The notes: generated by a model from the letters alone, not told the origin. Shown: positions 1 to 64,000, numbered from the stretch's first letter. The stretch is 64,000 nucleotides of DNA from Actinomycetota bacterium (GCA_009919275.1 RGCG01000003.1:5455-69454), one strand, 5' to 3'. Translations and numbers: made by a program.

Positions 1-1
1 T

Positions 2-1315
2 GCAACCAACGTGACGTCCTATCAGCAAGCCATCATCGGTTTTGCAGCTGATCTCACCGCCGAGGCGTACGACAGGCTGTCGGCCGACTCGAACGTCGTA
101 GCAATCGAACCCGACTCTGTGGTGCAAGTGAACGACACCCAACTGGCTCCGGTGTCGTGGGGTCTCGACCGCGTCGACCAGCGGTCACTGCCACTCGATG
201 GTTCGTACACGTATCCGACCGATGGTGAGGGTGTTCGCGCTTATGTCGTCGACACCGGCGTGCGCGCGAGCCATTCGCAGTTTGGCGGACGTGTGGTCAC
301 GGGCTTTGATGGTGTACGCGACGGGAATGGGACGAACGATTGCCACGGACACGGCACGCATGTGGCGGGCACAATCGCCGGCGTCACGGCGGGTGTTGCC
401 AAGGCCGCGACCGTCGCCCCGGTGCGTGTTCTCGGCTGCACCGGCAGTGGGTGGTTGTCGGACGTCATCGCAGGTATCGACTGGGTGATCGCCGACCACG
501 CGGCCGGCCAGCCCGCAGTTGCGAACCTCAGCCTCGGAGGCGCGAAGTCGCGCCTCTTGAATGCTGCAGTTGCGCGCGGTGTTGCCGACGGAGTCACCTT
601 CGTCGTCGCGGCCGGCAACGCGAACACCGACGCGTGCAACTACTCGCCGGCGAGCGAGGCGTCCGCGCTCACCGTCGGAGCCACCGGGTCCGCCGACTCG
701 CGGGCGAGTTTCTCGAACTGGGGAACCTGCGTCGACGTTTTTGCGCCGGGCGTCGGCATCACGTCCGCCTCGAACGGGAGTGACAGCGCCATGCGCACCC
801 TCAGCGGGACCTCGATGGCCGCGCCGCACGTTGCGGGTGCCGCTGCACTTTTGCTCGATGCCGAGCCGACATTGACGCCGGCCCAGGTTGCCGATCGAAT
901 CTCTTCAGATTCGACGCTCGACGCTTTGTCGTCAATCGGGGCAGGATCGCCCAACAGACTTCTCTTCATCAGCAACCCCGACACGCCGACAACGACAACC
1001 GTTGCTGCGCCGACCACCACGTCTGCGCCAACGACGACAGCGCCGACCACCACAACTGCGCCAACGACGACAGCGCCGACCACCACGTCAACAACGACAG
1101 CGCCAACGACAACGGTCGCGCCACGGCCGGCCAACGACAATTTCTCGAGTGCGACGTTGATCGCAGGCCCCACGGGTCTGGTCGTAGGCTCGAACGTTTT
1201 GGCTACCCGTGAGCCTGACGAGCCGGCGCACGGAGGATCGGGTGGGTCTGCCTCGCTCTGGTACCGATGGACCGCGCCGGCCGACGGGCGTCTACACGGG
1301 CGGGAACGTCGGTGA
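2..1315 (+). CDS. Subtilisin-like S8 serine peptidase, 5'-partial at the window edge. It has an I9-propeptide remnant, an S8 domain, a P/T linker and the start of a pre-peptidase-type beta domain, and is terminated prematurely.
   Basis: The frame is open from position 2. Catalytic motifs VVDTGV, HGHGTHVAG and SGTSMAAPHVAG are present. The mature N-terminus is proteinase-K-like (WGLDRVDQRSLPL). After the P/T-rich linker comes NDNFSSA...EPDEPAH...WYRWTAP, which is cut by a stop at 1313-1315. Confidence 0.85.
   Translation, partial: ATNVTSYQQAIIGFAADLTAEAYDRLSADSNVVAIEPDSVVQVNDTQLAPVSWGLDRVDQRSLPLDGSYTYPTDGEGVRAYVVDTGVRASHSQFGGRVVTGFDGVRDGNGTNDCHGHGTHVAGTIAGVTAGVAKAATVAPVRVLGCTGSGWLSDVIAGIDWVIADHAAGQPAVANLSLGGAKSRLLNAAVARGVADGVTFVVAAGNANTDACNYSPASEASALTVGATGSADSRASFSNWGTCVDVFAPGVGITSASNGSDSAMRTLSGTSMAAPHVAGAAALLLDAEPTLTPAQVADRISSDSTLDALSSIGAGSPNRLLFISNPDTPTTTTVAAPTTTSAPTTTAPTTTTAPTTTAPTTTSTTTAPTTTVAPRPANDNFSSATLIAGPTGLVVGSNVLATREPDEPAHGGSGGSASLWYRWTAPADGRLHGRERR
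1023..1088 (+). repeat. Tandem 33-nt coding repeat (2 copies) inside the P/T-rich linker
   Basis: ctgcgccaacgacgacagcgccgaccaccac occurs at 1023-1053 and again at 1056-1086 (period 33 nt). It encodes APTTTAPTTTT-type units. Confidence 0.9.
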
Positions 1316-3155
1316 CCTTTCGGTGCGTGCGGCGAACGACGACGTTGCGTTGTCGAGCGGACAATTGTGGAGCCGTGTCGTCTTAGAAGTGACCGCGGGA
1401 ACCACCTACAACGTCGCCGTCGATGGGTGGGGCGGTGCGCGAGGGCTGGTCAGGTTGTCATGGGCATTCACGGCAATCGACAACACCATCAAGCCGAGCG
1501 AACCGCGATCCGTCACCGTGAGTGCACTCGATGGTTCGGGTTACGTCAACTGGCTGGCGCCAGCAACGACGGGACGTGGAACGATCTCGTACACGGCGAC
1601 AGCAATGCCCGGTGGTGCGTCGTGCACGACCGTCGGCCTGCGCTGTCTCATCGGTGGACTTGCCAATGGCACCCAATATTCGGTCACCGTGACCGCGCGC
1701 AACACTGCGGGTGAGGGACCGGCGTCGAACCCGCCTGTGTCGTTCACGCCGAACACCGCGGCCAACCGTCCCATCGAGACGCGTGCATGGGGCCTCGACC
1801 GTATCGACCAACGGTCGTTGCCGCTGAACGGCGTGATTTCGCGGACGTCATCTGGACGGGCGGTGACTGCTTACGTCATAGACACCGGCGTACTGGCAGG
1901 TCATGTCGAGTTCGGAGCGCGCGTTGGGCAGGGTCGTAACACCATCGAAGGTGCGACCAACCCAACCGACGCAACCGACTGCAACGGTCACGGTACGCAC
2001 GTTGCCGGCACGATCGCGGGTGCAACGTTTGGCGTGGCACCAGATGCCTCGATCGTTCCCATCAAGGTGCTCGATTGCTACGGCTCGGGTTCGCTTGCGG
2101 GTGTCGTGGCAGGAATCGATTGGATGGTTGGTCACCATGAAGCAGGTGTGCCAGCGGTTGCGAACATGAGTCTCGGTGGTTCGGCATCGATCGCGCTGAA
2201 CCAGGCCGTGGCGCGCGCGGTTGCCGATGGCATCACCGTGGTGGTGGCGGCTGGCAACTCGAATGCAGATGCATGCGGGGCATCACCTGCCAGTGAACCA
2301 CTTGCCATTACCGTCGGAGCAACCGACCGCACCGATGCGCGAGCGTCGTACTCGAACTTCGGATCCTGCGTCGACATCTTTGCGCCCGGCAGCGGTGTGC
2401 TATCCGCGGGTATTTCACGGAACGATGCCGAAGCAACCTTGTCCGGTACTTCAATGGCATCCCCGCACGTTGCGGGCGCGGTCGCACTGATCTTGGAGAC
2501 CACGCCATCACTGGCCCCCAACGATGTTGCTCGCGTTCTTGCAGCGTCGGCGACGCGTGGAGTCGTCAGTGATCCCGGGCCCGGTTCGCCCGACGGCCTT
2601 TTGTACATCGGCCGAGTCGAACCAGCCGCACCAGCGGTCCCGTCGACAACATCGACAATCGCACCCGAACCGCCGGCCACCGGCACTCCTTCGACCGATA
2701 TCCCGACCACCACTATTCCGACCAACACGGTGGCACCGGCACCCGCGGCTCCTCCATCCGTCGACGCGCCCGTGACGACGTCACCCGGCAACGCCGAGCC
2801 ACAACCAGTGACAACCGCTCCGGTGGCGTCGCAGTCCGAGTTTGCGGCCGATGTGTCTTCCGCTTCGATGGTGACGGCACCACCGATCTCGAATCCGCTG
2901 GTTGTTTCGAGCGGCGCCCCGGCAATCGGTGTGCGATCTGTGTCGCGCGAAGTCGACGCAGGCGCTCAGCCAACCGCGAGTGTCGTGCAGTCCACACCCG
3001 ATCGCGTGTTGGTGAGAATCTCCAATGCGGCAGGGTCGGTTGACGTTCTCGTCAACGGCAAAGCGGTGTTGCGAACGAAAAAGCGCGTCATCGTGCTGAA
3101 GTCGAAAGGTATATCCGCCAAACGGATCACCGTTCGTGCGTCGCGCGCGAAGTAG
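1209..3155 (+). CDS. Second S8 peptidase module: remainder of the beta domain, an FN3-like module, a full S8 domain and a P/T/A-rich tail. It probably continues the previous ORF across a frame break near 1288-1293.
   Basis: From about 1293 this +1 frame reads VYTGGNVGDLSVRAANDD...AGTTYNVAVDGWGG, which completes the domain begun upstream. An FN3-like stretch follows (YVNWLAP...YSVTVTARNTAGEG). Then come WGLDRIDQRSLPL, YVIDTGV, NGHGTHVAG and SGTSMASPHVAG. The ATG at 1209 is unlikely to be a true start. Confidence 0.7.
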   Translation: MSLTSRRTEDRVGLPRSGTDGPRRPTGVYTGGNVGDLSVRAANDDVALSSGQLWSRVVLEVTAGTTYNVAVDGWGGARGLVRLSWAFTAIDNTIKPSEPRSVTVSALDGSGYVNWLAPATTGRGTISYTATAMPGGASCTTVGLRCLIGGLANGTQYSVTVTARNTAGEGPASNPPVSFTPNTAANRPIETRAWGLDRIDQRSLPLNGVISRTSSGRAVTAYVIDTGVLAGHVEFGARVGQGRNTIEGATNPTDATDCNGHGTHVAGTIAGATFGVAPDASIVPIKVLDCYGSGSLAGVVAGIDWMVGHHEAGVPAVANMSLGGSASIALNQAVARAVADGITVVVAAGNSNADACGASPASEPLAITVGATDRTDARASYSNFGSCVDIFAPGSGVLSAGISRNDAEATLSGTSMASPHVAGAVALILETTPSLAPNDVARVLAASATRGVVSDPGPGSPDGLLYIGRVEPAAPAVPSTTSTIAPEPPATGTPSTDIPTTTIPTNTVAPAPAAPPSVDAPVTTSPGNAEPQPVTTAPVASQSEFAADVSSASMVTAPPISNPLVVSSGAPAIGVRSVSREVDAGAQPTASVVQSTPDRVLVRISNAAGSVDVLVNGKAVLRTKKRVIVLKSKGISAKRITVRASRAK

Positions 3156-3173
3156 TCGCCCTATCATCGCGAT

Positions 3174-5642
3174 GTGAGGTCTTTTCGACGCCGCTTCTCC
3201 GCTGTTGTGGTGGTAGCCGGGGCGCTTTTCGGCGCGGGGGTTGTCGAACCACCGAACGCGTTGGCCGCGTCGAGCGATGTCTACCTGGTGGTTGTCAGCG
3301 GTGACAAGGCGGTTGACATCGTCGCCAGCCACTTCGAGAGTCAGGACGTCGAAGTTGTTGCCGAGTTGACGAGAGCAGTCGACATGGTGTCGGCTGTGCT
3401 GACACCCGAACAGCTCGCTGACATTCGTCAGCGACCGGGGGTGCGGTCGGTCGAACCCGACGAGCTCATCACCACCGAAACGGTTCAGACCATCTCCTCG
3501 AGCCGTAGTGACGACAACTGGGGCCTCGACCGCATCGACCAGAAGACCGGCACGCTCGACCAGCGGTTCCACTATCTCGACACCGCCGGCGGTGCGGGGG
3601 TCGACGTCTACGTGGTCGATACCGGGTTGCGCGCCACCCACTCGGAGTTCGTGGGCCGTGTGGGAACCGGTTACTTCGTTCCGAACGTCACCGATCCGGA
3701 AACCGGCGAGGTGTACAACCTCCCCTCACCCGAGGACGACTGCGGACACGGCACGCATGTCGCCGGCATCGCAGCCGGCACGAAATACGGCGTGGCGAAG
3801 CGGGCAACGGTGATCCCCGTCAAGATCTTCCCCGGGGGTTCGGCGGCGATTTGCGACCGTGGTACGTCGGTCACCGCATTCACCCAAGGGATCGACTGGA
3901 TCCTCGCGAACCGTTCGCGCGCGCGTCCCGCCGTCGCCAACCTTAGCTTGGGTCTTTCGTCGGAGTCTGCGGCGTTGAACACCGCCATCCAGAACCTCGC
4001 GGCGGTGATGCCCGTCGTTGTGGCCGCCGGAAACGACGGAAATCTGTCGACTACCGCGGGCTACATATCGGCAGGCACCGATTCCACGCGCATCACTCGA
4101 AAGAGTCCCGCGTGCACGGCCGACAAACTTGGAATCAGAGGCGTGCTCACGGTGGCCGCGACGGGTGGGCTCGCCGGTGATGACAATGCCCCCACCTTCG
4201 ACGGCTTCGACAAGGAGGCTCGCTATTCGAACCATGGTCCCTGCGTCGACATTTTTGCCCCGGGAACCGACATCAAGTCTGCGTGGCCCGTTGCAGACAA
4301 CGTCGACCAGCGGAATCCCGATGTTTTTCCGAACAACTACTCCGACAACGGGACACTGAAGCGCAGTGGCACTTCGATGGCCTCGCCCTTCGTTGCAGGC
4401 GCAGCAGCAATCTTGTTGCAGCAATTTCCGACGGAAACCCCGGGAGGGTTGACGGCGCGGATACTCGCCAACGCGACGCGCGATGCCGTGACACTCGTGC
4501 CGCGCGCGGGCGTTGGTGCGGCGTCGCCGAACCTTTTGTTGTACGTCTGCGGCCTCGATTGCATGCCGAGCACCCCCACCGCTCCGAAGAACGTAGTGCT
4601 GACGCGGGGTGCGCGTACCGAGATCAACGTGTCGTGGGAAGCACCCGAATCCGACGGTGGGGCTGCGATCACCGGGTACACGGCAACGGCAACGCCTGCG
4701 GCGGGGCCTGGGGTCACCTGTGCGTCGGTTGCGCCGACTCTGTCGTGCAAATTGACGGGACTGGCGGCGGGCACCTCGTATTCGGTGACCGTCACCGCAA
4801 CCAATGCGACAGGTACGGGGACGACATCGACTGCGAAATCTCTGACGCCGGGAGCCGCACCCGCGTCCCCGGGAACTCCGGCGGGAGCCACCGGCAACAG
4901 CGAGGTGCGCGTCACCTGGACGGCGCCAGCCGATGACGGCGGCCTGGCGATCACGAAATACACCGTTACCTCGACACCCGAGGGAAAGACGTGTTCGCCC
5001 GTGGGTGCGGAATTGGTGTGCACCGTCACGGGTCTGTCGCCCGGCACCGCTTACACGTTTGCGGTCACTGCAACGAACGATGCAGGAAGCGCAACGTCGC
5101 TCACATCGGCGACCGTCGTCCCTGTGCTGCCGTGGGAGTACGTACCGGCCTTCGTTGCGGTGACTCCTGCAAATCGTCGAGTCGATCTGGAGTGGAGCGA
5201 GGCACGTGTGCTCGGAGCTGCACCGGCCGGTTACTTCACGGGTTACGAAGTGAAAGATGCAAAAGGTGCGGTTGTTTGCGTGACGACCGGTCTCAAGTGT
5301 TCGATTGGACAGTTGACGAATGCATCAAAGGCATCGTTCACGGTCGCGGCAACCACGCTCGGAGACAAGTCGCAGGTTGCTGCGTCGAACGAAGTCCTTG
5401 TCGGGGGAGTGCGACAACTGGGCAATGTGATGCCGAGAAAGGCGAGCGCCCTCCTCTCGAAGATTGCGACGACCAACTCGAAGGGCAAGGTGACGTGGCG
5501 TGCTCTGTCGGGAGGTTGCCGCATCGTCGGCAAGGTCCTGACCGCCCCATCGAAGGGCACGTCCTGTCGATTGCGAGTCTCGGTTGCCAAGGCCGGCGCA
5601 TTCCCCGCGCAAACGCTCACGGTCGTCATCGGACTTCGCTGA
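3174..5642 (+). CDS. Secreted S8 serine peptidase with a signal peptide, an I9-like propeptide, an S8 domain and about three FN3-like repeats
   Basis: The N-terminus MRSFRRRFSAVVVVAGALFGAG...ALAAS is signal-like. Catalytic motifs YVVDTGL, CGHGTHVAG and SGTSMASPFVAG are present. The repeated modules (INVSWEAPESDGGAAITGY...YSVTVTATNATG; VRVTWTAPADDGGLAITKY...YTFAVTATNDAG) are FN3-like. Confidence 0.85.
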   Translation: MRSFRRRFSAVVVVAGALFGAGVVEPPNALAASSDVYLVVVSGDKAVDIVASHFESQDVEVVAELTRAVDMVSAVLTPEQLADIRQRPGVRSVEPDELITTETVQTISSSRSDDNWGLDRIDQKTGTLDQRFHYLDTAGGAGVDVYVVDTGLRATHSEFVGRVGTGYFVPNVTDPETGEVYNLPSPEDDCGHGTHVAGIAAGTKYGVAKRATVIPVKIFPGGSAAICDRGTSVTAFTQGIDWILANRSRARPAVANLSLGLSSESAALNTAIQNLAAVMPVVVAAGNDGNLSTTAGYISAGTDSTRITRKSPACTADKLGIRGVLTVAATGGLAGDDNAPTFDGFDKEARYSNHGPCVDIFAPGTDIKSAWPVADNVDQRNPDVFPNNYSDNGTLKRSGTSMASPFVAGAAAILLQQFPTETPGGLTARILANATRDAVTLVPRAGVGAASPNLLLYVCGLDCMPSTPTAPKNVVLTRGARTEINVSWEAPESDGGAAITGYTATATPAAGPGVTCASVAPTLSCKLTGLAAGTSYSVTVTATNATGTGTTSTAKSLTPGAAPASPGTPAGATGNSEVRVTWTAPADDGGLAITKYTVTSTPEGKTCSPVGAELVCTVTGLSPGTAYTFAVTATNDAGSATSLTSATVVPVLPWEYVPAFVAVTPANRRVDLEWSEARVLGAAPAGYFTGYEVKDAKGAVVCVTTGLKCSIGQLTNASKASFTVAATTLGDKSQVAASNEVLVGGVRQLGNVMPRKASALLSKIATTNSKGKVTWRALSGGCRIVGKVLTAPSKGTSCRLRVSVAKAGAFPAQTLTVVIGLR

Positions 5643-5797
5643 TTCCGGCAGAAACGCTGATTCAGAAACAGAGCACGGGAAATTTTCCTTGCAGGGTGCA
5701 AGCACCTGTTGCGCGCCTATGTAACGTCCCGTAACCTTGGAGTCACCATCAACCAACGACGGCTGTCCCGAGGATGGCCGATTAAGGGGATACACAC

Positions 5798-6940
5798 ATG
5801 AAGAAGACCCGCCTTGTGCGCGCTGCCGCACTTGCGGTGAGCCTTGCGTTTGTTGCCGCCGCGTGTGGCGACGACAACGACTCGGGCTCGACCGAAGACA
5901 CCACTGCTGCGGCAGAAACCGCCACCGCCGACACCACTGCTGCTGCAGAGGGCGGCGAGGCTGCTGCCGGCGGCGCAACCTGCGCCGAGGGCACCTCGAT
6001 TGCGTTCTTCGGTGCGCTGTCGGGCGATGCCGGAAACCTTGGTCAGAACATCAAGAAGGGTGCCGAGCTTGCGGTTGCTCAGTTCAACGCTGCCAACGCT
6101 GGTTGTCAGGTCACGTTGAAGGACTTTGACTCGCAGGGTTCGCCCGACCAGGCACCCGCACTCGCGACGCAGGCAATTGAAGACGCTTCCATTCTTGGCA
6201 TCGTCGGCCCCGCATTCTCCGGTGAGTCGAAGGCCGTGAACCCGGCGTTCGATGAAGCTGGTCTTGCGATCATCACCCCGTCGGCCACCAACGAGGCACT
6301 GAACGACAACGGTTGGAAGATCTTCCACCGCGCGCTCGCCGGTGACGACAAGCAGAGACTGTTGGCGTCATCGATGACGCTTCCGAGTACGGCAAGGGCC
6401 TCGCTGACATCGTCCGCGAGGGTCTGGGTGACAAGGTTGTCGCCTCCGATTCGATCGACCCGGCTGCTGCCGACTTCTCGGCTGCTGTGTCGAAGATGAA
6501 GGACGCTGCTCCGGCCGCGATCTTCTACGGTGGCTACTACGCAGAGGCTGGCAAGCTTGCCAAGCAGCTCCGTGACGCTGGTGTCGAGTCGACTCTCGTG
6601 TTCGGTGACGGCGTGAAGGACGTTGGCTACATCGAGGCCGCAGGCCCCGCAGCCGAGGGTTCGATCATCACCTGCACCTGCGCAGACGGTGGTTCGAACG
6701 CCGACTTCGCAGCCGCTTACGGTGAGCAGTTCCCCGGTGAAACGCCGCAGACCTACGCCGCCGAGGCGTACGACGCTGCCAACGCGTTCCTCGCAGCCAT
6801 TGCTTCGGGTGCAGCCGACCGTGCCGCGGTCCTGGAGTTCCTGAAGAGCTACGACGCCGCTGGCGTGACCAAGCAGATCAAGTGGGACGAGACCGGTGAA
6901 GTCGCTGGCAACGCCGTCTACTCCTACAAGGTCGATTTAT
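5798..6940 (+). pseudogene. livJ: LivJ/LivK-type branched-chain amino-acid ABC substrate-binding lipoprotein, apparently disrupted by an internal frame break and lacking its own stop codon
   Basis: The lipobox is LAFVAAAC, followed by a T/A-rich linker. Peripla_BP_6-like sequence runs in frame 2 to ...FHRALAGDDKQ (about 6355). It resumes in frame 1 as AETVGVIDDASEYGKGLADIV...KQIKWDETGEVAGNAVYSYKVD (about 6352-6936). That frame then runs without a stop to 7917, across livH. Confidence 0.7.
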
Positions 6941-8044
6941 CGAACCTTCTGGGACCTCACCGTCACCGGAATCGCCCTCGGGGCGATCTACGCACTCGTC
7001 GCGCTCGGCTACACGCTCGTGTACGGCGTGCTGCGTCTCATCAACTTCGCCCACTCGGAAATCTTCATGGTGGGCACGTTTGCCACCCTGATCACCGCCA
7101 CGAACTTCCTCGGGATCCCTCTTCTCGAAGCGGGCAACTACCCCTACCGCACCGGTTTCACCCTCGTTGCGATTCTTCTCGCCTGCATTGTGGGCGGAAT
7201 GGTCGTGTCGGGCGCAGGGGCCGTGCTTCTCGAACGCGTGGCGTATCGCCCCTTGCGGGGCTCGGGCGAGCATGTTGGCGCCGTCGTTCTCGCCTTTGCC
7301 AGCGCCTTCACCGCGAGCCTCGTCTTCACCGAGACCACGCGCACAAACGTCATCATCGGCCTCATCGGCACCGCACCGCTTGCCGTGCTCTACCTGCGGA
7401 TTTTTCGACGTGGTCGCCAGGCGCCGCGCCTTGCATTTCTCATCTCGGCCATTGGCGCCTCGACGGCGATCGCCGAGGCGGTTGCGATCTGGAGCCCACG
7501 CGACCGCGAGCAGTACCAAACACCACGCGTGCTCGAGAAGAAGGTTCTCTTCGAGTTCCTCGGCACCGAGGTCCGCATCGACTACGTCCTTGTCATTGTC
7601 GGAGCATTGCTCATGATGACCGCGCTCGTTCTTTTCGTCAATCGCACACGTCTCGGTCGCGGTGTGCGCGCCGTTGCGCAAGATGTCGAGACGGCAAAAA
7701 TTCTCGGTGTGAACGTCGACTTCGTCATCCTCATCACGTTCCTCCTTGGTGGGGTCATGGCAGGAGCCGCGGCGATGATGTTCACCCTCGTGTACGACCA
7801 AACGCGCTTCAACATCGGCTTTCTCCTGGGCGTGAAGTCGTTTACCGCCGCGGTGCTGGGCGGTATTGGCAACCTGCGGGGTGCGCTTCTCGGCGGTCTC
7901 GTTCTTGGGCTGGGTGAGAACTACGGTGCCGCCATTTTCGGTGGTCAGTGGAAGGACGTGATCGCTTTCGTTCTTCTTCTCGTTGTGCTCATGTTCCGGC
8001 CCACCGGAATTCTCGGTGAGTCGCTGGCAAAGGCACGCGTATGA
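6896..8044 (+). CDS. livH: Branched-chain amino-acid ABC transporter permease (LivH type)
   Basis: FWDLTVTGIALGAIYALVALGYTLVYGVLRLINFAHSE is a typical LivH N-terminus and the protein is multi-TM. The stop overlaps the livM start (ATGA at 8041-8044). The start is uncertain because no ATG, GTG or TTG lies just upstream of FWDL; the ATG at 6896 is the only canonical candidate. Confidence 0.8.
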   Translation: MKSLATPSTPTRSIYRTFWDLTVTGIALGAIYALVALGYTLVYGVLRLINFAHSEIFMVGTFATLITATNFLGIPLLEAGNYPYRTGFTLVAILLACIVGGMVVSGAGAVLLERVAYRPLRGSGEHVGAVVLAFASAFTASLVFTETTRTNVIIGLIGTAPLAVLYLRIFRRGRQAPRLAFLISAIGASTAIAEAVAIWSPRDREQYQTPRVLEKKVLFEFLGTEVRIDYVLVIVGALLMMTALVLFVNRTRLGRGVRAVAQDVETAKILGVNVDFVILITFLLGGVMAGAAAMMFTLVYDQTRFNIGFLLGVKSFTAAVLGGIGNLRGALLGGLVLGLGENYGAAIFGGQWKDVIAFVLLLVVLMFRPTGILGESLAKARV

Positions 8045-9147
8045 GCCTGTCGGACACTTTCAAGGGTCTCACCAAGTCGGCGCACGCGGTGTCGGGTCTC
8101 GGCGAGCGCATTGGTGACTTGCCGCGTGTCTCTCGGTGGTCACTCATTGCGCTCTTCATCTTCTCGCTGTATCTGATGCCGTGGTGGCCCGAAGTTCCCG
8201 TTCTCGGATGGCTCGTCGATACGCCCGGCACCAGCTTCGAGGGCGTCATTACCGACAAGGTGGTGATCTACGTTCTTGTCGCACTCGGACTGAACGTTGT
8301 GGTCGGTCTGGCCGGACTTCTCGACCTCGGCTATGTCGGCTTTTACGCAATTGGGGCGTACGTCGTCGGCATTCTCTCCAGCCAACATGCAAATCTTCCG
8401 TGGCTGGTCTGCGTGCCGATCGCCGTAATCGTCTCGATGATCGCGGGCGTCATTCTTGGAACTCCCACACTGCGTCTGCGCGGCGACTACTTGGCGATCG
8501 TGACGCTTGGTTTCGGCGAGATCATCAGAATCTCGGCAAACAATGCTGACTGGCTTGGTGGAAGTCGCGGCATCAGCAAGATCGCCAAACCACCGAACAT
8601 CGGGCCGTTGAAGTTCGGTGTGCTCGATGCCAAGCCCTATTTCTTCCTGGGCCTGACGGTCATCATCATCACGGTCTTCTTCCTTCGTCGCCTTGAAAAC
8701 AGTCGGGTTGGTCGTGCCTGGAATGCGGTGCGTGAAGACGAAGATGCTGCCGAGTTGATGGGTGTGCCCACCTTCAAGTTCAAACTGTGGGCTTTTGCCA
8801 TCGGTGCAGCCATCGGCGGTCTCGCCGGCACTCTGTACGCCGGAAAGGTGCGATTCATCAACCCCAGCAACTTCCCGCTGCAGTTGTCGATCCTTTTCAT
8901 TGCGGCCGTCGTTCTTGGAGGAACGGGCAACATGTGGGGAGCCGTCATTGGCGGCGCAGTTGTGGGCTGGATGCCCGAACGTTTTCGCGGTTTTGCCGAC
9001 AAGCGCGTGTTCGTGTTCGGTGTCGCGCTCGTACTCGTGATGGTCTTCCGGCCCCAAGGTCTGATTCCGCGCAAGATCCGCAAGGAGCGCTGGTTGGCCA
9101 ACTGGAAACAACGGGAATCAGAGGGTGGGGAGGTGGCCCGTGGCTGA
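8041..9147 (+). CDS. livM: Branched-chain amino-acid ABC transporter permease (LivM type)
   Basis: The protein is multi-TM. The LivM-like segment is [19 protein letters not shown]...[16 protein letters not shown]. The gene sits between livH and livG. Confidence 0.85.
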
Positions 9148-9916
9148 TGCCATCCTTTCCGTCAACAACGTGACGATGCAGTTCGGCGGTGTCACGGCCC
9201 TCAGTGACGTGAACTTCGCCATCGAGCGTGGTGAAATCCTTGGACTCATTGGCCCGAACGGAGCCGGTAAGACAACTTGCTTCAACGTCATCACCGGGGT
9301 CTATGCCGCAACCAGTGGTTCGGTCACTTTCGACAACCAACCGCTCGCCGGTCTGAAGCGGTTCCAAATCACGAAGCGCGGTATTGCCCGTACGTTCCAG
9401 AACATCCGCCTCTTTCCCGACATGACTGCCGTCGAGAACGTGATGGTCGGCGCCGACGCGAACCACAAGACAAGCGTCGGTGGCGCCCTCCTCGGGTCGC
9501 GTCGTCACCACCGCGAAGAGCGTGAAGGTCGCGACAGGGCGATGGAGTTGCTCACGTTCATGGGCATCGCCGACCGGGCGGCCGACGCCGCTCGCAACCT
9601 GCCCTATGGCTACCAACGCCGTCTCGAGATCGCGCGCGCCCTCGCAACGGGTCCGAAACTTCTCTGTCTCGACGAGCCGGCCGCTGGTTTCACGCCTGCC
9701 GAAAAGCAGGAGCTGATGGATCTGATTCGCAAAATCAGGGCGCAGGGTTACACCGTGCTGCTGATCGAACACGACATGAGCCTCGTCATGGGCGTGACCG
9801 ACCGCATCGTGGTCCTCGATTTCGGAAAGGTCATTGCCACCGGGTCACCGGCCGACGTGCAGAACAACCCCGACGTGATTGCCGCCTACCTGGGAGTGCC
9901 CGACGATGCTGCTTGA
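9140..9916 (+). CDS. livG: Branched-chain amino-acid ABC transporter ATP-binding protein (LivG type)
   Basis: Walker A is GPNGAGKTT, the signature/Walker B region is LEIARAL...LCLDEPAAG, and the LivG-type C-terminus is AYLG. The GTG at 9140 is preceded by GGGGAGG (9127-9133). The ORF track's GTG at 9125 is the alternative start. Confidence 0.85.
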
Positions 9917-10622
9917 GGTAACCGATCTCCGAGTCGCCTACGGCAAGATCGAGGCGTTGAAGGGTGTTTCATTCACCGTCAACGAGGGCGAAATCGTGAC
10001 CCTTGTCGGTGCCAACGGTGCCGGCAAGACCACGACCATGCGCACCGTGTCGGGTCTGCGCACGGTCATCGGTGGGTCGATCAAATTCGAAGGCCAGGAC
10101 ATCACCAACATGCCGTCGCACCAGCGAGTGAAGCTGGGCATCTGTCAGTCTCCCGAGGGTCGCGGAATTTTCCCCGGAATGAGCGTCAGGGAAAATCTCG
10201 ACATGGGCACTTACACGCGCGCCGACCACAAGTCGGCCGCGAAGAACGAAGACATGGAACGGGTGATGCACCTGTTCCCGCGTTTGCGCGAGCGCATCTC
10301 GCAGATGGGTGGAACACTCTCGGGTGGCGAACAGCAGATGCTCGCAATCGGACGTGCACTGATGAGCCGTCCGCGTCTCTTGCTGCTCGACGAGCCATCG
10401 ATGGGGCTTGCACCGAAGTTGATCGCCCAAATCTTTTCGATCATCACCGAGATCAACCAGCAGGGGACAACGGTCCTTCTGGTCGAACAAAACGCCGCGC
10501 AGGCGCTGCGCCGGGCACATCGTGCCTATGTGCTCGAAACGGGGAACGTGGTGAAGACCGGCAAGGGGATCGAACTGCTCGACGACCCGGCCGTTCGAGC
10601 CGCGTATCTCGGCGGTCACTAG
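9906..10622 (+). CDS. livF: Branched-chain amino-acid ABC transporter ATP-binding protein (LivF type)
   Basis: [37 protein letters not shown] and LLLDEPSMGLAP are present. The ATG at 9906 is in the frame of the 9879 ORF. Confidence 0.85.
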   Translation: MLLEVTDLRVAYGKIEALKGVSFTVNEGEIVTLVGANGAGKTTTMRTVSGLRTVIGGSIKFEGQDITNMPSHQRVKLGICQSPEGRGIFPGMSVRENLDMGTYTRADHKSAAKNEDMERVMHLFPRLRERISQMGGTLSGGEQQMLAIGRALMSRPRLLLLDEPSMGLAPKLIAQIFSIITEINQQGTTVLLVEQNAAQALRRAHRAYVLETGNVVKTGKGIELLDDPAVRAAYLGGH

Positions 10623-10631
10623 GCTGGTCGC

Positions 10632-11972
10632 ATGACCAGTCTCGAGACACGCCCGTCCGACGCCTTCACCAACGATCGCAAGCACGTCTTCCACTCGTGG
10701 TCGGCACAGGGGCTCATCAACCCCATCGTCGTCGCGGGTGGCCAGGGCGCGTGGTTCTGGGACGACGCGGGGCGTCGTTATCTCGACTTTTCCAGCCAGT
10801 TGGTCAACGTCAACATTGGCCACCAGCATCCCAAGTTGGTGGCGGCCATCAAGGAACAAGCCGATCGCCTGTGTACCATCGCCCCGATTCACGCGAACGA
10901 CGCACGCAGCGAAGCTGCGCGTTTGATCGCCGAGGTCGCTCCCGGCGACCTGAACATGGTCTTCTTCACCAACGGCGGTGCCGAGGCCACCGAAAACGCG
11001 ATGCGCATGGCGCGCCTGCACACCGGTCGCCACAAGATCCTCACGACCTACCGCAGTTACCACGGCGCGACCGCGGGTGCGATCCAGGCAACCGGCGACC
11101 CCCGCCGCTGGCCAAGCGAGCCCGCATCGACGGGTGTTGTGAAGTTCTGGGGCCCGTATCCATATCGCTCGCAGTTTCATTCGCAGAACGAGGCCGAGGA
11201 GTCGCAGCGCGCGCTTCAACACCTCGAAGACGTCATCATGGTCGAGGGCGCGAACAACATCGCGGCGATCATGATCGAGAGCGTGGTCGGTACGAACGGC
11301 ATTCTCGTGCCGCCCCCGGGTTACCTCGCCGGCGTCCGCGCGATCTGTGACCGCAATGGCATCGTGCTGATTTGCGACGAGGTCATGGCCGGCTTCGGTC
11401 GGTGCGGCGAATGGTTCGCAGTCGACCGTTGGAACGTCGTCCCCGACCTCATCTGTTTCGCCAAGGGCGTCAACTCCGGCTACGTGCCCCTCGGTGGAGT
11501 CATCATCTCCGACAAAATTGCGGCAACTTTCCGCGAGCGCCAGTTCCCGGGCGGGCTCACCTACAGTGGCCACCCACTGGCCTGCGCATCTGCCGTTGCG
11601 TCTATCAATATCTTCAAGGAAGAAAAGATCGTCGAGCACGCTCGGCACCTCGGTAACGACATCGTCGGTCCAGAGCTGCAGAAACTGAAGGACAAGCACC
11701 CGTCGGTTGGTGATGTGCGTGGTCTCGGCGTGTTCTGGGCCATCGAGTTGGTGCGCGACCGCGTCACCCGTGAACCGCTGGTGCCGTTCAACGCCGCCGG
11801 CGCCGACAACAAGCCCATGGTCGACCTCATCACCGCCTGCAAGGCCCAGAATCTGTGGCCTTTTACGCACTTCAACCGCATGCACGTCGTCCCGCCGCTG
11901 GTCATCACCGACCAAGAGATGCGCGACGGTCTCGCCATCATCGACGAGGCGCTCAACGTCGCCCCTCGGTGA
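10632..11972 (+). CDS. Class III (omega) aminotransferase. Given its context it is a candidate beta-alanine:pyruvate/2-oxoglutarate aminotransferase.
   Basis: Motifs FFTNGGAEATENA, DEVMAGFGRCG and FAKGVNSGYVPLGG (PLP lysine) are present, and the 446-aa length is typical. Confidence 0.8.
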   Translation: MTSLETRPSDAFTNDRKHVFHSWSAQGLINPIVVAGGQGAWFWDDAGRRYLDFSSQLVNVNIGHQHPKLVAAIKEQADRLCTIAPIHANDARSEAARLIAEVAPGDLNMVFFTNGGAEATENAMRMARLHTGRHKILTTYRSYHGATAGAIQATGDPRRWPSEPASTGVVKFWGPYPYRSQFHSQNEAEESQRALQHLEDVIMVEGANNIAAIMIESVVGTNGILVPPPGYLAGVRAICDRNGIVLICDEVMAGFGRCGEWFAVDRWNVVPDLICFAKGVNSGYVPLGGVIISDKIAATFRERQFPGGLTYSGHPLACASAVASINIFKEEKIVEHARHLGNDIVGPELQKLKDKHPSVGDVRGLGVFWAIELVRDRVTREPLVPFNAAGADNKPMVDLITACKAQNLWPFTHFNRMHVVPPLVITDQEMRDGLAIIDEALNVAPR

Positions 11973-13101
11973 CGATGTCGTTGGTGTATGCCTCTGCGTC
12001 AGGAGCCTTGGTGAGGACGGTCTTGCCCTCGAGGTTCTTCGTCTCCTGAGCAAGTGCTGCGGTGCGGTCCCACGCTGCTGCGTCGATTGCACCCACGCCA
12101 CCGGACGCCGGCCAGATGAGTTTGTTGACTTCGTTCATCTGCCACAGCTGGTGGCTGTTGCCCAACTTCGAACCCTTGGCAACGACGATGTCGCGGCACG
12201 ACTCGGCGTTGTCGCGGCAGTAGGCCCAACCCTTCAGTGAGGCGGCAACGAACTTGACGGCGGTGGCCTTGTAGGCCTCGTCGCTCGCAAGCTTCTCACC
12301 GCTCGCCCAGATGGCATCCTGCAACATGCCCACGCCCTCGGCCTCGTACGAAACGACGTTCAGGTCTTCGGGCTTGTAGAGCTCGCCGGTTTCGGGGTTC
12401 TTCGCCTCGAGAACCTGTGCGTACTCGTTGTAGGTCATTGCTTCGGCAGCATCGATGTCACCGGCGAGAAGCGCGGCCATGTCGAATTGCTGCTGGACGA
12501 GCTCGACGTCCTTTGCGGGGTCGAGACCGGCCTTCGTGAGGGCGGCGAAGATTTCGAACTCGTTGCCGAAGCCCCAGTTACCGATCTTCTTGCCCTTGAA
12601 GTCCGCGGCCGAAGTGATGGCCTTGTCCTTGAACGACACCTGCAACGTGCCCGAGCGCTGGAACACCTGAGCGATGTTCACAATGTTCGCACCGGCCTCG
12701 CGGCTGGCGAGTGCCTTCGGAACCCACGAGAGGGCGAAGTCGACGGCACCGTCGGCCAGCTGCTGCTGGGGAACGATGTCGACGCCGCCTTCGACGATCT
12801 CGACGTCGAGGCACTGGTCTGCGTAGTAGCCCTGGTCCTGTGCGGCGAAGTAGCCGGCGAACTGGGCTTGGATGAACCACTGCAGTTGCAGCTTCACTTT
12901 GGTCGGCTCGGTGCACTCCGCGGCAGCAGCAGCCGTGGTGTCGGCGGTGGCGGTGGTGTCACCGGTCGCCGTCGTCTCCTCGGTTGCGGCCGTGGTGTCG
13001 GCGGTGGATTCGCCCGAATCGTTGTCGTCACCGCATGCCGCGGCAACGAGCGACAGGGCAACGGCACCGACCGCGAGCCTCTTCACTAGACGGTTCTTCA
13101 T
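11953..13101 (-). CDS. NMT1/THI5-like (NitT/TauT-family) ABC substrate-binding lipoprotein
   Basis: I chose the internal ATG at 13099-13101, preceded by GGGAGGAA. The lipobox is SLVAAAC, followed by a T/A-rich linker. The sequence then reads KLQLQWFIQAQFAGYFAA..., typical of this SBP family. It is the last gene of the operon. Confidence 0.8.
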   Translation of the reverse strand: MKNRLVKRLAVGAVALSLVAAACGDDNDSGESTADTTAATEETTATGDTTATADTTAAAAAECTEPTKVKLQLQWFIQAQFAGYFAAQDQGYYADQCLDVEIVEGGVDIVPQQQLADGAVDFALSWVPKALASREAGANIVNIAQVFQRSGTLQVSFKDKAITSAADFKGKKIGNWGFGNEFEIFAALTKAGLDPAKDVELVQQQFDMAALLAGDIDAAEAMTYNEYAQVLEAKNPETGELYKPEDLNVVSYEAEGVGMLQDAIWASGEKLASDEAYKATAVKFVAASLKGWAYCRDNAESCRDIVVAKGSKLGNSHQLWQMNEVNKLIWPASGGVGAIDAAAWDRTAALAQETKNLEGKTVLTKAPDAEAYTNDIVTEGRR

Positions 13102-13169
13102 GTGTGTTGTATTCCTCCCCGCGGGGGTGTCCCGCTGTCTTTGTTTGTTGGTTGTGATGGTCGGGGCGT

Positions 13170-13949
13170 TCATTGTGAACGTCCCGAAGTGCGCTTCGCG
13201 CCGCCGGGTGTAGCGGCGCTCTCCACGATGATGGAGACCAAATAGAACGCAAGGCCCAGGAGGCACGCGCCAAGGACGTAGGCCCAGGCGGCGGCGTTCT
13301 TCGAATTTGCGATGTTGCTCGTGATCCGACTGCCGAGTCCGTTCTGTGCGCCGCCGAAGTATTCGGAGACGAAAGCGGTGATGACCGCCGCGGGTGCAGA
13401 GATCTTGAGGGCGGTGAACAGGTAGGGAATGGCGTTGGGGACCCGCACCTTGCGGAGGATCGCGGACTCCGGGGCGGCGTAGGAACGCATGAGTTCCAGT
13501 TGCGTCGGGCTGACCTGCGTGAGGCCTTTTGCCACGTTGACGAGAACGATGAAGTAGACGACGAGCGTGACCATCAGTCGGCGCGGGATCTCGCTCGTGA
13601 TGCTGTACATGTTGTTGAGGACGGCGACGAGAACGAAGATCGGGATTGCATTCAACGCGATGGCAAGGGGTGTGACAATGTCGCCGAGGATCTTGTATCG
13701 GCTGAGGAGAAAACTCATTGCGATGCCGAGGATGGTTCCGGCGATGAGACCGACGAGGGCGTTGGTTCCCGACACGCGCGTGGCCTCCCAGATGAGGCTC
13801 TTGTTGTTGGCGAACTGGTCCCAGATCTTCGAGGGGGCGGAGAGGAAGTAGGGCTTCAGGTCGAAGATCTTGACGGCGGCCTCCCACCAAGCGACGAAGG
13901 CGACGCCGAACACGATCGGCGGCAGCACGGCGCGAAGGCGGGCAATCAT
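13170..13949 (-). CDS. ABC transporter permease (NitT/TauT family)
   Basis: The protein is multi-TM with an EAA-like loop (ELMRSYAAPESAILRKVRVPNAIPYLFTALK). Confidence 0.8.
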   Translation of the reverse strand: MIARLRAVLPPIVFGVAFVAWWEAAVKIFDLKPYFLSAPSKIWDQFANNKSLIWEATRVSGTNALVGLIAGTILGIAMSFLLSRYKILGDIVTPLAIALNAIPIFVLVAVLNNMYSITSEIPRRLMVTLVVYFIVLVNVAKGLTQVSPTQLELMRSYAAPESAILRKVRVPNAIPYLFTALKISAPAAVITAFVSEYFGGAQNGLGSRITSNIANSKNAAAWAYVLGACLLGLAFYLVSIIVESAATPGGAKRTSGRSQ

Positions 13950-14752
13950 CAGCGGTCCTCGACTCCCGCTCCGGCGTGGGCGTGACCGCCGCCCGCACGG
14001 AGCGCTTCGCGCACGGAGGTGATGGCGGCGAAGAACTCGGGACGCTCGCGGGTGGATTCGTTTCGCTGGCCGTCGAGCTTCACGTCGACGATCTTGGTGA
14101 TGCGACCCGGACGTGGCGACATGACGACCACTCGGTTCGAGAGGTAGACGGCCTCGGGGATCGAGTGTGTGACGAAGACAACCGTCGTACCGGTCTTTGC
14201 GCAGATGCTGAGCAGTTCTGCCTGCATGTGTTCGCGCGTCATTTCATCGAGCGCGCCAAACGGCTCGTCCATGAGGAGCAACGGCGGATGCGCGGCGAGT
14301 GCGCGCGCGATGGCGACGCGCTGTTGCATGCCTCCCGACAACTGCCACGGGAAGTGGCCGGAAAACTCGGGAAGCTTGACGAGATCGAGCATTTCCTTCG
14401 CCCGTGCCTCGCGCTTCGTCTTGTCCCAGCCCTTCAGCTCGAGGGGCAGTTCGATGTTCTTGGAGACCGTACGCCAGTCGAAGAGCCCGGCTTGCTGGAA
14501 GGCCATGCCGTAGTCCTGGTCGAGGCGTGCCTGCTTGGCCGACTTTCCTGCCACAACGACATCACCCGACGTTGGTTCAAGAAGATTTGCTATCAGCCTG
14601 AGGAGCGTCGACTTGCCGCAGCCCGACGGACCGATGAGCGAGACGAACTCTCCCTGTTCGACGGAAAGCGACACGTCGACAAGGGCGTCGACCTGGTTGG
14701 TCTGGCCCTTGTTGAAGATCTTGTTCAGATTGCTGACGTTGACTGTTGACAT
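13949..14752 (-). CDS. ABC transporter ATP-binding protein (NitT/TauT family)
   Basis: GPSGCGKST, LSGGMQQRVAIARAL and LLMDEPFGALD are present. Confidence 0.9.
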   Translation of the reverse strand: MSTVNVSNLNKIFNKGQTNQVDALVDVSLSVEQGEFVSLIGPSGCGKSTLLRLIANLLEPTSGDVVVAGKSAKQARLDQDYGMAFQQAGLFDWRTVSKNIELPLELKGWDKTKREARAKEMLDLVKLPEFSGHFPWQLSGGMQQRVAIARALAAHPPLLLMDEPFGALDEMTREHMQAELLSICAKTGTTVVFVTHSIPEAVYLSNRVVVMSPRPGRITKIVDVKLDGQRNESTRERPEFFAAITSVREALRAGGGHAHAGAGVEDR

Positions 14753-14776
14753 CGTTCGTTCCGTTCTTCCCGACCG

Positions 14777-15655
14777 TTACGTCGCCTCTTTGGGGCGGTT
14801 GCGCATGACATAAAGGTCGAAAGCGGCGACCAGACCGGCCATGGCGAGACCCAGGAGTGCGGCACCGAAGACCGCTGTGAAGACCTTGGCGGGGTCGCCC
14901 GTTGCCTCGCGCGCGTACTCAATGATGAGTCGACCGATGCCACCTTTCAGTCCCGTCGAGATTTCGGCAACTACGACGCCGATGACCGACGCTGACGCTG
15001 CGAGCTTGAAAGCCGGGACCATGAAGGGAATCGCAGAGGGAAAGCGGAGTCGGAAGAGAGTCTGGGTCCACGATGCCGCATACGAGTCCATCAATTCGAG
15101 CGATGCGTGATTGGCCGACGAGAGGCCGCGCAGGGTGCCAACCGCGACGGGAAAGAAGGCCAGAAACGCACCGAGGACCGATGCCGACAGCCATCGTGGC
15201 CATTCGTAGCCGAACACCTCGAGCTTGCCGCCCCAAGAGACGACGAGCGGTGCGAGCGCGATGAGGGGCACCGTTTGGGAAACGACGAGGTAGGGGAGAA
15301 GACCACGCTCGACGACCTTGAAACGAGCCATCAAAGTCGCGAGAAGCACACCAACGGTGGTGCCGATTGCGAATCCGACCAGCGAGAGGCGAAACGAGAA
15401 CCATGCACCGGCAAGGACGACTCGCCAGATTTTGCGTTCGGATGAACGCAGTTCGGGGCGGTTGTACCGCGACAACATGTCCCAGATGTGGGGCATCGCG
15501 CGGTCGTTCGACCGCGGAAGGATGTTGATGCCGAGGAGTGCGCCACCGTCCTCGGGGCCGACGACCTTGTACAGCTCCCACAGGGCGGCGACGAAGAGCA
15601 ACGCAACGACGAACATCGATGACCGACGGACGATGCGTTGCGCGAGGGGGCTCAT
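14777..15655 (-). CDS. ABC transporter permease (NitT/TauT family), second copy
   Basis: The protein is multi-TM with an EAA-like loop (LELMDSYAASWTQTLFRLRFPSAIPFMVPAFK). Confidence 0.8.
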   Translation of the reverse strand: MSPLAQRIVRRSSMFVVALLFVAALWELYKVVGPEDGGALLGINILPRSNDRAMPHIWDMLSRYNRPELRSSERKIWRVVLAGAWFSFRLSLVGFAIGTTVGVLLATLMARFKVVERGLLPYLVVSQTVPLIALAPLVVSWGGKLEVFGYEWPRWLSASVLGAFLAFFPVAVGTLRGLSSANHASLELMDSYAASWTQTLFRLRFPSAIPFMVPAFKLAASASVIGVVVAEISTGLKGGIGRLIIEYAREATGDPAKVFTAVFGAALLGLAMAGLVAAFDLYVMRNRPKEAT

Positions 15656-16668
15656 TGCTTGGCTTTCACCGATTCCGCGAGCATCGGCATGATGCGCTCG
15701 CCGTACGCCTCGAGGGTTGAGTCCTTGCCGTCGTGTTGCAGATAGATGGAGAACTGGTCAACGCCGAGCGCCTCGAGCTCACGCAGTCGCGCAACGTGTT
15801 GCTCGGGGGTTCCGAGGATGCAGAAGCGGTCGACGATCTCATCGGGCACGAACGTGGTGTGACTGTTTCCCGCTCGGCCGTGCTCGTTGTAGTCGTATCC
15901 CTCGCGACCCTTGATGTAGTCGGTGAGGGCCTTTGGAACCTCGGAGTTTTCGCCGTAGCGCGCGACGATGTCGGCGACGTGGTTGCCCACCATGCCGCCG
16001 AACCAGCGGCACTGGTCGCGCATGTGCGCCATGTCGGTGCCCACGTAGGCGGGCGCCGCGACGCAGATCTTCACCGACTTCGGGTCGCGGCCCGCTGCCG
16101 CAGCAGCATCGCGGACCGCCTTGATCGTCCAGGCCGTGATGCTGGGGTCGGCGAGCTGCAGGATGAACCCGTCACCCACCTCACCCGTCAACTGCAGGGC
16201 CTTCGGGCCGTAGGCGGCAACCCAGACTTCGGCGCGGCTCTTGCCTGCCCACGGAAACCGAATTTCCGAACCGTTGTACTGCACACCGCGACCGTTGGCG
16301 AGCTCACGGATGACGTGGATGCTGTCGCGCAGGGTCGCAAGCGTCGTGGGCTTGCCGTTCGTGACGCGTACCGCCGAGTCGCCGCGCCCGATGCCGATGA
16401 TCGTGCGGTTGCCGTACATCTCGTTCAATGTCGCAAAGAGGCTGGCCGTGACGGTCCAGTCACGCGTCGCCGGGTTCGTGACCATCGGACCAACGATCAC
16501 GTTGTTCGTCGAGTCGAGGATTTTCGAATAGATGGGGTAGGGCTCTTCCCACAGAATGTGACTGTCGAAGGTCCACACGTGGGTGAAGCCGAAAGCCTCG
16601 GCTCGCTTGGCGAGTTCGATGACGCGCGCCGCCGGCGGCGTCGTTTGAAGCACGACTCCGAGATCCAT
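15652..16668 (-). CDS. Luciferase-like monooxygenase (LLM) family oxidoreductase, probably F420-dependent
   Basis: The length is 338 aa. The TIM-barrel LLM N-terminus is MDLGVVLQT...AEAFGFTHVWTFDSH, followed by GIGRGDSAVR and YGPKALQLTGEVGDGFILQ. It overlaps the downstream permease by 4 nt. Confidence 0.7.
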   Translation of the reverse strand: MDLGVVLQTTPPAARVIELAKRAEAFGFTHVWTFDSHILWEEPYPIYSKILDSTNNVIVGPMVTNPATRDWTVTASLFATLNEMYGNRTIIGIGRGDSAVRVTNGKPTTLATLRDSIHVIRELANGRGVQYNGSEIRFPWAGKSRAEVWVAAYGPKALQLTGEVGDGFILQLADPSITAWTIKAVRDAAAAAGRDPKSVKICVAAPAYVGTDMAHMRDQCRWFGGMVGNHVADIVARYGENSEVPKALTDYIKGREGYDYNEHGRAGNSHTTFVPDEIVDRFCILGTPEQHVARLRELEALGVDQFSIYLQHDGKDSTLEAYGERIMPMLAESVKAKQ

Positions 16669-16692
16669 GAGATGCCCCCTTTCGATTTTCGA

Positions 16693-18177
16693 CTAGCGGT
16701 TTTGCGGGAAGCCGAGGTCGACCTTTGACGTCCGCGGATCGGGCCAGCGTGACGTGACCACCTTGCTGCGCGTGAAGAAGTTGATTCCCTCGGGACCGTA
16801 CATGTGCTGGTCGCCGAAGAGCGATGCCTTCCAGCCACCGAACGAGTAGTACGACACCGGCACCGGAATCGGGACGTTGATGCCGACCATCCCGACATTG
16901 ATGTCGAACTGGAACTGGCGTGCCACACCGCCATCGCGAGTGAAGATCGCGGTGCCGTTTCCGTACTGGTTCGAGTTGATGAGGTTGACTCCCTCGTCAT
17001 AGCTGGAAACACGCACGACGGTGAGTACCGGACCGAAGATTTCGTCGTCGTAGCAGGCCATGCCGGGCTTCGCGTTGTCGATGAGGCTCGGCTTCAGGAA
17101 GAAACCGTCCTTTGGTGCGCCCTCGCGACCGTCGACCACTACCTTCGCACCCTGGGTGGCCGCGCCCGCAACGTAACCGGCAACTTTGTCGCGGTGCTCA
17201 CCGGTGATGAGCGGACCCATCTCGTTGCCGGGCTCGTCGCCGGGACCCACCTTGATGTTCGGGATGCGCTCCTGAATCTTGCTGACAAGGGAGTCGGCGA
17301 CGGTCTCGTGGGCGAGAAGAACCGAGATCGCCATGCAGCGCTCACCTGCCGATCCGTATGCCGCGCTCACCGCGGCGTCGGCCGCCATGTCGAGGTCGGC
17401 GTCGGGAAGCACCAACATGTGGTTCTTGGCGCCACCGAGGGCCTGCACGCGCTTGCCGTTGCGTGTCCCGGTTTCGTAGATGTACTTCGCAATCGGTGTG
17501 GAACCGACGAACGACACCGCGGCGATGTCGGGGTGTTCGAGCAGTCGATCGACTGCAACCTTGTCGCCGTGAACGATGTTGTAGACGCCGTCGGGGAGGC
17601 CCGCCTGCTTCAGTAGTTCGGCGACGAACATGGTCACCGACGGATCTTTTTCGCTGGGCTTCAGGACGAAAGTGTTGCCGCAGGCGAGGGCGGTCGAGAA
17701 CATCCACATCGGCACCATCGCCGGGAAGTTGAAGGGCGTGATGCCGGCGACGACACCGAGGGGCTGGCGGATGTTGTAGACATCGACACCCGACGAGGCC
17801 TGTTCGCTGTATGAACCCTTCAGCAGGTGGGGAACGCCGCAGGCGAATTCGATGTTCTCGAGCCCACGGGCCACTTCGCCCAAGGCGTCGGAGATGACCT
17901 TGCCGTGCTCGAGCGACAACAAGGAGGCGATTTCCTTGCGGTTGGCGTCGATCAGTTCGCGCAGATTGAACATGATCTCGGCGCGACGCGACAGGTTGGT
18001 CGCCCGCCATGCCGGCAGGGCAGCCTTCGCGGTGGCAACTGCACGGTCGATCTCCGATACATCGGCGAAATCGACTTCGGCCTGCACTTCACCCGTCGCA
18101 GGATTGAAGACCTTGCCCGAACGACCCGATGCTCCGGTAACGACCTTGCCGTCGATCCAGTGGGAAACGCGCTTCAT
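16693..18177 (-). CDS. mmsA: CoA-acylating methylmalonate/malonate-semialdehyde dehydrogenase
   Basis: This is an aldehyde dehydrogenase with the catalytic Cys in GERCMA and the family hallmark VGINVPIPVPVSYYSFGGWKASLFGD. Confidence 0.9.
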   Translation of the reverse strand: MKRVSHWIDGKVVTGASGRSGKVFNPATGEVQAEVDFADVSEIDRAVATAKAALPAWRATNLSRRAEIMFNLRELIDANRKEIASLLSLEHGKVISDALGEVARGLENIEFACGVPHLLKGSYSEQASSGVDVYNIRQPLGVVAGITPFNFPAMVPMWMFSTALACGNTFVLKPSEKDPSVTMFVAELLKQAGLPDGVYNIVHGDKVAVDRLLEHPDIAAVSFVGSTPIAKYIYETGTRNGKRVQALGGAKNHMLVLPDADLDMAADAAVSAAYGSAGERCMAISVLLAHETVADSLVSKIQERIPNIKVGPGDEPGNEMGPLITGEHRDKVAGYVAGAATQGAKVVVDGREGAPKDGFFLKPSLIDNAKPGMACYDDEIFGPVLTVVRVSSYDEGVNLINSNQYGNGTAIFTRDGGVARQFQFDINVGMVGINVPIPVPVSYYSFGGWKASLFGDQHMYGPEGINFFTRSKVVTSRWPDPRTSKVDLGFPQNR

Positions 18178-18193
18178 CTTTTTCTCTTTTCTC

Positions 18194-19618
18194 TCAGTGC
18201 AGGTATTGGCTGAGACCGCGGCGGACGTACTTGCCGTGACCCTTGCGGCCGGTGAACTTGTCGTTTTCCATCACGATCATGCCGCGAGACATGACGGTGT
18301 CGACCTTGCCGTCGATGACCGTTCCCTCCCACGCGCTGTGGTCGGTGTTCATGTGGTGCTTGTCATTGATACCGATCTTGGTTTTCGAGTTCGGGTCCCA
18401 AATGACGATGTCGGCATCGGAGCCGGGCGCGATGATGCCTTTTTTCGGATACATGCCGAACATGCGCGCGGGTGTGGTGCAGCAGGTTTCGACCCAGCGC
18501 TCGAGGCTGATCTCGCCGAGAACGACGCCCTGGTAGATGAGCTCCATGCGGTGCTCGACTCCGGCGATGCCATTTGGAATCTTCGAGAAGTCGCCCATGC
18601 CGAGCTCCTTCTGATCCTTCATGCAGAAGGGGCAGTGATCCGTGGACACGATGGCGAGCTCGTTCATCCGCAGGCCCTTCCACAGGTCCTTGTGGTGATG
18701 TCTGTGATCGTGCTTCGAGCGGATGGGCGGGCTGCAGACGTACTTCGCGCCCTCGAAGCCGGGCTGGGCAAGATGATCTTCGAGCGTCATGTAGAGGTAT
18801 TGCGGGCAGGTTTCGGCAAAGACGTTGAGTCCCTCGTTCTGGGCCTGTGCCACTTCGTCGAGCGCCTCGGCCGCTGACATGTGCACGATGTACAGCGGAA
18901 CGTTGCCCGCAACCTTCGACAGGACAATTGCGCGGTGGGTGGCCTCGCCTTCGAGAAGGCTCGGTCGGCTGATCGAGTGGTACTTGGGATCGGTCTCGCG
19001 GCGTGCGAGGTGTTGGGCCACCAACACGTCGATGGCGATGCCGTTTTCGGCGTGCATCATGATGACGGCGCCGTTCTCGCTTGCGGTTTGCATCGCGCGC
19101 AGGATCTGACCGTCGTCGCTGTAGAAGACACCCGGGTACGCCATGAACAACTTGAATGACGTGACGCCTTCGTGTTCAACGAGATAGGTCATGTCCTTCA
19201 GCGATTGCTCGTCGATCCCTCCGATGATCTGGTGGAATGCGTAGTCGATGGAACAGTTGCCCTCGGCCTTGCGGTGCCACGTCGCAAGACCGTCCTGCAC
19301 GTTTTCGCCGTAGCGCTGCAGCGCCATGTCGACGATGGTGGTGATGCCGCCCCACGCCGCAGCATTGCTGCCGGTCTCGAACGTGTCGGAAGCTTCCGTG
19401 CCGCCGAAGGGCAATTCCATGTGGGTGTGGACATCGATGCCGCCAGGGATGATGTACTTGCCCTTGGCGTCGATGGTGCGATCGGCCGTGACGCCGAGCG
19501 CGGCAACTTGGCCGGGTTGGAAGATTGCCGCGATGGTTTCGCCCTCGACGAGGACATCCCCGGCGCTGAGGCCCGTCGGGCTGATGATCGTTCCGTTGAC
19601 GATGAGTGTGCGTGCCAT
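18194..19618 (-). CDS. Dihydropyrimidinase / D-hydantoinase (cyclic amidohydrolase)
   Basis: GGIDVHTHME (HxH), SFKLFMAY (carbamylated Lys region), MHAENG and VSTDHCPF are present. The length is 474 aa. Confidence 0.9.
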   Translation of the reverse strand: MARTLIVNGTIISPTGLSAGDVLVEGETIAAIFQPGQVAALGVTADRTIDAKGKYIIPGGIDVHTHMELPFGGTEASDTFETGSNAAAWGGITTIVDMALQRYGENVQDGLATWHRKAEGNCSIDYAFHQIIGGIDEQSLKDMTYLVEHEGVTSFKLFMAYPGVFYSDDGQILRAMQTASENGAVIMMHAENGIAIDVLVAQHLARRETDPKYHSISRPSLLEGEATHRAIVLSKVAGNVPLYIVHMSAAEALDEVAQAQNEGLNVFAETCPQYLYMTLEDHLAQPGFEGAKYVCSPPIRSKHDHRHHHKDLWKGLRMNELAIVSTDHCPFCMKDQKELGMGDFSKIPNGIAGVEHRMELIYQGVVLGEISLERWVETCCTTPARMFGMYPKKGIIAPGSDADIVIWDPNSKTKIGINDKHHMNTDHSAWEGTVIDGKVDTVMSRGMIVMENDKFTGRKGHGKYVRRGLSQYLH

Positions 19619-19633
19619 GTTTCCCCCTTGTGG

Positions 19634-20488
19634 TCAGCCGCCGAGGCGGCTTTCGATCAGGTCGTTGTAAGCGTCGGGACGACGGTCTCGGTAGAACGCC
19701 CAGCGGTCGCGGACCTGTTTGATCTTGTCCATGTCGAGGTCGCGCACGATCAGTTCGGGCTTGTACGGGTCGCCGACTTCCCCGACGAACTTGCCCTCGG
19801 GATCGACGAAGTAGGACTGGCCGTAGAAATCGTTCTCGCCCAGCGGCTCAATGCCGACGCGGTTGATTGCGCCGACGTAGTACATGTTGGCGACAGCTGA
19901 TGCCGGCTGTTCGATGCGCCAGAGATACTCGGAGAGGCCGCGGTGCGTGGCGGACGGGTTGAAGACGATTTCGGCGCCGTTCACGCCGAGCGCACGCCAG
20001 CCCTCGGGGAAGTGCCGGTCGTAACAGATGTACACACCGACCTTGCCGACTGCAGTCTGGAAAACGGGGTAGCCGCCGGTGCCGGGCTTGAAATAGAACT
20101 TCTCCCAGAAGCCCTTCACCTGCGGAATGTGCTGCTTGCGGTACTTGCCGAGATACGTACCATCGGCGTCGATCACTGCGGCTGTGTTGTAGTACACGCC
20201 GGGCTGTACCACCTCGTACATGGGGAGTACCAGCACCATGCCGAGTTCCTTGGCGACGCTTTGGAAGCGCTGCGTGGTGGGGCCGTCGGGGATGTACTCG
20301 GTGTACGAGTAGTACTCGGCGTCCTGCACCTGGCAGAAGTACGGCCCGTAGAAGAGCTCTTGGAAGCACATCACCTGGGCTCCCTGCTTCTTTGCCTCAT
20401 GGGCAGCAGCCTCGTGCTTGTCGATCATGGCCTCTTTCGAACCGGGCCAGTCGGTCTGCAACAGAGCTGCCCGTACAACGTTCGCCAT
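19634..20488 (-). CDS. Nitrilase-superfamily N-carbamoyl-beta-alanine amidohydrolase (beta-ureidopropionase-like)
   Basis: The CN-hydrolase triad context is present: CFQELF (Glu), YRKQHIP (Lys) and ICYDRHFPE (Cys). It is the first gene of the operon. Confidence 0.8.
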   Translation of the reverse strand: MANVVRAALLQTDWPGSKEAMIDKHEAAAHEAKKQGAQVMCFQELFYGPYFCQVQDAEYYSYTEYIPDGPTTQRFQSVAKELGMVLVLPMYEVVQPGVYYNTAAVIDADGTYLGKYRKQHIPQVKGFWEKFYFKPGTGGYPVFQTAVGKVGVYICYDRHFPEGWRALGVNGAEIVFNPSATHRGLSEYLWRIEQPASAVANMYYVGAINRVGIEPLGENDFYGQSYFVDPEGKFVGEVGDPYKPELIVRDLDMDKIKQVRDRWAFYRDRRPDAYNDLIESRLGG

Positions 20489-20610
20489 CTCGCGAATTCC
20501 TTCCCCTTTGAGCGCCGAAACGGAGGCTTTACGATTTGTTCAGCCTCACGTACGTCATAGTAGTGACACATTCGAGGGCGTCGAAATGGCTCGCGCGGGA
20601 AGGGCTGAAG

Positions 20611-21030
20611 GTGAACGAAAACGCAAAACTGCCGAAACAGTTCCGGTTGTCGACCAACGCCGAACGGATCTTGACCGAGGCTGTCACGGGGACCCTGTGC
20701 ATCGTCGATGGGCGGGGAGCGCCGAATGCGACCCCGGTGTGGTTCTTGTGGCAGAACGGCACGCTGGTCGTGAGCACCCGAGCCGGCCGCCAAAAGCACG
20801 TCAATGCGCTGCGGGCCGGGTTCGGGTCATTCAGCGTCGTCGACCCGACGAACGAGTCGAACTACGTCGAACTGAGGGGAGTGCTGACGGTGGTGGACGA
20901 CCCCGACTACGCCCTGCGTGATGCGATCGTTCGAAAGCACGGTCACGCCGACGGCTCGGCGTTCGACCCACCGGGCACGCATCGGATCGCGATCGTTCTC
21001 ACCCCCGAACGTGCGCTCGGGCGTAACTGA
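20611..21030 (+). CDS. PPOX-class (pyridoxamine-5'-phosphate-oxidase-like) split-barrel protein, probably F420-dependent
   Basis: GTLCIVDGRGAPNATPVWFLWQNGTLVVSTRAGRQKHVNAL...YVELRGV is typical of the family. The GTG at 20611 gives 139 aa. The ORF track's ATG at 20536 is the alternative start. Confidence 0.65.
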   Translation: MNENAKLPKQFRLSTNAERILTEAVTGTLCIVDGRGAPNATPVWFLWQNGTLVVSTRAGRQKHVNALRAGFGSFSVVDPTNESNYVELRGVLTVVDDPDYALRDAIVRKHGHADGSAFDPPGTHRIAIVLTPERALGRN

Positions 21031-21042
21031 GGCAATAGCCGT

Positions 21043-21591
21043 CTACTTCTTCTTCGCTTTTTCCGCGGCACGGCGTGCCTTGCGTGCCTCGCGCTTTGCA
21101 GCTTGGGCCGCCTCGTCGACGACGCGAAGCTGGGCGGCCGGACTTTGAGACACGGGAAGCGTGAATCGCTCGTCGGTTGCGATGAGCTTTTTGAAGCCCT
21201 GAAGCGACAGTGAGTATTGGATTGCCATGAGCTTCACCATGTCGAGGCCGAACTTCTCGGTCACGTCGGGAAGGATCGCCTGAAGGTCGTCGAGCGTCGG
21301 ATCATCGGATGCGGATCCCAGAACGTCGATGCAGTGTCGGGTGCACGGCTCGCACAAAACGACGCACACGTCGCCGGCGCACCGCCGGCGTTGGGCTCCT
21401 TCGCGAATGCGGGCAGCAAGGGTCGACTCGTCGTCGTACGCGGCCGCGCCGAGACCCGCGACCTGCGCGAGCACATCGCGCAGTTCCTCTTCGAGAGCGA
21501 GAGCCGCCGAGGTGAGCGATTCATCGCTGAGGGCCGCAAGAGCGTTCACAAAGCGACGCTCGAGAATGATCGATTCACGCGAAGATGTCAC
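21043..21591 (-). CDS. Hypothetical protein with a Cys cluster and a Lys/Ala-rich basic C-terminal tail
   Basis: The ORF has actinobacterial codon usage. The Cys cluster is CAGDVCVVLCEPCTRHC and the tail is AAQAAKREARKARRAAEKAKKK. I did not recognise a family. The start (GTG at 21589-21591) is uncertain. Confidence 0.5.
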   Translation of the reverse strand: MTSSRESIILERRFVNALAALSDESLTSAALALEEELRDVLAQVAGLGAAAYDDESTLAARIREGAQRRRCAGDVCVVLCEPCTRHCIDVLGSASDDPTLDDLQAILPDVTEKFGLDMVKLMAIQYSLSLQGFKKLIATDERFTLPVSQSPAAQLRVVDEAAQAAKREARKARRAAEKAKKK

Positions 21592-21636
21592 GTGTCGATT
21601 GTATTCATCGATTCGGTGCGCTGATAGTTTCGCGAC

Positions 21637-21993
21637 GTGAGCGTGAGGATCGAGCCATCCGATGTTGCGCGGGTCGTCGCACGCAGGCCGTACGCGTACG
21701 TCGTCACGGCAACCGACGACGCACGACCTCACCTGAGGGCGGTCGTGCCCACGTGGTCAGCGTCGATCGCGGCCTTCACCGTGCGCGTGGGTTCTCAGAC
21801 GTCGACGAATGTCGAACGATCCGGAACGGTGACACTGATGTGGCCGCCCATGGCGATTGCGGAGCAAGCGCAAGAATTCGATGACCACACGGTGATTGTC
21901 GACTGCGACGCGAAGTGTTCGCCCAACGGTGACTCGTTCGAATTGTCGGCAACGCCTTCACGCGCGGTGTGGCATCGCCCCGCACGGGCATGA
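21637..21993 (+). CDS. Small PPOX-like / split-barrel flavin- or deazaflavin-binding protein (tentative)
   Basis: The length is 118 aa. [21 protein letters not shown]...TVTLMWPP...AVWHRPA resembles the family. The call is weak. Confidence 0.45.
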
Positions 21994-22174
21994 CGGAGCC
22001 ACTCGCGTGGTGTTGCGGAGTGAGGTCGACTACAGCGGTCGGACCCGAGACGAGCGTGCGCCGACCGGTTCCCTGGATGTTGGAGAAGTGGACGAAGATG
22101 TCGTCGCCATCCTCGCGGGAGATGAAGCCGTAGCCCTTCTCATCGTTGAAGAACTTCACGGTACCGATTGGCAT
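21776..22174 (-). CDS. csp: Cold-shock-domain protein with a non-canonical C-terminal extension
   Basis: [37 protein letters not shown] carries RNP-1 (KGYGFI) and RNP-2 (IFVHF). There is no stop at the usual position (about 67 aa), and the ORF runs to 132 aa, antisense to the 3' end of the 21637-21993 gene. Confidence 0.7.
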
Positions 22175-22262
22175 TTATTTCTCGTTTCTCGATTACTTGC
22201 CCCATGAGCGTATAACTGTGATCTCGCAGTGAGAACCCGTGCTCAGATCTTTTTGACTTTTG

Positions 22263-23093
22263 TCAATCGCTGACAAGTGCCTGAATTTCGCCCACCGACA
22301 CCCGAACGAGCCTCGTTGTGCGCCGATTGGGCAGCCGCCCGCTCGCGCCGCGGTTCGATTTCCACGAAATCGCCCATTCGATCGACACCCGCGCCCCGAC
22401 GTTGCGCACCGGACGCGAATAGACATGGGAACACGGTCCAACGATGGCGTCGCCCATCGCCTCGTGCCAGACGACCCCAGGCCCCGCGCAGCCTCGTTTC
22501 CCCCCGCCCCGTGCATGGGGGTCAGCCGGATCGACCAACAAACGCACGGGTTTGGCGGTCGCGCGCACCGTCAGCGGACCGGTCGGAGTCGGCAGCCAGA
22601 CGCTGACCGAGATGGTTCGCCAGGATGCGCGTGACACCCACCACCACATCGGCACCTTGACGACCCCGCGGTGCGCCGGGGGTGCGGTACCGACAAGCGG
22701 AACGGGAATGAGGCCGAGTGCGTACGTCGAAGCCTGCGATGCCATCGTTTCGGCCGAGACCACCGGAACCCAGTGGTAGGTGAGTTCGAACCCGCCCGAC
22801 GTGGTCTTTGACGGGCAGATCCGTGCGTACCACCGATACGTGACGCCGTCGCGCTCCATGTAGTGGGATCTTTCGTCGCCATCGGTGACAACTGTTGTGT
22901 TCCAGCGGCATGCGGTCGTTTCGCGGTGACCGGGTTCACCGACGTTCAGGCCAACGATCAGGGTTGAGCCGCTGCCGCCGACGTCGATTTCACTGCTCGC
23001 CGATGCGGCAGGGGCTGCAGAAACCACCGTTGCACAGGTCGCCGTGACGATGAGCACGCGGAAAATTCGTGAAGTGAAGATGCCTCTTGGCAC
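22263..23093 (-). CDS. Secreted hypothetical protein
   Basis: The GTG at 23091-23093 gives the signal-like N-terminus VPRGIFTSRIFRVLIVTATCATVVSAAPAASA. I did not recognise a family. Confidence 0.5.
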   Translation of the reverse strand: MPRGIFTSRIFRVLIVTATCATVVSAAPAASASSEIDVGGSGSTLIVGLNVGEPGHRETTACRWNTTVVTDGDERSHYMERDGVTYRWYARICPSKTTSGGFELTYHWVPVVSAETMASQASTYALGLIPVPLVGTAPPAHRGVVKVPMWWWVSRASWRTISVSVWLPTPTGPLTVRATAKPVRLLVDPADPHARGGGKRGCAGPGVVWHEAMGDAIVGPCSHVYSRPVRNVGARVSIEWAISWKSNRGASGRLPNRRTTRLVRVSVGEIQALVSD

Positions 23094-23292
23094 GGTGCGG
23101 TCCTTTCGGTCGCGTCCCACCCCTATTGGGACCGCATGTGTTTGTCGGGCTGGCGACGGGTGGCGGGACACTCGTCCCCGACGCGAGAAGCATGACACGG
23201 TCACGTTCCAATGTGTGCGCAGCACCGGCCGATTGGAGCGTCTCGCAGGTACGCTCTACAGACCCCAAAAACGGCCATATGCAGCTTCCGAC

Positions 23293-25410
23293 ATGACCGC
23301 GACGCACCCCGATCTCCCCGAAGAGCAGGCATTCATCGACCACGCCTACGCGTGTCTCGAGCAGAGCCGCATCGACGCATGGAAGTTGCGCGATCTGTCC
23401 GAGCCCGGACTCGGCGGTACTTTCCAAGCGCGGTACGAGCGAGACGTTTTCGACGAGGCTCTGGTCAACCGGCTCACCCAGCTCGACCTCGGCGACGCCG
23501 CACTGGTGTTCGGTCGCATCGACCGATACGCCGAGAGCCCCGACAAGATCGAGAGCTTCCACATCGGTCGCCTCGCCGTTGCTGATCAGTTGCGCGAACC
23601 CGTCGTCATCGACTGGCGTGCCCCGGTTGCCGAGCCGTTTTACCGCGCGACAGGTCGCGAAACGATGGGTCTCGCCCGCCGCCGGCACTTCGCGGTACAA
23701 GGACGCCAACTCCTCGGTCTCGAAGACGAGTTGTTCGGTGACGGACACATCGGCATTGGCCACGACGACGGGCTTGCCGTGGCGTCATCGGGCTTGCGCG
23801 GCTACAGCACGTTGCTGGCGGCGCTCGAGCGAGGTCGCACCGGTCAGTTGGGCGACATCGTTGCGACCATCCAAAGCGAACAGGACGAGATCATCCGCTC
23901 TCCGCAGCCGGGGGTCCTTGTCGTTCAGGGCGGTCCGGGAACCGGAAAGACCGTCGTTGCACTGCACCGAGCGGCATACCTTCTCTACACGTACCGCTTT
24001 CCATTGGAAGACCAGGGCGTTCTCGTCATCGGCCCGAACCGCGTCTTCTTGCGCTACATCGAGCGCGTCCTTCCGAGTCTCGGGGAAGCCGGCGTCGAAC
24101 AGGCGGTGCTTGCCGACCTCGTTCCGAGTGCAACGTACGGCGCACGCGACACGTGGCGGGCCGCGCAGGTCAAAGGTGACATTCGGATGGTGAAGGTGGT
24201 GGCCAAGGCCGCGTCTGATCGCGAACGACCGCTGCGCGAAGAACTCCGCTTGCCGTTCCGCTCGGGGTACGTGCGTGCATCGGCCGAAGCAACCGCCGAC
24301 ATCGTGCGAGGTGCGCGGCGACGTTTTCGTCGCCACAACGCGGCACGTCGCTGGGTCGAAAACGAGTTGTTGTCGGTGCTTGCGTCGTCATGGCGCGAGC
24401 CGGGAGTCACTGCGACGCACGTACGTGACGCTGTGCGATCGCTGCCCGACTACAAGGTGGCGCTCGAGCGAATGTGGCCCGTTCTGACCCCGGTCGACTT
24501 GCTGAACGACCTCTACGGATCGAAGGCCCTTTTGCGGTTGGCGGGGGAGAAACACCTGTCGGAGGCCGAGTACCTCTCGTTGTACCGCCCCCGTGTGAGC
24601 AACATCGAGGATGCGCGATTCAGCGAGAACGACGTTGCGATCCTCGACGAAGCGTTCGAAGTGCTCGGCCCGCCACCGCGCAAAGCGGGGAAGATCGACG
24701 AGTCCGACGACATTCGGACCTACGGACACATCGTTGTCGACGAGGTCCAGGACCTCACTCCGATGCAACTGCGAATGGTGGCGCGTCGCTCGTTGAACGG
24801 TTCGATGACCGTGGTTGGCGACATTGCCCAGGCGACCGGCGCACTGGCTCCCGAATCGTGGAACGACGTTCTGGCTCACCTTCCGAATCGCAAGGAACCT
24901 CGTGTCGTTGGCCTTTCGGTCGGCTACCGAATTCCGGGATCAATCATGGAACTGGCCGACCGGGTAATGGAAGCGGCTGCACCAGGTTTGCGAGCACCAC
25001 GGTCGGTGCGCGGCGGCGGTACGGCACCGTCCATCGTGCACGCCGCGTCTCATTCGGGCGACCTCGCCCGGGCCGTCGTGGAAGAGACAGCACGCCTCGC
25101 GGAACAGTTGCCGTCGGGCAACGTCGCCGTCGTTTGTCCCGATGCGATGGTCGAATCGTTGTCATCCCACCTCGGAATCGCGGGTGTCGTCCACGGTCGT
25201 GCGGCCACCAGCGCCCTCGACTCCGGTCTCACGGTTGTTCCGGTGAGCCTGGTGAAGGGTCTCGAACTCGACGGGGTTGTGGTGGTCGAGCCCGCAGACA
25301 TCGTCGACGACGAGTCGATGGGGCTTCGTGCGCTCTACGTCGCATTGACGCGCGCAACCCAACGCCTCACCGTTGTGCATGCGCGCGATCTCCCAATCTG
25401 CATGCGTTGA
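23293..25410 (+). CDS. helD: HelD-type UvrD/Rep superfamily-1 helicase-like ATPase (RNA polymerase-associated HelD)
   Basis: The N-terminal HelD-like region is FHIGRLAVAD...VIDWRAPVAEPFYRAT. Walker A is GGPGTGKT, followed by IVVDEVQDLTPMQ and the C-terminal LYVALTRATQRL. The ATG at 23293 is in the frame of the 23044 ORF. Confidence 0.8.
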   Translation: MTATHPDLPEEQAFIDHAYACLEQSRIDAWKLRDLSEPGLGGTFQARYERDVFDEALVNRLTQLDLGDAALVFGRIDRYAESPDKIESFHIGRLAVADQLREPVVIDWRAPVAEPFYRATGRETMGLARRRHFAVQGRQLLGLEDELFGDGHIGIGHDDGLAVASSGLRGYSTLLAALERGRTGQLGDIVATIQSEQDEIIRSPQPGVLVVQGGPGTGKTVVALHRAAYLLYTYRFPLEDQGVLVIGPNRVFLRYIERVLPSLGEAGVEQAVLADLVPSATYGARDTWRAAQVKGDIRMVKVVAKAASDRERPLREELRLPFRSGYVRASAEATADIVRGARRRFRRHNAARRWVENELLSVLASSWREPGVTATHVRDAVRSLPDYKVALERMWPVLTPVDLLNDLYGSKALLRLAGEKHLSEAEYLSLYRPRVSNIEDARFSENDVAILDEAFEVLGPPPRKAGKIDESDDIRTYGHIVVDEVQDLTPMQLRMVARRSLNGSMTVVGDIAQATGALAPESWNDVLAHLPNRKEPRVVGLSVGYRIPGSIMELADRVMEAAAPGLRAPRSVRGGGTAPSIVHAASHSGDLARAVVEETARLAEQLPSGNVAVVCPDAMVESLSSHLGIAGVVHGRAATSALDSGLTVVPVSLVKGLELDGVVVVEPADIVDDESMGLRALYVALTRATQRLTVVHARDLPICMR

Positions 25411-25439
25411 CTGCGCGTGCATGCGGTGACGAGTTTGAT

Positions 25440-25868
25440 CTAACCCGCAGCGAGCAGTGGCTCGATCGCCAATTGGAGAAAACGTGTCGCTTTGTCGGCA
25501 TCGGCGGGTCGTTTGCGCTCGACCGCCGTCTCATAGAGACCAATGAGTCGCCGTAGGTCGTCGGCTTGGTCGCTGCCGAGATCGGCGATTTGCGGCGTGA
25601 TTGCCTGCCACGTGGCGCGGATGTCGGCGAGTTTTGCTCGAGCAGTGGCCATCTCACCCGAAGCGATGTCGTTGCCGAGACTCGCTCCGATGCCGAGGAT
25701 CGAGCCAAACAACTCAGCGACGGTGCCCCGCGGAATCGTGGTGGTGGTCGACGCCGGTGCCGTGCTCGTTGCGGCGGTGTCGCCTTCGATGGTGGTGGCA
25801 CAAGCGCCAAGGCCCAGCGCGGCGACAACGGCAAGTGCGGCGAGCGACGAGCGGTTGTTGCGGCGCAT
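25440..25868 (-). CDS. Small helical lipoprotein, function unknown
   Basis: The lipobox is ALGLGAC. The ATG at 25866-25868 overlaps the upstream regulator's stop (ATGA). Confidence 0.6.
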   Translation of the reverse strand: MRRNNRSSLAALAVVAALGLGACATTIEGDTAATSTAPASTTTTIPRGTVAELFGSILGIGASLGNDIASGEMATARAKLADIRATWQAITPQIADLGSDQADDLRRLIGLYETAVERKRPADADKATRFLQLAIEPLLAAG

Positions 25869-26536
25869 CAGTTCGCCGCAACGACGAGCAACCGAGCGGA
25901 CGCGTACGGGTCGACGGTGACGCTTCGACCCTGAATCACGACCACGACACTGCCGTCGGTGTTCGTGGTGTCGACGGTGCCGCGTCGGCCGGGAAGCAAT
26001 TCCGATGATTCGAGGAAGTCGAGAATGCCCGGCGCGAACTCGAGCGTTTCGGGGATTCGCGCGACGGTGAAGTCGCTGCCTTCGATGACGCCCGCGAGGG
26101 GTTTGGCCGCCTCGGCGACGAAACCGGTTCCGGGAATCGGATTGCCGTGAGGGCAGGTCATCGGATTTCCGAGAATGCGGACCATCGCTGTCTCGACTTC
26201 GTCGGACATGACGTGTTCCCACTTTCCTGCTTCGCGATGCGCCGTCGCCCATGACAATCCGAGGATGTCGGTGAGAAAACGTTCGGCCAACCGGTGTTTG
26301 CGCACGACGCTGACGGCGAGGCCAAGGCCGGCTTCGGTGAGATTGATCGAGGTGCCGTCGGTGCGGACCAGACCCTCGGCTTCCATTCGCTTCACCATCT
26401 CCGAGACGGAGGGCCGTGAAACCCCGAGTCGCTCGGCGATTCGGGCCTGAATGACCGGAACGTTGTCCTCGTGGAGTTCGTAGATGCACTCGCAGTATTC
26501 CTCGAACGCTGGGTGGTGCTCTCCCGGGTGCGGCAT
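25868..26536 (-). CDS. DtxR/IdeR/MntR-family metal-dependent transcriptional repressor with a C-terminal SH3/FeoA-like domain
   Basis: EEYCECIYEL, the HTH IAERLGVSRPSVSEMVKRME, RKHRLAERFL and EAGKWEHVMSDEVE are present. The residue equivalent to IdeR Cys102 is Gly. I chose the start at MPHPGEHH (26534-26536). Confidence 0.8.
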   Translation of the reverse strand: MPHPGEHHPAFEEYCECIYELHEDNVPVIQARIAERLGVSRPSVSEMVKRMEAEGLVRTDGTSINLTEAGLGLAVSVVRKHRLAERFLTDILGLSWATAHREAGKWEHVMSDEVETAMVRILGNPMTCPHGNPIPGTGFVAEAAKPLAGVIEGSDFTVARIPETLEFAPGILDFLESSELLPGRRGTVDTTNTDGSVVVVIQGRSVTVDPYASARLLVVAAN

Positions 26537-26603
26537 GTGAGTGAGCCTAATGTGCCGGCCCGGCTGGTCGTCTTGTCGCACCGTTCAATTAGCGTCATTC
26601 GCA

Positions 26604-29600
26604 GTGCTTGGTTCATTTCGTCCTGCAGTCGCGGAATGGTTCACGTCGTCATTCCCCGAACCAACGCCGCCGCAGTCCGCGGGTTGGCCGCGTATCGCGG
26701 CAAAGGAGCACACACTCATTTGCGCGCCGACGGGAAGCGGAAAGACGCTCACCGCGTTCTTGTGGTCGATCAACGAACTTGTCACGTCGCCCCCACCGCC
26801 GGTTGGGGAACGCACGCGTGTGCTCTATGTCTCACCTCTGCGGGCGCTTGCATTCGACGTCGAGAAGAATCTGCGGGCACCGCTCACGGGTATTGCCCTG
26901 GCAGCCGAACGGCGCGGCGAGACCTTGAACGACGTAACGGTTGGTCTGCGCACCGGTGACACGCCGACGCGCGATCGCCAAGCAATGTTGCGTCGTCCTC
27001 CCGACCTGCTCATCACCACTCCCGAGAGCCTCTATCTCATGCTCACGTCGCAGGCACGCAAGACGTTGGTCAACGTCGACACCGTGATCATCGACGAAAT
27101 TCACGCGCTTGCGGGTACGAAACGCGGGGCACACCTCATGCTCAGTCTCGAACGGTTGTGCGAGATCACCCGCGTCGAGCCGCAGCGCATCGGGCTTTCG
27201 GCAACGCAGAGACCGCTCGAGGAAACCGCGCGCTTTCTCGGCGGATTCTCCGCTGGTCAGCCACGTCCCGTCTCCATTGTCGATGCCGGGGTACGCAAGC
27301 CTCTCGAAATCGAGGTCCGTGTGCCCGTCGAGGACATGGGTGACCTCGGTCGACGATCCGACACACCGCAACTTGTGAGCGGCCCCGCCACGGCTGCTCT
27401 CACGCCGCGTCGAGCCAGCATTTGGCCAAGCCTTTATCCGCAGATTCTGCAAGAGATACTCGCGCACCGCAGCACCATCATCTTCTGCAACGCACGACGC
27501 CAGGCCGAGCGCCTCGCGGCCAGTCTCAACGAACTCGCGGCGAGTGAGGGTCTTTCCGGCGACCTCGTGCGTGCCCACCACGGTTCGCTTGCGCGCGAGC
27601 AGCGCATCATCATCGAAGATCAGCTGAAAAAGGGCAAACTTCGCGGCCTCGTGGCGACATCGAGTTTGGAACTCGGAATCGACATGGGCGCGGTCGATCT
27701 TGTCATTCAAGTCGAGTCACCCGGAGCCGTCAGCAGGGGACTGCAGCGCATCGGCCGTGCCGGACACAGTGTTGGCGAGCCCAGCCGAGGGCGTCTTTTT
27801 CCGAAGCACAGAGGCGATCTTCTCGAGTCGGCGGTGGTGGTGCGGCGCATGGTCGACGGTCACATCGAATCGACCCGGTATCTGCGCAATCCGCTCGATG
27901 TCCTCGCGCAACAAATCGTCGCGCACGTTGCGATCGGCGGTGAGACCGATGTCGAGGAACTCGCGGTCGTCATTCGACGTTGCGCGAACTTCGCCGAAAT
28001 CTCCGACGAAATTCTCCACAACGTTCTCGACCTCCTCGCGGGTCGCTATCCGAGCACCGAATTCAACGAGTTACGTCCGCGAATCGTGTGGGACCGTGTC
28101 ACCAATCGGGTTCGTGCCCGCGATGGCGCTCAACGTCTTGCGGTCACCAACGGCGGCACCATCCCCGACCGTGGTCTCTTCGGTGTTTTTCTTCCCGACG
28201 GAACAAGGGTGGGTGAACTCGACGAGGAGATGGTCTACGAGAGCCGCCCCGGCGAAACCTTTCTGTTGGGCGCATCCACGTGGCGAATCGAGGACATCAC
28301 CTTCCAAAAAGTCATCGTCACACCCGCGCCCGGTGAACCGGCGAAGATGCCCTTTTGGCATGGCGATCTGCTGGGCCGCCCCGTCGAACTCGGGCGTGCC
28401 GTGGGTGAATTCCAGCGTCGTATCCGGGAAATGCCCGTCGACGAGGCGTTGAAAACGCTCTCCACCGATCACTTCCTCGATGCATATGCCGCGGCCAACG
28501 TCGTCAACTATCTCACCGAACAGGCCGAGGCCACCGGCGTCGTTCCGAGCGACACCACGATCGTTGTCGAACGTTTTCGTGATGAACTCGGCGATTGGCG
28601 GATCTGCATTCATTCGCCATTCGGCGTTCCGGTGCACGCGCCGTGGTCGATGGCCATCCAGCGACACCTCCGCGATCGGCTCGACATGCCCGTGGAAACC
28701 ATGTACGCCGACGACGGCATCGTGCTCAGGCTTCCCGAAGCTCTCGACTCGATTCCGCTCGACGACCTCATGCTCGACCCAGAGGGAATCGAAGAGGCAA
28801 TCGTCACGGCACTTCCCGAAACCGCCTTGTTCGCCGCCCGTTTCCGCGAGTGCGCCGGTCGGGCACTGTTGCTGCCCCGACGACGGCCGGACCAGCGCAC
28901 GCCCCTGTGGCAGCAACGTCAGCGTGCGGCCGATCTGCTCGCGGTTGCCAGCAAGTACCCAACGTTTCCGATGCTGCTCGAGGCCAGCCGTGAGTGCCTG
29001 CAGGACGTGTTCGACGTGCCCGGTCTGCGCGACATTCTCACGCAAGTGCGCGCCCGGCGCATCAAGGTGGTCGCCGTCGACACGGCAAAGGCGTCACCGT
29101 TCGCGCAGAGCCTGCTCTTCAACTGGGTCGCGCAGTACATGTATGAAGGTGATGCACCGCTCGCCGAGCGTCGGGCGGCTGCGCTCTCCCTCGATCGTGA
29201 CTTGTTGAACGAACTTCTCGGAACAGAGGAACTCCGCGAGTTGCTCGATGCAGGGGCCATCGCCGATGTCGAATTGTCCGCACAGTGTCTTGTCGACGGT
29301 CGACGAGCCCGCACCGATGACGAGCTCCACGATGTCTTCCGAAAGGTTGGGGATCTCTCGCGTACCGAAGTCGCGATGCGAATCGAGTCGGGACTCGAAG
29401 GTGCACTCGACCGGTTGCTTGCCGAGCGTCGTGTCATCGCGGTCACCTTTGCGGGCGACGAGCGGTTTGTTGCGGCACAAGATGCCGCCATGTACCGAGA
29501 TGCCCTCGGGTGCGCGTTGCCGTTGGGACTGCCCCGCGATTTCACCGAGCCGGTTCCGCGTCCGCTCGAAGTCCTCGTGTCCCGCTACGCGCGAACTCAC

Positions 29601-31106
29601 GCACCGTTTCTCGTAGCGTCCGTCGCGGGTCGTTTCGGCGTGCCAATCGAACGGGTCCTCGGCGCCCTTCGCGCGCTCGACGCCGACGGTCGCATCGTGC
29701 TCGGTGCCTTCCGTCCCGATGGCGTCGAACGCGAATGGTGTGATGTCGAAATCCTGCGTCAGATTCGCCGTCGGTCACTTGCTGCGCTGCGACGCGAGGT
29801 CGAGCCGGTCGACCAATCGGTGTTTGCCCGATTTCTCCCGGCCTGGCACGGCATTGCCGGATCCGATCCCGCGTCGTCGGGTCGACCATCCGGTCAACGC
29901 GGTGGGCCCGATGCGCTCATCGATGTCATACAGATGCTGCAGGGTGCGGCCATCGTCGCATCGACGCTCGAAACCGACGTGCTGCCACAGCGAGTTCGTG
30001 GTTATCGAGCGGCCGATCTCGATTCACTCTTTGCCAGCGGTGAGGTGGTGTGGGTCGGTGCAGGAGCAATCGGTTCCAACGACGGTCGGGTTCGTTTGTT
30101 CTTCGCCGACCAGATCGACGATGTGCTTCCGGTGTTCGAACGTATCGAGAGCCCGGACGGCCCGTTGCATCAGGCGATTCGCACGGCGCTCAACCAACGC
30201 GGTGCAAGTTTCTGGAACGGTGTCGTTGCAGCGACACCGGGGGCAACCGATGCCGAGCGACTCGGAGCATTGTGGGACCTTGTCTGGGCGGGTGAGGTCA
30301 CGAACGACACGTTTGCGCCGCTTCGGGCCCTGCTTGGCGGTGCGCGCAGTGGTGGGGCGCGTCGTAGTCAGCGACCCACGAGTCGACCGCGCTCGATGCG
30401 ACTCACACGTGTCGGCCCACCTGCCGGCTCGGGGCGCTGGAGCATCTTGCAGCGTGATGGTGACGTCGCAGTCGGCACCGCCGAGTTGCACGCCGTCTCC
30501 CAGCAACTGCTGCAACGACACGGGGTGCTGACTCGCGAAGCCGTTCTCGCCGAAGCGGTCAAAGGTGGATTCGCCGGTGTGTACGGCGTACTGAAGGTCC
30601 TCGAAGAGCGCGGACACGTCCGGCGCGGCTATTTCATCGATGGGCTCGGTGCGGCGCAATTCGCGTTACCGGGTGCCGTCGACCGCTTGCGGGGTTTCCG
30701 TGACGCCGTCGACGTCGAGTTGCACCCCGACGACGCGCCGATGCCTCTGGTGCTTGCATCAACTGATCCCGCCCAACCCTTCGGGTCGGTCATTCCGTGG
30801 CCCGACAATGACGGACGTCCCGCGCGCAGCGCGGCCTCGGTGGTGGTGATCGACAATGGAGACGCCATTGGTTGGTACGACACCCGTTCGGGAAATTTGG
30901 TGCCACTCTTCGATCGGGGCCCTCGATTTGCGCACGGACTTGTCACCGCATTGGCCGCGCTCGGCAAGGACGGACGTGTCAGATCAGTGGAAATTCGCAA
31001 GGTGAACGGCCAGCCGATCGGCGACTACGCGCGACGCGACGAACTCGTCGATGAACTTCGTGCATCGGGCTTCGTCGAGGGCTACCGCGGGTTCGTACTG
31101 CGCTGA
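26604..31106 (+). CDS. lhr: Lhr-type large ATP-dependent DNA helicase
   Basis: WF..SF..PTPPQ, APTGSGKTL, IIDEIHAL and SSLELGID are present, with a long Lhr-specific C-terminal region of about 1500 aa. The start is uncertain: GTG at 26604 or the ORF-track start at 26541. Confidence 0.85.
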   Translation: MLGSFRPAVAEWFTSSFPEPTPPQSAGWPRIAAKEHTLICAPTGSGKTLTAFLWSINELVTSPPPPVGERTRVLYVSPLRALAFDVEKNLRAPLTGIALAAERRGETLNDVTVGLRTGDTPTRDRQAMLRRPPDLLITTPESLYLMLTSQARKTLVNVDTVIIDEIHALAGTKRGAHLMLSLERLCEITRVEPQRIGLSATQRPLEETARFLGGFSAGQPRPVSIVDAGVRKPLEIEVRVPVEDMGDLGRRSDTPQLVSGPATAALTPRRASIWPSLYPQILQEILAHRSTIIFCNARRQAERLAASLNELAASEGLSGDLVRAHHGSLAREQRIIIEDQLKKGKLRGLVATSSLELGIDMGAVDLVIQVESPGAVSRGLQRIGRAGHSVGEPSRGRLFPKHRGDLLESAVVVRRMVDGHIESTRYLRNPLDVLAQQIVAHVAIGGETDVEELAVVIRRCANFAEISDEILHNVLDLLAGRYPSTEFNELRPRIVWDRVTNRVRARDGAQRLAVTNGGTIPDRGLFGVFLPDGTRVGELDEEMVYESRPGETFLLGASTWRIEDITFQKVIVTPAPGEPAKMPFWHGDLLGRPVELGRAVGEFQRRIREMPVDEALKTLSTDHFLDAYAAANVVNYLTEQAEATGVVPSDTTIVVERFRDELGDWRICIHSPFGVPVHAPWSMAIQRHLRDRLDMPVETMYADDGIVLRLPEALDSIPLDDLMLDPEGIEEAIVTALPETALFAARFRECAGRALLLPRRRPDQRTPLWQQRQRAADLLAVASKYPTFPMLLEASRECLQDVFDVPGLRDILTQVRARRIKVVAVDTAKASPFAQSLLFNWVAQYMYEGDAPLAERRAAALSLDRDLLNELLGTEELRELLDAGAIADVELSAQCLVDGRRARTDDELHDVFRKVGDLSRTEVAMRIESGLEGALDRLLAERRVIAVTFAGDERFVAAQDAAMYRDALGCALPLGLPRDFTEPVPRPLEVLVSRYARTHAPFLVASVAGRFGVPIERVLGALRALDADGRIVLGAFRPDGVEREWCDVEILRQIRRRSLAALRREVEPVDQSVFARFLPAWHGIAGSDPASSGRPSGQRGGPDALIDVIQMLQGAAIVASTLETDVLPQRVRGYRAADLDSLFASGEVVWVGAGAIGSNDGRVRLFFADQIDDVLPVFERIESPDGPLHQAIRTALNQRGASFWNGVVAATPGATDAERLGALWDLVWAGEVTNDTFAPLRALLGGARSGGARRSQRPTSRPRSMRLTRVGPPAGSGRWSILQRDGDVAVGTAELHAVSQQLLQRHGVLTREAVLAEAVKGGFAGVYGVLKVLEERGHVRRGYFIDGLGAAQFALPGAVDRLRGFRDAVDVELHPDDAPMPLVLASTDPAQPFGSVIPWPDNDGRPARSAASVVVIDNGDAIGWYDTRSGNLVPLFDRGPRFAHGLVTALAALGKDGRVRSVEIRKVNGQPIGDYARRDELVDELRASGFVEGYRGFVLR

Positions 31107-31113
31107 AAGAGCG

Positions 31114-31713
31114 TCAGATGGGCTTGCGGCCGATGGACCGCAGGCCGGCCCATGCGAGCGAGGCAAGTTGCTCGCCGACGATGTTCGGATCGAATTTGGT
31201 CGCGCGTTGAATGAGGTGACGTGATGCGCCCTCGCTCATTCCGATCAATGCGTGCGCGATGATGCGTTGCTGTTCGGTGTCGACGTCGGCTTCGATGAGT
31301 GGAGCGATCATCTCGGCGGTGGTCTTCTCGATGCGGGCCGAGACCGCCGCGAATTCTTCGTCGCGACGTGTGCCGCTGCCGAAGAGAAGCATGAATGCAT
31401 CGGGGTCATTCATGACCCATCTGAAATAGGCGACCATGCCGGCGGTGGTCTTTTCGCGACCGGATGCCGCCTCGTGCGTCGCCTCGCGGATCGTTTCGAT
31501 CATCTTCTCGCCGACCGCTTCCAGGGCCGCAATGAACAGGGCGCGCTTCGAATCAAAGTGTTGGTAGAGCACCGGTTTGGTGACGCCGGCGGCATCGGCA
31601 ACGTCGTTCATCGACGATTTGTGGAAGCCCTTCTGGGCAAAGACCTTGAGTGCCACACCGAGGAGTTGTTCGCGTCGCTCGGTCGCGGTGAGGCGGGTGG
31701 GGGCCATGCTCAT
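31114..31713 (-). CDS. TetR-family transcriptional regulator
   Basis: The N-terminal HTH is FHKSSMNDVADAAGVTKPVLYQHF. The length is 199 aa. Confidence 0.85.
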   Translation of the reverse strand: MSMAPTRLTATERREQLLGVALKVFAQKGFHKSSMNDVADAAGVTKPVLYQHFDSKRALFIAALEAVGEKMIETIREATHEAASGREKTTAGMVAYFRWVMNDPDAFMLLFGSGTRRDEEFAAVSARIEKTTAEMIAPLIEADVDTEQQRIIAHALIGMSEGASRHLIQRATKFDPNIVGEQLASLAWAGLRSIGRKPI

Positions 31714-32036
31714 CGTGGACCTGATTTCTTCGCGGCCTCGGCTTGTTCGCGCTCGCGGTCATCGCGTTCGGCCGCCTTCACGGCGTACCCAAGGACGATT
31801 GAGGGTGCGAGGAGAATCGAGCCGCCGACGAGTCCGAACGTCATGAGACCGACCATGACACCGTTGAATCCGATGGCGAACGCGAAAGCAAAGCACGCCG
31901 TCGTCGCCGCGTAGAGGAGGTAGCCGAGGCGATTGGCGAGCAAGGTGTACTTGGCAACCTGCGCGCGGCGCGCGCGCACCGGGTCAATCGGCTCGTAGCC
32001 GATCGGTGAGGAAGGGGAGGGGAGCCCTGAGGTCAT
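31710..32036 (-). CDS. Small membrane protein (2-3 TM), unknown function
   Basis: I chose the internal ATG at 32034-32036. The hydrophobic segments are YLLYAATTACFAFAFAIGFNGVMVGLMTFGLVGGSILLAPSIVLGY. It overlaps the TetR gene by 4 nt. Confidence 0.5.
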   Translation of the reverse strand: MTSGLPSPSSPIGYEPIDPVRARRAQVAKYTLLANRLGYLLYAATTACFAFAFAIGFNGVMVGLMTFGLVGGSILLAPSIVLGYAVKAAERDDREREQAEAAKKSGPR

Positions 32037-32048
32037 ACAGTCATACCG

Positions 32049-32825
32049 ATGGTAGAGGTGAACGGCGAAAAAGGCCCCAACGGACAAAACGACGGATCCG
32101 TCACGCTCGAATGGCACCAAGCACACGTGGCCGTGGTGACGATTCGGCGGCCGCACCGCAGGAATGCGGTCGATCTTGCGACCCTGCGACGCATGGTCGA
32201 GCACCAAACAACCGTGGCCGGCCGGGCACGGGTCGTCGTTCTGACGGGTGAGCCGCCGGCCTTTTGTGCGGGGGCCGACCTCACCGGTGTCGAGGGCGAC
32301 GAGTTCGCCGATGCACTCGGTCGTGCGCTTCGCGGGTTCACTCAATTGCCCTGCATCACGTTGGCGGCGGTGGACGGGCCCGCGATGGGAGCCGGCACCC
32401 AGTTGGCGCTCGCGTGCGACCTTCGCATGGCGACAGCAACGAGTCGATTCGGAATTCCCGCAGCCAAGCTCGGGCTCTCCGTTGATCAATGGACGATCGA
32501 ACGCGCGAGTCACGAATTCGGATGGCCGATTGCGCGGCACATGCTTCTCGGCACGGGTGTCTATTCGGCTGAGCAACTGCTCGTGCAAGGCGGTGTGCAT
32601 CGTCTCGGTGGGCTCGCCGAGGCGCTCGAGTGGGCCGACGATCTCGCAGATCTCGCACCGCTCACCATTCAGGCACACAAGCGCGGCCTCGAAGCGGTTG
32701 CCGAGCGTCTCGTGGTCGATGCGCGATTCGACGAGCTGCGGACGCGGGCGTGGGCAAGCCAAGACGCGCTCGAAGGACCGCGCGCATTTCTTGAAAAGCG
32801 CCCCCCGAGGTTCGAGGGCCGGTGA
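32049..32825 (+). CDS. Enoyl-CoA hydratase/isomerase (crotonase) family protein
   Basis: RRNAVD, FCAGADL and GPAMGAGTQLALACDLR are present. The length is 258 aa. Confidence 0.85.
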   Translation: MVEVNGEKGPNGQNDGSVTLEWHQAHVAVVTIRRPHRRNAVDLATLRRMVEHQTTVAGRARVVVLTGEPPAFCAGADLTGVEGDEFADALGRALRGFTQLPCITLAAVDGPAMGAGTQLALACDLRMATATSRFGIPAAKLGLSVDQWTIERASHEFGWPIARHMLLGTGVYSAEQLLVQGGVHRLGGLAEALEWADDLADLAPLTIQAHKRGLEAVAERLVVDARFDELRTRAWASQDALEGPRAFLEKRPPRFEGR

Positions 32826-32829
32826 ATCG

Positions 32830-33828
32830 TCACGTGCTCGCAGGCAGCAGCATGTTGATGAAGTGGTACCAGTAGAAGAGCACCACGACAAAAGGCACCG
32901 CGGCAACGGCCCACGATGCAACCCGTGCATTGCGACGACGATGACCGCGGCGCATCAGTGCACGTCGCCCGAAATGCGTCGCGAATGCGATGGCAACCAG
33001 CGCAAGACCGAGAAGGAGTGCGGGGACGATTGCTCCCGTGTCGGAGAACCATCCGTCGAGTTCGATCGACTCAACCGCATCGTCTTCTGGCGCTGTCGTA
33101 GTGGGCACGGTCGTAACAGGCACGGTCGTAACCGGCACGGTTGAAGTGGGCACGGGCTCGGCGGGGGCGGGTTCGGCGATTGGTTCGGTCGAGACCAAGT
33201 CGGCGACGACGATCAACCTTTTCGCCGTACTCCAGCGTGGATGACACGTGACGAGCGTGAGCAGAGTGCGACCATCCTGCGGGCGCAACAGATCGGTGCG
33301 ATTCGGGGCAACAATGAGCACGTCGCTGACGGTGTAGTTGAAACGACCCTTGACGGTCGTCACGCGGATCTCGTCGCCGATGGACACTTTGTCGAGCTTC
33401 GCGAACGGCGCGCCATAGGTGGTTCGGTGACCGGCGATTGCGCTGTTTCCCTGTTCGCCGGGGAGCGCCGTGCCCTCGATGTGTCCGGGGCCGTGACGCA
33501 GAGCGGATACCGAAGCGCCGTTCACCACGATGTCCGCGACGCTCGCCGACGGAATTTCAAGAAGTGCGAGTGCCGAATTCGGTCGTTGCGGCGAGTCGAC
33601 TCGTTCCGCGGTCGATTCGGTACTCGCCGTTGGGGTGGCGGTCGTCGGCGTCGTCGAGATCAATTCGCTGAACTCGTCGCGAAGTCGACTCTGGGCCCGT
33701 TGCTGTTCGAGACCCGTTCCCCACAGCTGGTAGACGACGAGGCCGAGCAGCAAGAGACCCGCGGTGATGAGGGTACGACCGACGATTCCGAGCACGGAGT
33801 CGAGTCGCTTGCGGCTCCGTACGTTCAT
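32830..33828 (-). CDS. Class E-like sortase with an N-terminal TM anchor, a P/T-rich spacer and an additional C-terminal membrane region
   Basis: IAGHRTTYG (His) and TLVTCHP (TLxTC Cys) are present. The start is the ATG at 33826-33828 (MNVRSRKRL). The C-terminal hydrophobic segments are ALLLGLALVAIAF and WAVAAVPFVVVLFYWY. Confidence 0.75.
   Translation of the reverse strand: MNVRSRKRLDSVLGIVGRTLITAGLLLLGLVVYQLWGTGLEQQRAQSRLRDEFSELISTTPTTATPTASTESTAERVDSPQRPNSALALLEIPSASVADIVVNGASVSALRHGPGHIEGTALPGEQGNSAIAGHRTTYGAPFAKLDKVSIGDEIRVTTVKGRFNYTVSDVLIVAPNRTDLLRPQDGRTLLTLVTCHPRWSTAKRLIVVADLVSTEPIAEPAPAEPVPTSTVPVTTVPVTTVPTTTAPEDDAVESIELDGWFSDTGAIVPALLLGLALVAIAFATHFGRRALMRRGHRRRNARVASWAVAAVPFVVVLFYWYHFINMLLPAST
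33104..33148 (-). repeat. Tandem 15-nt coding repeat (3 copies) in the sortase P/T spacer
   Basis: The copies are ggcacggtcgtaaca / ggcacggtcgtaacc / ggcacggttgaagtg. On the minus strand they encode VPVTTVPVTTVP. Confidence 0.85.
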
Positions 33829-33880
33829 TGGAGGGAACGCTAGTGGGTTGTCGTGCTTTCGGGTCTGTAGCGTCTGCACG

Positions 33881-34537
33881 GTGGGTGAGACATCCGTCGT
33901 TGATGTTCGCGACGCCGTCGTGCTTCTCGGCTCGTTCCCGGCACTTGCCGAGGCAAATGTACGAATCAACGCGGGTGAACTCGTCGTCGTTCACGGACCG
34001 AACGGCGCGGGTAAGACAACGTTGCTCAGGTTGTGTGCGGGACTCCTGCCACTCTCGCGCGGCTCGGCGCGCATCATGGGTTTCGACATCGAGGCCGAAC
34101 GCTCCTTGGTGAGGGCGAGCGTCGGCTTTCTCGGCCACGCGAACGGGTTGTACCTCGACTTGACGGCCGGCGAGAACCTTTCGTTCTGGGGCCATGTCGT
34201 TGGCGCGAATCGCGAAGAGGTCACCGCCGCGGCGGTACGTATGGGACTCAATGACAGGTTGCTGGCAACACCGGTCGCGCGCCTGTCCGCGGGACAGAAG
34301 CGGCGGACGGCGCTCGCCGTCATGGCCGTTCGTCGTGCTTCGTTGTGGTTGCTCGATGAACCGCACGCCGGTCTCGACGCGGCGGGGCGTGACGAGATCG
34401 ATGCACTGCTGCGCGATGCCGTTGCTGCGGGTGCCACTGTCGTCATTGCGTCGCACGAGCTCGAGCGCTCGGCGTCCCTCGCATCCCGTCGGATCGAAGT
34501 TGTCGGCGGGAGAATCATCGAGCAGGGCGAACGATGA
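33881..34537 (+). CDS. ccmA: Heme exporter ATP-binding protein CcmA
   Basis: [17 protein letters not shown] and WLLDEPHAGLD are present. The GTG at 33881 is in the frame of the 33764 ORF. It is the first gene of the ccm cluster. Confidence 0.8.
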   Translation: MGETSVVDVRDAVVLLGSFPALAEANVRINAGELVVVHGPNGAGKTTLLRLCAGLLPLSRGSARIMGFDIEAERSLVRASVGFLGHANGLYLDLTAGENLSFWGHVVGANREEVTAAAVRMGLNDRLLATPVARLSAGQKRRTALAVMAVRRASLWLLDEPHAGLDAAGRDEIDALLRDAVAAGATVVIASHELERSASLASRRIEVVGGRIIEQGER

Positions 34538-35232
34538 GCGCGTCGATCAATCGAACATTCGGCATCGCAAAGGCGGTGGCGTCGAAGGATCTGCGTGTCG
34601 AAATGCGCAGTCGCGTCATGACCAATCAGATTCTCCCGTTCGCCGCAATCGTGATGGTGCTCTTTGCGTTCGCGCTCGACAACGATGGCGTTTTGCAGCG
34701 GGTTGCGCCCGGCCTCGTCTGGATGGCGACTCTCTTCACTTCCCTCGTCGTGGTGCAGCGAAGTTTCGCCGTCGAGGCCGCTGACTCGGCGATCGATGCA
34801 CTTCGCGTCGCAGGTGTCGCTCCACAGGGCGTTTACCTTGGCAAGGTCGCGGCGCTCGTCGTGCAACTTGTCGCATTCGAAGCGGTTCTCGCCTTCCTCG
34901 CCTTGATCTTGTACAGGGTCAACGTCGACGCGCACGGTGCTGTGTTGCTGGTCACAACCTGCTTGCTCGGTTCGCTCGGGATCGCCGCGCTTGCAGCCGT
35001 CTATGGAGGTCTGAGTATCGCGGGACGGGGCCGCGAGACCCTTCTCCCGTTGTTGCTGCTTCCCGCGGTTGCTCCGGTGCTGATTGGTGCGACGCGAGCC
35101 ACCGAGTCGGCTTTCGGGTCCGATGGGGCGCGCGTCGTGGAGGGATGGCCATGGGTGGGTCTGCTCGCCGTGTTTGGCGCGGTCTTCCTGTTTGGTGGAA
35201 CACTGGGGTTCGGCCCCCTCACCGACGAGTAG
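34534..35232 (+). CDS. ccmB: Heme exporter membrane protein CcmB
   Basis: The protein is six-TM-like, overlaps ccmA by 4 nt, and sits in the CcmB position. Confidence 0.75.
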   Translation: MSASINRTFGIAKAVASKDLRVEMRSRVMTNQILPFAAIVMVLFAFALDNDGVLQRVAPGLVWMATLFTSLVVVQRSFAVEAADSAIDALRVAGVAPQGVYLGKVAALVVQLVAFEAVLAFLALILYRVNVDAHGAVLLVTTCLLGSLGIAALAAVYGGLSIAGRGRETLLPLLLLPAVAPVLIGATRATESAFGSDGARVVEGWPWVGLLAVFGAVFLFGGTLGFGPLTDE

Positions 35233-35243
35233 CCAACCAGAAC

Positions 35244-35996
35244 ATGCCAAGCGCAACCGCAAGCGTCCCCCCGCCGACACGAACGGCAGCGACGCGCAAC
35301 CTCGGGCTCCTTGCCATTGCCGGATCCGTCGTTCTCGCACTTCTTGGTCTCATCTTCACTGCCGAAGACGTCGACCAGGGCAGCAGCGTTCGCATCATGT
35401 ACGTGCACGTGCCGACCGCATGGGTGGCTTACCTCGCGTTCGTCTTCACCGCCGTCTGTTCGGCGGGTCATTTGTGGGGCAAGAAGCACTCACTCAATCT
35501 CGACCGACTTGCAGGTGCCTCGGCCGAAGTGGGTGTCATTTTCATGGGCGTCACCCTCGTCACGGGCAGTCTCTGGGGCCGACTCTCGTGGGGTACCTAT
35601 TGGCAGTGGGATCCGCGGCTCACAACGACGGCGTTTCTCTTCGTCACGTACATCGGCTACCTCGCCGTCCGCGGCCTCGGGGGCACACAACGCCAGCGTG
35701 CGAAGCGTTCGGCCATCGTTGCGCTCTTTGCGGTTCTCGAGATTCCGCTGGTTCACTTCAGCGTCGTCATTTGGCGCTCACTCCATCAGCAAGCAACGGT
35801 CCTGCGGCCGAACGGCGATGTCACGATGGATGGACTCATGCTCTTTTCGTTGATCTTTGGGGTCGCGGTCTTCACGACGATCTTCGCGTGGCTGGTTCTG
35901 CACCGCAATCGGGTTCTTGCCATGGAAGATGCCATGGAACTGCGTGGGATCGACACGGCGCTTGCCGCCCGACGTTCCGAAGAGGTGTCATCGTGA
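35244..35996 (+). CDS. ccmC: Heme exporter / heme-handling protein CcmC
   Basis: The Trp-rich WWD motif is GSLWGRLSWGTYWQWDPRL, with conserved His-containing loops. The ATG at 35244 is in the frame of the 35145 ORF. Confidence 0.85.
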   Translation: MPSATASVPPPTRTAATRNLGLLAIAGSVVLALLGLIFTAEDVDQGSSVRIMYVHVPTAWVAYLAFVFTAVCSAGHLWGKKHSLNLDRLAGASAEVGVIFMGVTLVTGSLWGRLSWGTYWQWDPRLTTTAFLFVTYIGYLAVRGLGGTQRQRAKRSAIVALFAVLEIPLVHFSVVIWRSLHQQATVLRPNGDVTMDGLMLFSLIFGVAVFTTIFAWLVLHRNRVLAMEDAMELRGIDTALAARRSEEVSS

Positions 35997-36127
35997 AGCA
36001 CGCCGACTTCATCATTGTGAGTTGGCTGCTCTCGTTTGGGCCCGTCATGTTCTATGCCTGGCGCAACGCACGTCGGGCGCGACACATCAACCCACTCGTC
36101 GACGAGGCCGACAAGCCATGGACCTGA
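35993..36127 (+). CDS. ccmD: CcmD-like small membrane protein
   Basis: The length is 44 aa, with a single TM (FIIVSWLLSFGPVMFYAW) followed by basic residues. The GTG overlaps the ccmC stop (GTGA). It sits between ccmC and ccmE. Confidence 0.55.
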   Translation: MKHADFIIVSWLLSFGPVMFYAWRNARRARHINPLVDEADKPWT

Positions 36128-36612
36128 GCCCGCGCCAACCAACCGTCGGGCCGGCTGAATCGAGTCGACCGAAGTCGTCGCGCCGGCGGTGGATCTCGAT
36201 GGGAATCCTGGCAGCCGCGATCGTTGCGGGTGGGGTCGTCGTCACGCAGTTTCTCTCGTCTGCCATCGACTACTACTGCAACGTCGATGAAGTCGGGGTT
36301 CGCGACGGATGCGAGTCCGACCGCCGACTGCGCGTCCAGGGCACGGTCGAACAGGGCAGCATCAAGCAGGCCGCCGGCACGACGACGTTCGAGATGTCGT
36401 TCAACGCCGTGACTCTCGACGTTCGCTACGACGGCGACCCCGGCGGCGTGTTCCAGGAGTGCATTCCGGTGGTGGCGCACGGGCGCATGGTGAGCGGAGT
36501 CTTCCTCAGTGATCGCATCGAGGTGAAGCACTCGAATACATACGTGGCAAAGAACAAGAACCGATTGGACGAGGCCGAGGAGGCTGCCGATGCCTGCAGC
36601 CGTGTGGGCTAG
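36118..36612 (+). CDS. ccmE: Cytochrome c-type biogenesis heme chaperone CcmE
   Basis: The N-terminal TM anchor, an OB-fold-like body (RLRVQGTV...) and an HxxxY heme-binding motif (KHSNTY) are present. Confidence 0.8.
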   Translation: MDLSPRQPTVGPAESSRPKSSRRRWISMGILAAAIVAGGVVVTQFLSSAIDYYCNVDEVGVRDGCESDRRLRVQGTVEQGSIKQAAGTTTFEMSFNAVTLDVRYDGDPGGVFQECIPVVAHGRMVSGVFLSDRIEVKHSNTYVAKNKNRLDEAEEAADACSRVG

Positions 36613-38590
36613 CGGCGTCGCGGGCCCCGTCGGTCGCGGCGCGCTCCTCGTGGGCGTCGTCGCTGCGGCATTCGGTGCAATCGCAGCAATCACGGCGGCA
36701 CGCGAGTCGGCACGGGGAGAAATCCCACGAACCGCGCGACTCGTGCCGCGTTTCGTCGGCTTGTCGTTGCTCGCCGCGTTGGGTGCAATCGTTGCCATGG
36801 AGTGGGCGATGATCACCCGCGATTTCTCCTTGCAATACGTGCAGGACCACGGATCGCGGTCGACGCCGGCGCTCTACAACTTCACCGCCGTGTGGAGCGC
36901 CCTCGAGGGGTCGATCCTGCTGTGGATTTTCGCACTTGCCCTCTCGGCGGGACTCGTGGCGTGGCGTTACCGACGTCGGCTCGACGACCAACTCATCACA
37001 TGGGCCATCGCGGTCATCTGCATCGTGATGGTCTTCTTCTTCATCCTCAGCTTCGGGCCCGCGAACCCGTTTGCGGCAGGTGCCCCCGGAGTGACGGACG
37101 GGCCGGGACCCAATCCGTTGCTCCAGAACCACATCCTCGTTCTTTTTCATCCGCCGATCCTCTACCTCGGATACGTGGGGTTCACCGTGCCCTTCGCATT
37201 CGCCATTGCGGCGTTGATCACCGGACGGGTCGGAGAGGGATGGCTGCTCGAGACGCGCCGCTGGACTCTCTTCGCCTGGGGATTCCTCACCGTCGGAATC
37301 ATCCTCGGTGGTTGGTGGAGCTACGAAGTGCTCGGGTGGTCGGGTGTCTGGGCGTGGGACCCCGTCGAAAACGCCAGCCTTCTGCCGTGGCTCACCGGTA
37401 CCGCGTACATCCACTCGGTGCTCGTGCAGGAACGTCGTGGGATGTTGCGCGTTTGGAATCTCTCGCTTCTTCTCGCGACGTTCAGCCTGACGATTCTCGG
37501 CACGTTCCTCACGCGCTCGGGTGTCCTGAACAGCGTGCACGCATTCAGCGAAAGCGACATCGGGTCGTATTTGCTCGTTTTCTTCGGAATCATCGTTCTC
37601 GTCTCGCTCGTTCTCATCGGCTGGCGCGGCGACGCATTGCGGTCGCCCGGTGCGATCGACTCACCCGTATCGCGCGAGGGAGCATTTCTCGCGAACAACG
37701 TGCTCTTCAGTGTGTTCGCATTCATCGTGCTGCTCGGCACGGTCTTTCCGCTCGTGATCGAGGCCCTGCAGGACAGACAGATATCGGTGGCCGAACCCTT
37801 CTTCGACCGACTCTCGATCCCGATCGGCATTGCCATACTCGCCCTCATGTGCATCGCGCCGGTCCTGCCGTGGCGGAAGGCATCGACCGAATTGCTGCGC
37901 GACCGGCTCTTCTGGCCGGCTTGGTGCGGAATCGGCGCGCTCGTGGCCGGAATCGTGTCAGGAGCCGACGGCCTTGCGCCGCTTCTTGCCTTTGCTCTCG
38001 GAGGGTTTTCCGGTGGTGCGGCTCTCCGTCAGGTCGTTCTCGCGACGCGGCGTCAGGGATGGCGAGGCCTCGTTGGCCGAGCCAACGGCGGCATGATCGT
38101 GCACATCGGGGTCATTCTCATCGCCGTGGCGCTGTCGGCATCGAATGCGTACACGCAATCACAAGAGCTTCGCCTGAGTGTCGGCACGCCCGCGACGTTC
38201 GCCGGTCATACCTTCGAACTTGTCGGCTTCCGCGAGGAAAAAGACGACCGAAGCACGGCAGTGAAAGCTCTGGTGTCGGTCGATGGCGGCCAGGCGTATG
38301 CACCCGCAATCACCAAGTTCCTGAACATGGGCATGAACGTCGGAACACCGTCGGTGAAGACAACATGGCGCTACGACATCTATCTCACACTCGAGCCGCC
38401 CGTGAAGATGGACTCTGGCGAGGCGCGCATCAAGGTGTTCGTGAAGCCCCTCATCATGTGGCTCTGGATCGGTGGCGGCCTCATGGCCGTCGGAACGATT
38501 TTGGCGGCGTTCCCCGGGCGTCGTCGGCGCCGTCCCACTGATCCGACGTCGGCACCCGTTCCCGTCGGCGAAGGGCGAGTGACGACATGA
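36590..38590 (+). CDS. ccmF: Cytochrome c heme lyase subunit CcmF
   Basis: The length is 666 aa and the protein is multi-TM. The WWD motif is GGWWSYEVLGWSGVWAWDPVENASLLPW. Confidence 0.9.
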   Translation: MPAAVWASGVAGPVGRGALLVGVVAAAFGAIAAITAARESARGEIPRTARLVPRFVGLSLLAALGAIVAMEWAMITRDFSLQYVQDHGSRSTPALYNFTAVWSALEGSILLWIFALALSAGLVAWRYRRRLDDQLITWAIAVICIVMVFFFILSFGPANPFAAGAPGVTDGPGPNPLLQNHILVLFHPPILYLGYVGFTVPFAFAIAALITGRVGEGWLLETRRWTLFAWGFLTVGIILGGWWSYEVLGWSGVWAWDPVENASLLPWLTGTAYIHSVLVQERRGMLRVWNLSLLLATFSLTILGTFLTRSGVLNSVHAFSESDIGSYLLVFFGIIVLVSLVLIGWRGDALRSPGAIDSPVSREGAFLANNVLFSVFAFIVLLGTVFPLVIEALQDRQISVAEPFFDRLSIPIGIAILALMCIAPVLPWRKASTELLRDRLFWPAWCGIGALVAGIVSGADGLAPLLAFALGGFSGGAALRQVVLATRRQGWRGLVGRANGGMIVHIGVILIAVALSASNAYTQSQELRLSVGTPATFAGHTFELVGFREEKDDRSTAVKALVSVDGGQAYAPAITKFLNMGMNVGTPSVKTTWRYDIYLTLEPPVKMDSGEARIKVFVKPLIMWLWIGGGLMAVGTILAAFPGRRRRRPTDPTSAPVPVGEGRVTT

Positions 38591-39150
38591 ACGGGGCGTC
38601 ACGTCTTGCCCGACGTCTCGTTCCCGTCGTTGGCATCGTGCTTGTTGCCTTTTTCGTCGTCCTGGCGGTGTCGAAGCCGCGGGGCGAGGCCGAAGTCTCG
38701 TCTCCGCTCATCGGGAATCCCGCCCCTGCAGTGCAGTCGACGATCATCGGTGGGGGCGACTTCGACCTGGCGCGACGCAAGGGTTCCTGGGTGGTGCTCA
38801 ACTTCTTCAATTCGACCTGTGTGCCGTGTCGCAACGAACACCCCGAGCTCATCAAGTTCGCGGATGAACAGACCTCGCTTGCTGACGGTGCCGAACTTTT
38901 CACCGTGGTGAACGATGATTCCGACGAAGCGGTGTCGGCGTTCTTCAACGAAAAAGGTGGCGACTGGGACAAGGTCCGGGACCCCGACGGCACGATCGCC
39001 GTCGCATTCGGCGTGGCAAAGGTGCCCGAGACGTGGGTCATCGACCCCTCTGGTTTCGTTCGTATGCGGGTCGCCGGGGAAGTGACCGCATCACTGCTCT
39101 CAACGCGCATCGCTGCGATGCGAGACATGTTGAATGGACTTGGTTCATGA
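38587..39150 (+). CDS. ccmG: Thiol:disulfide oxidoreductase CcmG/DsbE (TlpA/ResA-like thioredoxin fold)
   Basis: The N-terminal TM anchor, WVVLNFFNSTCVPCRNEHPEL (CxxC) and GVAKVPETWVIDPSG are present. Confidence 0.85.
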   Translation: MNGASRLARRLVPVVGIVLVAFFVVLAVSKPRGEAEVSSPLIGNPAPAVQSTIIGGGDFDLARRKGSWVVLNFFNSTCVPCRNEHPELIKFADEQTSLADGAELFTVVNDDSDEAVSAFFNEKGGDWDKVRDPDGTIAVAFGVAKVPETWVIDPSGFVRMRVAGEVTASLLSTRIAAMRDMLNGLGS

Positions 39151-39629
39151 AGCGGTTGAAGGGGCGTCTCGCCTGGTCGATGATGGGCGTGCTCGCGGCG
39201 GTTCTGCTCGCCTTCGGCGCCACGCGCTCATCGGGGCCCTCCACGCAGGAAGAGCGCATCGACGCGATCTCAAAGCGACTCGCGTGCCCCACATGCAACG
39301 GAGAGAGCATCTACGTCAGCAGGGCCTCGGCAGCCGAGTCGATCCGCAACGAAATCGCGCGGCAGGTGGCGGCGGGGCAACGTGTCGATGACGAGATCGT
39401 TGCCTACATCGAATCGCGATTCCCGGGAAGTCTCCTCCTGCCCCCGGGTGAGGGAGTCGACTCACTCGTTTGGATCCTTCCCGTCGTTGCGTTGGTCTGT
39501 GGATTCGGCGGACTCGTGGTTGTGTTCCGGAAGTGGAAGCGAGAGGGCGATGTGCAGGCCAACGCCGACGATGCGGGAGTCGTCGCCGCGGCGCTCAGGG
39601 ACTACGAAGACCCCACCGAAGGACTCTGA
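39147..39629 (+). CDS. ccmH: Cytochrome c-type biogenesis protein CcmH (NrfF-like)
   Basis: The signal/TM segment, LACPTCNGESI (CxxC) and a C-terminal TM are present. The ATG overlaps the ccmG stop (ATGA). Confidence 0.8.
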   Translation: MKRLKGRLAWSMMGVLAAVLLAFGATRSSGPSTQEERIDAISKRLACPTCNGESIYVSRASAAESIRNEIARQVAAGQRVDDEIVAYIESRFPGSLLLPPGEGVDSLVWILPVVALVCGFGGLVVVFRKWKREGDVQANADDAGVVAAALRDYEDPTEGL

Positions 39630-39643
39630 GTCGGGTGATTGGC

Positions 39644-40393
39644 ATGGATGCGGAAATGGACGACACCACGCGGAGCAACCTCGAGGAGCAACGGGACTTT
39701 CTCCTCGCATCACTGCGTGACCTCGAACGCGAGCGTGCTGCGGGCGATGTTGACGATGCCGACTACGAGGCGCTGAGCAGCAGTTACACGGCACGCGCTG
39801 CCGACATCATTCGGCGTCTCGAGGCAGGCGCAGCACCCCACAACCCGCCTGTCGAAGGTGCGATGCGACGCAAGCGCACTTCCCGTCGGGTTCTCGGAGC
39901 GATCGCCGTCGTCGCGGTGGCTGCCGTTCTTGGGGTCTTTGTGGCGCGCCAGAGCGGTCAGCGTCTGCCCGGTGAAACCGCCTCGGGAGGAATCGCGGAC
40001 AGTACGGCCAACAAGTTGGCTCAGGCGCGACAGCTGAATTTCAACGATCCAATCACGGCGATCAACATCTATACCGACGTCTTGAAAGTCGACCCCGACA
40101 ACGTTGAGGCGTTGACCTACCGTTCCTGGTTGCTCGCATTGACCGCGCGTGATGCCGAAGCGGCTGTGCGTGATGTGGCCGTGCAAACCGCGATCCTCGG
40201 GCTCGGTCGCGCCACTCTGCTCGACGACACGTATCCCGATGCCCACTGCTTCCTCGGCATCGTCAGTTACAGATTCGTCAATGACGTGGCAACGGCGAAG
40301 CGAGAGCTTGCGAAATGCGAAGCGGCGGATCCTCCGGCGCAGGTGAAGGGTTTCGTCGACGCAATAGTTGCCGAAATCGAAGCGGCTGGGTGA
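39644..40393 (+). CDS. CcmI/CycH-like TM plus TPR-like protein (tentative)
   Basis: It has a central TM (VLGAIAVVAVAAVLGVFVA) and a TPR-like C-terminal region (INIYTDVLKVDPDNVEALTYRSWLL). It lies directly after ccmH. Confidence 0.55.
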   Translation: MDAEMDDTTRSNLEEQRDFLLASLRDLERERAAGDVDDADYEALSSSYTARAADIIRRLEAGAAPHNPPVEGAMRRKRTSRRVLGAIAVVAVAAVLGVFVARQSGQRLPGETASGGIADSTANKLAQARQLNFNDPITAINIYTDVLKVDPDNVEALTYRSWLLALTARDAEAAVRDVAVQTAILGLGRATLLDDTYPDAHCFLGIVSYRFVNDVATAKRELAKCEAADPPAQVKGFVDAIVAEIEAAG

Positions 40394-40403
40394 GAATCGC
40401 GTC

Positions 40404-41015
40404 ATGGGTTTCTTCGACCGCAATCGGGAAGACGTCGCCGCGCAGGGCTATGACCCTGCGCGTCTTCCGCCGGGCCAATACCTCACCGACAGGTTCCCCG
40501 TTCTCCACGTCGGTGACGTTCCGGAGTACGCGCCGGGGGAATGGAACATGCGTGTCTTTGGAGAAGTCGACAATGAATTCACGCTGTCGTTCGACGAACT
40601 GACGTCGCTGCCGAGCGTCGACATCACAACCGACATTCACTGTGTCACCAAATGGTCCAAGTTCGACACCACGTGGAAGGGGGTGCGTGTCCGCGACCTT
40701 CTCGCTCGTGCGGGCATGCGTTCAACTGCGACCCACTTCGTTGGTCATGCCGAGTTCGGTTACACGGCGAACCTGCCGCTGGCCGACGTGCTGCGCGACG
40801 ATGCGCTTGTCGTGTGGGAGTACGAGGGTGAAGCAATCGAGCCGATTCACGGCGGGCCGGTGCGACTCGTGGTGCCGCACCTGTACTTCTGGAAGTCACC
40901 GAAGTGGCTGCGCGGCATCGAGGTGCGCGTCGGTGACGTTGCCGGATTCTGGGAGCGCAACGGCTACCACATGTACGGCGATCCGTTTCGAGAACAGCGG
41001 TTCTGGGGCGACTAG
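40404..41015 (+). CDS. Small sulfite-oxidase-fold molybdopterin-binding oxidoreductase, with no visible signal peptide
   Basis: DIHCVTKWS (Mo-ligand Cys context) and GGPVRLVVPHLYFWKSPKWLRGIE are present. The ATG at 40404 is in the frame of the 40368 ORF. Confidence 0.7.
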   Translation: MGFFDRNREDVAAQGYDPARLPPGQYLTDRFPVLHVGDVPEYAPGEWNMRVFGEVDNEFTLSFDELTSLPSVDITTDIHCVTKWSKFDTTWKGVRVRDLLARAGMRSTATHFVGHAEFGYTANLPLADVLRDDALVVWEYEGEAIEPIHGGPVRLVVPHLYFWKSPKWLRGIEVRVGDVAGFWERNGYHMYGDPFREQRFWGD

Positions 41016-41782
41016 ACCGTCGTTGCGCAAAAGGTGTCGCCCTGCGGGAGCGACGCCTGCAGTTCGGGGCTCGTATCGCCATAAAGCGCGCCGAGCATTC
41101 CCTTCACCATGCCACGGTCGACGGCGCAGATGACCGGGTGCGCGATCGCGACGTCACCGAACGGGCAGTGGTTGTTGACGATTCGCAGTTGATTGTTGCG
41201 TTGGTCTGCATGTGCAGCGAAGCCGTGAGCGGTGAGGGCGTCGGCAACCGCCTGCATCGCGGTGCGCAGCGAGCGCTGTCCGACCGCGAGGTCGTCGCCG
41301 ACGAGCCCGCTGGCCAGCGCACGGCCGTACTGGGCGCCGACCTCTTCGGCCATGGCTTCGGCTCTGTCGCGGGGCAAGTGCTCGAGCGCCTTGCCAAGAA
41401 GACTGAGCACGAGGTCATCGCTGCGGACCTGTGACTCGAGGGGCGACGGACCGATTGATCGGTAGTGCTTCGACGGCCGACCCGCGCCGCCACCATGGGG
41501 CTTTTCCACGTTTGCCTCGACGTAGCCACCCGCGGCCAACTTGTCGAGGTGATGTCGAGCGACATTCGGGTGCAGGTCGAACTTCTCGGCGACCTGCGAT
41601 GCGGTGACTCCGCCCGACTCGCGGCCCGTCGAATTCTCGCGCACGAAGAGGTACACGGCGCGCCGAGTCGGGTCGCCGAATGCGGAAGTGATGGCGGTCA
41701 CCGTCGCGGTGAACGAGCCGGGTGACATCTGCGCGTCGGAGGCACTGCTTTGTCCCGTTGCGGTGATGCGTCCGGTGGCCAC
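41012..41782 (-). CDS. ArsR-type winged-helix regulator with a C-terminal Cys-containing sensor domain (SufR-like, tentative)
   Basis: FGDPTRRAVYLFV...ASQVAEKFDLHPNVARHHLDKLAAGGYV is the wHTH. The C-terminal region CPFGDVAIAHPVIC...FC carries the cysteines. The gene is divergent from mrp/apbC. Confidence 0.6.
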   Translation of the reverse strand: MATGRITATGQSSASDAQMSPGSFTATVTAITSAFGDPTRRAVYLFVRENSTGRESGGVTASQVAEKFDLHPNVARHHLDKLAAGGYVEANVEKPHGGGAGRPSKHYRSIGPSPLESQVRSDDLVLSLLGKALEHLPRDRAEAMAEEVGAQYGRALASGLVGDDLAVGQRSLRTAMQAVADALTAHGFAAHADQRNNQLRIVNNHCPFGDVAIAHPVICAVDRGMVKGMLGALYGDTSPELQASLPQGDTFCATTV

Positions 41783-41868
41783 GGAGGTATTCTACCTACG
41801 GCGATAGTGCAAATTCCTCGCACTCTTGCTCGCACCATTCCTCGTAGCCCCTCGCGAAGGACCTCCCC

Positions 41869-43014
41869 ATGGCACTTTCCACCGACGCCGTCATCGAACT
41901 ACTTCGGCCCGTGCAGGATCCCGAACTGCATCGCTCGATTGTCGATCTCGGAATGGTGCGCGACGTCACCATCGGGCGCAAAGGTGAGGTGTCGCTGACG
42001 GTTGTTCTCACGATCGCGGGCTGTCCGTTGCGCAATGAAATCCAGAATCGTGTGAACACCGCGCTCGCTACTCATCCCGAGGTTTCGTCGGTGAAGCTCG
42101 ACTTCGGCGTGATGAACGATGCCGAGCGTGAAAACGTCCGCCGCATGGTGCATGGCGACGCGGCGGCCACGGCCGGAAGCAGCCAGGCACACGGACACGC
42201 CGAGGGCCGCGCCATTCCGTTCTCACAACCCGGGTCGAAGACGCGACCCCTTCTCATCTCTTCCGGCAAGGGTGGTGTCGGCAAGAGCAGCGTCACGACG
42301 AACCTTGCCGTGGCCCTGGCCGCACGCGGGCATTCCGTGGGCATCGTCGACGCCGACATCTACGGCTTTTCGATTCCCCGCATGTTGGGGGCCGATCGCG
42401 ATCCCGTTGTCATCGACCAGATGCTCCTCCCGCCCGAATCGTGGGGAGTGCGTTGCATTTCGATTGGCTATTTCGTTCCCGATGGCCAGGCGGTCATTTG
42501 GCGCGGACCAATGCTGCACAAGGCCCTCGAACAGTTTCTCACCGACGTTTTCTGGGATGACCCCGACTATCTCCTCATCGACATGCCGCCCGGAACGGGT
42601 GACATTGCGCTCAGCCTCAGTCAGTACCTGCCACGTGGCGAGGTGTACGTCGTCACGACGCCACAGCCCGCGGCACAGAAGGTGGCCCGCCTGTCGGCCG
42701 CGATGGCCGCAAAGGTGAATCTTCCCGTACGCGGAATCATCGAGAACATGTCGTGGTTCACCGGCGATGACGGCAAGCGCTACGAAATCTTCGGTTCCGG
42801 TGGCGGGGAAGAGTTGGCGAATGAACTGGGTGTGCCCCTGCTCGCGCGCATCCCGCTGGTACCCACGTTGCGCAAGGGCGGCGACGATGGCCGTCCCATT
42901 GCGGCGGTCGACCCCGACAGCGAAGCAGGTCGGGCCTTTCACGACCTTGCCGCGGAAATCACCACCACGCTGCGTCCGAAGAAGATCTTCAACTCCGAAC
43001 TCAAGATCTCCTGA
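41869..43014 (+). CDS. apbC: Mrp/NBP35/ApbC-family Fe-S cluster carrier ATPase with an N-terminal DUF59 (MIP18-like) domain
   Basis: The DUF59-like N-terminus is LRPVQDPELHRSIVDLGMV...IAGCPL. The P-loop is SGKGGVGKSS, followed by DMPPGTGD and the Cys-containing ENMSWF region. Confidence 0.85.
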   Translation: MALSTDAVIELLRPVQDPELHRSIVDLGMVRDVTIGRKGEVSLTVVLTIAGCPLRNEIQNRVNTALATHPEVSSVKLDFGVMNDAERENVRRMVHGDAAATAGSSQAHGHAEGRAIPFSQPGSKTRPLLISSGKGGVGKSSVTTNLAVALAARGHSVGIVDADIYGFSIPRMLGADRDPVVIDQMLLPPESWGVRCISIGYFVPDGQAVIWRGPMLHKALEQFLTDVFWDDPDYLLIDMPPGTGDIALSLSQYLPRGEVYVVTTPQPAAQKVARLSAAMAAKVNLPVRGIIENMSWFTGDDGKRYEIFGSGGGEELANELGVPLLARIPLVPTLRKGGDDGRPIAAVDPDSEAGRAFHDLAAEITTTLRPKKIFNSELKIS

Positions 43015-43064
43015 GGTCACGGGTCGACTGCCCACGTTGGTTCACTGCCTTATAGGGTGAATGC

Positions 43065-43295
43065 ATGGAAATCCGCATCGGTATGAGCCAAGTTGGTCGT
43101 GAAGTCGTCGTCGATGTCGACGACGCGAATCGCGAGGAATTGAAGGCCGCCGTCGGTGCCGCACTTTCGGGCGCGACCGACACGCTGTGGATCACCGACA
43201 AGAAGGGTCGCGAAGTTGCGGTGCCGGGGGCGAAGATCGCATTCGTCGAGTTCGGGTCTCCCGAAAGTGCCCGCAAGATCGGCTTCGGAGACTAG
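43065..43295 (+). CDS. DUF3107-family small protein
   Basis: The length is 76 aa. MEIRIGMSQVGREVVVDV...LWITDKKGREVAVPGAKIAFVEFG matches the conserved actinobacterial DUF3107 pattern as I recall it. Confidence 0.65.
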   Translation: MEIRIGMSQVGREVVVDVDDANREELKAAVGAALSGATDTLWITDKKGREVAVPGAKIAFVEFGSPESARKIGFGD

Positions 43296-44134
43296 AACTG
43301 CTGCGCATTTCCGACCGTCGTCTGCTGTTCGTCACGGGCAAGGGGGGCGTCGGGAAGTCCACCATCGCCGCGTCCGTTGCGAAGGTTGCGGCACGACGGG
43401 GAAAGCGAACGCTTTTCGTCTCGATGGACGGGAAAGAGCCGCCCTGCACCGCGACGACCAATCTCACGACCGTCGTTTACAGCACCGAAGAAGCGTTGCG
43501 GGAGTACATCCGAATCTACGTTCGAATCCCACTTGTTTCGCGGCTGGGTCTTCTCGCCCAAACGCTTGACTTCGTCGCGGATGCGGCTCCCGGTGTGAAG
43601 GAGATTCTCGCGGTTGGAAAAGTTTGCTACGAGGTGCGGGCAAACAACTTCGATCTCGTGGTAGTTGATGCAGAGAGCTCCGGCCACATCGCAAGCCAAC
43701 TTGCGACACCCAGAACCATCCGCTCGTTGGCGCAGGTCGGAATGTTGCGCGAACAGACGGACTGGATGATCGAGATGTTGTCGGATGCCGCCACGACCGG
43801 TGTCGTGATCGTCACGACCCCCGAGGAAAGTCCGGTTGATGAGACAATCGATCTCGCGGCGTCCGTGCGCCGTGAGGCACGCGTCGCGGTGCCGCTCGTC
43901 GTCGTCAATCGGATGCCTCCGCCACCACCACGTGACGGTGCTTCGATCGCTCCGCGCATCACCGCAACAATGGCGGGTCGTCACGAGTTGGCGGTCGAAC
44001 AAGTGCGGCGACTCGGAGAACAGGTCGCCTCGGGCGCCGACACGGAGGTTGTCATCGTTCCACGCGTTGCCAACGACGACGTCATTGACTCGGTTGCGAC
44101 CGTGCTCGAGGAAGAATTCGGCGAGGGACTGTGA
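43187..44134 (+). CDS. ArsA/Get3-like P-loop ATPase (first of a pair); true start unclear
   Basis: LLFVTGKGGVGKSTIAA (P-loop) begins about 43330, and DLVVVDAESSGH follows. There is no ATG, GTG or TTG between the DUF3107 stop (43293-43295) and the P-loop. The only ATG (43187) overlaps DUF3107 by 109 nt. Confidence 0.65.
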   Translation: MDHRQEGSRSCGAGGEDRIRRVRVSRKCPQDRLRRLELLRISDRRLLFVTGKGGVGKSTIAASVAKVAARRGKRTLFVSMDGKEPPCTATTNLTTVVYSTEEALREYIRIYVRIPLVSRLGLLAQTLDFVADAAPGVKEILAVGKVCYEVRANNFDLVVVDAESSGHIASQLATPRTIRSLAQVGMLREQTDWMIEMLSDAATTGVVIVTTPEESPVDETIDLAASVRREARVAVPLVVVNRMPPPPPRDGASIAPRITATMAGRHELAVEQVRRLGEQVASGADTEVVIVPRVANDDVIDSVATVLEEEFGEGL

Positions 44135-45183
44135 ATACGCCGCGCGTCATCGTCGTCACCGGCGCCGGTGGTGTGGGAAAGACCACATTTTCCGCAGCGC
44201 TCGCGGCGCACTTGGCCGAAACCGGCGACGTGCGCGTTCTTCTCATCACGGTCGACCCCGCACGCCGACTTGCATCGTCGATGGGCGTGGTGGCCGAGGG
44301 GAACGACATCGTCGAGGTCGGCGGTGACGGGCCGTCGTTTTGGGTCTCGATGCTCGACACCCAGCAGGGTTGGGACTCGCTGGTCGAGCGGGTGGCGCCG
44401 AACCGAGCCGTGGCGGATCGGGTTCTCGCCAACGCTCTCTACCGGAACATCACCGGGCGTTTCGTCAACAGTCACGACTACATCGCAGTCGAGCGTCTCT
44501 GGGAAGTTGCCCGGTCGGAGCGATTCAACGTGATCGTGGTCGACACACCTCCCTCGCGGAACGCACTCAGTGTCATCGACGCGGCCGAGCGCATGCGGGA
44601 CTTTTTCGCCAGCCGTTTGCTGCGGTGGCTCACGCTTCCGGCGTCGAATCGCTTGGTCGCGGTCACTTCGCGTCCGTTCTTCGCGGTCGCGGATCGGGTG
44701 CTTGGCGCGCGGTTTCTCACCGATGTGTCGGAGTTCTTCGCACTCTTCAGGTTGATGGAGCCCACGTTCACGGCCCACGCGCGCGACGTTGAACGACTGC
44801 TCCGCGAGGAATCAACCGAATTCTTGGTGGTGACGACCGCCGAGCCGGCACCGATCAACGAGGCCGACTTTCTTGCGGCGGAGCTCAGCGATCGGGGACT
44901 GCGCCTGTCGGGGCTCGTCGTGAACCGAACGGTTGCGCGGGACACGAAGCGGGAAGTCGCGGAACTCTCGGCGACCGTGCACAGTGGTGACCTGGTCGAC
45001 GCAATTGCCGAGATTCAAGCCGCGGTCGAACGCGAAGACGAGGCCTGTCGGGCCCTTGCGATGCGGCATGGATGTCCCGTGACGCGCATCGATGAAGCGG
45101 GGGAGCCGGTGAACGACGTCGCGGGGGTACGACGGTTGGCCGCCCTCGTCGATGTTCATGGCGGCTGGTCCCCGATGTCCTAG
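44131..45183 (+). CDS. ArsA/Get3-like P-loop ATPase (second of the pair)
   Basis: IVVTGAGGVGKTTFSAALA, VIVVDTPPSRNAL and VVNR are present. It overlaps the preceding gene by 4 nt. Confidence 0.8.
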   Translation: MNTPRVIVVTGAGGVGKTTFSAALAAHLAETGDVRVLLITVDPARRLASSMGVVAEGNDIVEVGGDGPSFWVSMLDTQQGWDSLVERVAPNRAVADRVLANALYRNITGRFVNSHDYIAVERLWEVARSERFNVIVVDTPPSRNALSVIDAAERMRDFFASRLLRWLTLPASNRLVAVTSRPFFAVADRVLGARFLTDVSEFFALFRLMEPTFTAHARDVERLLREESTEFLVVTTAEPAPINEADFLAAELSDRGLRLSGLVVNRTVARDTKREVAELSATVHSGDLVDAIAEIQAAVEREDEACRALAMRHGCPVTRIDEAGEPVNDVAGVRRLAALVDVHGGWSPMS

Positions 45184-45214
45184 CTGGGGCCGTCGTCTCG
45201 GGCAGACTTCATTC

Positions 45215-46732
45215 ATGGCGACACTCGGTGACCTTTCGCGTCAGCACACCACTCTCGACAAAGAGGCGGTTGGTCACCTTCAGAATCTCGTGTCGGAATG
45301 GGGCATGCTGGCCGATTTTTGTTTCGCCGATCTCCTCTTGTATCTGCCGACGAAGGACAATGAGTGGCTCGTCGCGGCTCACGTTCGTGCGGCAACGGGC
45401 CAGACCTTGTACATCGCGGACTTCGTCGGGAGCACCATCGACGGCGAACGGCGCGACATCATCGGAACGTCGTATGCAAGCGGAGAAATCGAGGAAGGTG
45501 AGATATCCGTCGACGGCATCGACGGTGCGGCAAGGATGCTCGCGATCCCCGTTCGATTCGGTGAGGGTCCGATTGCGGTGCTCACGCGTGAATGGTCGAC
45601 GCGCTCGGGCCGTCAGCCCGGCGAACTCGAGCGAACGTACCTAGAAATCTTTGGACGATTTGCCGGCATGATTCGCGGCGGCCTGTTCCCGTTTCCCGGA
45701 CGAGTTGCCGACTCGAGTATCTCACCGCGAGTCGGGGACGGCGTTCTCGTCATCGATGAAGATGCCAAGGTGCGTTACGCATCGCCCAATGCGGTATCCG
45801 CGCTCCATCGTGTTGGTATCGGTTCGAACAGCGTCGGCCAAACGCTCTCGGAACTGGGTTTCACCGACAGTGCGGTGCGTCAGGCCTTCGAACGTCGGGA
45901 GCCGGTTGTCGAAGAGTTCGACCAGACAACCGACGTCACTTTGCTCGCCAGGTGTATGCCGCTCATCGAGACCACCGACGGAGAAAATGTCACCGGGGCC
46001 GTGCTCTTGCTGCGCGACGTTTCCGAGCTCCGTCGTCGCGATCGTCTCATCCTCTCGAAGGATGCGACGATCCGTGAAATTCACCATCGCGTGAAGAACA
46101 ATCTGCAGACGATCTCCTCGTTGCTTCGGTTGCAGGCACGTCGTTTGGAGTCGTCCGAGGCGAAAGCCGCCGTCGATGAATCAGTGCGCCGTATCCGCAC
46201 GATCGCACTCGTGCATGAAACCTTGTCGAGGGAACCCGGCGACGACGTCACGTTCATCGAGATCGTTCGCCCGTTGTTGAGACTCGTCGAGGACAGTCTG
46301 CAGTCACCCGATCGACCGGTGAGTTTCGTGGTCCATGGCGACGGCGGTCGCGTTCCGGCGACGGTCGCGACACCCCTGTCGGTCGTACTCACCGAACTTC
46401 TCCAGAACGCCGTCGACCACGGGTTCCACGAGGGCGTGTCGGGAAGGGGGCGTGTTTCGGTTCAGCTCGAGCAGATTCACGGTGAGGGTGATGCGGAACG
46501 TGCCCTGTGCGTGAGGGTCATCGACAACGGATCCGGGCTCGCCCCGGACTTCGACATTGCTAATGCATCGGGACTGGGACTGTCGATCGTGCGCACCTTG
46601 GTGACGACCGAACTGGGGGGAACGATCGCCATGCGGCGAGCGACCGCCGCTGATTCCCCGGAGGCCGAGCACGCGGGCGACGAAGGCCCCGGCACCGTGA
46701 TCGAACTCACTGTCCCACTCGGGGGAAGCTGA
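45215..46732 (+). CDS. pdtaS: PdtaS-type soluble sensor histidine kinase (GAF-PAS-HisKA_2-HATPase)
   Basis: The H-box is EIHHRVKNNLQTISSLLRLQ, followed by the N-box LTELLQNAVDHG and the G-box DNGSGL...GLGLSIV. The ATG at 45215 is in the frame of the 45152 ORF. Confidence 0.8.
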   Translation: MATLGDLSRQHTTLDKEAVGHLQNLVSEWGMLADFCFADLLLYLPTKDNEWLVAAHVRAATGQTLYIADFVGSTIDGERRDIIGTSYASGEIEEGEISVDGIDGAARMLAIPVRFGEGPIAVLTREWSTRSGRQPGELERTYLEIFGRFAGMIRGGLFPFPGRVADSSISPRVGDGVLVIDEDAKVRYASPNAVSALHRVGIGSNSVGQTLSELGFTDSAVRQAFERREPVVEEFDQTTDVTLLARCMPLIETTDGENVTGAVLLLRDVSELRRRDRLILSKDATIREIHHRVKNNLQTISSLLRLQARRLESSEAKAAVDESVRRIRTIALVHETLSREPGDDVTFIEIVRPLLRLVEDSLQSPDRPVSFVVHGDGGRVPATVATPLSVVLTELLQNAVDHGFHEGVSGRGRVSVQLEQIHGEGDAERALCVRVIDNGSGLAPDFDIANASGLGLSIVRTLVTTELGGTIAMRRATAADSPEAEHAGDEGPGTVIELTVPLGGS

Positions 46733-46755
46733 CCGCCCGCGAGCCGAGGTTTGCG

Positions 46756-47058
46756 TTAGCTGACGTTTGACGCGGCGCGGTGACGGGCAGCCATCTGCCG
46801 ACGCATCGCGCGACGCTCGTCTTCCGACGTGCCTCCCCAGACGCCCGAGTCCTGATTGGTGTCGATGGCGAACTGGAGGCATTCGATCCTGACCGTGCAC
46901 TGGTTGCAGGTTTCCTTCGCCTTGCTCAGTTGCAAGAGGGCTTGTCCGGTGGAGCCGACCGGGAAGAACAGTTCGGGGTCGGTGTCTCGGCACACTGCGT
47001 GCTGGCGCCACGAATAATCGGCCGCGCCAAGGGCGAGACTTGAAGCGAGGATCGTCAC
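46756..47058 (-). CDS. whiB: WhiB-family Fe-S redox-sensing transcription factor
   Basis: The four Cys pattern is AVCRD...ETCNQCTVRIEC, with GVWGGTSEDERR. The GTG at 47056-47058 is preceded by AGGAGA. The ORF track's upstream ATG at 47094 is the alternative start. Confidence 0.85.
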   Translation of the reverse strand: MTILASSLALGAADYSWRQHAVCRDTDPELFFPVGSTGQALLQLSKAKETCNQCTVRIECLQFAIDTNQDSGVWGGTSEDERRAMRRQMAARHRAASNVS

Positions 47059-47179
47059 TTCATCTCCTGGGGGGTCAGGGCGGAGGGCCGCCAAATCGGT
47101 TACTGAGAGGTGACGTGGAGACGAACGCCCGAAGAGCCGTCCGCCACGGCGTCGGTGAAACTACGCCCTCGGATGGCCG

Positions 47180-47977
47180 ATGACAAGGGCTACGGTGACA
47201 TTTGTGAGTGTCAACCCCGGTTCTTCCGCGGCGCCACCCAGGATCCCCTCGGGGCCGGGGCGGGGATGTGCGGTCATGGCCCACCGGGGGGCCTCTCGGG
47301 CGGAACGCGAGAACACCATCGCAGCGTTCACGCGGGCCGCCACGATGGGTGCCCACGCCGTCGAGCTCGATGTCCGACGCACCGCTGAAAATCTTCTGGT
47401 AGTGCACCATGACCCCCTCTTGGCCGATGGTCGCGCGATTGTGCGAACTTCACGCGTGCAACTTCCCTCCGAGGTACCGACTCTCGACGAGGCGCTCGAC
47501 GCCTGCGGCGGTATGTGGGTGAACGTCGAGATCAAGAACGACGAATCTGAGCCCGACTTCGACCCGAACGACGACATCGCCGTCACGGTTGCTGATGCGC
47601 TCGGGGCCCGCAACGAGAAGGGTCGGTTTCTCGTGTCGTCGTTCCGGCGGCGGACAATCGACAGATTCCACGCCGCATCACCCGCAACCGCAACCGCATG
47701 GCTGACTCCGGGTATCGCACCCGATGACATCGCCGCGGCTCTCGATGCGCTGTCTGCCGATGGGCATCGGGCGGTGCATCCGTGGTTCGGGCTCGTGACG
47801 GAAGAACTCGTGCACGCCGCACACGCGCGCGGCCTGATGGTCAATGTCTGGACATGCGACGATCCGGCCAAGATGTCCGAACTCGCCGGAATTGGGGTCG
47901 ACGGAATTTGTACGAACGTTCCCGACGTGGCGTTGGCAACTCTTGTCGGGAAAGTGGTCAGGAACGTGGTGAGTTAG
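47180..47977 (+). CDS. Glycerophosphodiester phosphodiesterase (GDPD family)
   Basis: AHRGAS, ENT, VELDVRRT and HHD are present. The start is uncertain, somewhere between 47180 and 47276. Confidence 0.75.
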   Translation: MTRATVTFVSVNPGSSAAPPRIPSGPGRGCAVMAHRGASRAERENTIAAFTRAATMGAHAVELDVRRTAENLLVVHHDPLLADGRAIVRTSRVQLPSEVPTLDEALDACGGMWVNVEIKNDESEPDFDPNDDIAVTVADALGARNEKGRFLVSSFRRRTIDRFHAASPATATAWLTPGIAPDDIAAALDALSADGHRAVHPWFGLVTEELVHAAHARGLMVNVWTCDDPAKMSELAGIGVDGICTNVPDVALATLVGKVVRNVVS

Positions 47978-48881
47978 GCATGACCAACTGCACGGCGTTG
48001 GGCACGTGCGTGAAGCGAAGCTCGGTGGTTTCGCCGAGGTAGTCACCGTCGAGTTGGTACGGGAAGGGTCGGTCGTAGTCGACCGAAAGGGCCGAAACGT
48101 TGTCGCGAACGACAAGGTGTTTGTTGTCGTGAACGCCGCCGCGAAGGATCGCACGTCCGAGAGAACCGAGGAGTCCGACAGCGCCGAGTGAAGTGAACGT
48201 GATGACGGAGAGACCCGCGTCGAGGTTTGCGGTCGGCGACAGGTTCAGCGGCTTCTTGCCGAGGAACGTGTAGGGGTTGGTGTTCATGACGATGGTGAAG
48301 TACCCGGGGATCGGTGCCGTTTCGCCGACGCGGACGTTGAAGTGCGGTCGCTTGCGGCCGTAGCCGAACGCCCACGTCTGTAGGGCAGCGCCGACAAAGA
48401 GTGGATGTCCGAGATAGCGCTTTAGTGCGGCTCGTCGTTCGACGAGTCGCACCACAGCGGCGTCGTAGCCAACGCCGGTATGGAAGCAGAAGTAGCGACC
48501 GTTGCAGTTCCCCAAACCGATCGGGCGGATGGCCGAATCGTCGAGTGCCGTGCACAGTTGCTTGACGGCGGCCGCAGGGTCGTTCGGCATTCCGAGCGTG
48601 CGGGCAAACACGTTGGTGGACCCACCGGGCAGCACCGCAAGGGCGGTATTCGATCCGGCGACGCCGGTGGCCACCTCGTTCAGGGTGCCGTCGCCGCCGA
48701 AAGCAACGACGGCGTCGAGGCCGCGCCGCGCCGCGTCCTGGGCGAAGCGCGTGGCATGTCCGCGGCGGTTCGTCTCGACGACCTGGACATCGTGTCGACG
48801 GGCCAACTGTTGGTGGACCACGACGGTATTCCGGGCTGTGACGGATGACGCAAACGAGTTGACGACCAGAAGCAGTCTCAC
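47958..48881 (-). CDS. Diacylglycerol kinase-family lipid kinase (DagK/YegS-like)
   Basis: VNSFASS, AFGGDGTLNEV and LPGGSTNVFAR are present. The length is 307 aa. Confidence 0.8.
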   Translation of the reverse strand: MRLLLVVNSFASSVTARNTVVVHQQLARRHDVQVVETNRRGHATRFAQDAARRGLDAVVAFGGDGTLNEVATGVAGSNTALAVLPGGSTNVFARTLGMPNDPAAAVKQLCTALDDSAIRPIGLGNCNGRYFCFHTGVGYDAAVVRLVERRAALKRYLGHPLFVGAALQTWAFGYGRKRPHFNVRVGETAPIPGYFTIVMNTNPYTFLGKKPLNLSPTANLDAGLSVITFTSLGAVGLLGSLGRAILRGGVHDNKHLVVRDNVSALSVDYDRPFPYQLDGDYLGETTELRFTHVPNAVQLVMPNSPRS

Positions 48882-48953
48882 GACGAATTCACGCTACCAG
48901 CGGTCGTTCTCGGTTAGGTGCAAACCCAACCCGGCGGTAACAATGGAGGTCCT

Positions 48954-49730
48954 ATGAACGTGATCGTCTGTGTGAAGCAGATTCCGGATCCCGCCACGCC
49001 GGGTGCGCTTGATGGCGCAACCAACACCCTGAAGCGTGACGGCAAACTCATCCTCGACGACTCCGATGCCTACGGCGTCGAGATGGCCCTGCAGCTGGTC
49101 GCAGCCGCCGGCGGCGGTGAGGTCAGCCTCGTGTCGATGGCGCCGAACGGTGAAACCGCCGGAATGCGCACCGCACTCGCAATGGGTGCGGCAAAGGGAG
49201 TACTTGTGTCCGACCCCGCACTGCAGGGAAGCGACGCTTTGACCACGGCGAAGGTTCTTGCCGCGGCGGTCAAGAAGTTGGGTGGTGCAGATCTCGTCAT
49301 CGCAGCCACCGAATCTTCCGATGGATACACCGGTACGGTCCCCGAGCAGATGGCAGAGGTTCTCGGACTTCCGTCGGTGACTTTTGCCAAGAAGGTCGCC
49401 GTCGACGGAGGAACCTTGAAGGTCGATCGCCAGACCGAGTCCGGCTACGACGAAGTCGAGTGTCCGCTTCCGGCGCTCATCAGCGTGACGGCCGGAGTTG
49501 TCGAGCCGCGCTACCCCAGCTTCAAGGGCATCATGGCCGCGAAGAGCAAGCCGGTCGACACGGTCACGGCCGCCGATCTTGGTGTGACACCGGCTGGTTG
49601 GGCCGGTGCGGGTCAGAAGATTTCGAATGTCGCGCAGGCCGAAGCGCGTCAAGCCGGTGAAGTCATCGAAGACGACGGCGAATCGTTCGGCAAGATTGTC
49701 GCATTCCTCGAAAACCTGAAAGTGATCTGA
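48954..49730 (+). CDS. etfB: Electron transfer flavoprotein beta subunit
   Basis: MNVIVCVKQIPD... is a typical EtfB N-terminus. GGAGG lies 5 nt upstream of the ATG at 48954. Confidence 0.9.
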   Translation: MNVIVCVKQIPDPATPGALDGATNTLKRDGKLILDDSDAYGVEMALQLVAAAGGGEVSLVSMAPNGETAGMRTALAMGAAKGVLVSDPALQGSDALTTAKVLAAAVKKLGGADLVIAATESSDGYTGTVPEQMAEVLGLPSVTFAKKVAVDGGTLKVDRQTESGYDEVECPLPALISVTAGVVEPRYPSFKGIMAAKSKPVDTVTAADLGVTPAGWAGAGQKISNVAQAEARQAGEVIEDDGESFGKIVAFLENLKVI

Positions 49731-49740
49731 GGTCAACAAC

Positions 49741-50706
49741 ATGTCTGTCAACAGTGTTTGGGTATTCGCCCAAGTCGTCAACGGTGCGCCAACCTCGGCA
49801 ACCCTCGAACTGCTCACCAAGGCTCGTTCGCTTTCGTCGAACGTCGCTGTCTTCCTTGGTGACGATGCTTCGTCCGTCGCGTCGGCGCTGGGCGAGTTCG
49901 GTGCAACCAAGGTGTACGCAACAGGAAACCTCGGTGGCAAGTTGCCCGGTGTCGCGGTTGCATCTGCGATGAAAGCGATCATCGATGGCGGCGACAAGCC
50001 CGACCTTGTTCTCTTCCCGCAGAACTACGAAGGTCGTGACGTCATGTCACGTCTGTCGGTGAAGCTCGACAAAACCGTCCTCACCAACAGCATCGACGTC
50101 AGCGTCGATGGCGGTGCGGTCAGCGCGACAACCCCGATCTTCGGTGGCAACACTCTCGTCACGACCACGTTCACCGGCGAAGGCCCGTACCTTGTGGCGT
50201 TCCGACCGAAGAGTTTCGCGGCCGAGTCCGCGGGCGGCGCCGCCGCCGAAGTCGTCAGTGTCTCGGTTCCCGACCTCGGTGCCACTGGCGCCGCGAAGGT
50301 CACCGCGGTTCACGTCGAAGAGACCACGGGTCCGAAACTCGACGAGGCCGACATCGTTGTGTCGGGTGGTCGTGGGCTCGGCGAAGCCGACAAGTATTCG
50401 ATGGTCGAAGAACTGGCGAAGTTGCTGAAGGGTGCACCCGGTGCATCGCGCGCGATCGTCGATGCCGGCTGGGTTCCGTACTCGTACCAAGTCGGTCAGA
50501 CCGGCAAGGTTGTGAAGCCGAGTGTCTACATCGCCGCCGGAATCTCCGGCGCGACGCAGCACATGGTCGGCATGAAGGGCTCGAAGAACATCATCGCCGT
50601 CAACAAGGACAAGGAAGCGCCGATCTTCGGTATCGCAGATCTCGGCATCGTTGGCGACGTGCACAAGGTTCTGCCGAAGCTGATCGAAGCCCTGAAGGGT
50701 CGCTGA
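49741..50706 (+). CDS. etfA: Electron transfer flavoprotein alpha subunit
   Basis: The C-terminal FAD-binding region is VVSGGRGLG...[41 protein letters not shown]. Confidence 0.9.
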
Positions 50707-50724
50707 CCAGGTCATTCACGACAC

Positions 50725-50782
50725 GTCGCGGGCGGTAAACGCCCACGCCGAACTTATTGGTCGCGGGCGGTAAACGCCCACG
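50725..50782. repeat. Direct duplication (period 35 nt) of a 23-nt hairpin-forming element between convergent genes
   Basis: gtcgcgggcggtaaacgcccacg occurs at 50725-50747 and at 50760-50782. Each copy can form a GGGCG-gtaaa-CGCCC stem-loop. Copy 2 lies inside the last codons of the minus-strand gene. Confidence 0.85.
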
Positions 50783-51731
50783 ACATGTCATTAAACGGGT
50801 CCCAGATGGCGAGTTGGAGCTGCCATCCGAGGGTTGGCTCGTTCGTGCTCCATGTGAACCATTGGAGTTCTTCCATTTCTGCGCGCAGGGTGCCCTGCGG
50901 TAGCGGCCATTCATCCAGAGCGTCGGCCATGGCCGTGGCAAACCACCACGCGCTGAATCTGCCCTGAGATCCACCGCGCCGACGACCGTGCGCGCCGCCG
51001 GACGCGCCCGCCCACGCAACGAGGGACATGACCTGTGAGGGTTCGAGTGGGGAGATGAAGGCGCGGGTGAGGCCGAGTGCACCAAGGCTTGATTCGACAC
51101 CACCGGACACCGCAGCGAATGACACGCGTCCGTTCGACTGTGTCGTCCACGCCTCGAAGATCGCACGGACTGCGGCCTCGATGTCGTGATCGTCATCGTT
51201 CGTGGCCGACCGACAGATGATTTCGGTCGACGGTGCAACGTTGAGTTGCGGAGTAGGGGCACTGACGCCGTTGTCGTCGTAGATCGGCGCCTCGTAGACG
51301 GGTTCCCAAGGCGCGGGAGTGATTGGTATCTCGAGGACCGAACGCAGAACGGCGTCATTCGCGATGTCTTCACCTCGCAGTGCGCGTTCGTACGCAACGA
51401 AACCCCGCAACGGTGCATCGTCAATGTGGGCGGAGAGTTCCGCCCAGGTGTGGTTCTGTGCGATCACCTCGGTGAGCGGGCCGATGCTGAACGTGCTGGT
51501 GGGGTGCTGCAGCGATGCCGAGGCGATGTCAGCGGGACCATGGAGGGTGAGTCGGTAGTTGGCAAGAGTGGCGCACGGCCATGTCTGGCGACCCGTGCGC
51601 ACCGCTGCTGCAGCCTTGTCGCGCAGGGACGCCAGGCGCACCCACGCACGTTCGGAGCACAGGTCGTCGATGCGTCGAACGATTTCATCGAGGTCGGCGC
51701 GATCCACAAGCGCGTCGAGATCGGTGTCCAT
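50754..51731 (-). CDS. Hypothetical protein (325 aa), no family recognised
   Basis: This is a long ORF with a coding-like composition and a plausible ATG start. Confidence 0.55.
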   Translation of the reverse strand: MDTDLDALVDRADLDEIVRRIDDLCSERAWVRLASLRDKAAAAVRTGRQTWPCATLANYRLTLHGPADIASASLQHPTSTFSIGPLTEVIAQNHTWAELSAHIDDAPLRGFVAYERALRGEDIANDAVLRSVLEIPITPAPWEPVYEAPIYDDNGVSAPTPQLNVAPSTEIICRSATNDDDHDIEAAVRAIFEAWTTQSNGRVSFAAVSGGVESSLGALGLTRAFISPLEPSQVMSLVAWAGASGGAHGRRRGGSQGRFSAWWFATAMADALDEWPLPQGTLRAEMEELQWFTWSTNEPTLGWQLQLAIWDPFNDMSWAFTARDQ

Positions 51732-51750
51732 GGGGGCAGGTTAGGTCGGC

Positions 51751-52470
51751 TCAGACGAGTGGCCAGGGGACCCTGCGACCCGACGGGTCATAGGGAAGGA
51801 CGCCGGCCTCGAGCAACCATCGGGCGCGTTGGCTGATGGCCTGCACCTCGTCGTCGTCGAGCAGTGCGGCGACACGCAACGGGACCTGCGAGGCGATCTG
51901 CTCGAGAGCCATCTTGTGGTGCGGTGTGAGGTTTTCCGTGGCGAAATCCCAGATGACGGTGCGCAACTTGAAGTCCGAGGAAAAACAGACACCGTGGTCG
52001 ATGCCCCAGACATGGTCGTTCGCATCGACGAGGACGTGACCGCCCTTGCGGTCGGTGTTGTTTGCCACGATGTCGAAGACGGCCATCGTCTTCAACTGGT
52101 CGTGCAATTCGTCGCGGCTTTCGAACATCGTGAAGTAGTGCACGTTCGGGTCGGCCTCGATGAACCACTGCAGCGAACCCTCACCCATCGGGCCTTCCCG
52201 CATGATCGTGGGAGGCACATTGTCGAAACCCATGGCTTCGGACAACTCGAATGCCGCAACCTCGCGACGGTGCAGCCCGGGCTCGAAGTCCCACAACGGA
52301 CGTTCGCCGCGCAACGGTTTGTAGATCGCCTGCGTACTGCCCGATCCGTCGGTGACCTTCACCAGGAAGGTCGCATTGCTGCTCCACGGCATTCGCCCGA
52401 TGACTTCGATGTCACCCCCCGCGAGGAGCGCCAGCGGGTCGTCGTGGTCGACTAGTTCATTCGCGGACAT
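51751..52470 (-). CDS. SCO1664-family protein (PI3/4-kinase-like fold)
   Basis: IYKPLRGERPLWDF, FDIVANNTDRKGGHVL and WGIDHGVCF (kinase-like catalytic/activation motifs) are present. I chose the internal ATG at 52468-52470 (MSANELV). Confidence 0.7.
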   Translation of the reverse strand: MSANELVDHDDPLALLAGGDIEVIGRMPWSSNATFLVKVTDGSGSTQAIYKPLRGERPLWDFEPGLHRREVAAFELSEAMGFDNVPPTIMREGPMGEGSLQWFIEADPNVHYFTMFESRDELHDQLKTMAVFDIVANNTDRKGGHVLVDANDHVWGIDHGVCFSSDFKLRTVIWDFATENLTPHHKMALEQIASQVPLRVAALLDDDEVQAISQRARWLLEAGVLPYDPSGRRVPWPLV

Positions 52471-52970
52471 GGATGGCCGTCGGGATCGATGGGAAAACCA
52501 CACCAACGACAGTTCGGCCGACCCGCCGCAACCACTTCGTCGGCGTGGTCGCAAAAGGCGAGAGCCTGTCCACGGGTGATGAGACCACGTACGCGACCGG
52601 CGACAACGTCGGGGTCGGGTTCGCCGTTTTCGTCGATCGGCACCATTTCGTCGAGTTGAATCACGACACGGTCGAGTTCTCGGTCATAGGCGACACCGAT
52701 GGGCCCGACGACGAAGTCGAAGGACTCGCTGTCGGTGTTCGACAGCGGGATGATGTCGAGCGCGTCGGGCAGTGGCACGTCACCGTCGGGAAGATCTGCG
52801 AGGAGGTCGCGGACGAAGTGCGCGATGGCGGCTACCTGCTGCTTTTCGCACTTCAGCGTGATGACTTCGCCCTCGCCGCGGAGCTGGATGAGAAAGATGC
52901 GCTGACCGGGGCGACCGAGCGCCGCCGTGGTGAAGGCGTCGGGGGTGTCGAAGTCGCGGTACGTGGTCAT
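52452..52970 (-). CDS. DUF3090-family protein
   Basis: FTTAALGRPGQRIFLIQ...LKCEKQQV and the C-terminal CRWCGFPIDPDGHPCPR Cys motif are present. The length is 172 aa. Confidence 0.7.
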   Translation of the reverse strand: MTTYRDFDTPDAFTTAALGRPGQRIFLIQLRGEGEVITLKCEKQQVAAIAHFVRDLLADLPDGDVPLPDALDIIPLSNTDSESFDFVVGPIGVAYDRELDRVVIQLDEMVPIDENGEPDPDVVAGRVRGLITRGQALAFCDHADEVVAAGRPNCRWCGFPIDPDGHPCPRMN

Positions 52971-52979
52971 CGGTGCGGG

Positions 52980-53630
52980 TCAGGACGGGCGCAGATCGGC
53001 GAGCGATCCGCCGGTCGAGTTGACGGTGAGAACGATCGGCGAGCCCGTGCCGTACGCAAGCGCGCTCACCGAGCACGTACTGACGACGATGCGCTGAAAC
53101 AAGTCGAGATGCGTCCCCATCGCATGGGCCAGTGCGGCTTTGATGGGATCGGCGTGGGAGAAGCACGCGACGACGCCACCCGGGTGGCGCAGCCTGATGG
53201 AGTCGAGTGCAGAGGTGATGCGCACCTGCATCTCGGTGAACGACTCACCGTTCGGAAAGCGAAATGTGCTGGGTGCGCGTTGAACGGTTGCCCATTCGGG
53301 TTTCTTCATGAGGTCGGCCAACTTCGCTCCGGTCCAATCCCCGAAGTCGCACTCGACGAGACCCTTGTCGATGATGACGCGCTGACGGAGTTTTTTCGCC
53401 AACGGCGCCGCGGTTTCGCGTGTGCGCTCGAGGGGAGACGCGTAAATCGCATCGATCTTGGGAAACGTCGCGAGCCGCTCGGCAACCTCGGTGGCTTGTT
53501 CGCGTCCCGTGTCGCTGAGGTGCAGCCCCTTGGCGCGACCCGGCAACGACTGACCAGTCGTTGGGGTCTGACCGTGGCGAACCAGAAGAATTGTCGTTGC
53601 GGTGGGGTGTGCCGCGCGCTTGCGAGCCAT
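52980..53630 (-). CDS. Histidine phosphatase (phosphoglycerate-mutase-like) family protein
   Basis: LLVRHGQT (RHG), SPLERTRETA and SHADPIKA are present. I chose the internal ATG at 53628-53630. Confidence 0.75.
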   Translation of the reverse strand: MARKRAAHPTATTILLVRHGQTPTTGQSLPGRAKGLHLSDTGREQATEVAERLATFPKIDAIYASPLERTRETAAPLAKKLRQRVIIDKGLVECDFGDWTGAKLADLMKKPEWATVQRAPSTFRFPNGESFTEMQVRITSALDSIRLRHPGGVVACFSHADPIKAALAHAMGTHLDLFQRIVVSTCSVSALAYGTGSPIVLTVNSTGGSLADLRPS

Positions 53631-53663
53631 CAGTTCCGAAAATACCCGCTCGGGGCCTACCGT

Positions 53664-54344
53664 GTGCACGTGGGCGCGCGGAAATCCGATGGCTTGTCTC
53701 GTCTCGCGACGGATGTTCACGAATGCACGGCGTGTCCACGACTCGTCGAGTGGCGGGAACGTGTCGCACGAGAAAAACGGGCCGCGTTCCGCGACGACCA
53801 GTACTGGGGTCGCGGTGTATCGGGCTTCGGGGACCCCGCGGCTCGGCTGTTGGTTCTCGGACTCGCGCCTGCGGCACACGGAGCGAACCGCACGGGTCGG
53901 GTGTTCACCGGCGACCGCAGTGCGGACTGGCTCTACCGCGCGATGCACAAAGCAAGGTTCGCCAATCAACCCTCGTCCACACATCGTGACGACGGGCTCA
54001 CACTCGACGGAGCATGGGTGACCGTTGCCGTGAAGTGTGCACCGCCGGGCAACGCACCACTGCCAGAAGAGCGCATGGCCTGTCGGCCGTTTCTCGAACG
54101 TGAAATCGCACTTCTCGCCGATTTGCGCGTTGTCGTGTGTCTGGGCAATTTTGCCTACCAGGCTGCGACCGATTTTTTCGCCGTGAAGCCGCGACCGAAG
54201 TTCGGTCACGGCGTCGAAGTGCCTGCCGGAAACGTAACGTTGCTCTGCTCGTTCCACCCGAGCCAGCAGAACACTTTCACCGGCAAATTGACCGAGCCGA
54301 TGATCGATGCGGTCTTTGCGCGGGCTCGTGCGCTGTGCGGCTAG
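53664..54344 (+). CDS. Uracil-DNA glycosylase, family 5 (UdgB-like)
   Basis: ECTACPRL, GLAPAAHGANRTGRVFTGD and SFHPSQQN are present. The start is GTG at 53664 or at 53670. Confidence 0.75.
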   Translation: MHVGARKSDGLSRLATDVHECTACPRLVEWRERVAREKRAAFRDDQYWGRGVSGFGDPAARLLVLGLAPAAHGANRTGRVFTGDRSADWLYRAMHKARFANQPSSTHRDDGLTLDGAWVTVAVKCAPPGNAPLPEERMACRPFLEREIALLADLRVVVCLGNFAYQAATDFFAVKPRPKFGHGVEVPAGNVTLLCSFHPSQQNTFTGKLTEPMIDAVFARARALCG

Positions 54345-54354
54345 CGCGCTGTGT

Positions 54355-55278
54355 CTAGGTCAATTGCGGGGGATTGAACGCCGAGCGAAGAAGACTCGCC
54401 GACATCGAGATTGCGGCCTTGCCGTCGTCGACGAAATCGGCGAGCGAGACGAAGCCGTGGAACTGGCCCGAGAATCGAATGTGCGAAACCGGCACGCCGA
54501 GCGAGGCGAGTTTCGCGGCGTACGCGTCGCCCTCGTCGCGGAGCGGATCGAACTCCGCGGTGATCACGCACGTGGGTGGCACCGCGGCGAGATTCGCATC
54601 GGACTCGAAGAGCGGGGACAGCCGCGGGTCATCGAGTGAGGCGCCGCCGTCGGAGACGTAGTGATGCACGAACCACTTCATTCCCGCGTGGGTGAGGAAC
54701 GGGCCGTCCTTGTTTTCCCGGTGGCTCGGGTGTCCAAGATTGCAGTCGGTCACGGGATAGATGAGCAGTTGGTAGGTAGCCGGGATGACCTGCATGTTGG
54801 CGATGGCTGCCGCGATGTTTCCGCCGGCCGAGTCACCGCCGATGGCGATGCGTCCCGGGTCGCAGCCGATCGACGCGGCGTTCAGGTGTGCCCATCGTGT
54901 GGCATTGACGCAATCGACGAGCGGTGTGGGGAACGGATGCTCGGGAGCCAGTCGATAATCGACGGACAACACGGCACACGGGGTCTGCATGCAGATGGCG
55001 CGACACACGCTGTCATGGGACTCGACGCTTCCGAGCACCCAACCACCGCCGTGGTAGTAGACGAGTAGGGGAAGGTTCGGATCATCGTTCGGCTTGTAGA
55101 GACGCGCGGGAACACCACCGGCATCGATGTCGGTCATCTTGTGGATCGGCACGGTCGATGGTGCCTGCATCGCAGCGCGAGTCTCGCGTGCGTTCTGCGG
55201 GGTGTCGTCCTCGAAGGGCTTGTGGCCGAGGCTTGCGACGAAGTCGGTGATGAACTTGGCCTGAGGATGAAGTGGCAT
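54355..55278 (-). CDS. Alpha/beta hydrolase, hormone-sensitive-lipase-like esterase
   Basis: The oxyanion HGGGW, the nucleophile elbow GDSAGG and DPLRDEG are present. I chose the internal ATG at 55276-55278 (MPLHPQAKF). Confidence 0.8.
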   Translation of the reverse strand: MPLHPQAKFITDFVASLGHKPFEDDTPQNARETRAAMQAPSTVPIHKMTDIDAGGVPARLYKPNDDPNLPLLVYYHGGGWVLGSVESHDSVCRAICMQTPCAVLSVDYRLAPEHPFPTPLVDCVNATRWAHLNAASIGCDPGRIAIGGDSAGGNIAAAIANMQVIPATYQLLIYPVTDCNLGHPSHRENKDGPFLTHAGMKWFVHHYVSDGGASLDDPRLSPLFESDANLAAVPPTCVITAEFDPLRDEGDAYAAKLASLGVPVSHIRFSGQFHGFVSLADFVDDGKAAISMSASLLRSAFNPPQLT

Positions 55279-55288
55279 GCGGCGAAAC

Positions 55289-56477
55289 TTAGTTCGCCGG
55301 CGCGGTACCTTCTTTCGCCGCGGCGTTATCTGCTTGCGCCACGGCGTTATCTGCTTGCGCCGGCGCGGGCTCGGCCTTCTTCTTCGGCGGTGGGACACCG
55401 ACGGATGGCGCCTTGTCGGCCCATTCCGGCCAACGACGACGGCTGACGATCGAAAGTGTGCGAAGAAGTTTCATCGCCACCTCGTCTTCCTGCGCGGGGC
55501 GGGCGATGATGACGCCGTCCTTGATCATCCGGTTGATGACTTCCTCGCCGATTTCGGTACGGACAATGGTGAGTGTCCAGTCGTTGTCCTTGCCGATGCC
55601 GCCGGTCGAAATGTCGGCGTGTTCGGCCGCGAAGTCGGGGCAGTGCTTGCAGCCGGTGCGGGTCCACTGGTGACATTCCTTCAGGCATGTCCTGCTTCTT
55701 CAGGCCGTACTTCGCCTCGAAGAGTTCGGGGAAGATCGCGTCGTCGAAGGTCTTCGAACACAGCAGGCCGATGTTGAAGAGAAACGGCTTGCTGACCTTG
55801 CCGGCCTTGCGATCCCACATGACGGGCGGGGACGAAGTCTGGCAACCCATGCCGACGAGTGCGAGGCGCGAGAGGCCGGCCTCTTTGGCGTCGCGCAACG
55901 CGAGCGGGTTGGCGCAGTACGTGTAGCGGCTACCCGCGGTGGCCAATACTTCTTCCTTCGTGCGCACGAGTTGGGGCCGGGCTTTCCATGCGTCGTCGTC
56001 TTCGACGCCGCTGACGAGGGCGCCCTCGATGTAGTCGTTGTCGAGCAGCCAGGCGAGCATCGCGGTGACGAAGCCGCCGTCCTGTCCCTTTTCGTGCTGG
56101 ACGGAGTCGCTGGCCCTCGTGAGGAGAAGTTGGCGCCAGACACCGGCCATCTCGTCGGGATTGCGCACACGACCAAAGAGATGCTTGTCGGCGGCCGGTT
56201 CCCACTGACGGAACCTCGGGCACGCACGCGTGCACGTTGTACAGCCGCCCTCCTCACCGAAGCCGTGGATGCAGTTGTCGAGGCCGAGTGATTCCTCGAG
56301 ATGGAACGGCTTGTACTTGCCTTCGACGTGTTCGTATCCGATGACATCGTGGGGGCAGGTGACGACACACCCTGCGCAGCCGGTGCACAACCCGGTGTCG
56401 ATGACTTCGTTGTAGAGCTCGCGCCACTGGGCTGTCCAGCGCGTTGCGGCAGGGGGAGCCGTGTCGGTCATGGTCAT
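55289..56477 (-). pseudogene. FrhB/FpoF-family protein (coenzyme F420 hydrogenase/dehydrogenase beta-subunit-like, with an N-terminal 4Fe-4S motif), interrupted by a frame break near 55690
   Basis: The N-terminal frame reads CTGCAGCVVTCPHD...GFVTAMLAW...LFNIGLLCSKTFDD...EAKYGLKKQDM. The C-terminal part is in another frame: LKECHQWTRTGCKHCPDFAAEHADISTGGIG...MIKDGVIIARPAQ. The usual segment of about 20-25 aa between these two blocks is absent. Confidence 0.7.
55321..55362 (-). repeat. Tandem 21-nt coding duplication at the 3' end of the FrhB-like gene
   Basis: cggcgttatctgcttgcgcc occurs at 55321 and at 55342. It encodes AQADNAV / AQADNAA in an Ala/Pro/Lys-rich tail. Confidence 0.85.
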
Positions 56478-56522
56478 GGGACCGACTCTACTGACACGGC
56501 TCCCACGGCCGCCGCTCGAGCC

Positions 56523-56870
<348 letters not shown>

Positions 56871-56885
56871 CTATTCGTCTCGTTG

Positions 56886-58139
56886 TCAGGCCTGGTAGGC
56901 GGTTTCTGCATGCTGGCTCTGGTCGAGACCGACGAGTTCGTCCTCGGTCGACACACGGATACCGATCGTCTTGTTGATGACCACCGCGACGATGTACGTC
57001 ACGACGAACGAGAAGACGAGCGTGGCCACGCTGGCGAGCGCCTGCTTGCCGAGCAGGTCGGCGCCGCCACCGAAGAACCAACCGTCTGCGCCGAGGCTGT
57101 TCACACTCTTGTCGGCAAAGAAGCCGAGCAGCAGCGCGCCGATGAGACCACCGACGAGGTGGACGGCGATGACGTCGAGGCTGTCGTCGAAACCGAACTT
57201 CGTCTTCAGGCGAAGTGCGAGGTAGCACACGACTCCCGCGACGAGTCCGATGACGATCGGGGCCATGCCACCGACGAACCCCGCGCACGGCGTGATCGCC
57301 ACGAGACCGGCGACGGCTCCGGACGCGGCACCGAGAGTCGTCGCGTGTCCTGCGAGCAGCTTTTCGACGACGATCCAGGCGAGCATGGCCGACGCCGCGG
57401 CGAGTTGCGTGTTGATCAGGGCCTGGGCGGCAAGGCCGTTTGCACCGAGGGCCGAACCGGCGTTGAAACCGAACCAGCCGAACCACAGAATTCCCGTACC
57501 GAGAACCGTGAACGGCAGGTTGTGGGGAGGCATCGCCTCGCGCTGCCAACCGCGACGCTTGCCGAGAACGAGTACGACCGCGAGCGCAGCGGCACCCGCG
57601 TTGATGTGTACGACAGCGCCACCCGCGAAGTCGAGTGCGCCTTCGCCGAAGAGCCAGCCGTTCGGGCTGAACACCCAGTGGGCGACCGTCGGGTAGACGA
57701 TGATCGCCCAGACGCCGATGAGGATCGCGTAGGCGGAGAACTTCATTCGGTCCGCGGTTGCCCCGGTGATGAGCGCCGGCGTGATGACCGCGAACATCAT
57801 CTGGTACGCGACGAAAGCGAGCGGCGGAATCACCAGCGCGAAGTCACCGACGTACCCGGGGAGATTCGGCGCGTTCGCAACGTCGGAGAGGAACAGAAAG
57901 TCGAAGTTTCCGATCCACTTGTTGTCGCCGCCGAAGGCGAGGCTGAATCCGATGACGGCCCAGATCACGGAGATGAGGCCCATCGCAAAGACGTTCTGCA
58001 TGAGCATCCCGAGAACGTTTTTCGAGCGGACCATACCTCCGTAGAAGAAGGCGAGACCTGGGGTCATGAAAAGGACCAGAGCGCAGGAAACGAGCACCCA
58101 CGCTGTGGCCCCGGTATCGATGGGGGTGTTGGCTGTCAT
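56886..58139 (-). CDS. amtB: Ammonium transporter (Amt family)
   Basis: LFMTPGLAFFYGGMVRSKN, DFAGGAVVHINAG, ILWFGWFGFNAGS and VIAVHLVGG are present. I chose the internal ATG at 58137-58139 (MTANTPI). Confidence 0.9.
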   Translation of the reverse strand: MTANTPIDTGATAWVLVSCALVLFMTPGLAFFYGGMVRSKNVLGMLMQNVFAMGLISVIWAVIGFSLAFGGDNKWIGNFDFLFLSDVANAPNLPGYVGDFALVIPPLAFVAYQMMFAVITPALITGATADRMKFSAYAILIGVWAIIVYPTVAHWVFSPNGWLFGEGALDFAGGAVVHINAGAAALAVVLVLGKRRGWQREAMPPHNLPFTVLGTGILWFGWFGFNAGSALGANGLAAQALINTQLAAASAMLAWIVVEKLLAGHATTLGAASGAVAGLVAITPCAGFVGGMAPIVIGLVAGVVCYLALRLKTKFGFDDSLDVIAVHLVGGLIGALLLGFFADKSVNSLGADGWFFGGGADLLGKQALASVATLVFSFVVTYIVAVVINKTIGIRVSTEDELVGLDQSQHAETAYQA

Positions 58140-58163
58140 GGGGCGAAAAAATAAATTCGCGTT

Positions 58164-58190
58164 GTTAACGGAGTGTTTCCGTGCCGTGAA
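58164..58190 (-). promoter_or_regulatory. Candidate GlnR-type operator upstream of amtB
   Basis: The minus strand reads TTCAC-n6-GAAAC-n6-TTAAC, with exact 6-nt spacers. This resembles the actinobacterial GlnR box gTnAc-n6-GaAAc-n6-GtnAC-n6-GAAAc. It lies 25-51 nt upstream of the ATG. Confidence 0.35.
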
Positions 58191-58195
58191 AGAAC

Positions 58196-58225
58196 GAATC
58201 GCCGCCGCTTGCGCGACGGCGATTC
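58196..58225 (-). terminator. Strong GC-rich hairpin between the two amt genes (terminator or attenuator-like)
   Basis: The hairpin GAATCGCCG(ycgc)-gcaa-(gcgr)CGGCGATTC has a 9-bp perfect outer stem and lies about 57 nt downstream of the upstream amt stop. No clear U-tract follows. Confidence 0.45.
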
Positions 58226-58281
58226 GCCCACCCCACCGGTACCTGCGAGATCCCGGGAAATTCGGGTCGTGTGATTCGGCG

Positions 58282-62861
<4,580 letters not shown>

Positions 62862-62865
<4 letters not shown>

Positions 62866-63158
62866 GATGAAGAGTCAAGCAGCATGCGTGCCGCCCCGGC
62901 TGTTTCTTCGCGCAACATCCAGCCACGACGTCGAACCGTCAGGATCGATCCCTCGCCGAGCGCGCGCCGCAGAGCGACAAGTGCCGCGTCGCAGCGTCGA
63001 CTCGAGCCATCGAGTTCCGCGAGGCGGTTGAGGTCGTGGCGTCCCGTGACTTTGCCGACGCGGTCGACGAGAACGCGCAGGACCGCCACCTCGGCCGGGC
63101 CGAGGCGCTTGGCGTCTTTTGACCCTTCGCTGCTTGCCAGCCCTTCACTGCGTGCCAT
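62862..63158 (-). CDS. Stand-alone OmpR/PhoB-type winged-helix DNA-binding protein with no receiver domain
   Basis: The length is 98 aa. LGPAEVAVLRVLVDRVGKVTGRHDL...RCDAALVALRRALGEGSILTVRRRGWML matches the Trans_reg_C pattern. Its stop overlaps the start of the fusion gene (GTGATG). Confidence 0.65.
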
Positions 63159-63276
63159 GGCGCGAAAACGTACGGGGGGTGCGTCTCGGCTGTGTTCAGG
63201 GCGTGTTGCGGGGACGTGAATTCATGCACACCGGTGGGATTCGTCGGCCCGTTACCGATGGGTAAATAATTGGGGC

Positions 63277-64000
63277 ATGGAATTGACCTACCCCACAGAT
63301 GCCGAGGAATTCCGCGAGGAAGTCAGGGCTTGGCTGCGCGAGAACCTGCCCGCCGGCTGGTTCGATCCCGGATTCGAATTGTCGGCAGACGAACGCCGCA
63401 AGTTCAACGAAACCTGGCCGGCGAAGTTGTACGGCGGTGGGTGGATCTGTGCGACATGGCCGAAGGAGTACGGAGGCAAGGGCCTCTCGGTCATGCAGGG
63501 AGTTGTTCTTTCCGAAGAGTTCGCCGCGGCGAAGGCGCCGATGCGCGCCGACTTCTTCGGCGACACCCTCGTCGGACCAACCATCCTGCAGTGGGGTACC
63601 GAAGAGCAGAAAAAGGAGTTCCTGCCGAAGATTCTCCGCGGTCAAACGCGCTGGTGTCAGGGCTTCAGTGAACCGAACAGTGGTAGTGACTTGGCGAGCC
63701 TGAAGACATCGGCGGTCCTTGACGGTGACGAGTGGGTCATCAATGGTCAAAAGGTGTGGACCACCGGCGGCCACCACGCCGACTACTGCTTCCTTCTCAC
63801 GCGTACCGACCCGACGGCGCCGAAGCACAAGGGCATCTCGTATCTCCTCGTGCCGATGCGCCAGCCGGGAGTTGAGGTGCGCGGCATCGTTCAGCCCGAC
63901 GGTACCGCCGAGTTTTGTGAAGTCTTCTTCACGGACGCACGGTGCCCGAAGGACAACGTTGTCGGTGGCGTCAACAACGGTTGGCAGGTAGCGAACTCGA
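63277..64000 (+). CDS. Acyl-CoA dehydrogenase family protein, 3'-partial at the window edge. It is not in the supplied ORF track because it has no stop codon.
   Basis: The ATG at 63277 opens frame 1, which stays open to the end of the window. The translation reads MELTYPTDAEEFREEVRAWLRENLP...WPKEYGGKGLS...RWCQGFSEPNSGSDLASLKT...WVINGQKVWTT... Confidence 0.8.
   Translation, partial: MELTYPTDAEEFREEVRAWLRENLPAGWFDPGFELSADERRKFNETWPAKLYGGGWICATWPKEYGGKGLSVMQGVVLSEEFAAAKAPMRADFFGDTLVGPTILQWGTEEQKKEFLPKILRGQTRWCQGFSEPNSGSDLASLKTSAVLDGDEWVINGQKVWTTGGHHADYCFLLTRTDPTAPKHKGISYLLVPMRQPGVEVRGIVQPDGTAEFCEVFFTDARCPKDNVVGGVNNGWQVANS

Follow-up and report, generated by a model that had tools for sequence, protein, structure and literature searches.

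The window analysed here is a stretch of 64,000 nt of DNA from a freshwater Actinomycetota bacterium (GCA_009919275.1 RGCG01000003.1:5455-69454), the host assembly being a MAG. Eight tightly packed genes, all running in one direction, occupy positions 11953-20488 of its minus strand, and an aminotransferase gene converges on them. The features are as follows:

20489-20570, minus strand: probable promoter and 5' leader (-10 box TACTAT at 20557-20562; hairpin at 20523-20547)
19634-20488, minus strand: CN-hydrolase, probable beta-ureidopropionase (N-carbamoyl-beta-alanine / -beta-aminoisobutyrate amidohydrolase; PF00795, 220 bits)
18194-19618, minus strand: dihydropyrimidinase, a PydB-type cyclic amidohydrolase (TIGR02033, 535 bits, cut-off 393)
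16693-18177, minus strand: CoA-acylating malonate/methylmalonate-semialdehyde dehydrogenase (TIGR01722, 710 bits, cut-off 448)
15652-16668, minus strand: LLM-class oxidoreductase, proposed F420H2-dependent uracil/thymine reductase (TIGR03842, 593.4 bits, cut-off 295.45)
14777-15655, minus strand: ABC importer permease (PF00528; weak matches to SsuC, SaoP and NtrB models)
13949-14752, minus strand: ABC importer ATPase (PF00005; best matches SaoA, TauB and NtrCD-type, all below cut-off)
13170-13949, minus strand: second ABC importer permease (PF00528)
11953-13101, minus strand: NMT1/ThiY-type lipoprotein substrate-binding protein, probable pyrimidine binder (PF09084, 126 bits)
10632-11972, plus strand: class III omega-aminotransferase, probable beta-alanine / beta-aminoisobutyrate transaminase (PF00202, 317 bits; NF004718, 757 bits)

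The gaps between the operon genes range from -4 to +24 nt, with the exception of 68 nt ahead of the binding-protein gene, and the LLM gene ends 4 nt inside the next gene. The mechanical ORF of the binding protein extends to 13998, the real start being at 13101, where a lipoprotein signal (MKNRL...AAC) begins. The aminotransferase gene overlaps the end of the binding-protein gene by 20 nt. Both the eight-gene operon and this convergent overlap had been described in a first-pass annotation of the DNA and are confirmed here by the profile scores and the coordinates.

A Pyd cluster requires a dihydropyrimidinase as well as a transaminase and a semialdehyde dehydrogenase; here the dihydropyrimidinase passes the TIGR02033 cut-off, and the other two (NF004718 and TIGR01722) are both present. 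With the Pyd clusters of Bacillota and Proteobacteria the locus has in common a dihydropyrimidinase, a carbamoyl-amidohydrolase, an omega-aminotransferase, the semialdehyde step and a probable pyrimidine transporter, whereas the first enzyme would be replaced and the transporter is a four-part NitT/TauT-type ABC system with a ThiY-like binding protein. Of solved proteins, 4nmy and the pyrimidine-binding ThiY 3ix1 come nearest to the latter, and we infer that the ligand is probably a pyrimidine. The nearest solved structures to the CN-hydrolase are the N-carbamoylputrescine amidase 5h8i (203 bits) and the beta-ureidopropionases 2vhh, 8pt4 and 6ftq (169–181 bits), with D-carbamoylases reaching only about 100 bits; it may be placed in the carbamoylputrescine-amidase / beta-ureidopropionase branch, probably as a beta-ureidopropionase. 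As no equivalog model was passed (247 versus 410 bits for the AguB equivalog cut-off), this last assignment rests on context. The aminotransferase, whose nearest solved structure is the taurine:2-oxoglutarate aminotransferase 6jix (380 bits), probably acts on beta-alanine or beta-aminoisobutyrate, its amino donor being presumed.

The canonical first-step enzyme had been reported as missing, and this is upheld by the search of the host genome and of 30 further genomes carrying the same cluster, none of which has PreA above the cut-off. The only DHO_dh-family (PF01180) gene in the whole assembly is PyrD, which adjoins carB and gmk and scores 312 bits with NF005574 and 88 bits with the PreA model (cut-off 335). 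No PreA/PydA-type gene was found in the assembly by whole-genome profile search, although absence from it is not proof because the MAG is 87.6% complete. In addition, PreT or PreA does not occur within 10 kb at any of 80 related loci (LLM at least 72% identical), and only two out of 401 sampled Actinomycetota genomes have PreA above the cut-off, neither together with the LLM gene.

Known dihydropyrimidine dehydrogenases are PydA, PreT-PreA and the clostridial PydAc, which use NADPH, NADH and ferredoxin, respectively (PMC7332683). The LLM protein would share with them the reaction, formation of 5,6-dihydro bases from uracil or thymine, and the place in the pathway, and its operon partners are alike (dihydropyrimidinase, probable beta-ureidopropionase, probable beta-alanine aminotransferase and semialdehyde dehydrogenase). 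The clustering with dihydropyrimidinase and probable beta-ureidopropionase genes is the context expected of a dihydropyrimidine dehydrogenase, but the protein has neither the PyrD-family FMN domain (PF01180) nor the 4Fe-4S domains by which such enzymes are recognised. It is non-homologous to PydA and PreA, being an LLM TIM barrel (PF00296) where they have an FMN domain of the PyrD family and Fe-S clusters. Its proposed donor F420H2 would be a direct hydride carrier, whereas in the known enzymes electrons from NAD(P)H or ferredoxin travel along an internal chain.

The LLM protein is a full-length member of the TIGR03842 (CPS_4043) family, matching it end to end (profile positions 1–329 of 329); it is the only one encoded in the host genome, and PF00296 is its sole Pfam match. 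Its AlphaFold model (pLDDT 89.1, pTM 0.88) is a luciferase-like TIM barrel whose best fold matches are the Mer-F420 complexes 8qpl and 1z69 (TM 0.77–0.80), and the top 17 PDB fold matches are all F420-dependent LLMs. Likewise, 17 of the first 18 NCBIfam matches are F420-class LLM models, and the RutA model is absent among the 25 matches at E <= 0.001. Its nearest characterised relative by sequence is Mer (PDB 1z69, 8qpl; profile 192 bits, full length), with which it has the VTNP and GxGxGD motifs and an early His in common. It fails both Mer models, TIGR03555 (128.7 bits, cut-off 348.7) and NF002619 (138.8 bits, cut-off 276), and differs from Mer in a strongly conserved family-specific segment at about residues 215–265 (RWFGGMVGNH...YDY..H), where Mer has a 10-residue gap, and in its setting, a pyrimidine operon of aerobic actinobacteria. 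Against reading it as a reductase stands the fact that, in the best-known cases, C=C bonds are reduced with F420H2 by split-barrel FDOR enzymes and not by the LLM class. Mer consumes F420H2, as does the 'reductase' branch of LLM enzymes in which it is placed (PMC6279831); closest in sequence and predicted fold to the Mer-F420 complexes, the protein appears to fit the class of a reductase, in line with its first assignment as a probably F420-dependent LLM. However, in a profile alignment to 8qpm and 8qq8, Glu6 of Mer, presumably catalytic to judge from the entry title of 8qq8 (an E6Q mutant structure), pairs with a Val, so that the chemistry is not simply transferable from Mer.

The neighbourhood survey that had been proposed as a check shows, at almost all loci with sufficient flanking sequence, a linkage of the LLM gene to dihydropyrimidinase and carbamoyl-amidohydrolase. 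Among the 80 related loci, the CN-hydrolase lies upstream of the LLM gene in 66 and a dihydropyrimidinase adjoins it in 65, most of the others being cut by contig ends; the semialdehyde dehydrogenase is found in 51 and the aminotransferase in 37. Across the 401 genomes, TIGR03842 occurs in 88 and TIGR02033 in 124; both occur together in 85 of the 88, in about 70 of which the two genes lie at most 15 kb apart on the same contig. The linkage is kept in a second subclade (47–50% identity; order LLM / CN-hydrolase / aminotransferase / dihydropyrimidinase / dehydrogenase). It is likewise kept in loci that have an NCS1 'uracil/allantoin' permease instead of the ABC importer, or an M20 amidohydrolase instead of the CN-hydrolase, and a metagenomic locus of 41% identity encodes NMT1-ABC, amidohydrolase, LLM, CN-hydrolase and aminotransferase. 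Three loci (L119, L121 and L126) keep LLM, dihydropyrimidinase and CN-hydrolase with aminotransferase and dehydrogenase both absent; there the LLM gene tracks the upper pathway, not the handling of beta-alanine.

Some observations count against so strict an association. Seven loci have CN-hydrolase, LLM and ABC genes without an adjacent dihydropyrimidinase, and one (G019) of five such genomes checked has no dihydropyrimidinase above the cut-off. Furthermore, 39 sampled genomes encode a TIGR02033 protein with neither LLM nor PreA; the TIGR02033 proteins examined from LLM-free genomes are of a more distant subtype (36–40% identity) and lie in other contexts. Among deeper relatives (at most 42% identity), dihydropyrimidinase-linked members and members from unrelated contexts are interspersed in the tree, and the TIGR03842 family is therefore not uniform in function.

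A supply of F420 is indicated by the host genome, which contains biosynthesis genes, namely a fused FbiC (465 bits) and a CofD split over two contig ends, as well as the NADPH:F420 reductase Fno (178 bits), which supports the earlier proposal. A CofH match is present in 73 of the 88 LLM genomes. The 15 genomes without a CofH/FbiC match, several of them closed, have an intact CofD in 13 cases, in some cases with cofD 8–12 kb from the cluster, a pattern that would be consistent with salvage of FO.

Taken with the missing canonical enzyme and the linkage, these data lead us to favour, with moderate confidence, the view that the operon serves the uptake and reductive degradation of uracil and thymine, with the LLM protein as F420H2-dependent reductase of the first step; its substrate, direction and use of F420 we infer. 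The base would be brought in by the NMT1/ThiY-type ABC system, and the TIGR03842 enzyme would reduce the C5=C6 double bond by hydride transfer from F420H2 to give dihydrouracil or dihydrothymine, replacing the unrelated FMN/Fe-S dihydropyrimidine dehydrogenase (PydA, PreT-PreA). Dihydropyrimidinase would then open the ring, the CN-hydrolase would yield NH3, CO2 and beta-alanine or beta-aminoisobutyrate, the class III aminotransferase would recover the second nitrogen, and the semialdehyde dehydrogenase would form acetyl-CoA or propionyl-CoA, while Fno would regenerate F420H2 from NADPH. That the LLM protein probably does the first step is suggested by its accompanying the pathway across Actinomycetota where the usual enzyme is missing. 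Among the papers open to search, none gives members of the TIGR03842 family a function. Under nitrogen limitation, M. smegmatis induces MSMEG_3553 (hydantoinase) 2.95-fold, MSMEG_3554 ('methylene-H4MPT reductase', 339 aa) 2.54-fold and MSMEG_3555 (beta-alanine synthase) 1.9-fold (PMC4617892), apparently the counterpart of the cluster in this species, and GlnR binds the msmeg_3553 promoter (PMC13718301). Reductive degradation of uracil is reported for this species, with a note that the gene of the first step has not been identified (PMC4617892).

It is conceivable, if unlikely, that the LLM protein reduces or oxidises some other ring compound that feeds the dihydropyrimidinase, such as a modified pyrimidine, a 5-substituted hydantoin precursor or another imported cyclic ureide, uracil and thymine then not being its physiological substrates. 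TIGR02033 enzymes double as D-hydantoinases, the NCS1 permeases of variant loci belong to a family with hydantoin and allantoin carriers among its members, and PucR-type 'purine catabolism' regulators occur in two large-genome loci (L115 and L116). Moreover, for uricolytic clusters of Chloroflexota the same kind of proposal has been made, namely that a putative F420-type LLM, also adjoining a cyclic amidohydrolase, reduces a purine-derived ring and so substitutes for a ring reductase of the PyrD family (YgfK/UacX); that case differs in pathway and phylum, and the likeness lies in the proposal (PMC12507026). Against another ring speak the methylmalonate-semialdehyde dehydrogenase and omega-aminotransferase, which suit beta-alanine and beta-aminoisobutyrate, the products of uracil and thymine, as well as the closeness of the CN-hydrolase to beta-ureidopropionases rather than D-carbamoylases, of the binding protein to ThiY, and the situation in M. 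smegmatis (PMC4617892).

We regard it as improbable that the LLM protein acts downstream, e.g. as an F420-dependent malonate-semialdehyde / 3-hydroxypropionate oxidoreductase, or that it has a side function in, for instance, detoxification or redox balance, with an unlinked, unrecognised enzyme carrying out the first step or import of dihydropyrimidines bypassing it. Its fold matches do include F420 oxidoreductases working at the alcohol, ketone or aldehyde level (Adf, Fgd, hydroxymycolate dehydrogenase), and a malonic semialdehyde reductase serves in some Pyd variants (literature summarised in PMC7332683). However, the gene adjoins that of the semialdehyde dehydrogenase in the 51 loci that have it, where such a role would be redundant, it stays with the upper-pathway genes in the three loci lacking both lower enzymes, and the protein groups with Mer (129–139 bits), not with the dehydrogenase branch (Fgd model, 45 bits). 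An importer for ready-made dihydropyrimidines, the alternative of the first-pass annotation, would leave the strict retention of the LLM gene unexplained and finds no support, whereas the F420H2-dependent pyrimidine reductase suggested there is supported by the comparison. Free dihydropyrimidines are not known to be abundant in the environment as substrates, which also speaks against the bypass.

It is very improbable that the LLM protein uses FMN or another flavin in at least some lineages, whether in an oxygenase reaction like that of RutA or in NAD(P)H-linked reduction together with a partner protein. In favour of this, RutA, the FMN-dependent pyrimidine-ring-opening enzyme, is also an LLM, the NCBIfam description reportedly places one branch of the family in a species that lacks F420, and 15 genomes have no FO synthase match; against it, CofD is intact in most of these, profile and fold matches point to F420 enzymes and away from RutA, and ring opening of the RutA type would make the strictly co-occurring dihydropyrimidinase unnecessary.

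We give about even chances to the broader suggestion, drawn from the same comparisons, that TIGR03842 constitutes a third, non-homologous, F420H2-using class of dihydropyrimidine dehydrogenase. If so, the scavenging of pyrimidine nitrogen would be F420-dependent in about a fifth of the sampled Actinomycetota, including abundant freshwater Acidimicrobiia and M. smegmatis, and the acknowledged gap at the first step of reductive uracil degradation in actinobacteria such as the latter (PMC4617892) would be filled. Lineages without FO synthase but with cofD, sometimes beside the cluster, would rely on FO scavenged from neighbours. F420 would gain a role in ordinary nutrient metabolism, a 2021 review of F420 biology making no mention of uracil, hydantoin or pyrimidine breakdown (PMC8498797), and the pathway would offer a clear case of one job done by two unrelated enzymes. 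Abundant Acidimicrobiia of lakes and rivers may recycle nucleobase nitrogen through this route, and a single-subunit ring reductase without Fe-S clusters would be a candidate for producing dihydropyrimidines and beta-amino acids.

The neighbouring PPOX ORF, previously listed with the system, is not a conserved member of the cluster: it occurs alongside in three of the 80 related loci and stays below its NCBIfam cut-off (72.5 versus 79.05 bits). A MocR/GabR-type or PucR-type regulator gene lies by the cluster in many relatives, and the host lineage has none adjacent to it. In the divergent region, ACGTACGT (20548-20555) and GTCA-n6-TGAC (20554-20567) are present as described, but ACGTACGT is not retained in relatives with a 94–98% identical LLM protein, and the GTCA/TGAC pair flanks the probable -10 box TACTAT, so that the palindromes are better read as part of a promoter than as operators. 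Many relatives have a TAnnnT box equally far from the start codon. The probable leader may form a hairpin (GAGGCT, a 13-nt loop and AGCCTC), which, in a comparison spanning four close sequences, is kept with changes in the stem in two relatives (L015 and L017).

The minus-strand operon of the window (11953-20488) is best explained by the action of its luciferase-like oxidoreductase (LLM) as an F420H2-dependent pyrimidine reductase, as the first-pass annotation had proposed. We regard this reading as moderately probable. It is supported by the linkage of the gene to pyrimidine genes, the missing PreA and the presence of F420 genes, and we infer the reaction itself throughout. The operon would then represent a known pyrimidine pathway in a changed form, in which the predicted first enzyme is non-homologous to the canonical one.

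The eight genes of the operon are spaced by -4 to +24 nt, except for 68 nt ahead of the last gene, which overlaps by 20 nt with a convergent aminotransferase gene. Gene calls, family scores and this overlap bear out the layout that had been described from the sequence alone.

Genes of the operon (minus strand, 11953-20488) and the convergent aminotransferase
Minus strand: CN-hydrolase
Minus strand: dihydropyrimidinase (TIGR02033, 535 bits, cut-off 393)
Minus strand: CoA-acylating methylmalonate-semialdehyde dehydrogenase (TIGR01722, 710 bits)
15652-16668, minus strand: luciferase-like oxidoreductase, LLM (TIGR03842, 593 bits, cut-off 295)
Minus strand: NitT/TauT-like ABC importer, made up of an ATPase, two permeases and a lipoprotein binding protein of NMT1/ThiY type, whose start is at 13101 and differs from that of the long mechanical ORF
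10632-11972, convergent to the operon: class III aminotransferase

The nearest matches of the CN-hydrolase are N-carbamoylputrescine amidase (203 bits) and animal beta-ureidopropionases (169-181 bits), with D-carbamoylases at about 100 bits. Those of the binding protein are 4nmy and ThiY, a pyrimidine binder, and that of the aminotransferase is a taurine:2-oxoglutarate aminotransferase, which is a short enzyme for omega-amino acids. These three proteins and the semialdehyde dehydrogenase match beta-alanine and beta-aminoisobutyrate, to which uracil and thymine are degraded. The nearest homologues of LLM are found in freshwater and river Ilumatobacteraceae and in other Acidimicrobiia. Contigs from two riverine metatranscriptome runs lie over 25 of the 30 bins of 10600-20650, although as RNA-library contigs they are no proof of transcription and bins without coverage carry no meaning; a few pieces, one of them within the LLM gene, are 99-100% identical to the window and most come from relatives. 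In the same two runs the contig depth over 11944-12951, in the importer binding-protein gene, rises to about 720 as compared to 0-18 elsewhere, mostly due to relatives which are 90-95% identical.

In 80 genomic loci whose LLM is at least 72% identical, a CN-hydrolase lies ahead of LLM in 66 and a dihydropyrimidinase in 65, and ABC genes follow downstream in about 60, the exceptions being mostly contig ends. Likewise, in a sample of 401 Actinomycetota genomes TIGR03842 was found in 88 and TIGR02033 (E <= 1e-100) in 124; both occur together in 85 of the 88 LLM genomes, the other three being assemblies of 350-600 contigs, and by our reading of two tables the two genes are at most 15 kb apart on the same contig in about 70 of these 85. 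These counts are descriptive and not statistical, because related genomes are non-independent. The tallies take in genomes flagged as unpublished: G118 is counted among the holders of LLM, dihydropyrimidinase and CofH, G150 among those of dihydropyrimidinase and CofH without LLM, and G031, G078, G346, G422 and G428 enter the CofH search only. Dropping them shifts each count by a few at most and leaves the conclusions unaltered.

The partner genes are also retained where the layout differs. In a second subclade (47-50% identity) the order is LLM, CN-hydrolase, aminotransferase, dihydropyrimidinase and dehydrogenase, or the genes are divergent from the transporter, with unchanged partners despite the altered order. 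LLM is kept in six loci where an NCS1 'cytosine/purine/uracil/allantoin' permease stands in place of the ABC system and in four with an M20 amidohydrolase in place of the CN-hydrolase. A metagenomic relative of 41% identity shows the order NMT1-ABC, amidohydrolase, LLM and CN-hydrolase, followed by the aminotransferase, and in another of 42% identity LLM is translationally coupled to a CN-hydrolase. Three loci (L119, L121, L126) lack both aminotransferase and dehydrogenase and retain LLM with dihydropyrimidinase, which places LLM in the upper part of the pathway, where the ring is opened. Seven further loci (L034, L042, L044, L048, L053, L062, L065) consist of CN-hydrolase, LLM and ABC importer with no adjacent dihydropyrimidinase; in four of five such genomes checked this gene is found at a distance of 4.5-57 kb or on a different contig, and in the fifth, G019, none scores above the cut-off. 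Finally, a TIGR02033 protein occurs with neither LLM nor PreA in 39 of the sampled genomes. In those examined outside the order of the window, this protein is of a distant subtype (36-40% identity) and its gene stands in other contexts. The examined dihydropyrimidinase genomes that lack LLM showed no evident slot for an alternative reductase.

The canonical dihydropyrimidine dehydrogenase had been noted as missing, and this holds for the whole assembly (2.18 Mb, 237 contigs, 87.6% complete; the window lies on C113). Its only DHO_dh-family gene is PyrD, which adjoins carB and gmk; the score is 312 bits with the PyrD model, as against 88 bits with that of PreA (cut-off 335). As the assembly is incomplete, other genomes with the same cluster were examined: PreA exceeds the cut-off in none of 30, ten of which are cultured strains (from Leifsonia, Agromyces, Microlunatus, Salinibacterium, Microbacterium and Cellulomonas), the top score being 123 bits for a PyrD-like gene. 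E. coli, used as control, passes, as do two of the 401 Actinomycetota of the even sample, both without LLM. Nor were homologues of E. coli PreT/PreA found within 10 kb of LLM in 100 loci. Eight genomes (G012, G013, G019, G020, G021, G022, G027, G030) have a DHO_dh-like gene with 50-70 bits on the PreA model and, nearby, an ORF of about 1100-1360 aa matching the Fe-S part of PreA only. This pair might encode a 2-oxoacid:ferredoxin oxidoreductase and its PyrD-like partner; it has no linkage to the pyrimidine cluster.

An F420-dependent enzyme requires the cofactor, and the genome of the window encodes a fused FbiC (465 bits) and the NADPH:F420 oxidoreductase Fno (178 bits, cut-off 150), as well as a CofD that is divided between two contig ends; Fgd was not found in it. 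Across the sample, CofH (E <= 1e-80) is present in 73 of the 88 LLM genomes. The remaining 15 include closed genomes, and five of them, rechecked at E <= 1e-5, have no CofH-like gene, which raises the possibility that some family members use another flavin. This is weakened, however, by CofD, which is intact in 13 of the 15, a fragment in one and missing in one, and its retention without CofH fits a salvage of the FO headgroup. In several loci (G360:C1, which is L117, G371:C1, G218:C9, L060, L070, L074, L077, L078) the distance between cofD and the cluster is 6-12 kb; G360, G371 and G218 have no CofH/FbiC match, and G218 has the cofD fragment only. This suggests FO-salvaging lineages that keep F420 tailoring genes near the operon. 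In Microbacteriaceae-type loci the genes of an iron-siderophore ABC system and of EF-G lie between cofD and the cluster; because of these unrelated genes the proximity, which may be mere synteny, was not counted as functional evidence.

After TIGR03842, NCBIfam ranks two Mer models at 129-139 bits, the Fgd model reaches 45 bits and RutA is absent among the matches. The family profile aligns with Mer structures from end to end (192 bits), and the AlphaFold model of LLM (pLDDT 89) has its best fold matches in the Mer-F420 complexes 8qpl and 1z69 (TM 0.77-0.80), followed by other F420 enzymes, which rank above any FMN-dependent LLM. A published phylogeny places Mer within the F420 branch of LLMs that consumes F420H2 (PMC6279831). 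LLM is neither RutA, given the missing model match, nor Mer, whose cut-offs lie far above these scores and whose Glu6, a residue altered by mutation in 8qq8, is paired with Val in the alignment. The family differs from Mer, moreover, by a strongly conserved segment of its own at residues about 215-265 (invariant R217, R221, W222, F223, N229, H230, R255 and D259), which by analogy with other LLMs is probably part of a substrate lid. In a tree of 29 family members the clade of the window has a support of 100/99; deeper dihydropyrimidinase-linked members (at most 42% identity) form no exclusive clade and are intermixed with proteins from unrelated contexts, so that the function is claimed for this clade and the linked subclades and not for the whole family. 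Among distant representatives, P0149, P0161 and P0167 have unrelated gene contexts and the contigs of P0128 and P0162 are too short for judgement. In the metagenomic contig L108 (1646-6759) a 43%-identical LLM lies beside a second LLM (446 aa), an isochorismatase-family protein and an amidase, an arrangement that recalls RutA/RutB-type pyrimidine ring opening.

A possible counterpart exists in M. smegmatis, whose reductive uracil pathway is reported to be induced under nitrogen limitation (Petridis et al., PMC4617892). Three consecutive genes are listed in the supplement of that study: MSMEG_3553 (phenylhydantoinase, 2.95-fold), MSMEG_3554 ('N5,N10-methylene-tetrahydromethanopterin reductase', 1020 nt, 2.54-fold) and MSMEG_3555 (beta-alanine synthase, 1.9-fold). 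By annotation, size and position MSMEG_3554 is a putative member of the TIGR03842 family. GlnR and MtrA bind the msmeg_3553 promoter (PMC13718301). Our literature search found no paper linking F420 to pyrimidine reduction, and a 2021 review of F420 does not mention uracil, hydantoin or pyrimidine breakdown (PMC8498797). An analogous replacement has been proposed in 2025 for a purine-derived ring in Chloroflexota (PMC12507026).

Two kinds of feature in the upstream region were considered and rejected. The divergent PPOX gene at 20611 scores under its family cut-off and recurs in 3 of the 80 loci, and is thus no member of the system; a different PNPOx-type gene recurs in five other loci. As for the two palindromes proposed as operators, ACGTACGT (20548-20555) is not kept in relatives with a 94-98% identical LLM protein, and GTCA-n6-TGAC (20554-20567) flanks a -10-like TACTAT and is better read as promoter. 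To judge by its sequence and its position, which is that of TAnnnT in other loci, TACTAT is probably the -10 box. Consensus scans of the operon for promoters and terminators gave nothing exceeding shuffled controls, and no Rfam family matched in 10000-22000. A divergent MocR/GabR-type regulator occurs in 27 loci of relatives and a PucR-type regulator in others. The MocR/GabR relatives share the motif TTGTCC (or TTGTAC), 4-6 nt, ACAAT, 6-8 nt, ATTGT in the 160 nt preceding the CN-hydrolase gene, immediately 5' of the TAnnnT box (L024, L031, L032, L037, L039, L045, L046, L057, L059, L061, L090), which is probably the operator of this regulator. The motif is absent from 20489-20650. Neither the window nor any of the three relatives closest to it has the regulator or the motif, both of which this lineage has lost. 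Following TACTAT on the minus strand, a hairpin at 20523-20547 (GAGGCT, the 13-nt loop GAACAAATCGTAA, AGCCTC) probably lies in the 5' leader; among the four close sequences compared, L015 and L017 have the changed stem GAGGGG/CCCCTC around the same loop.
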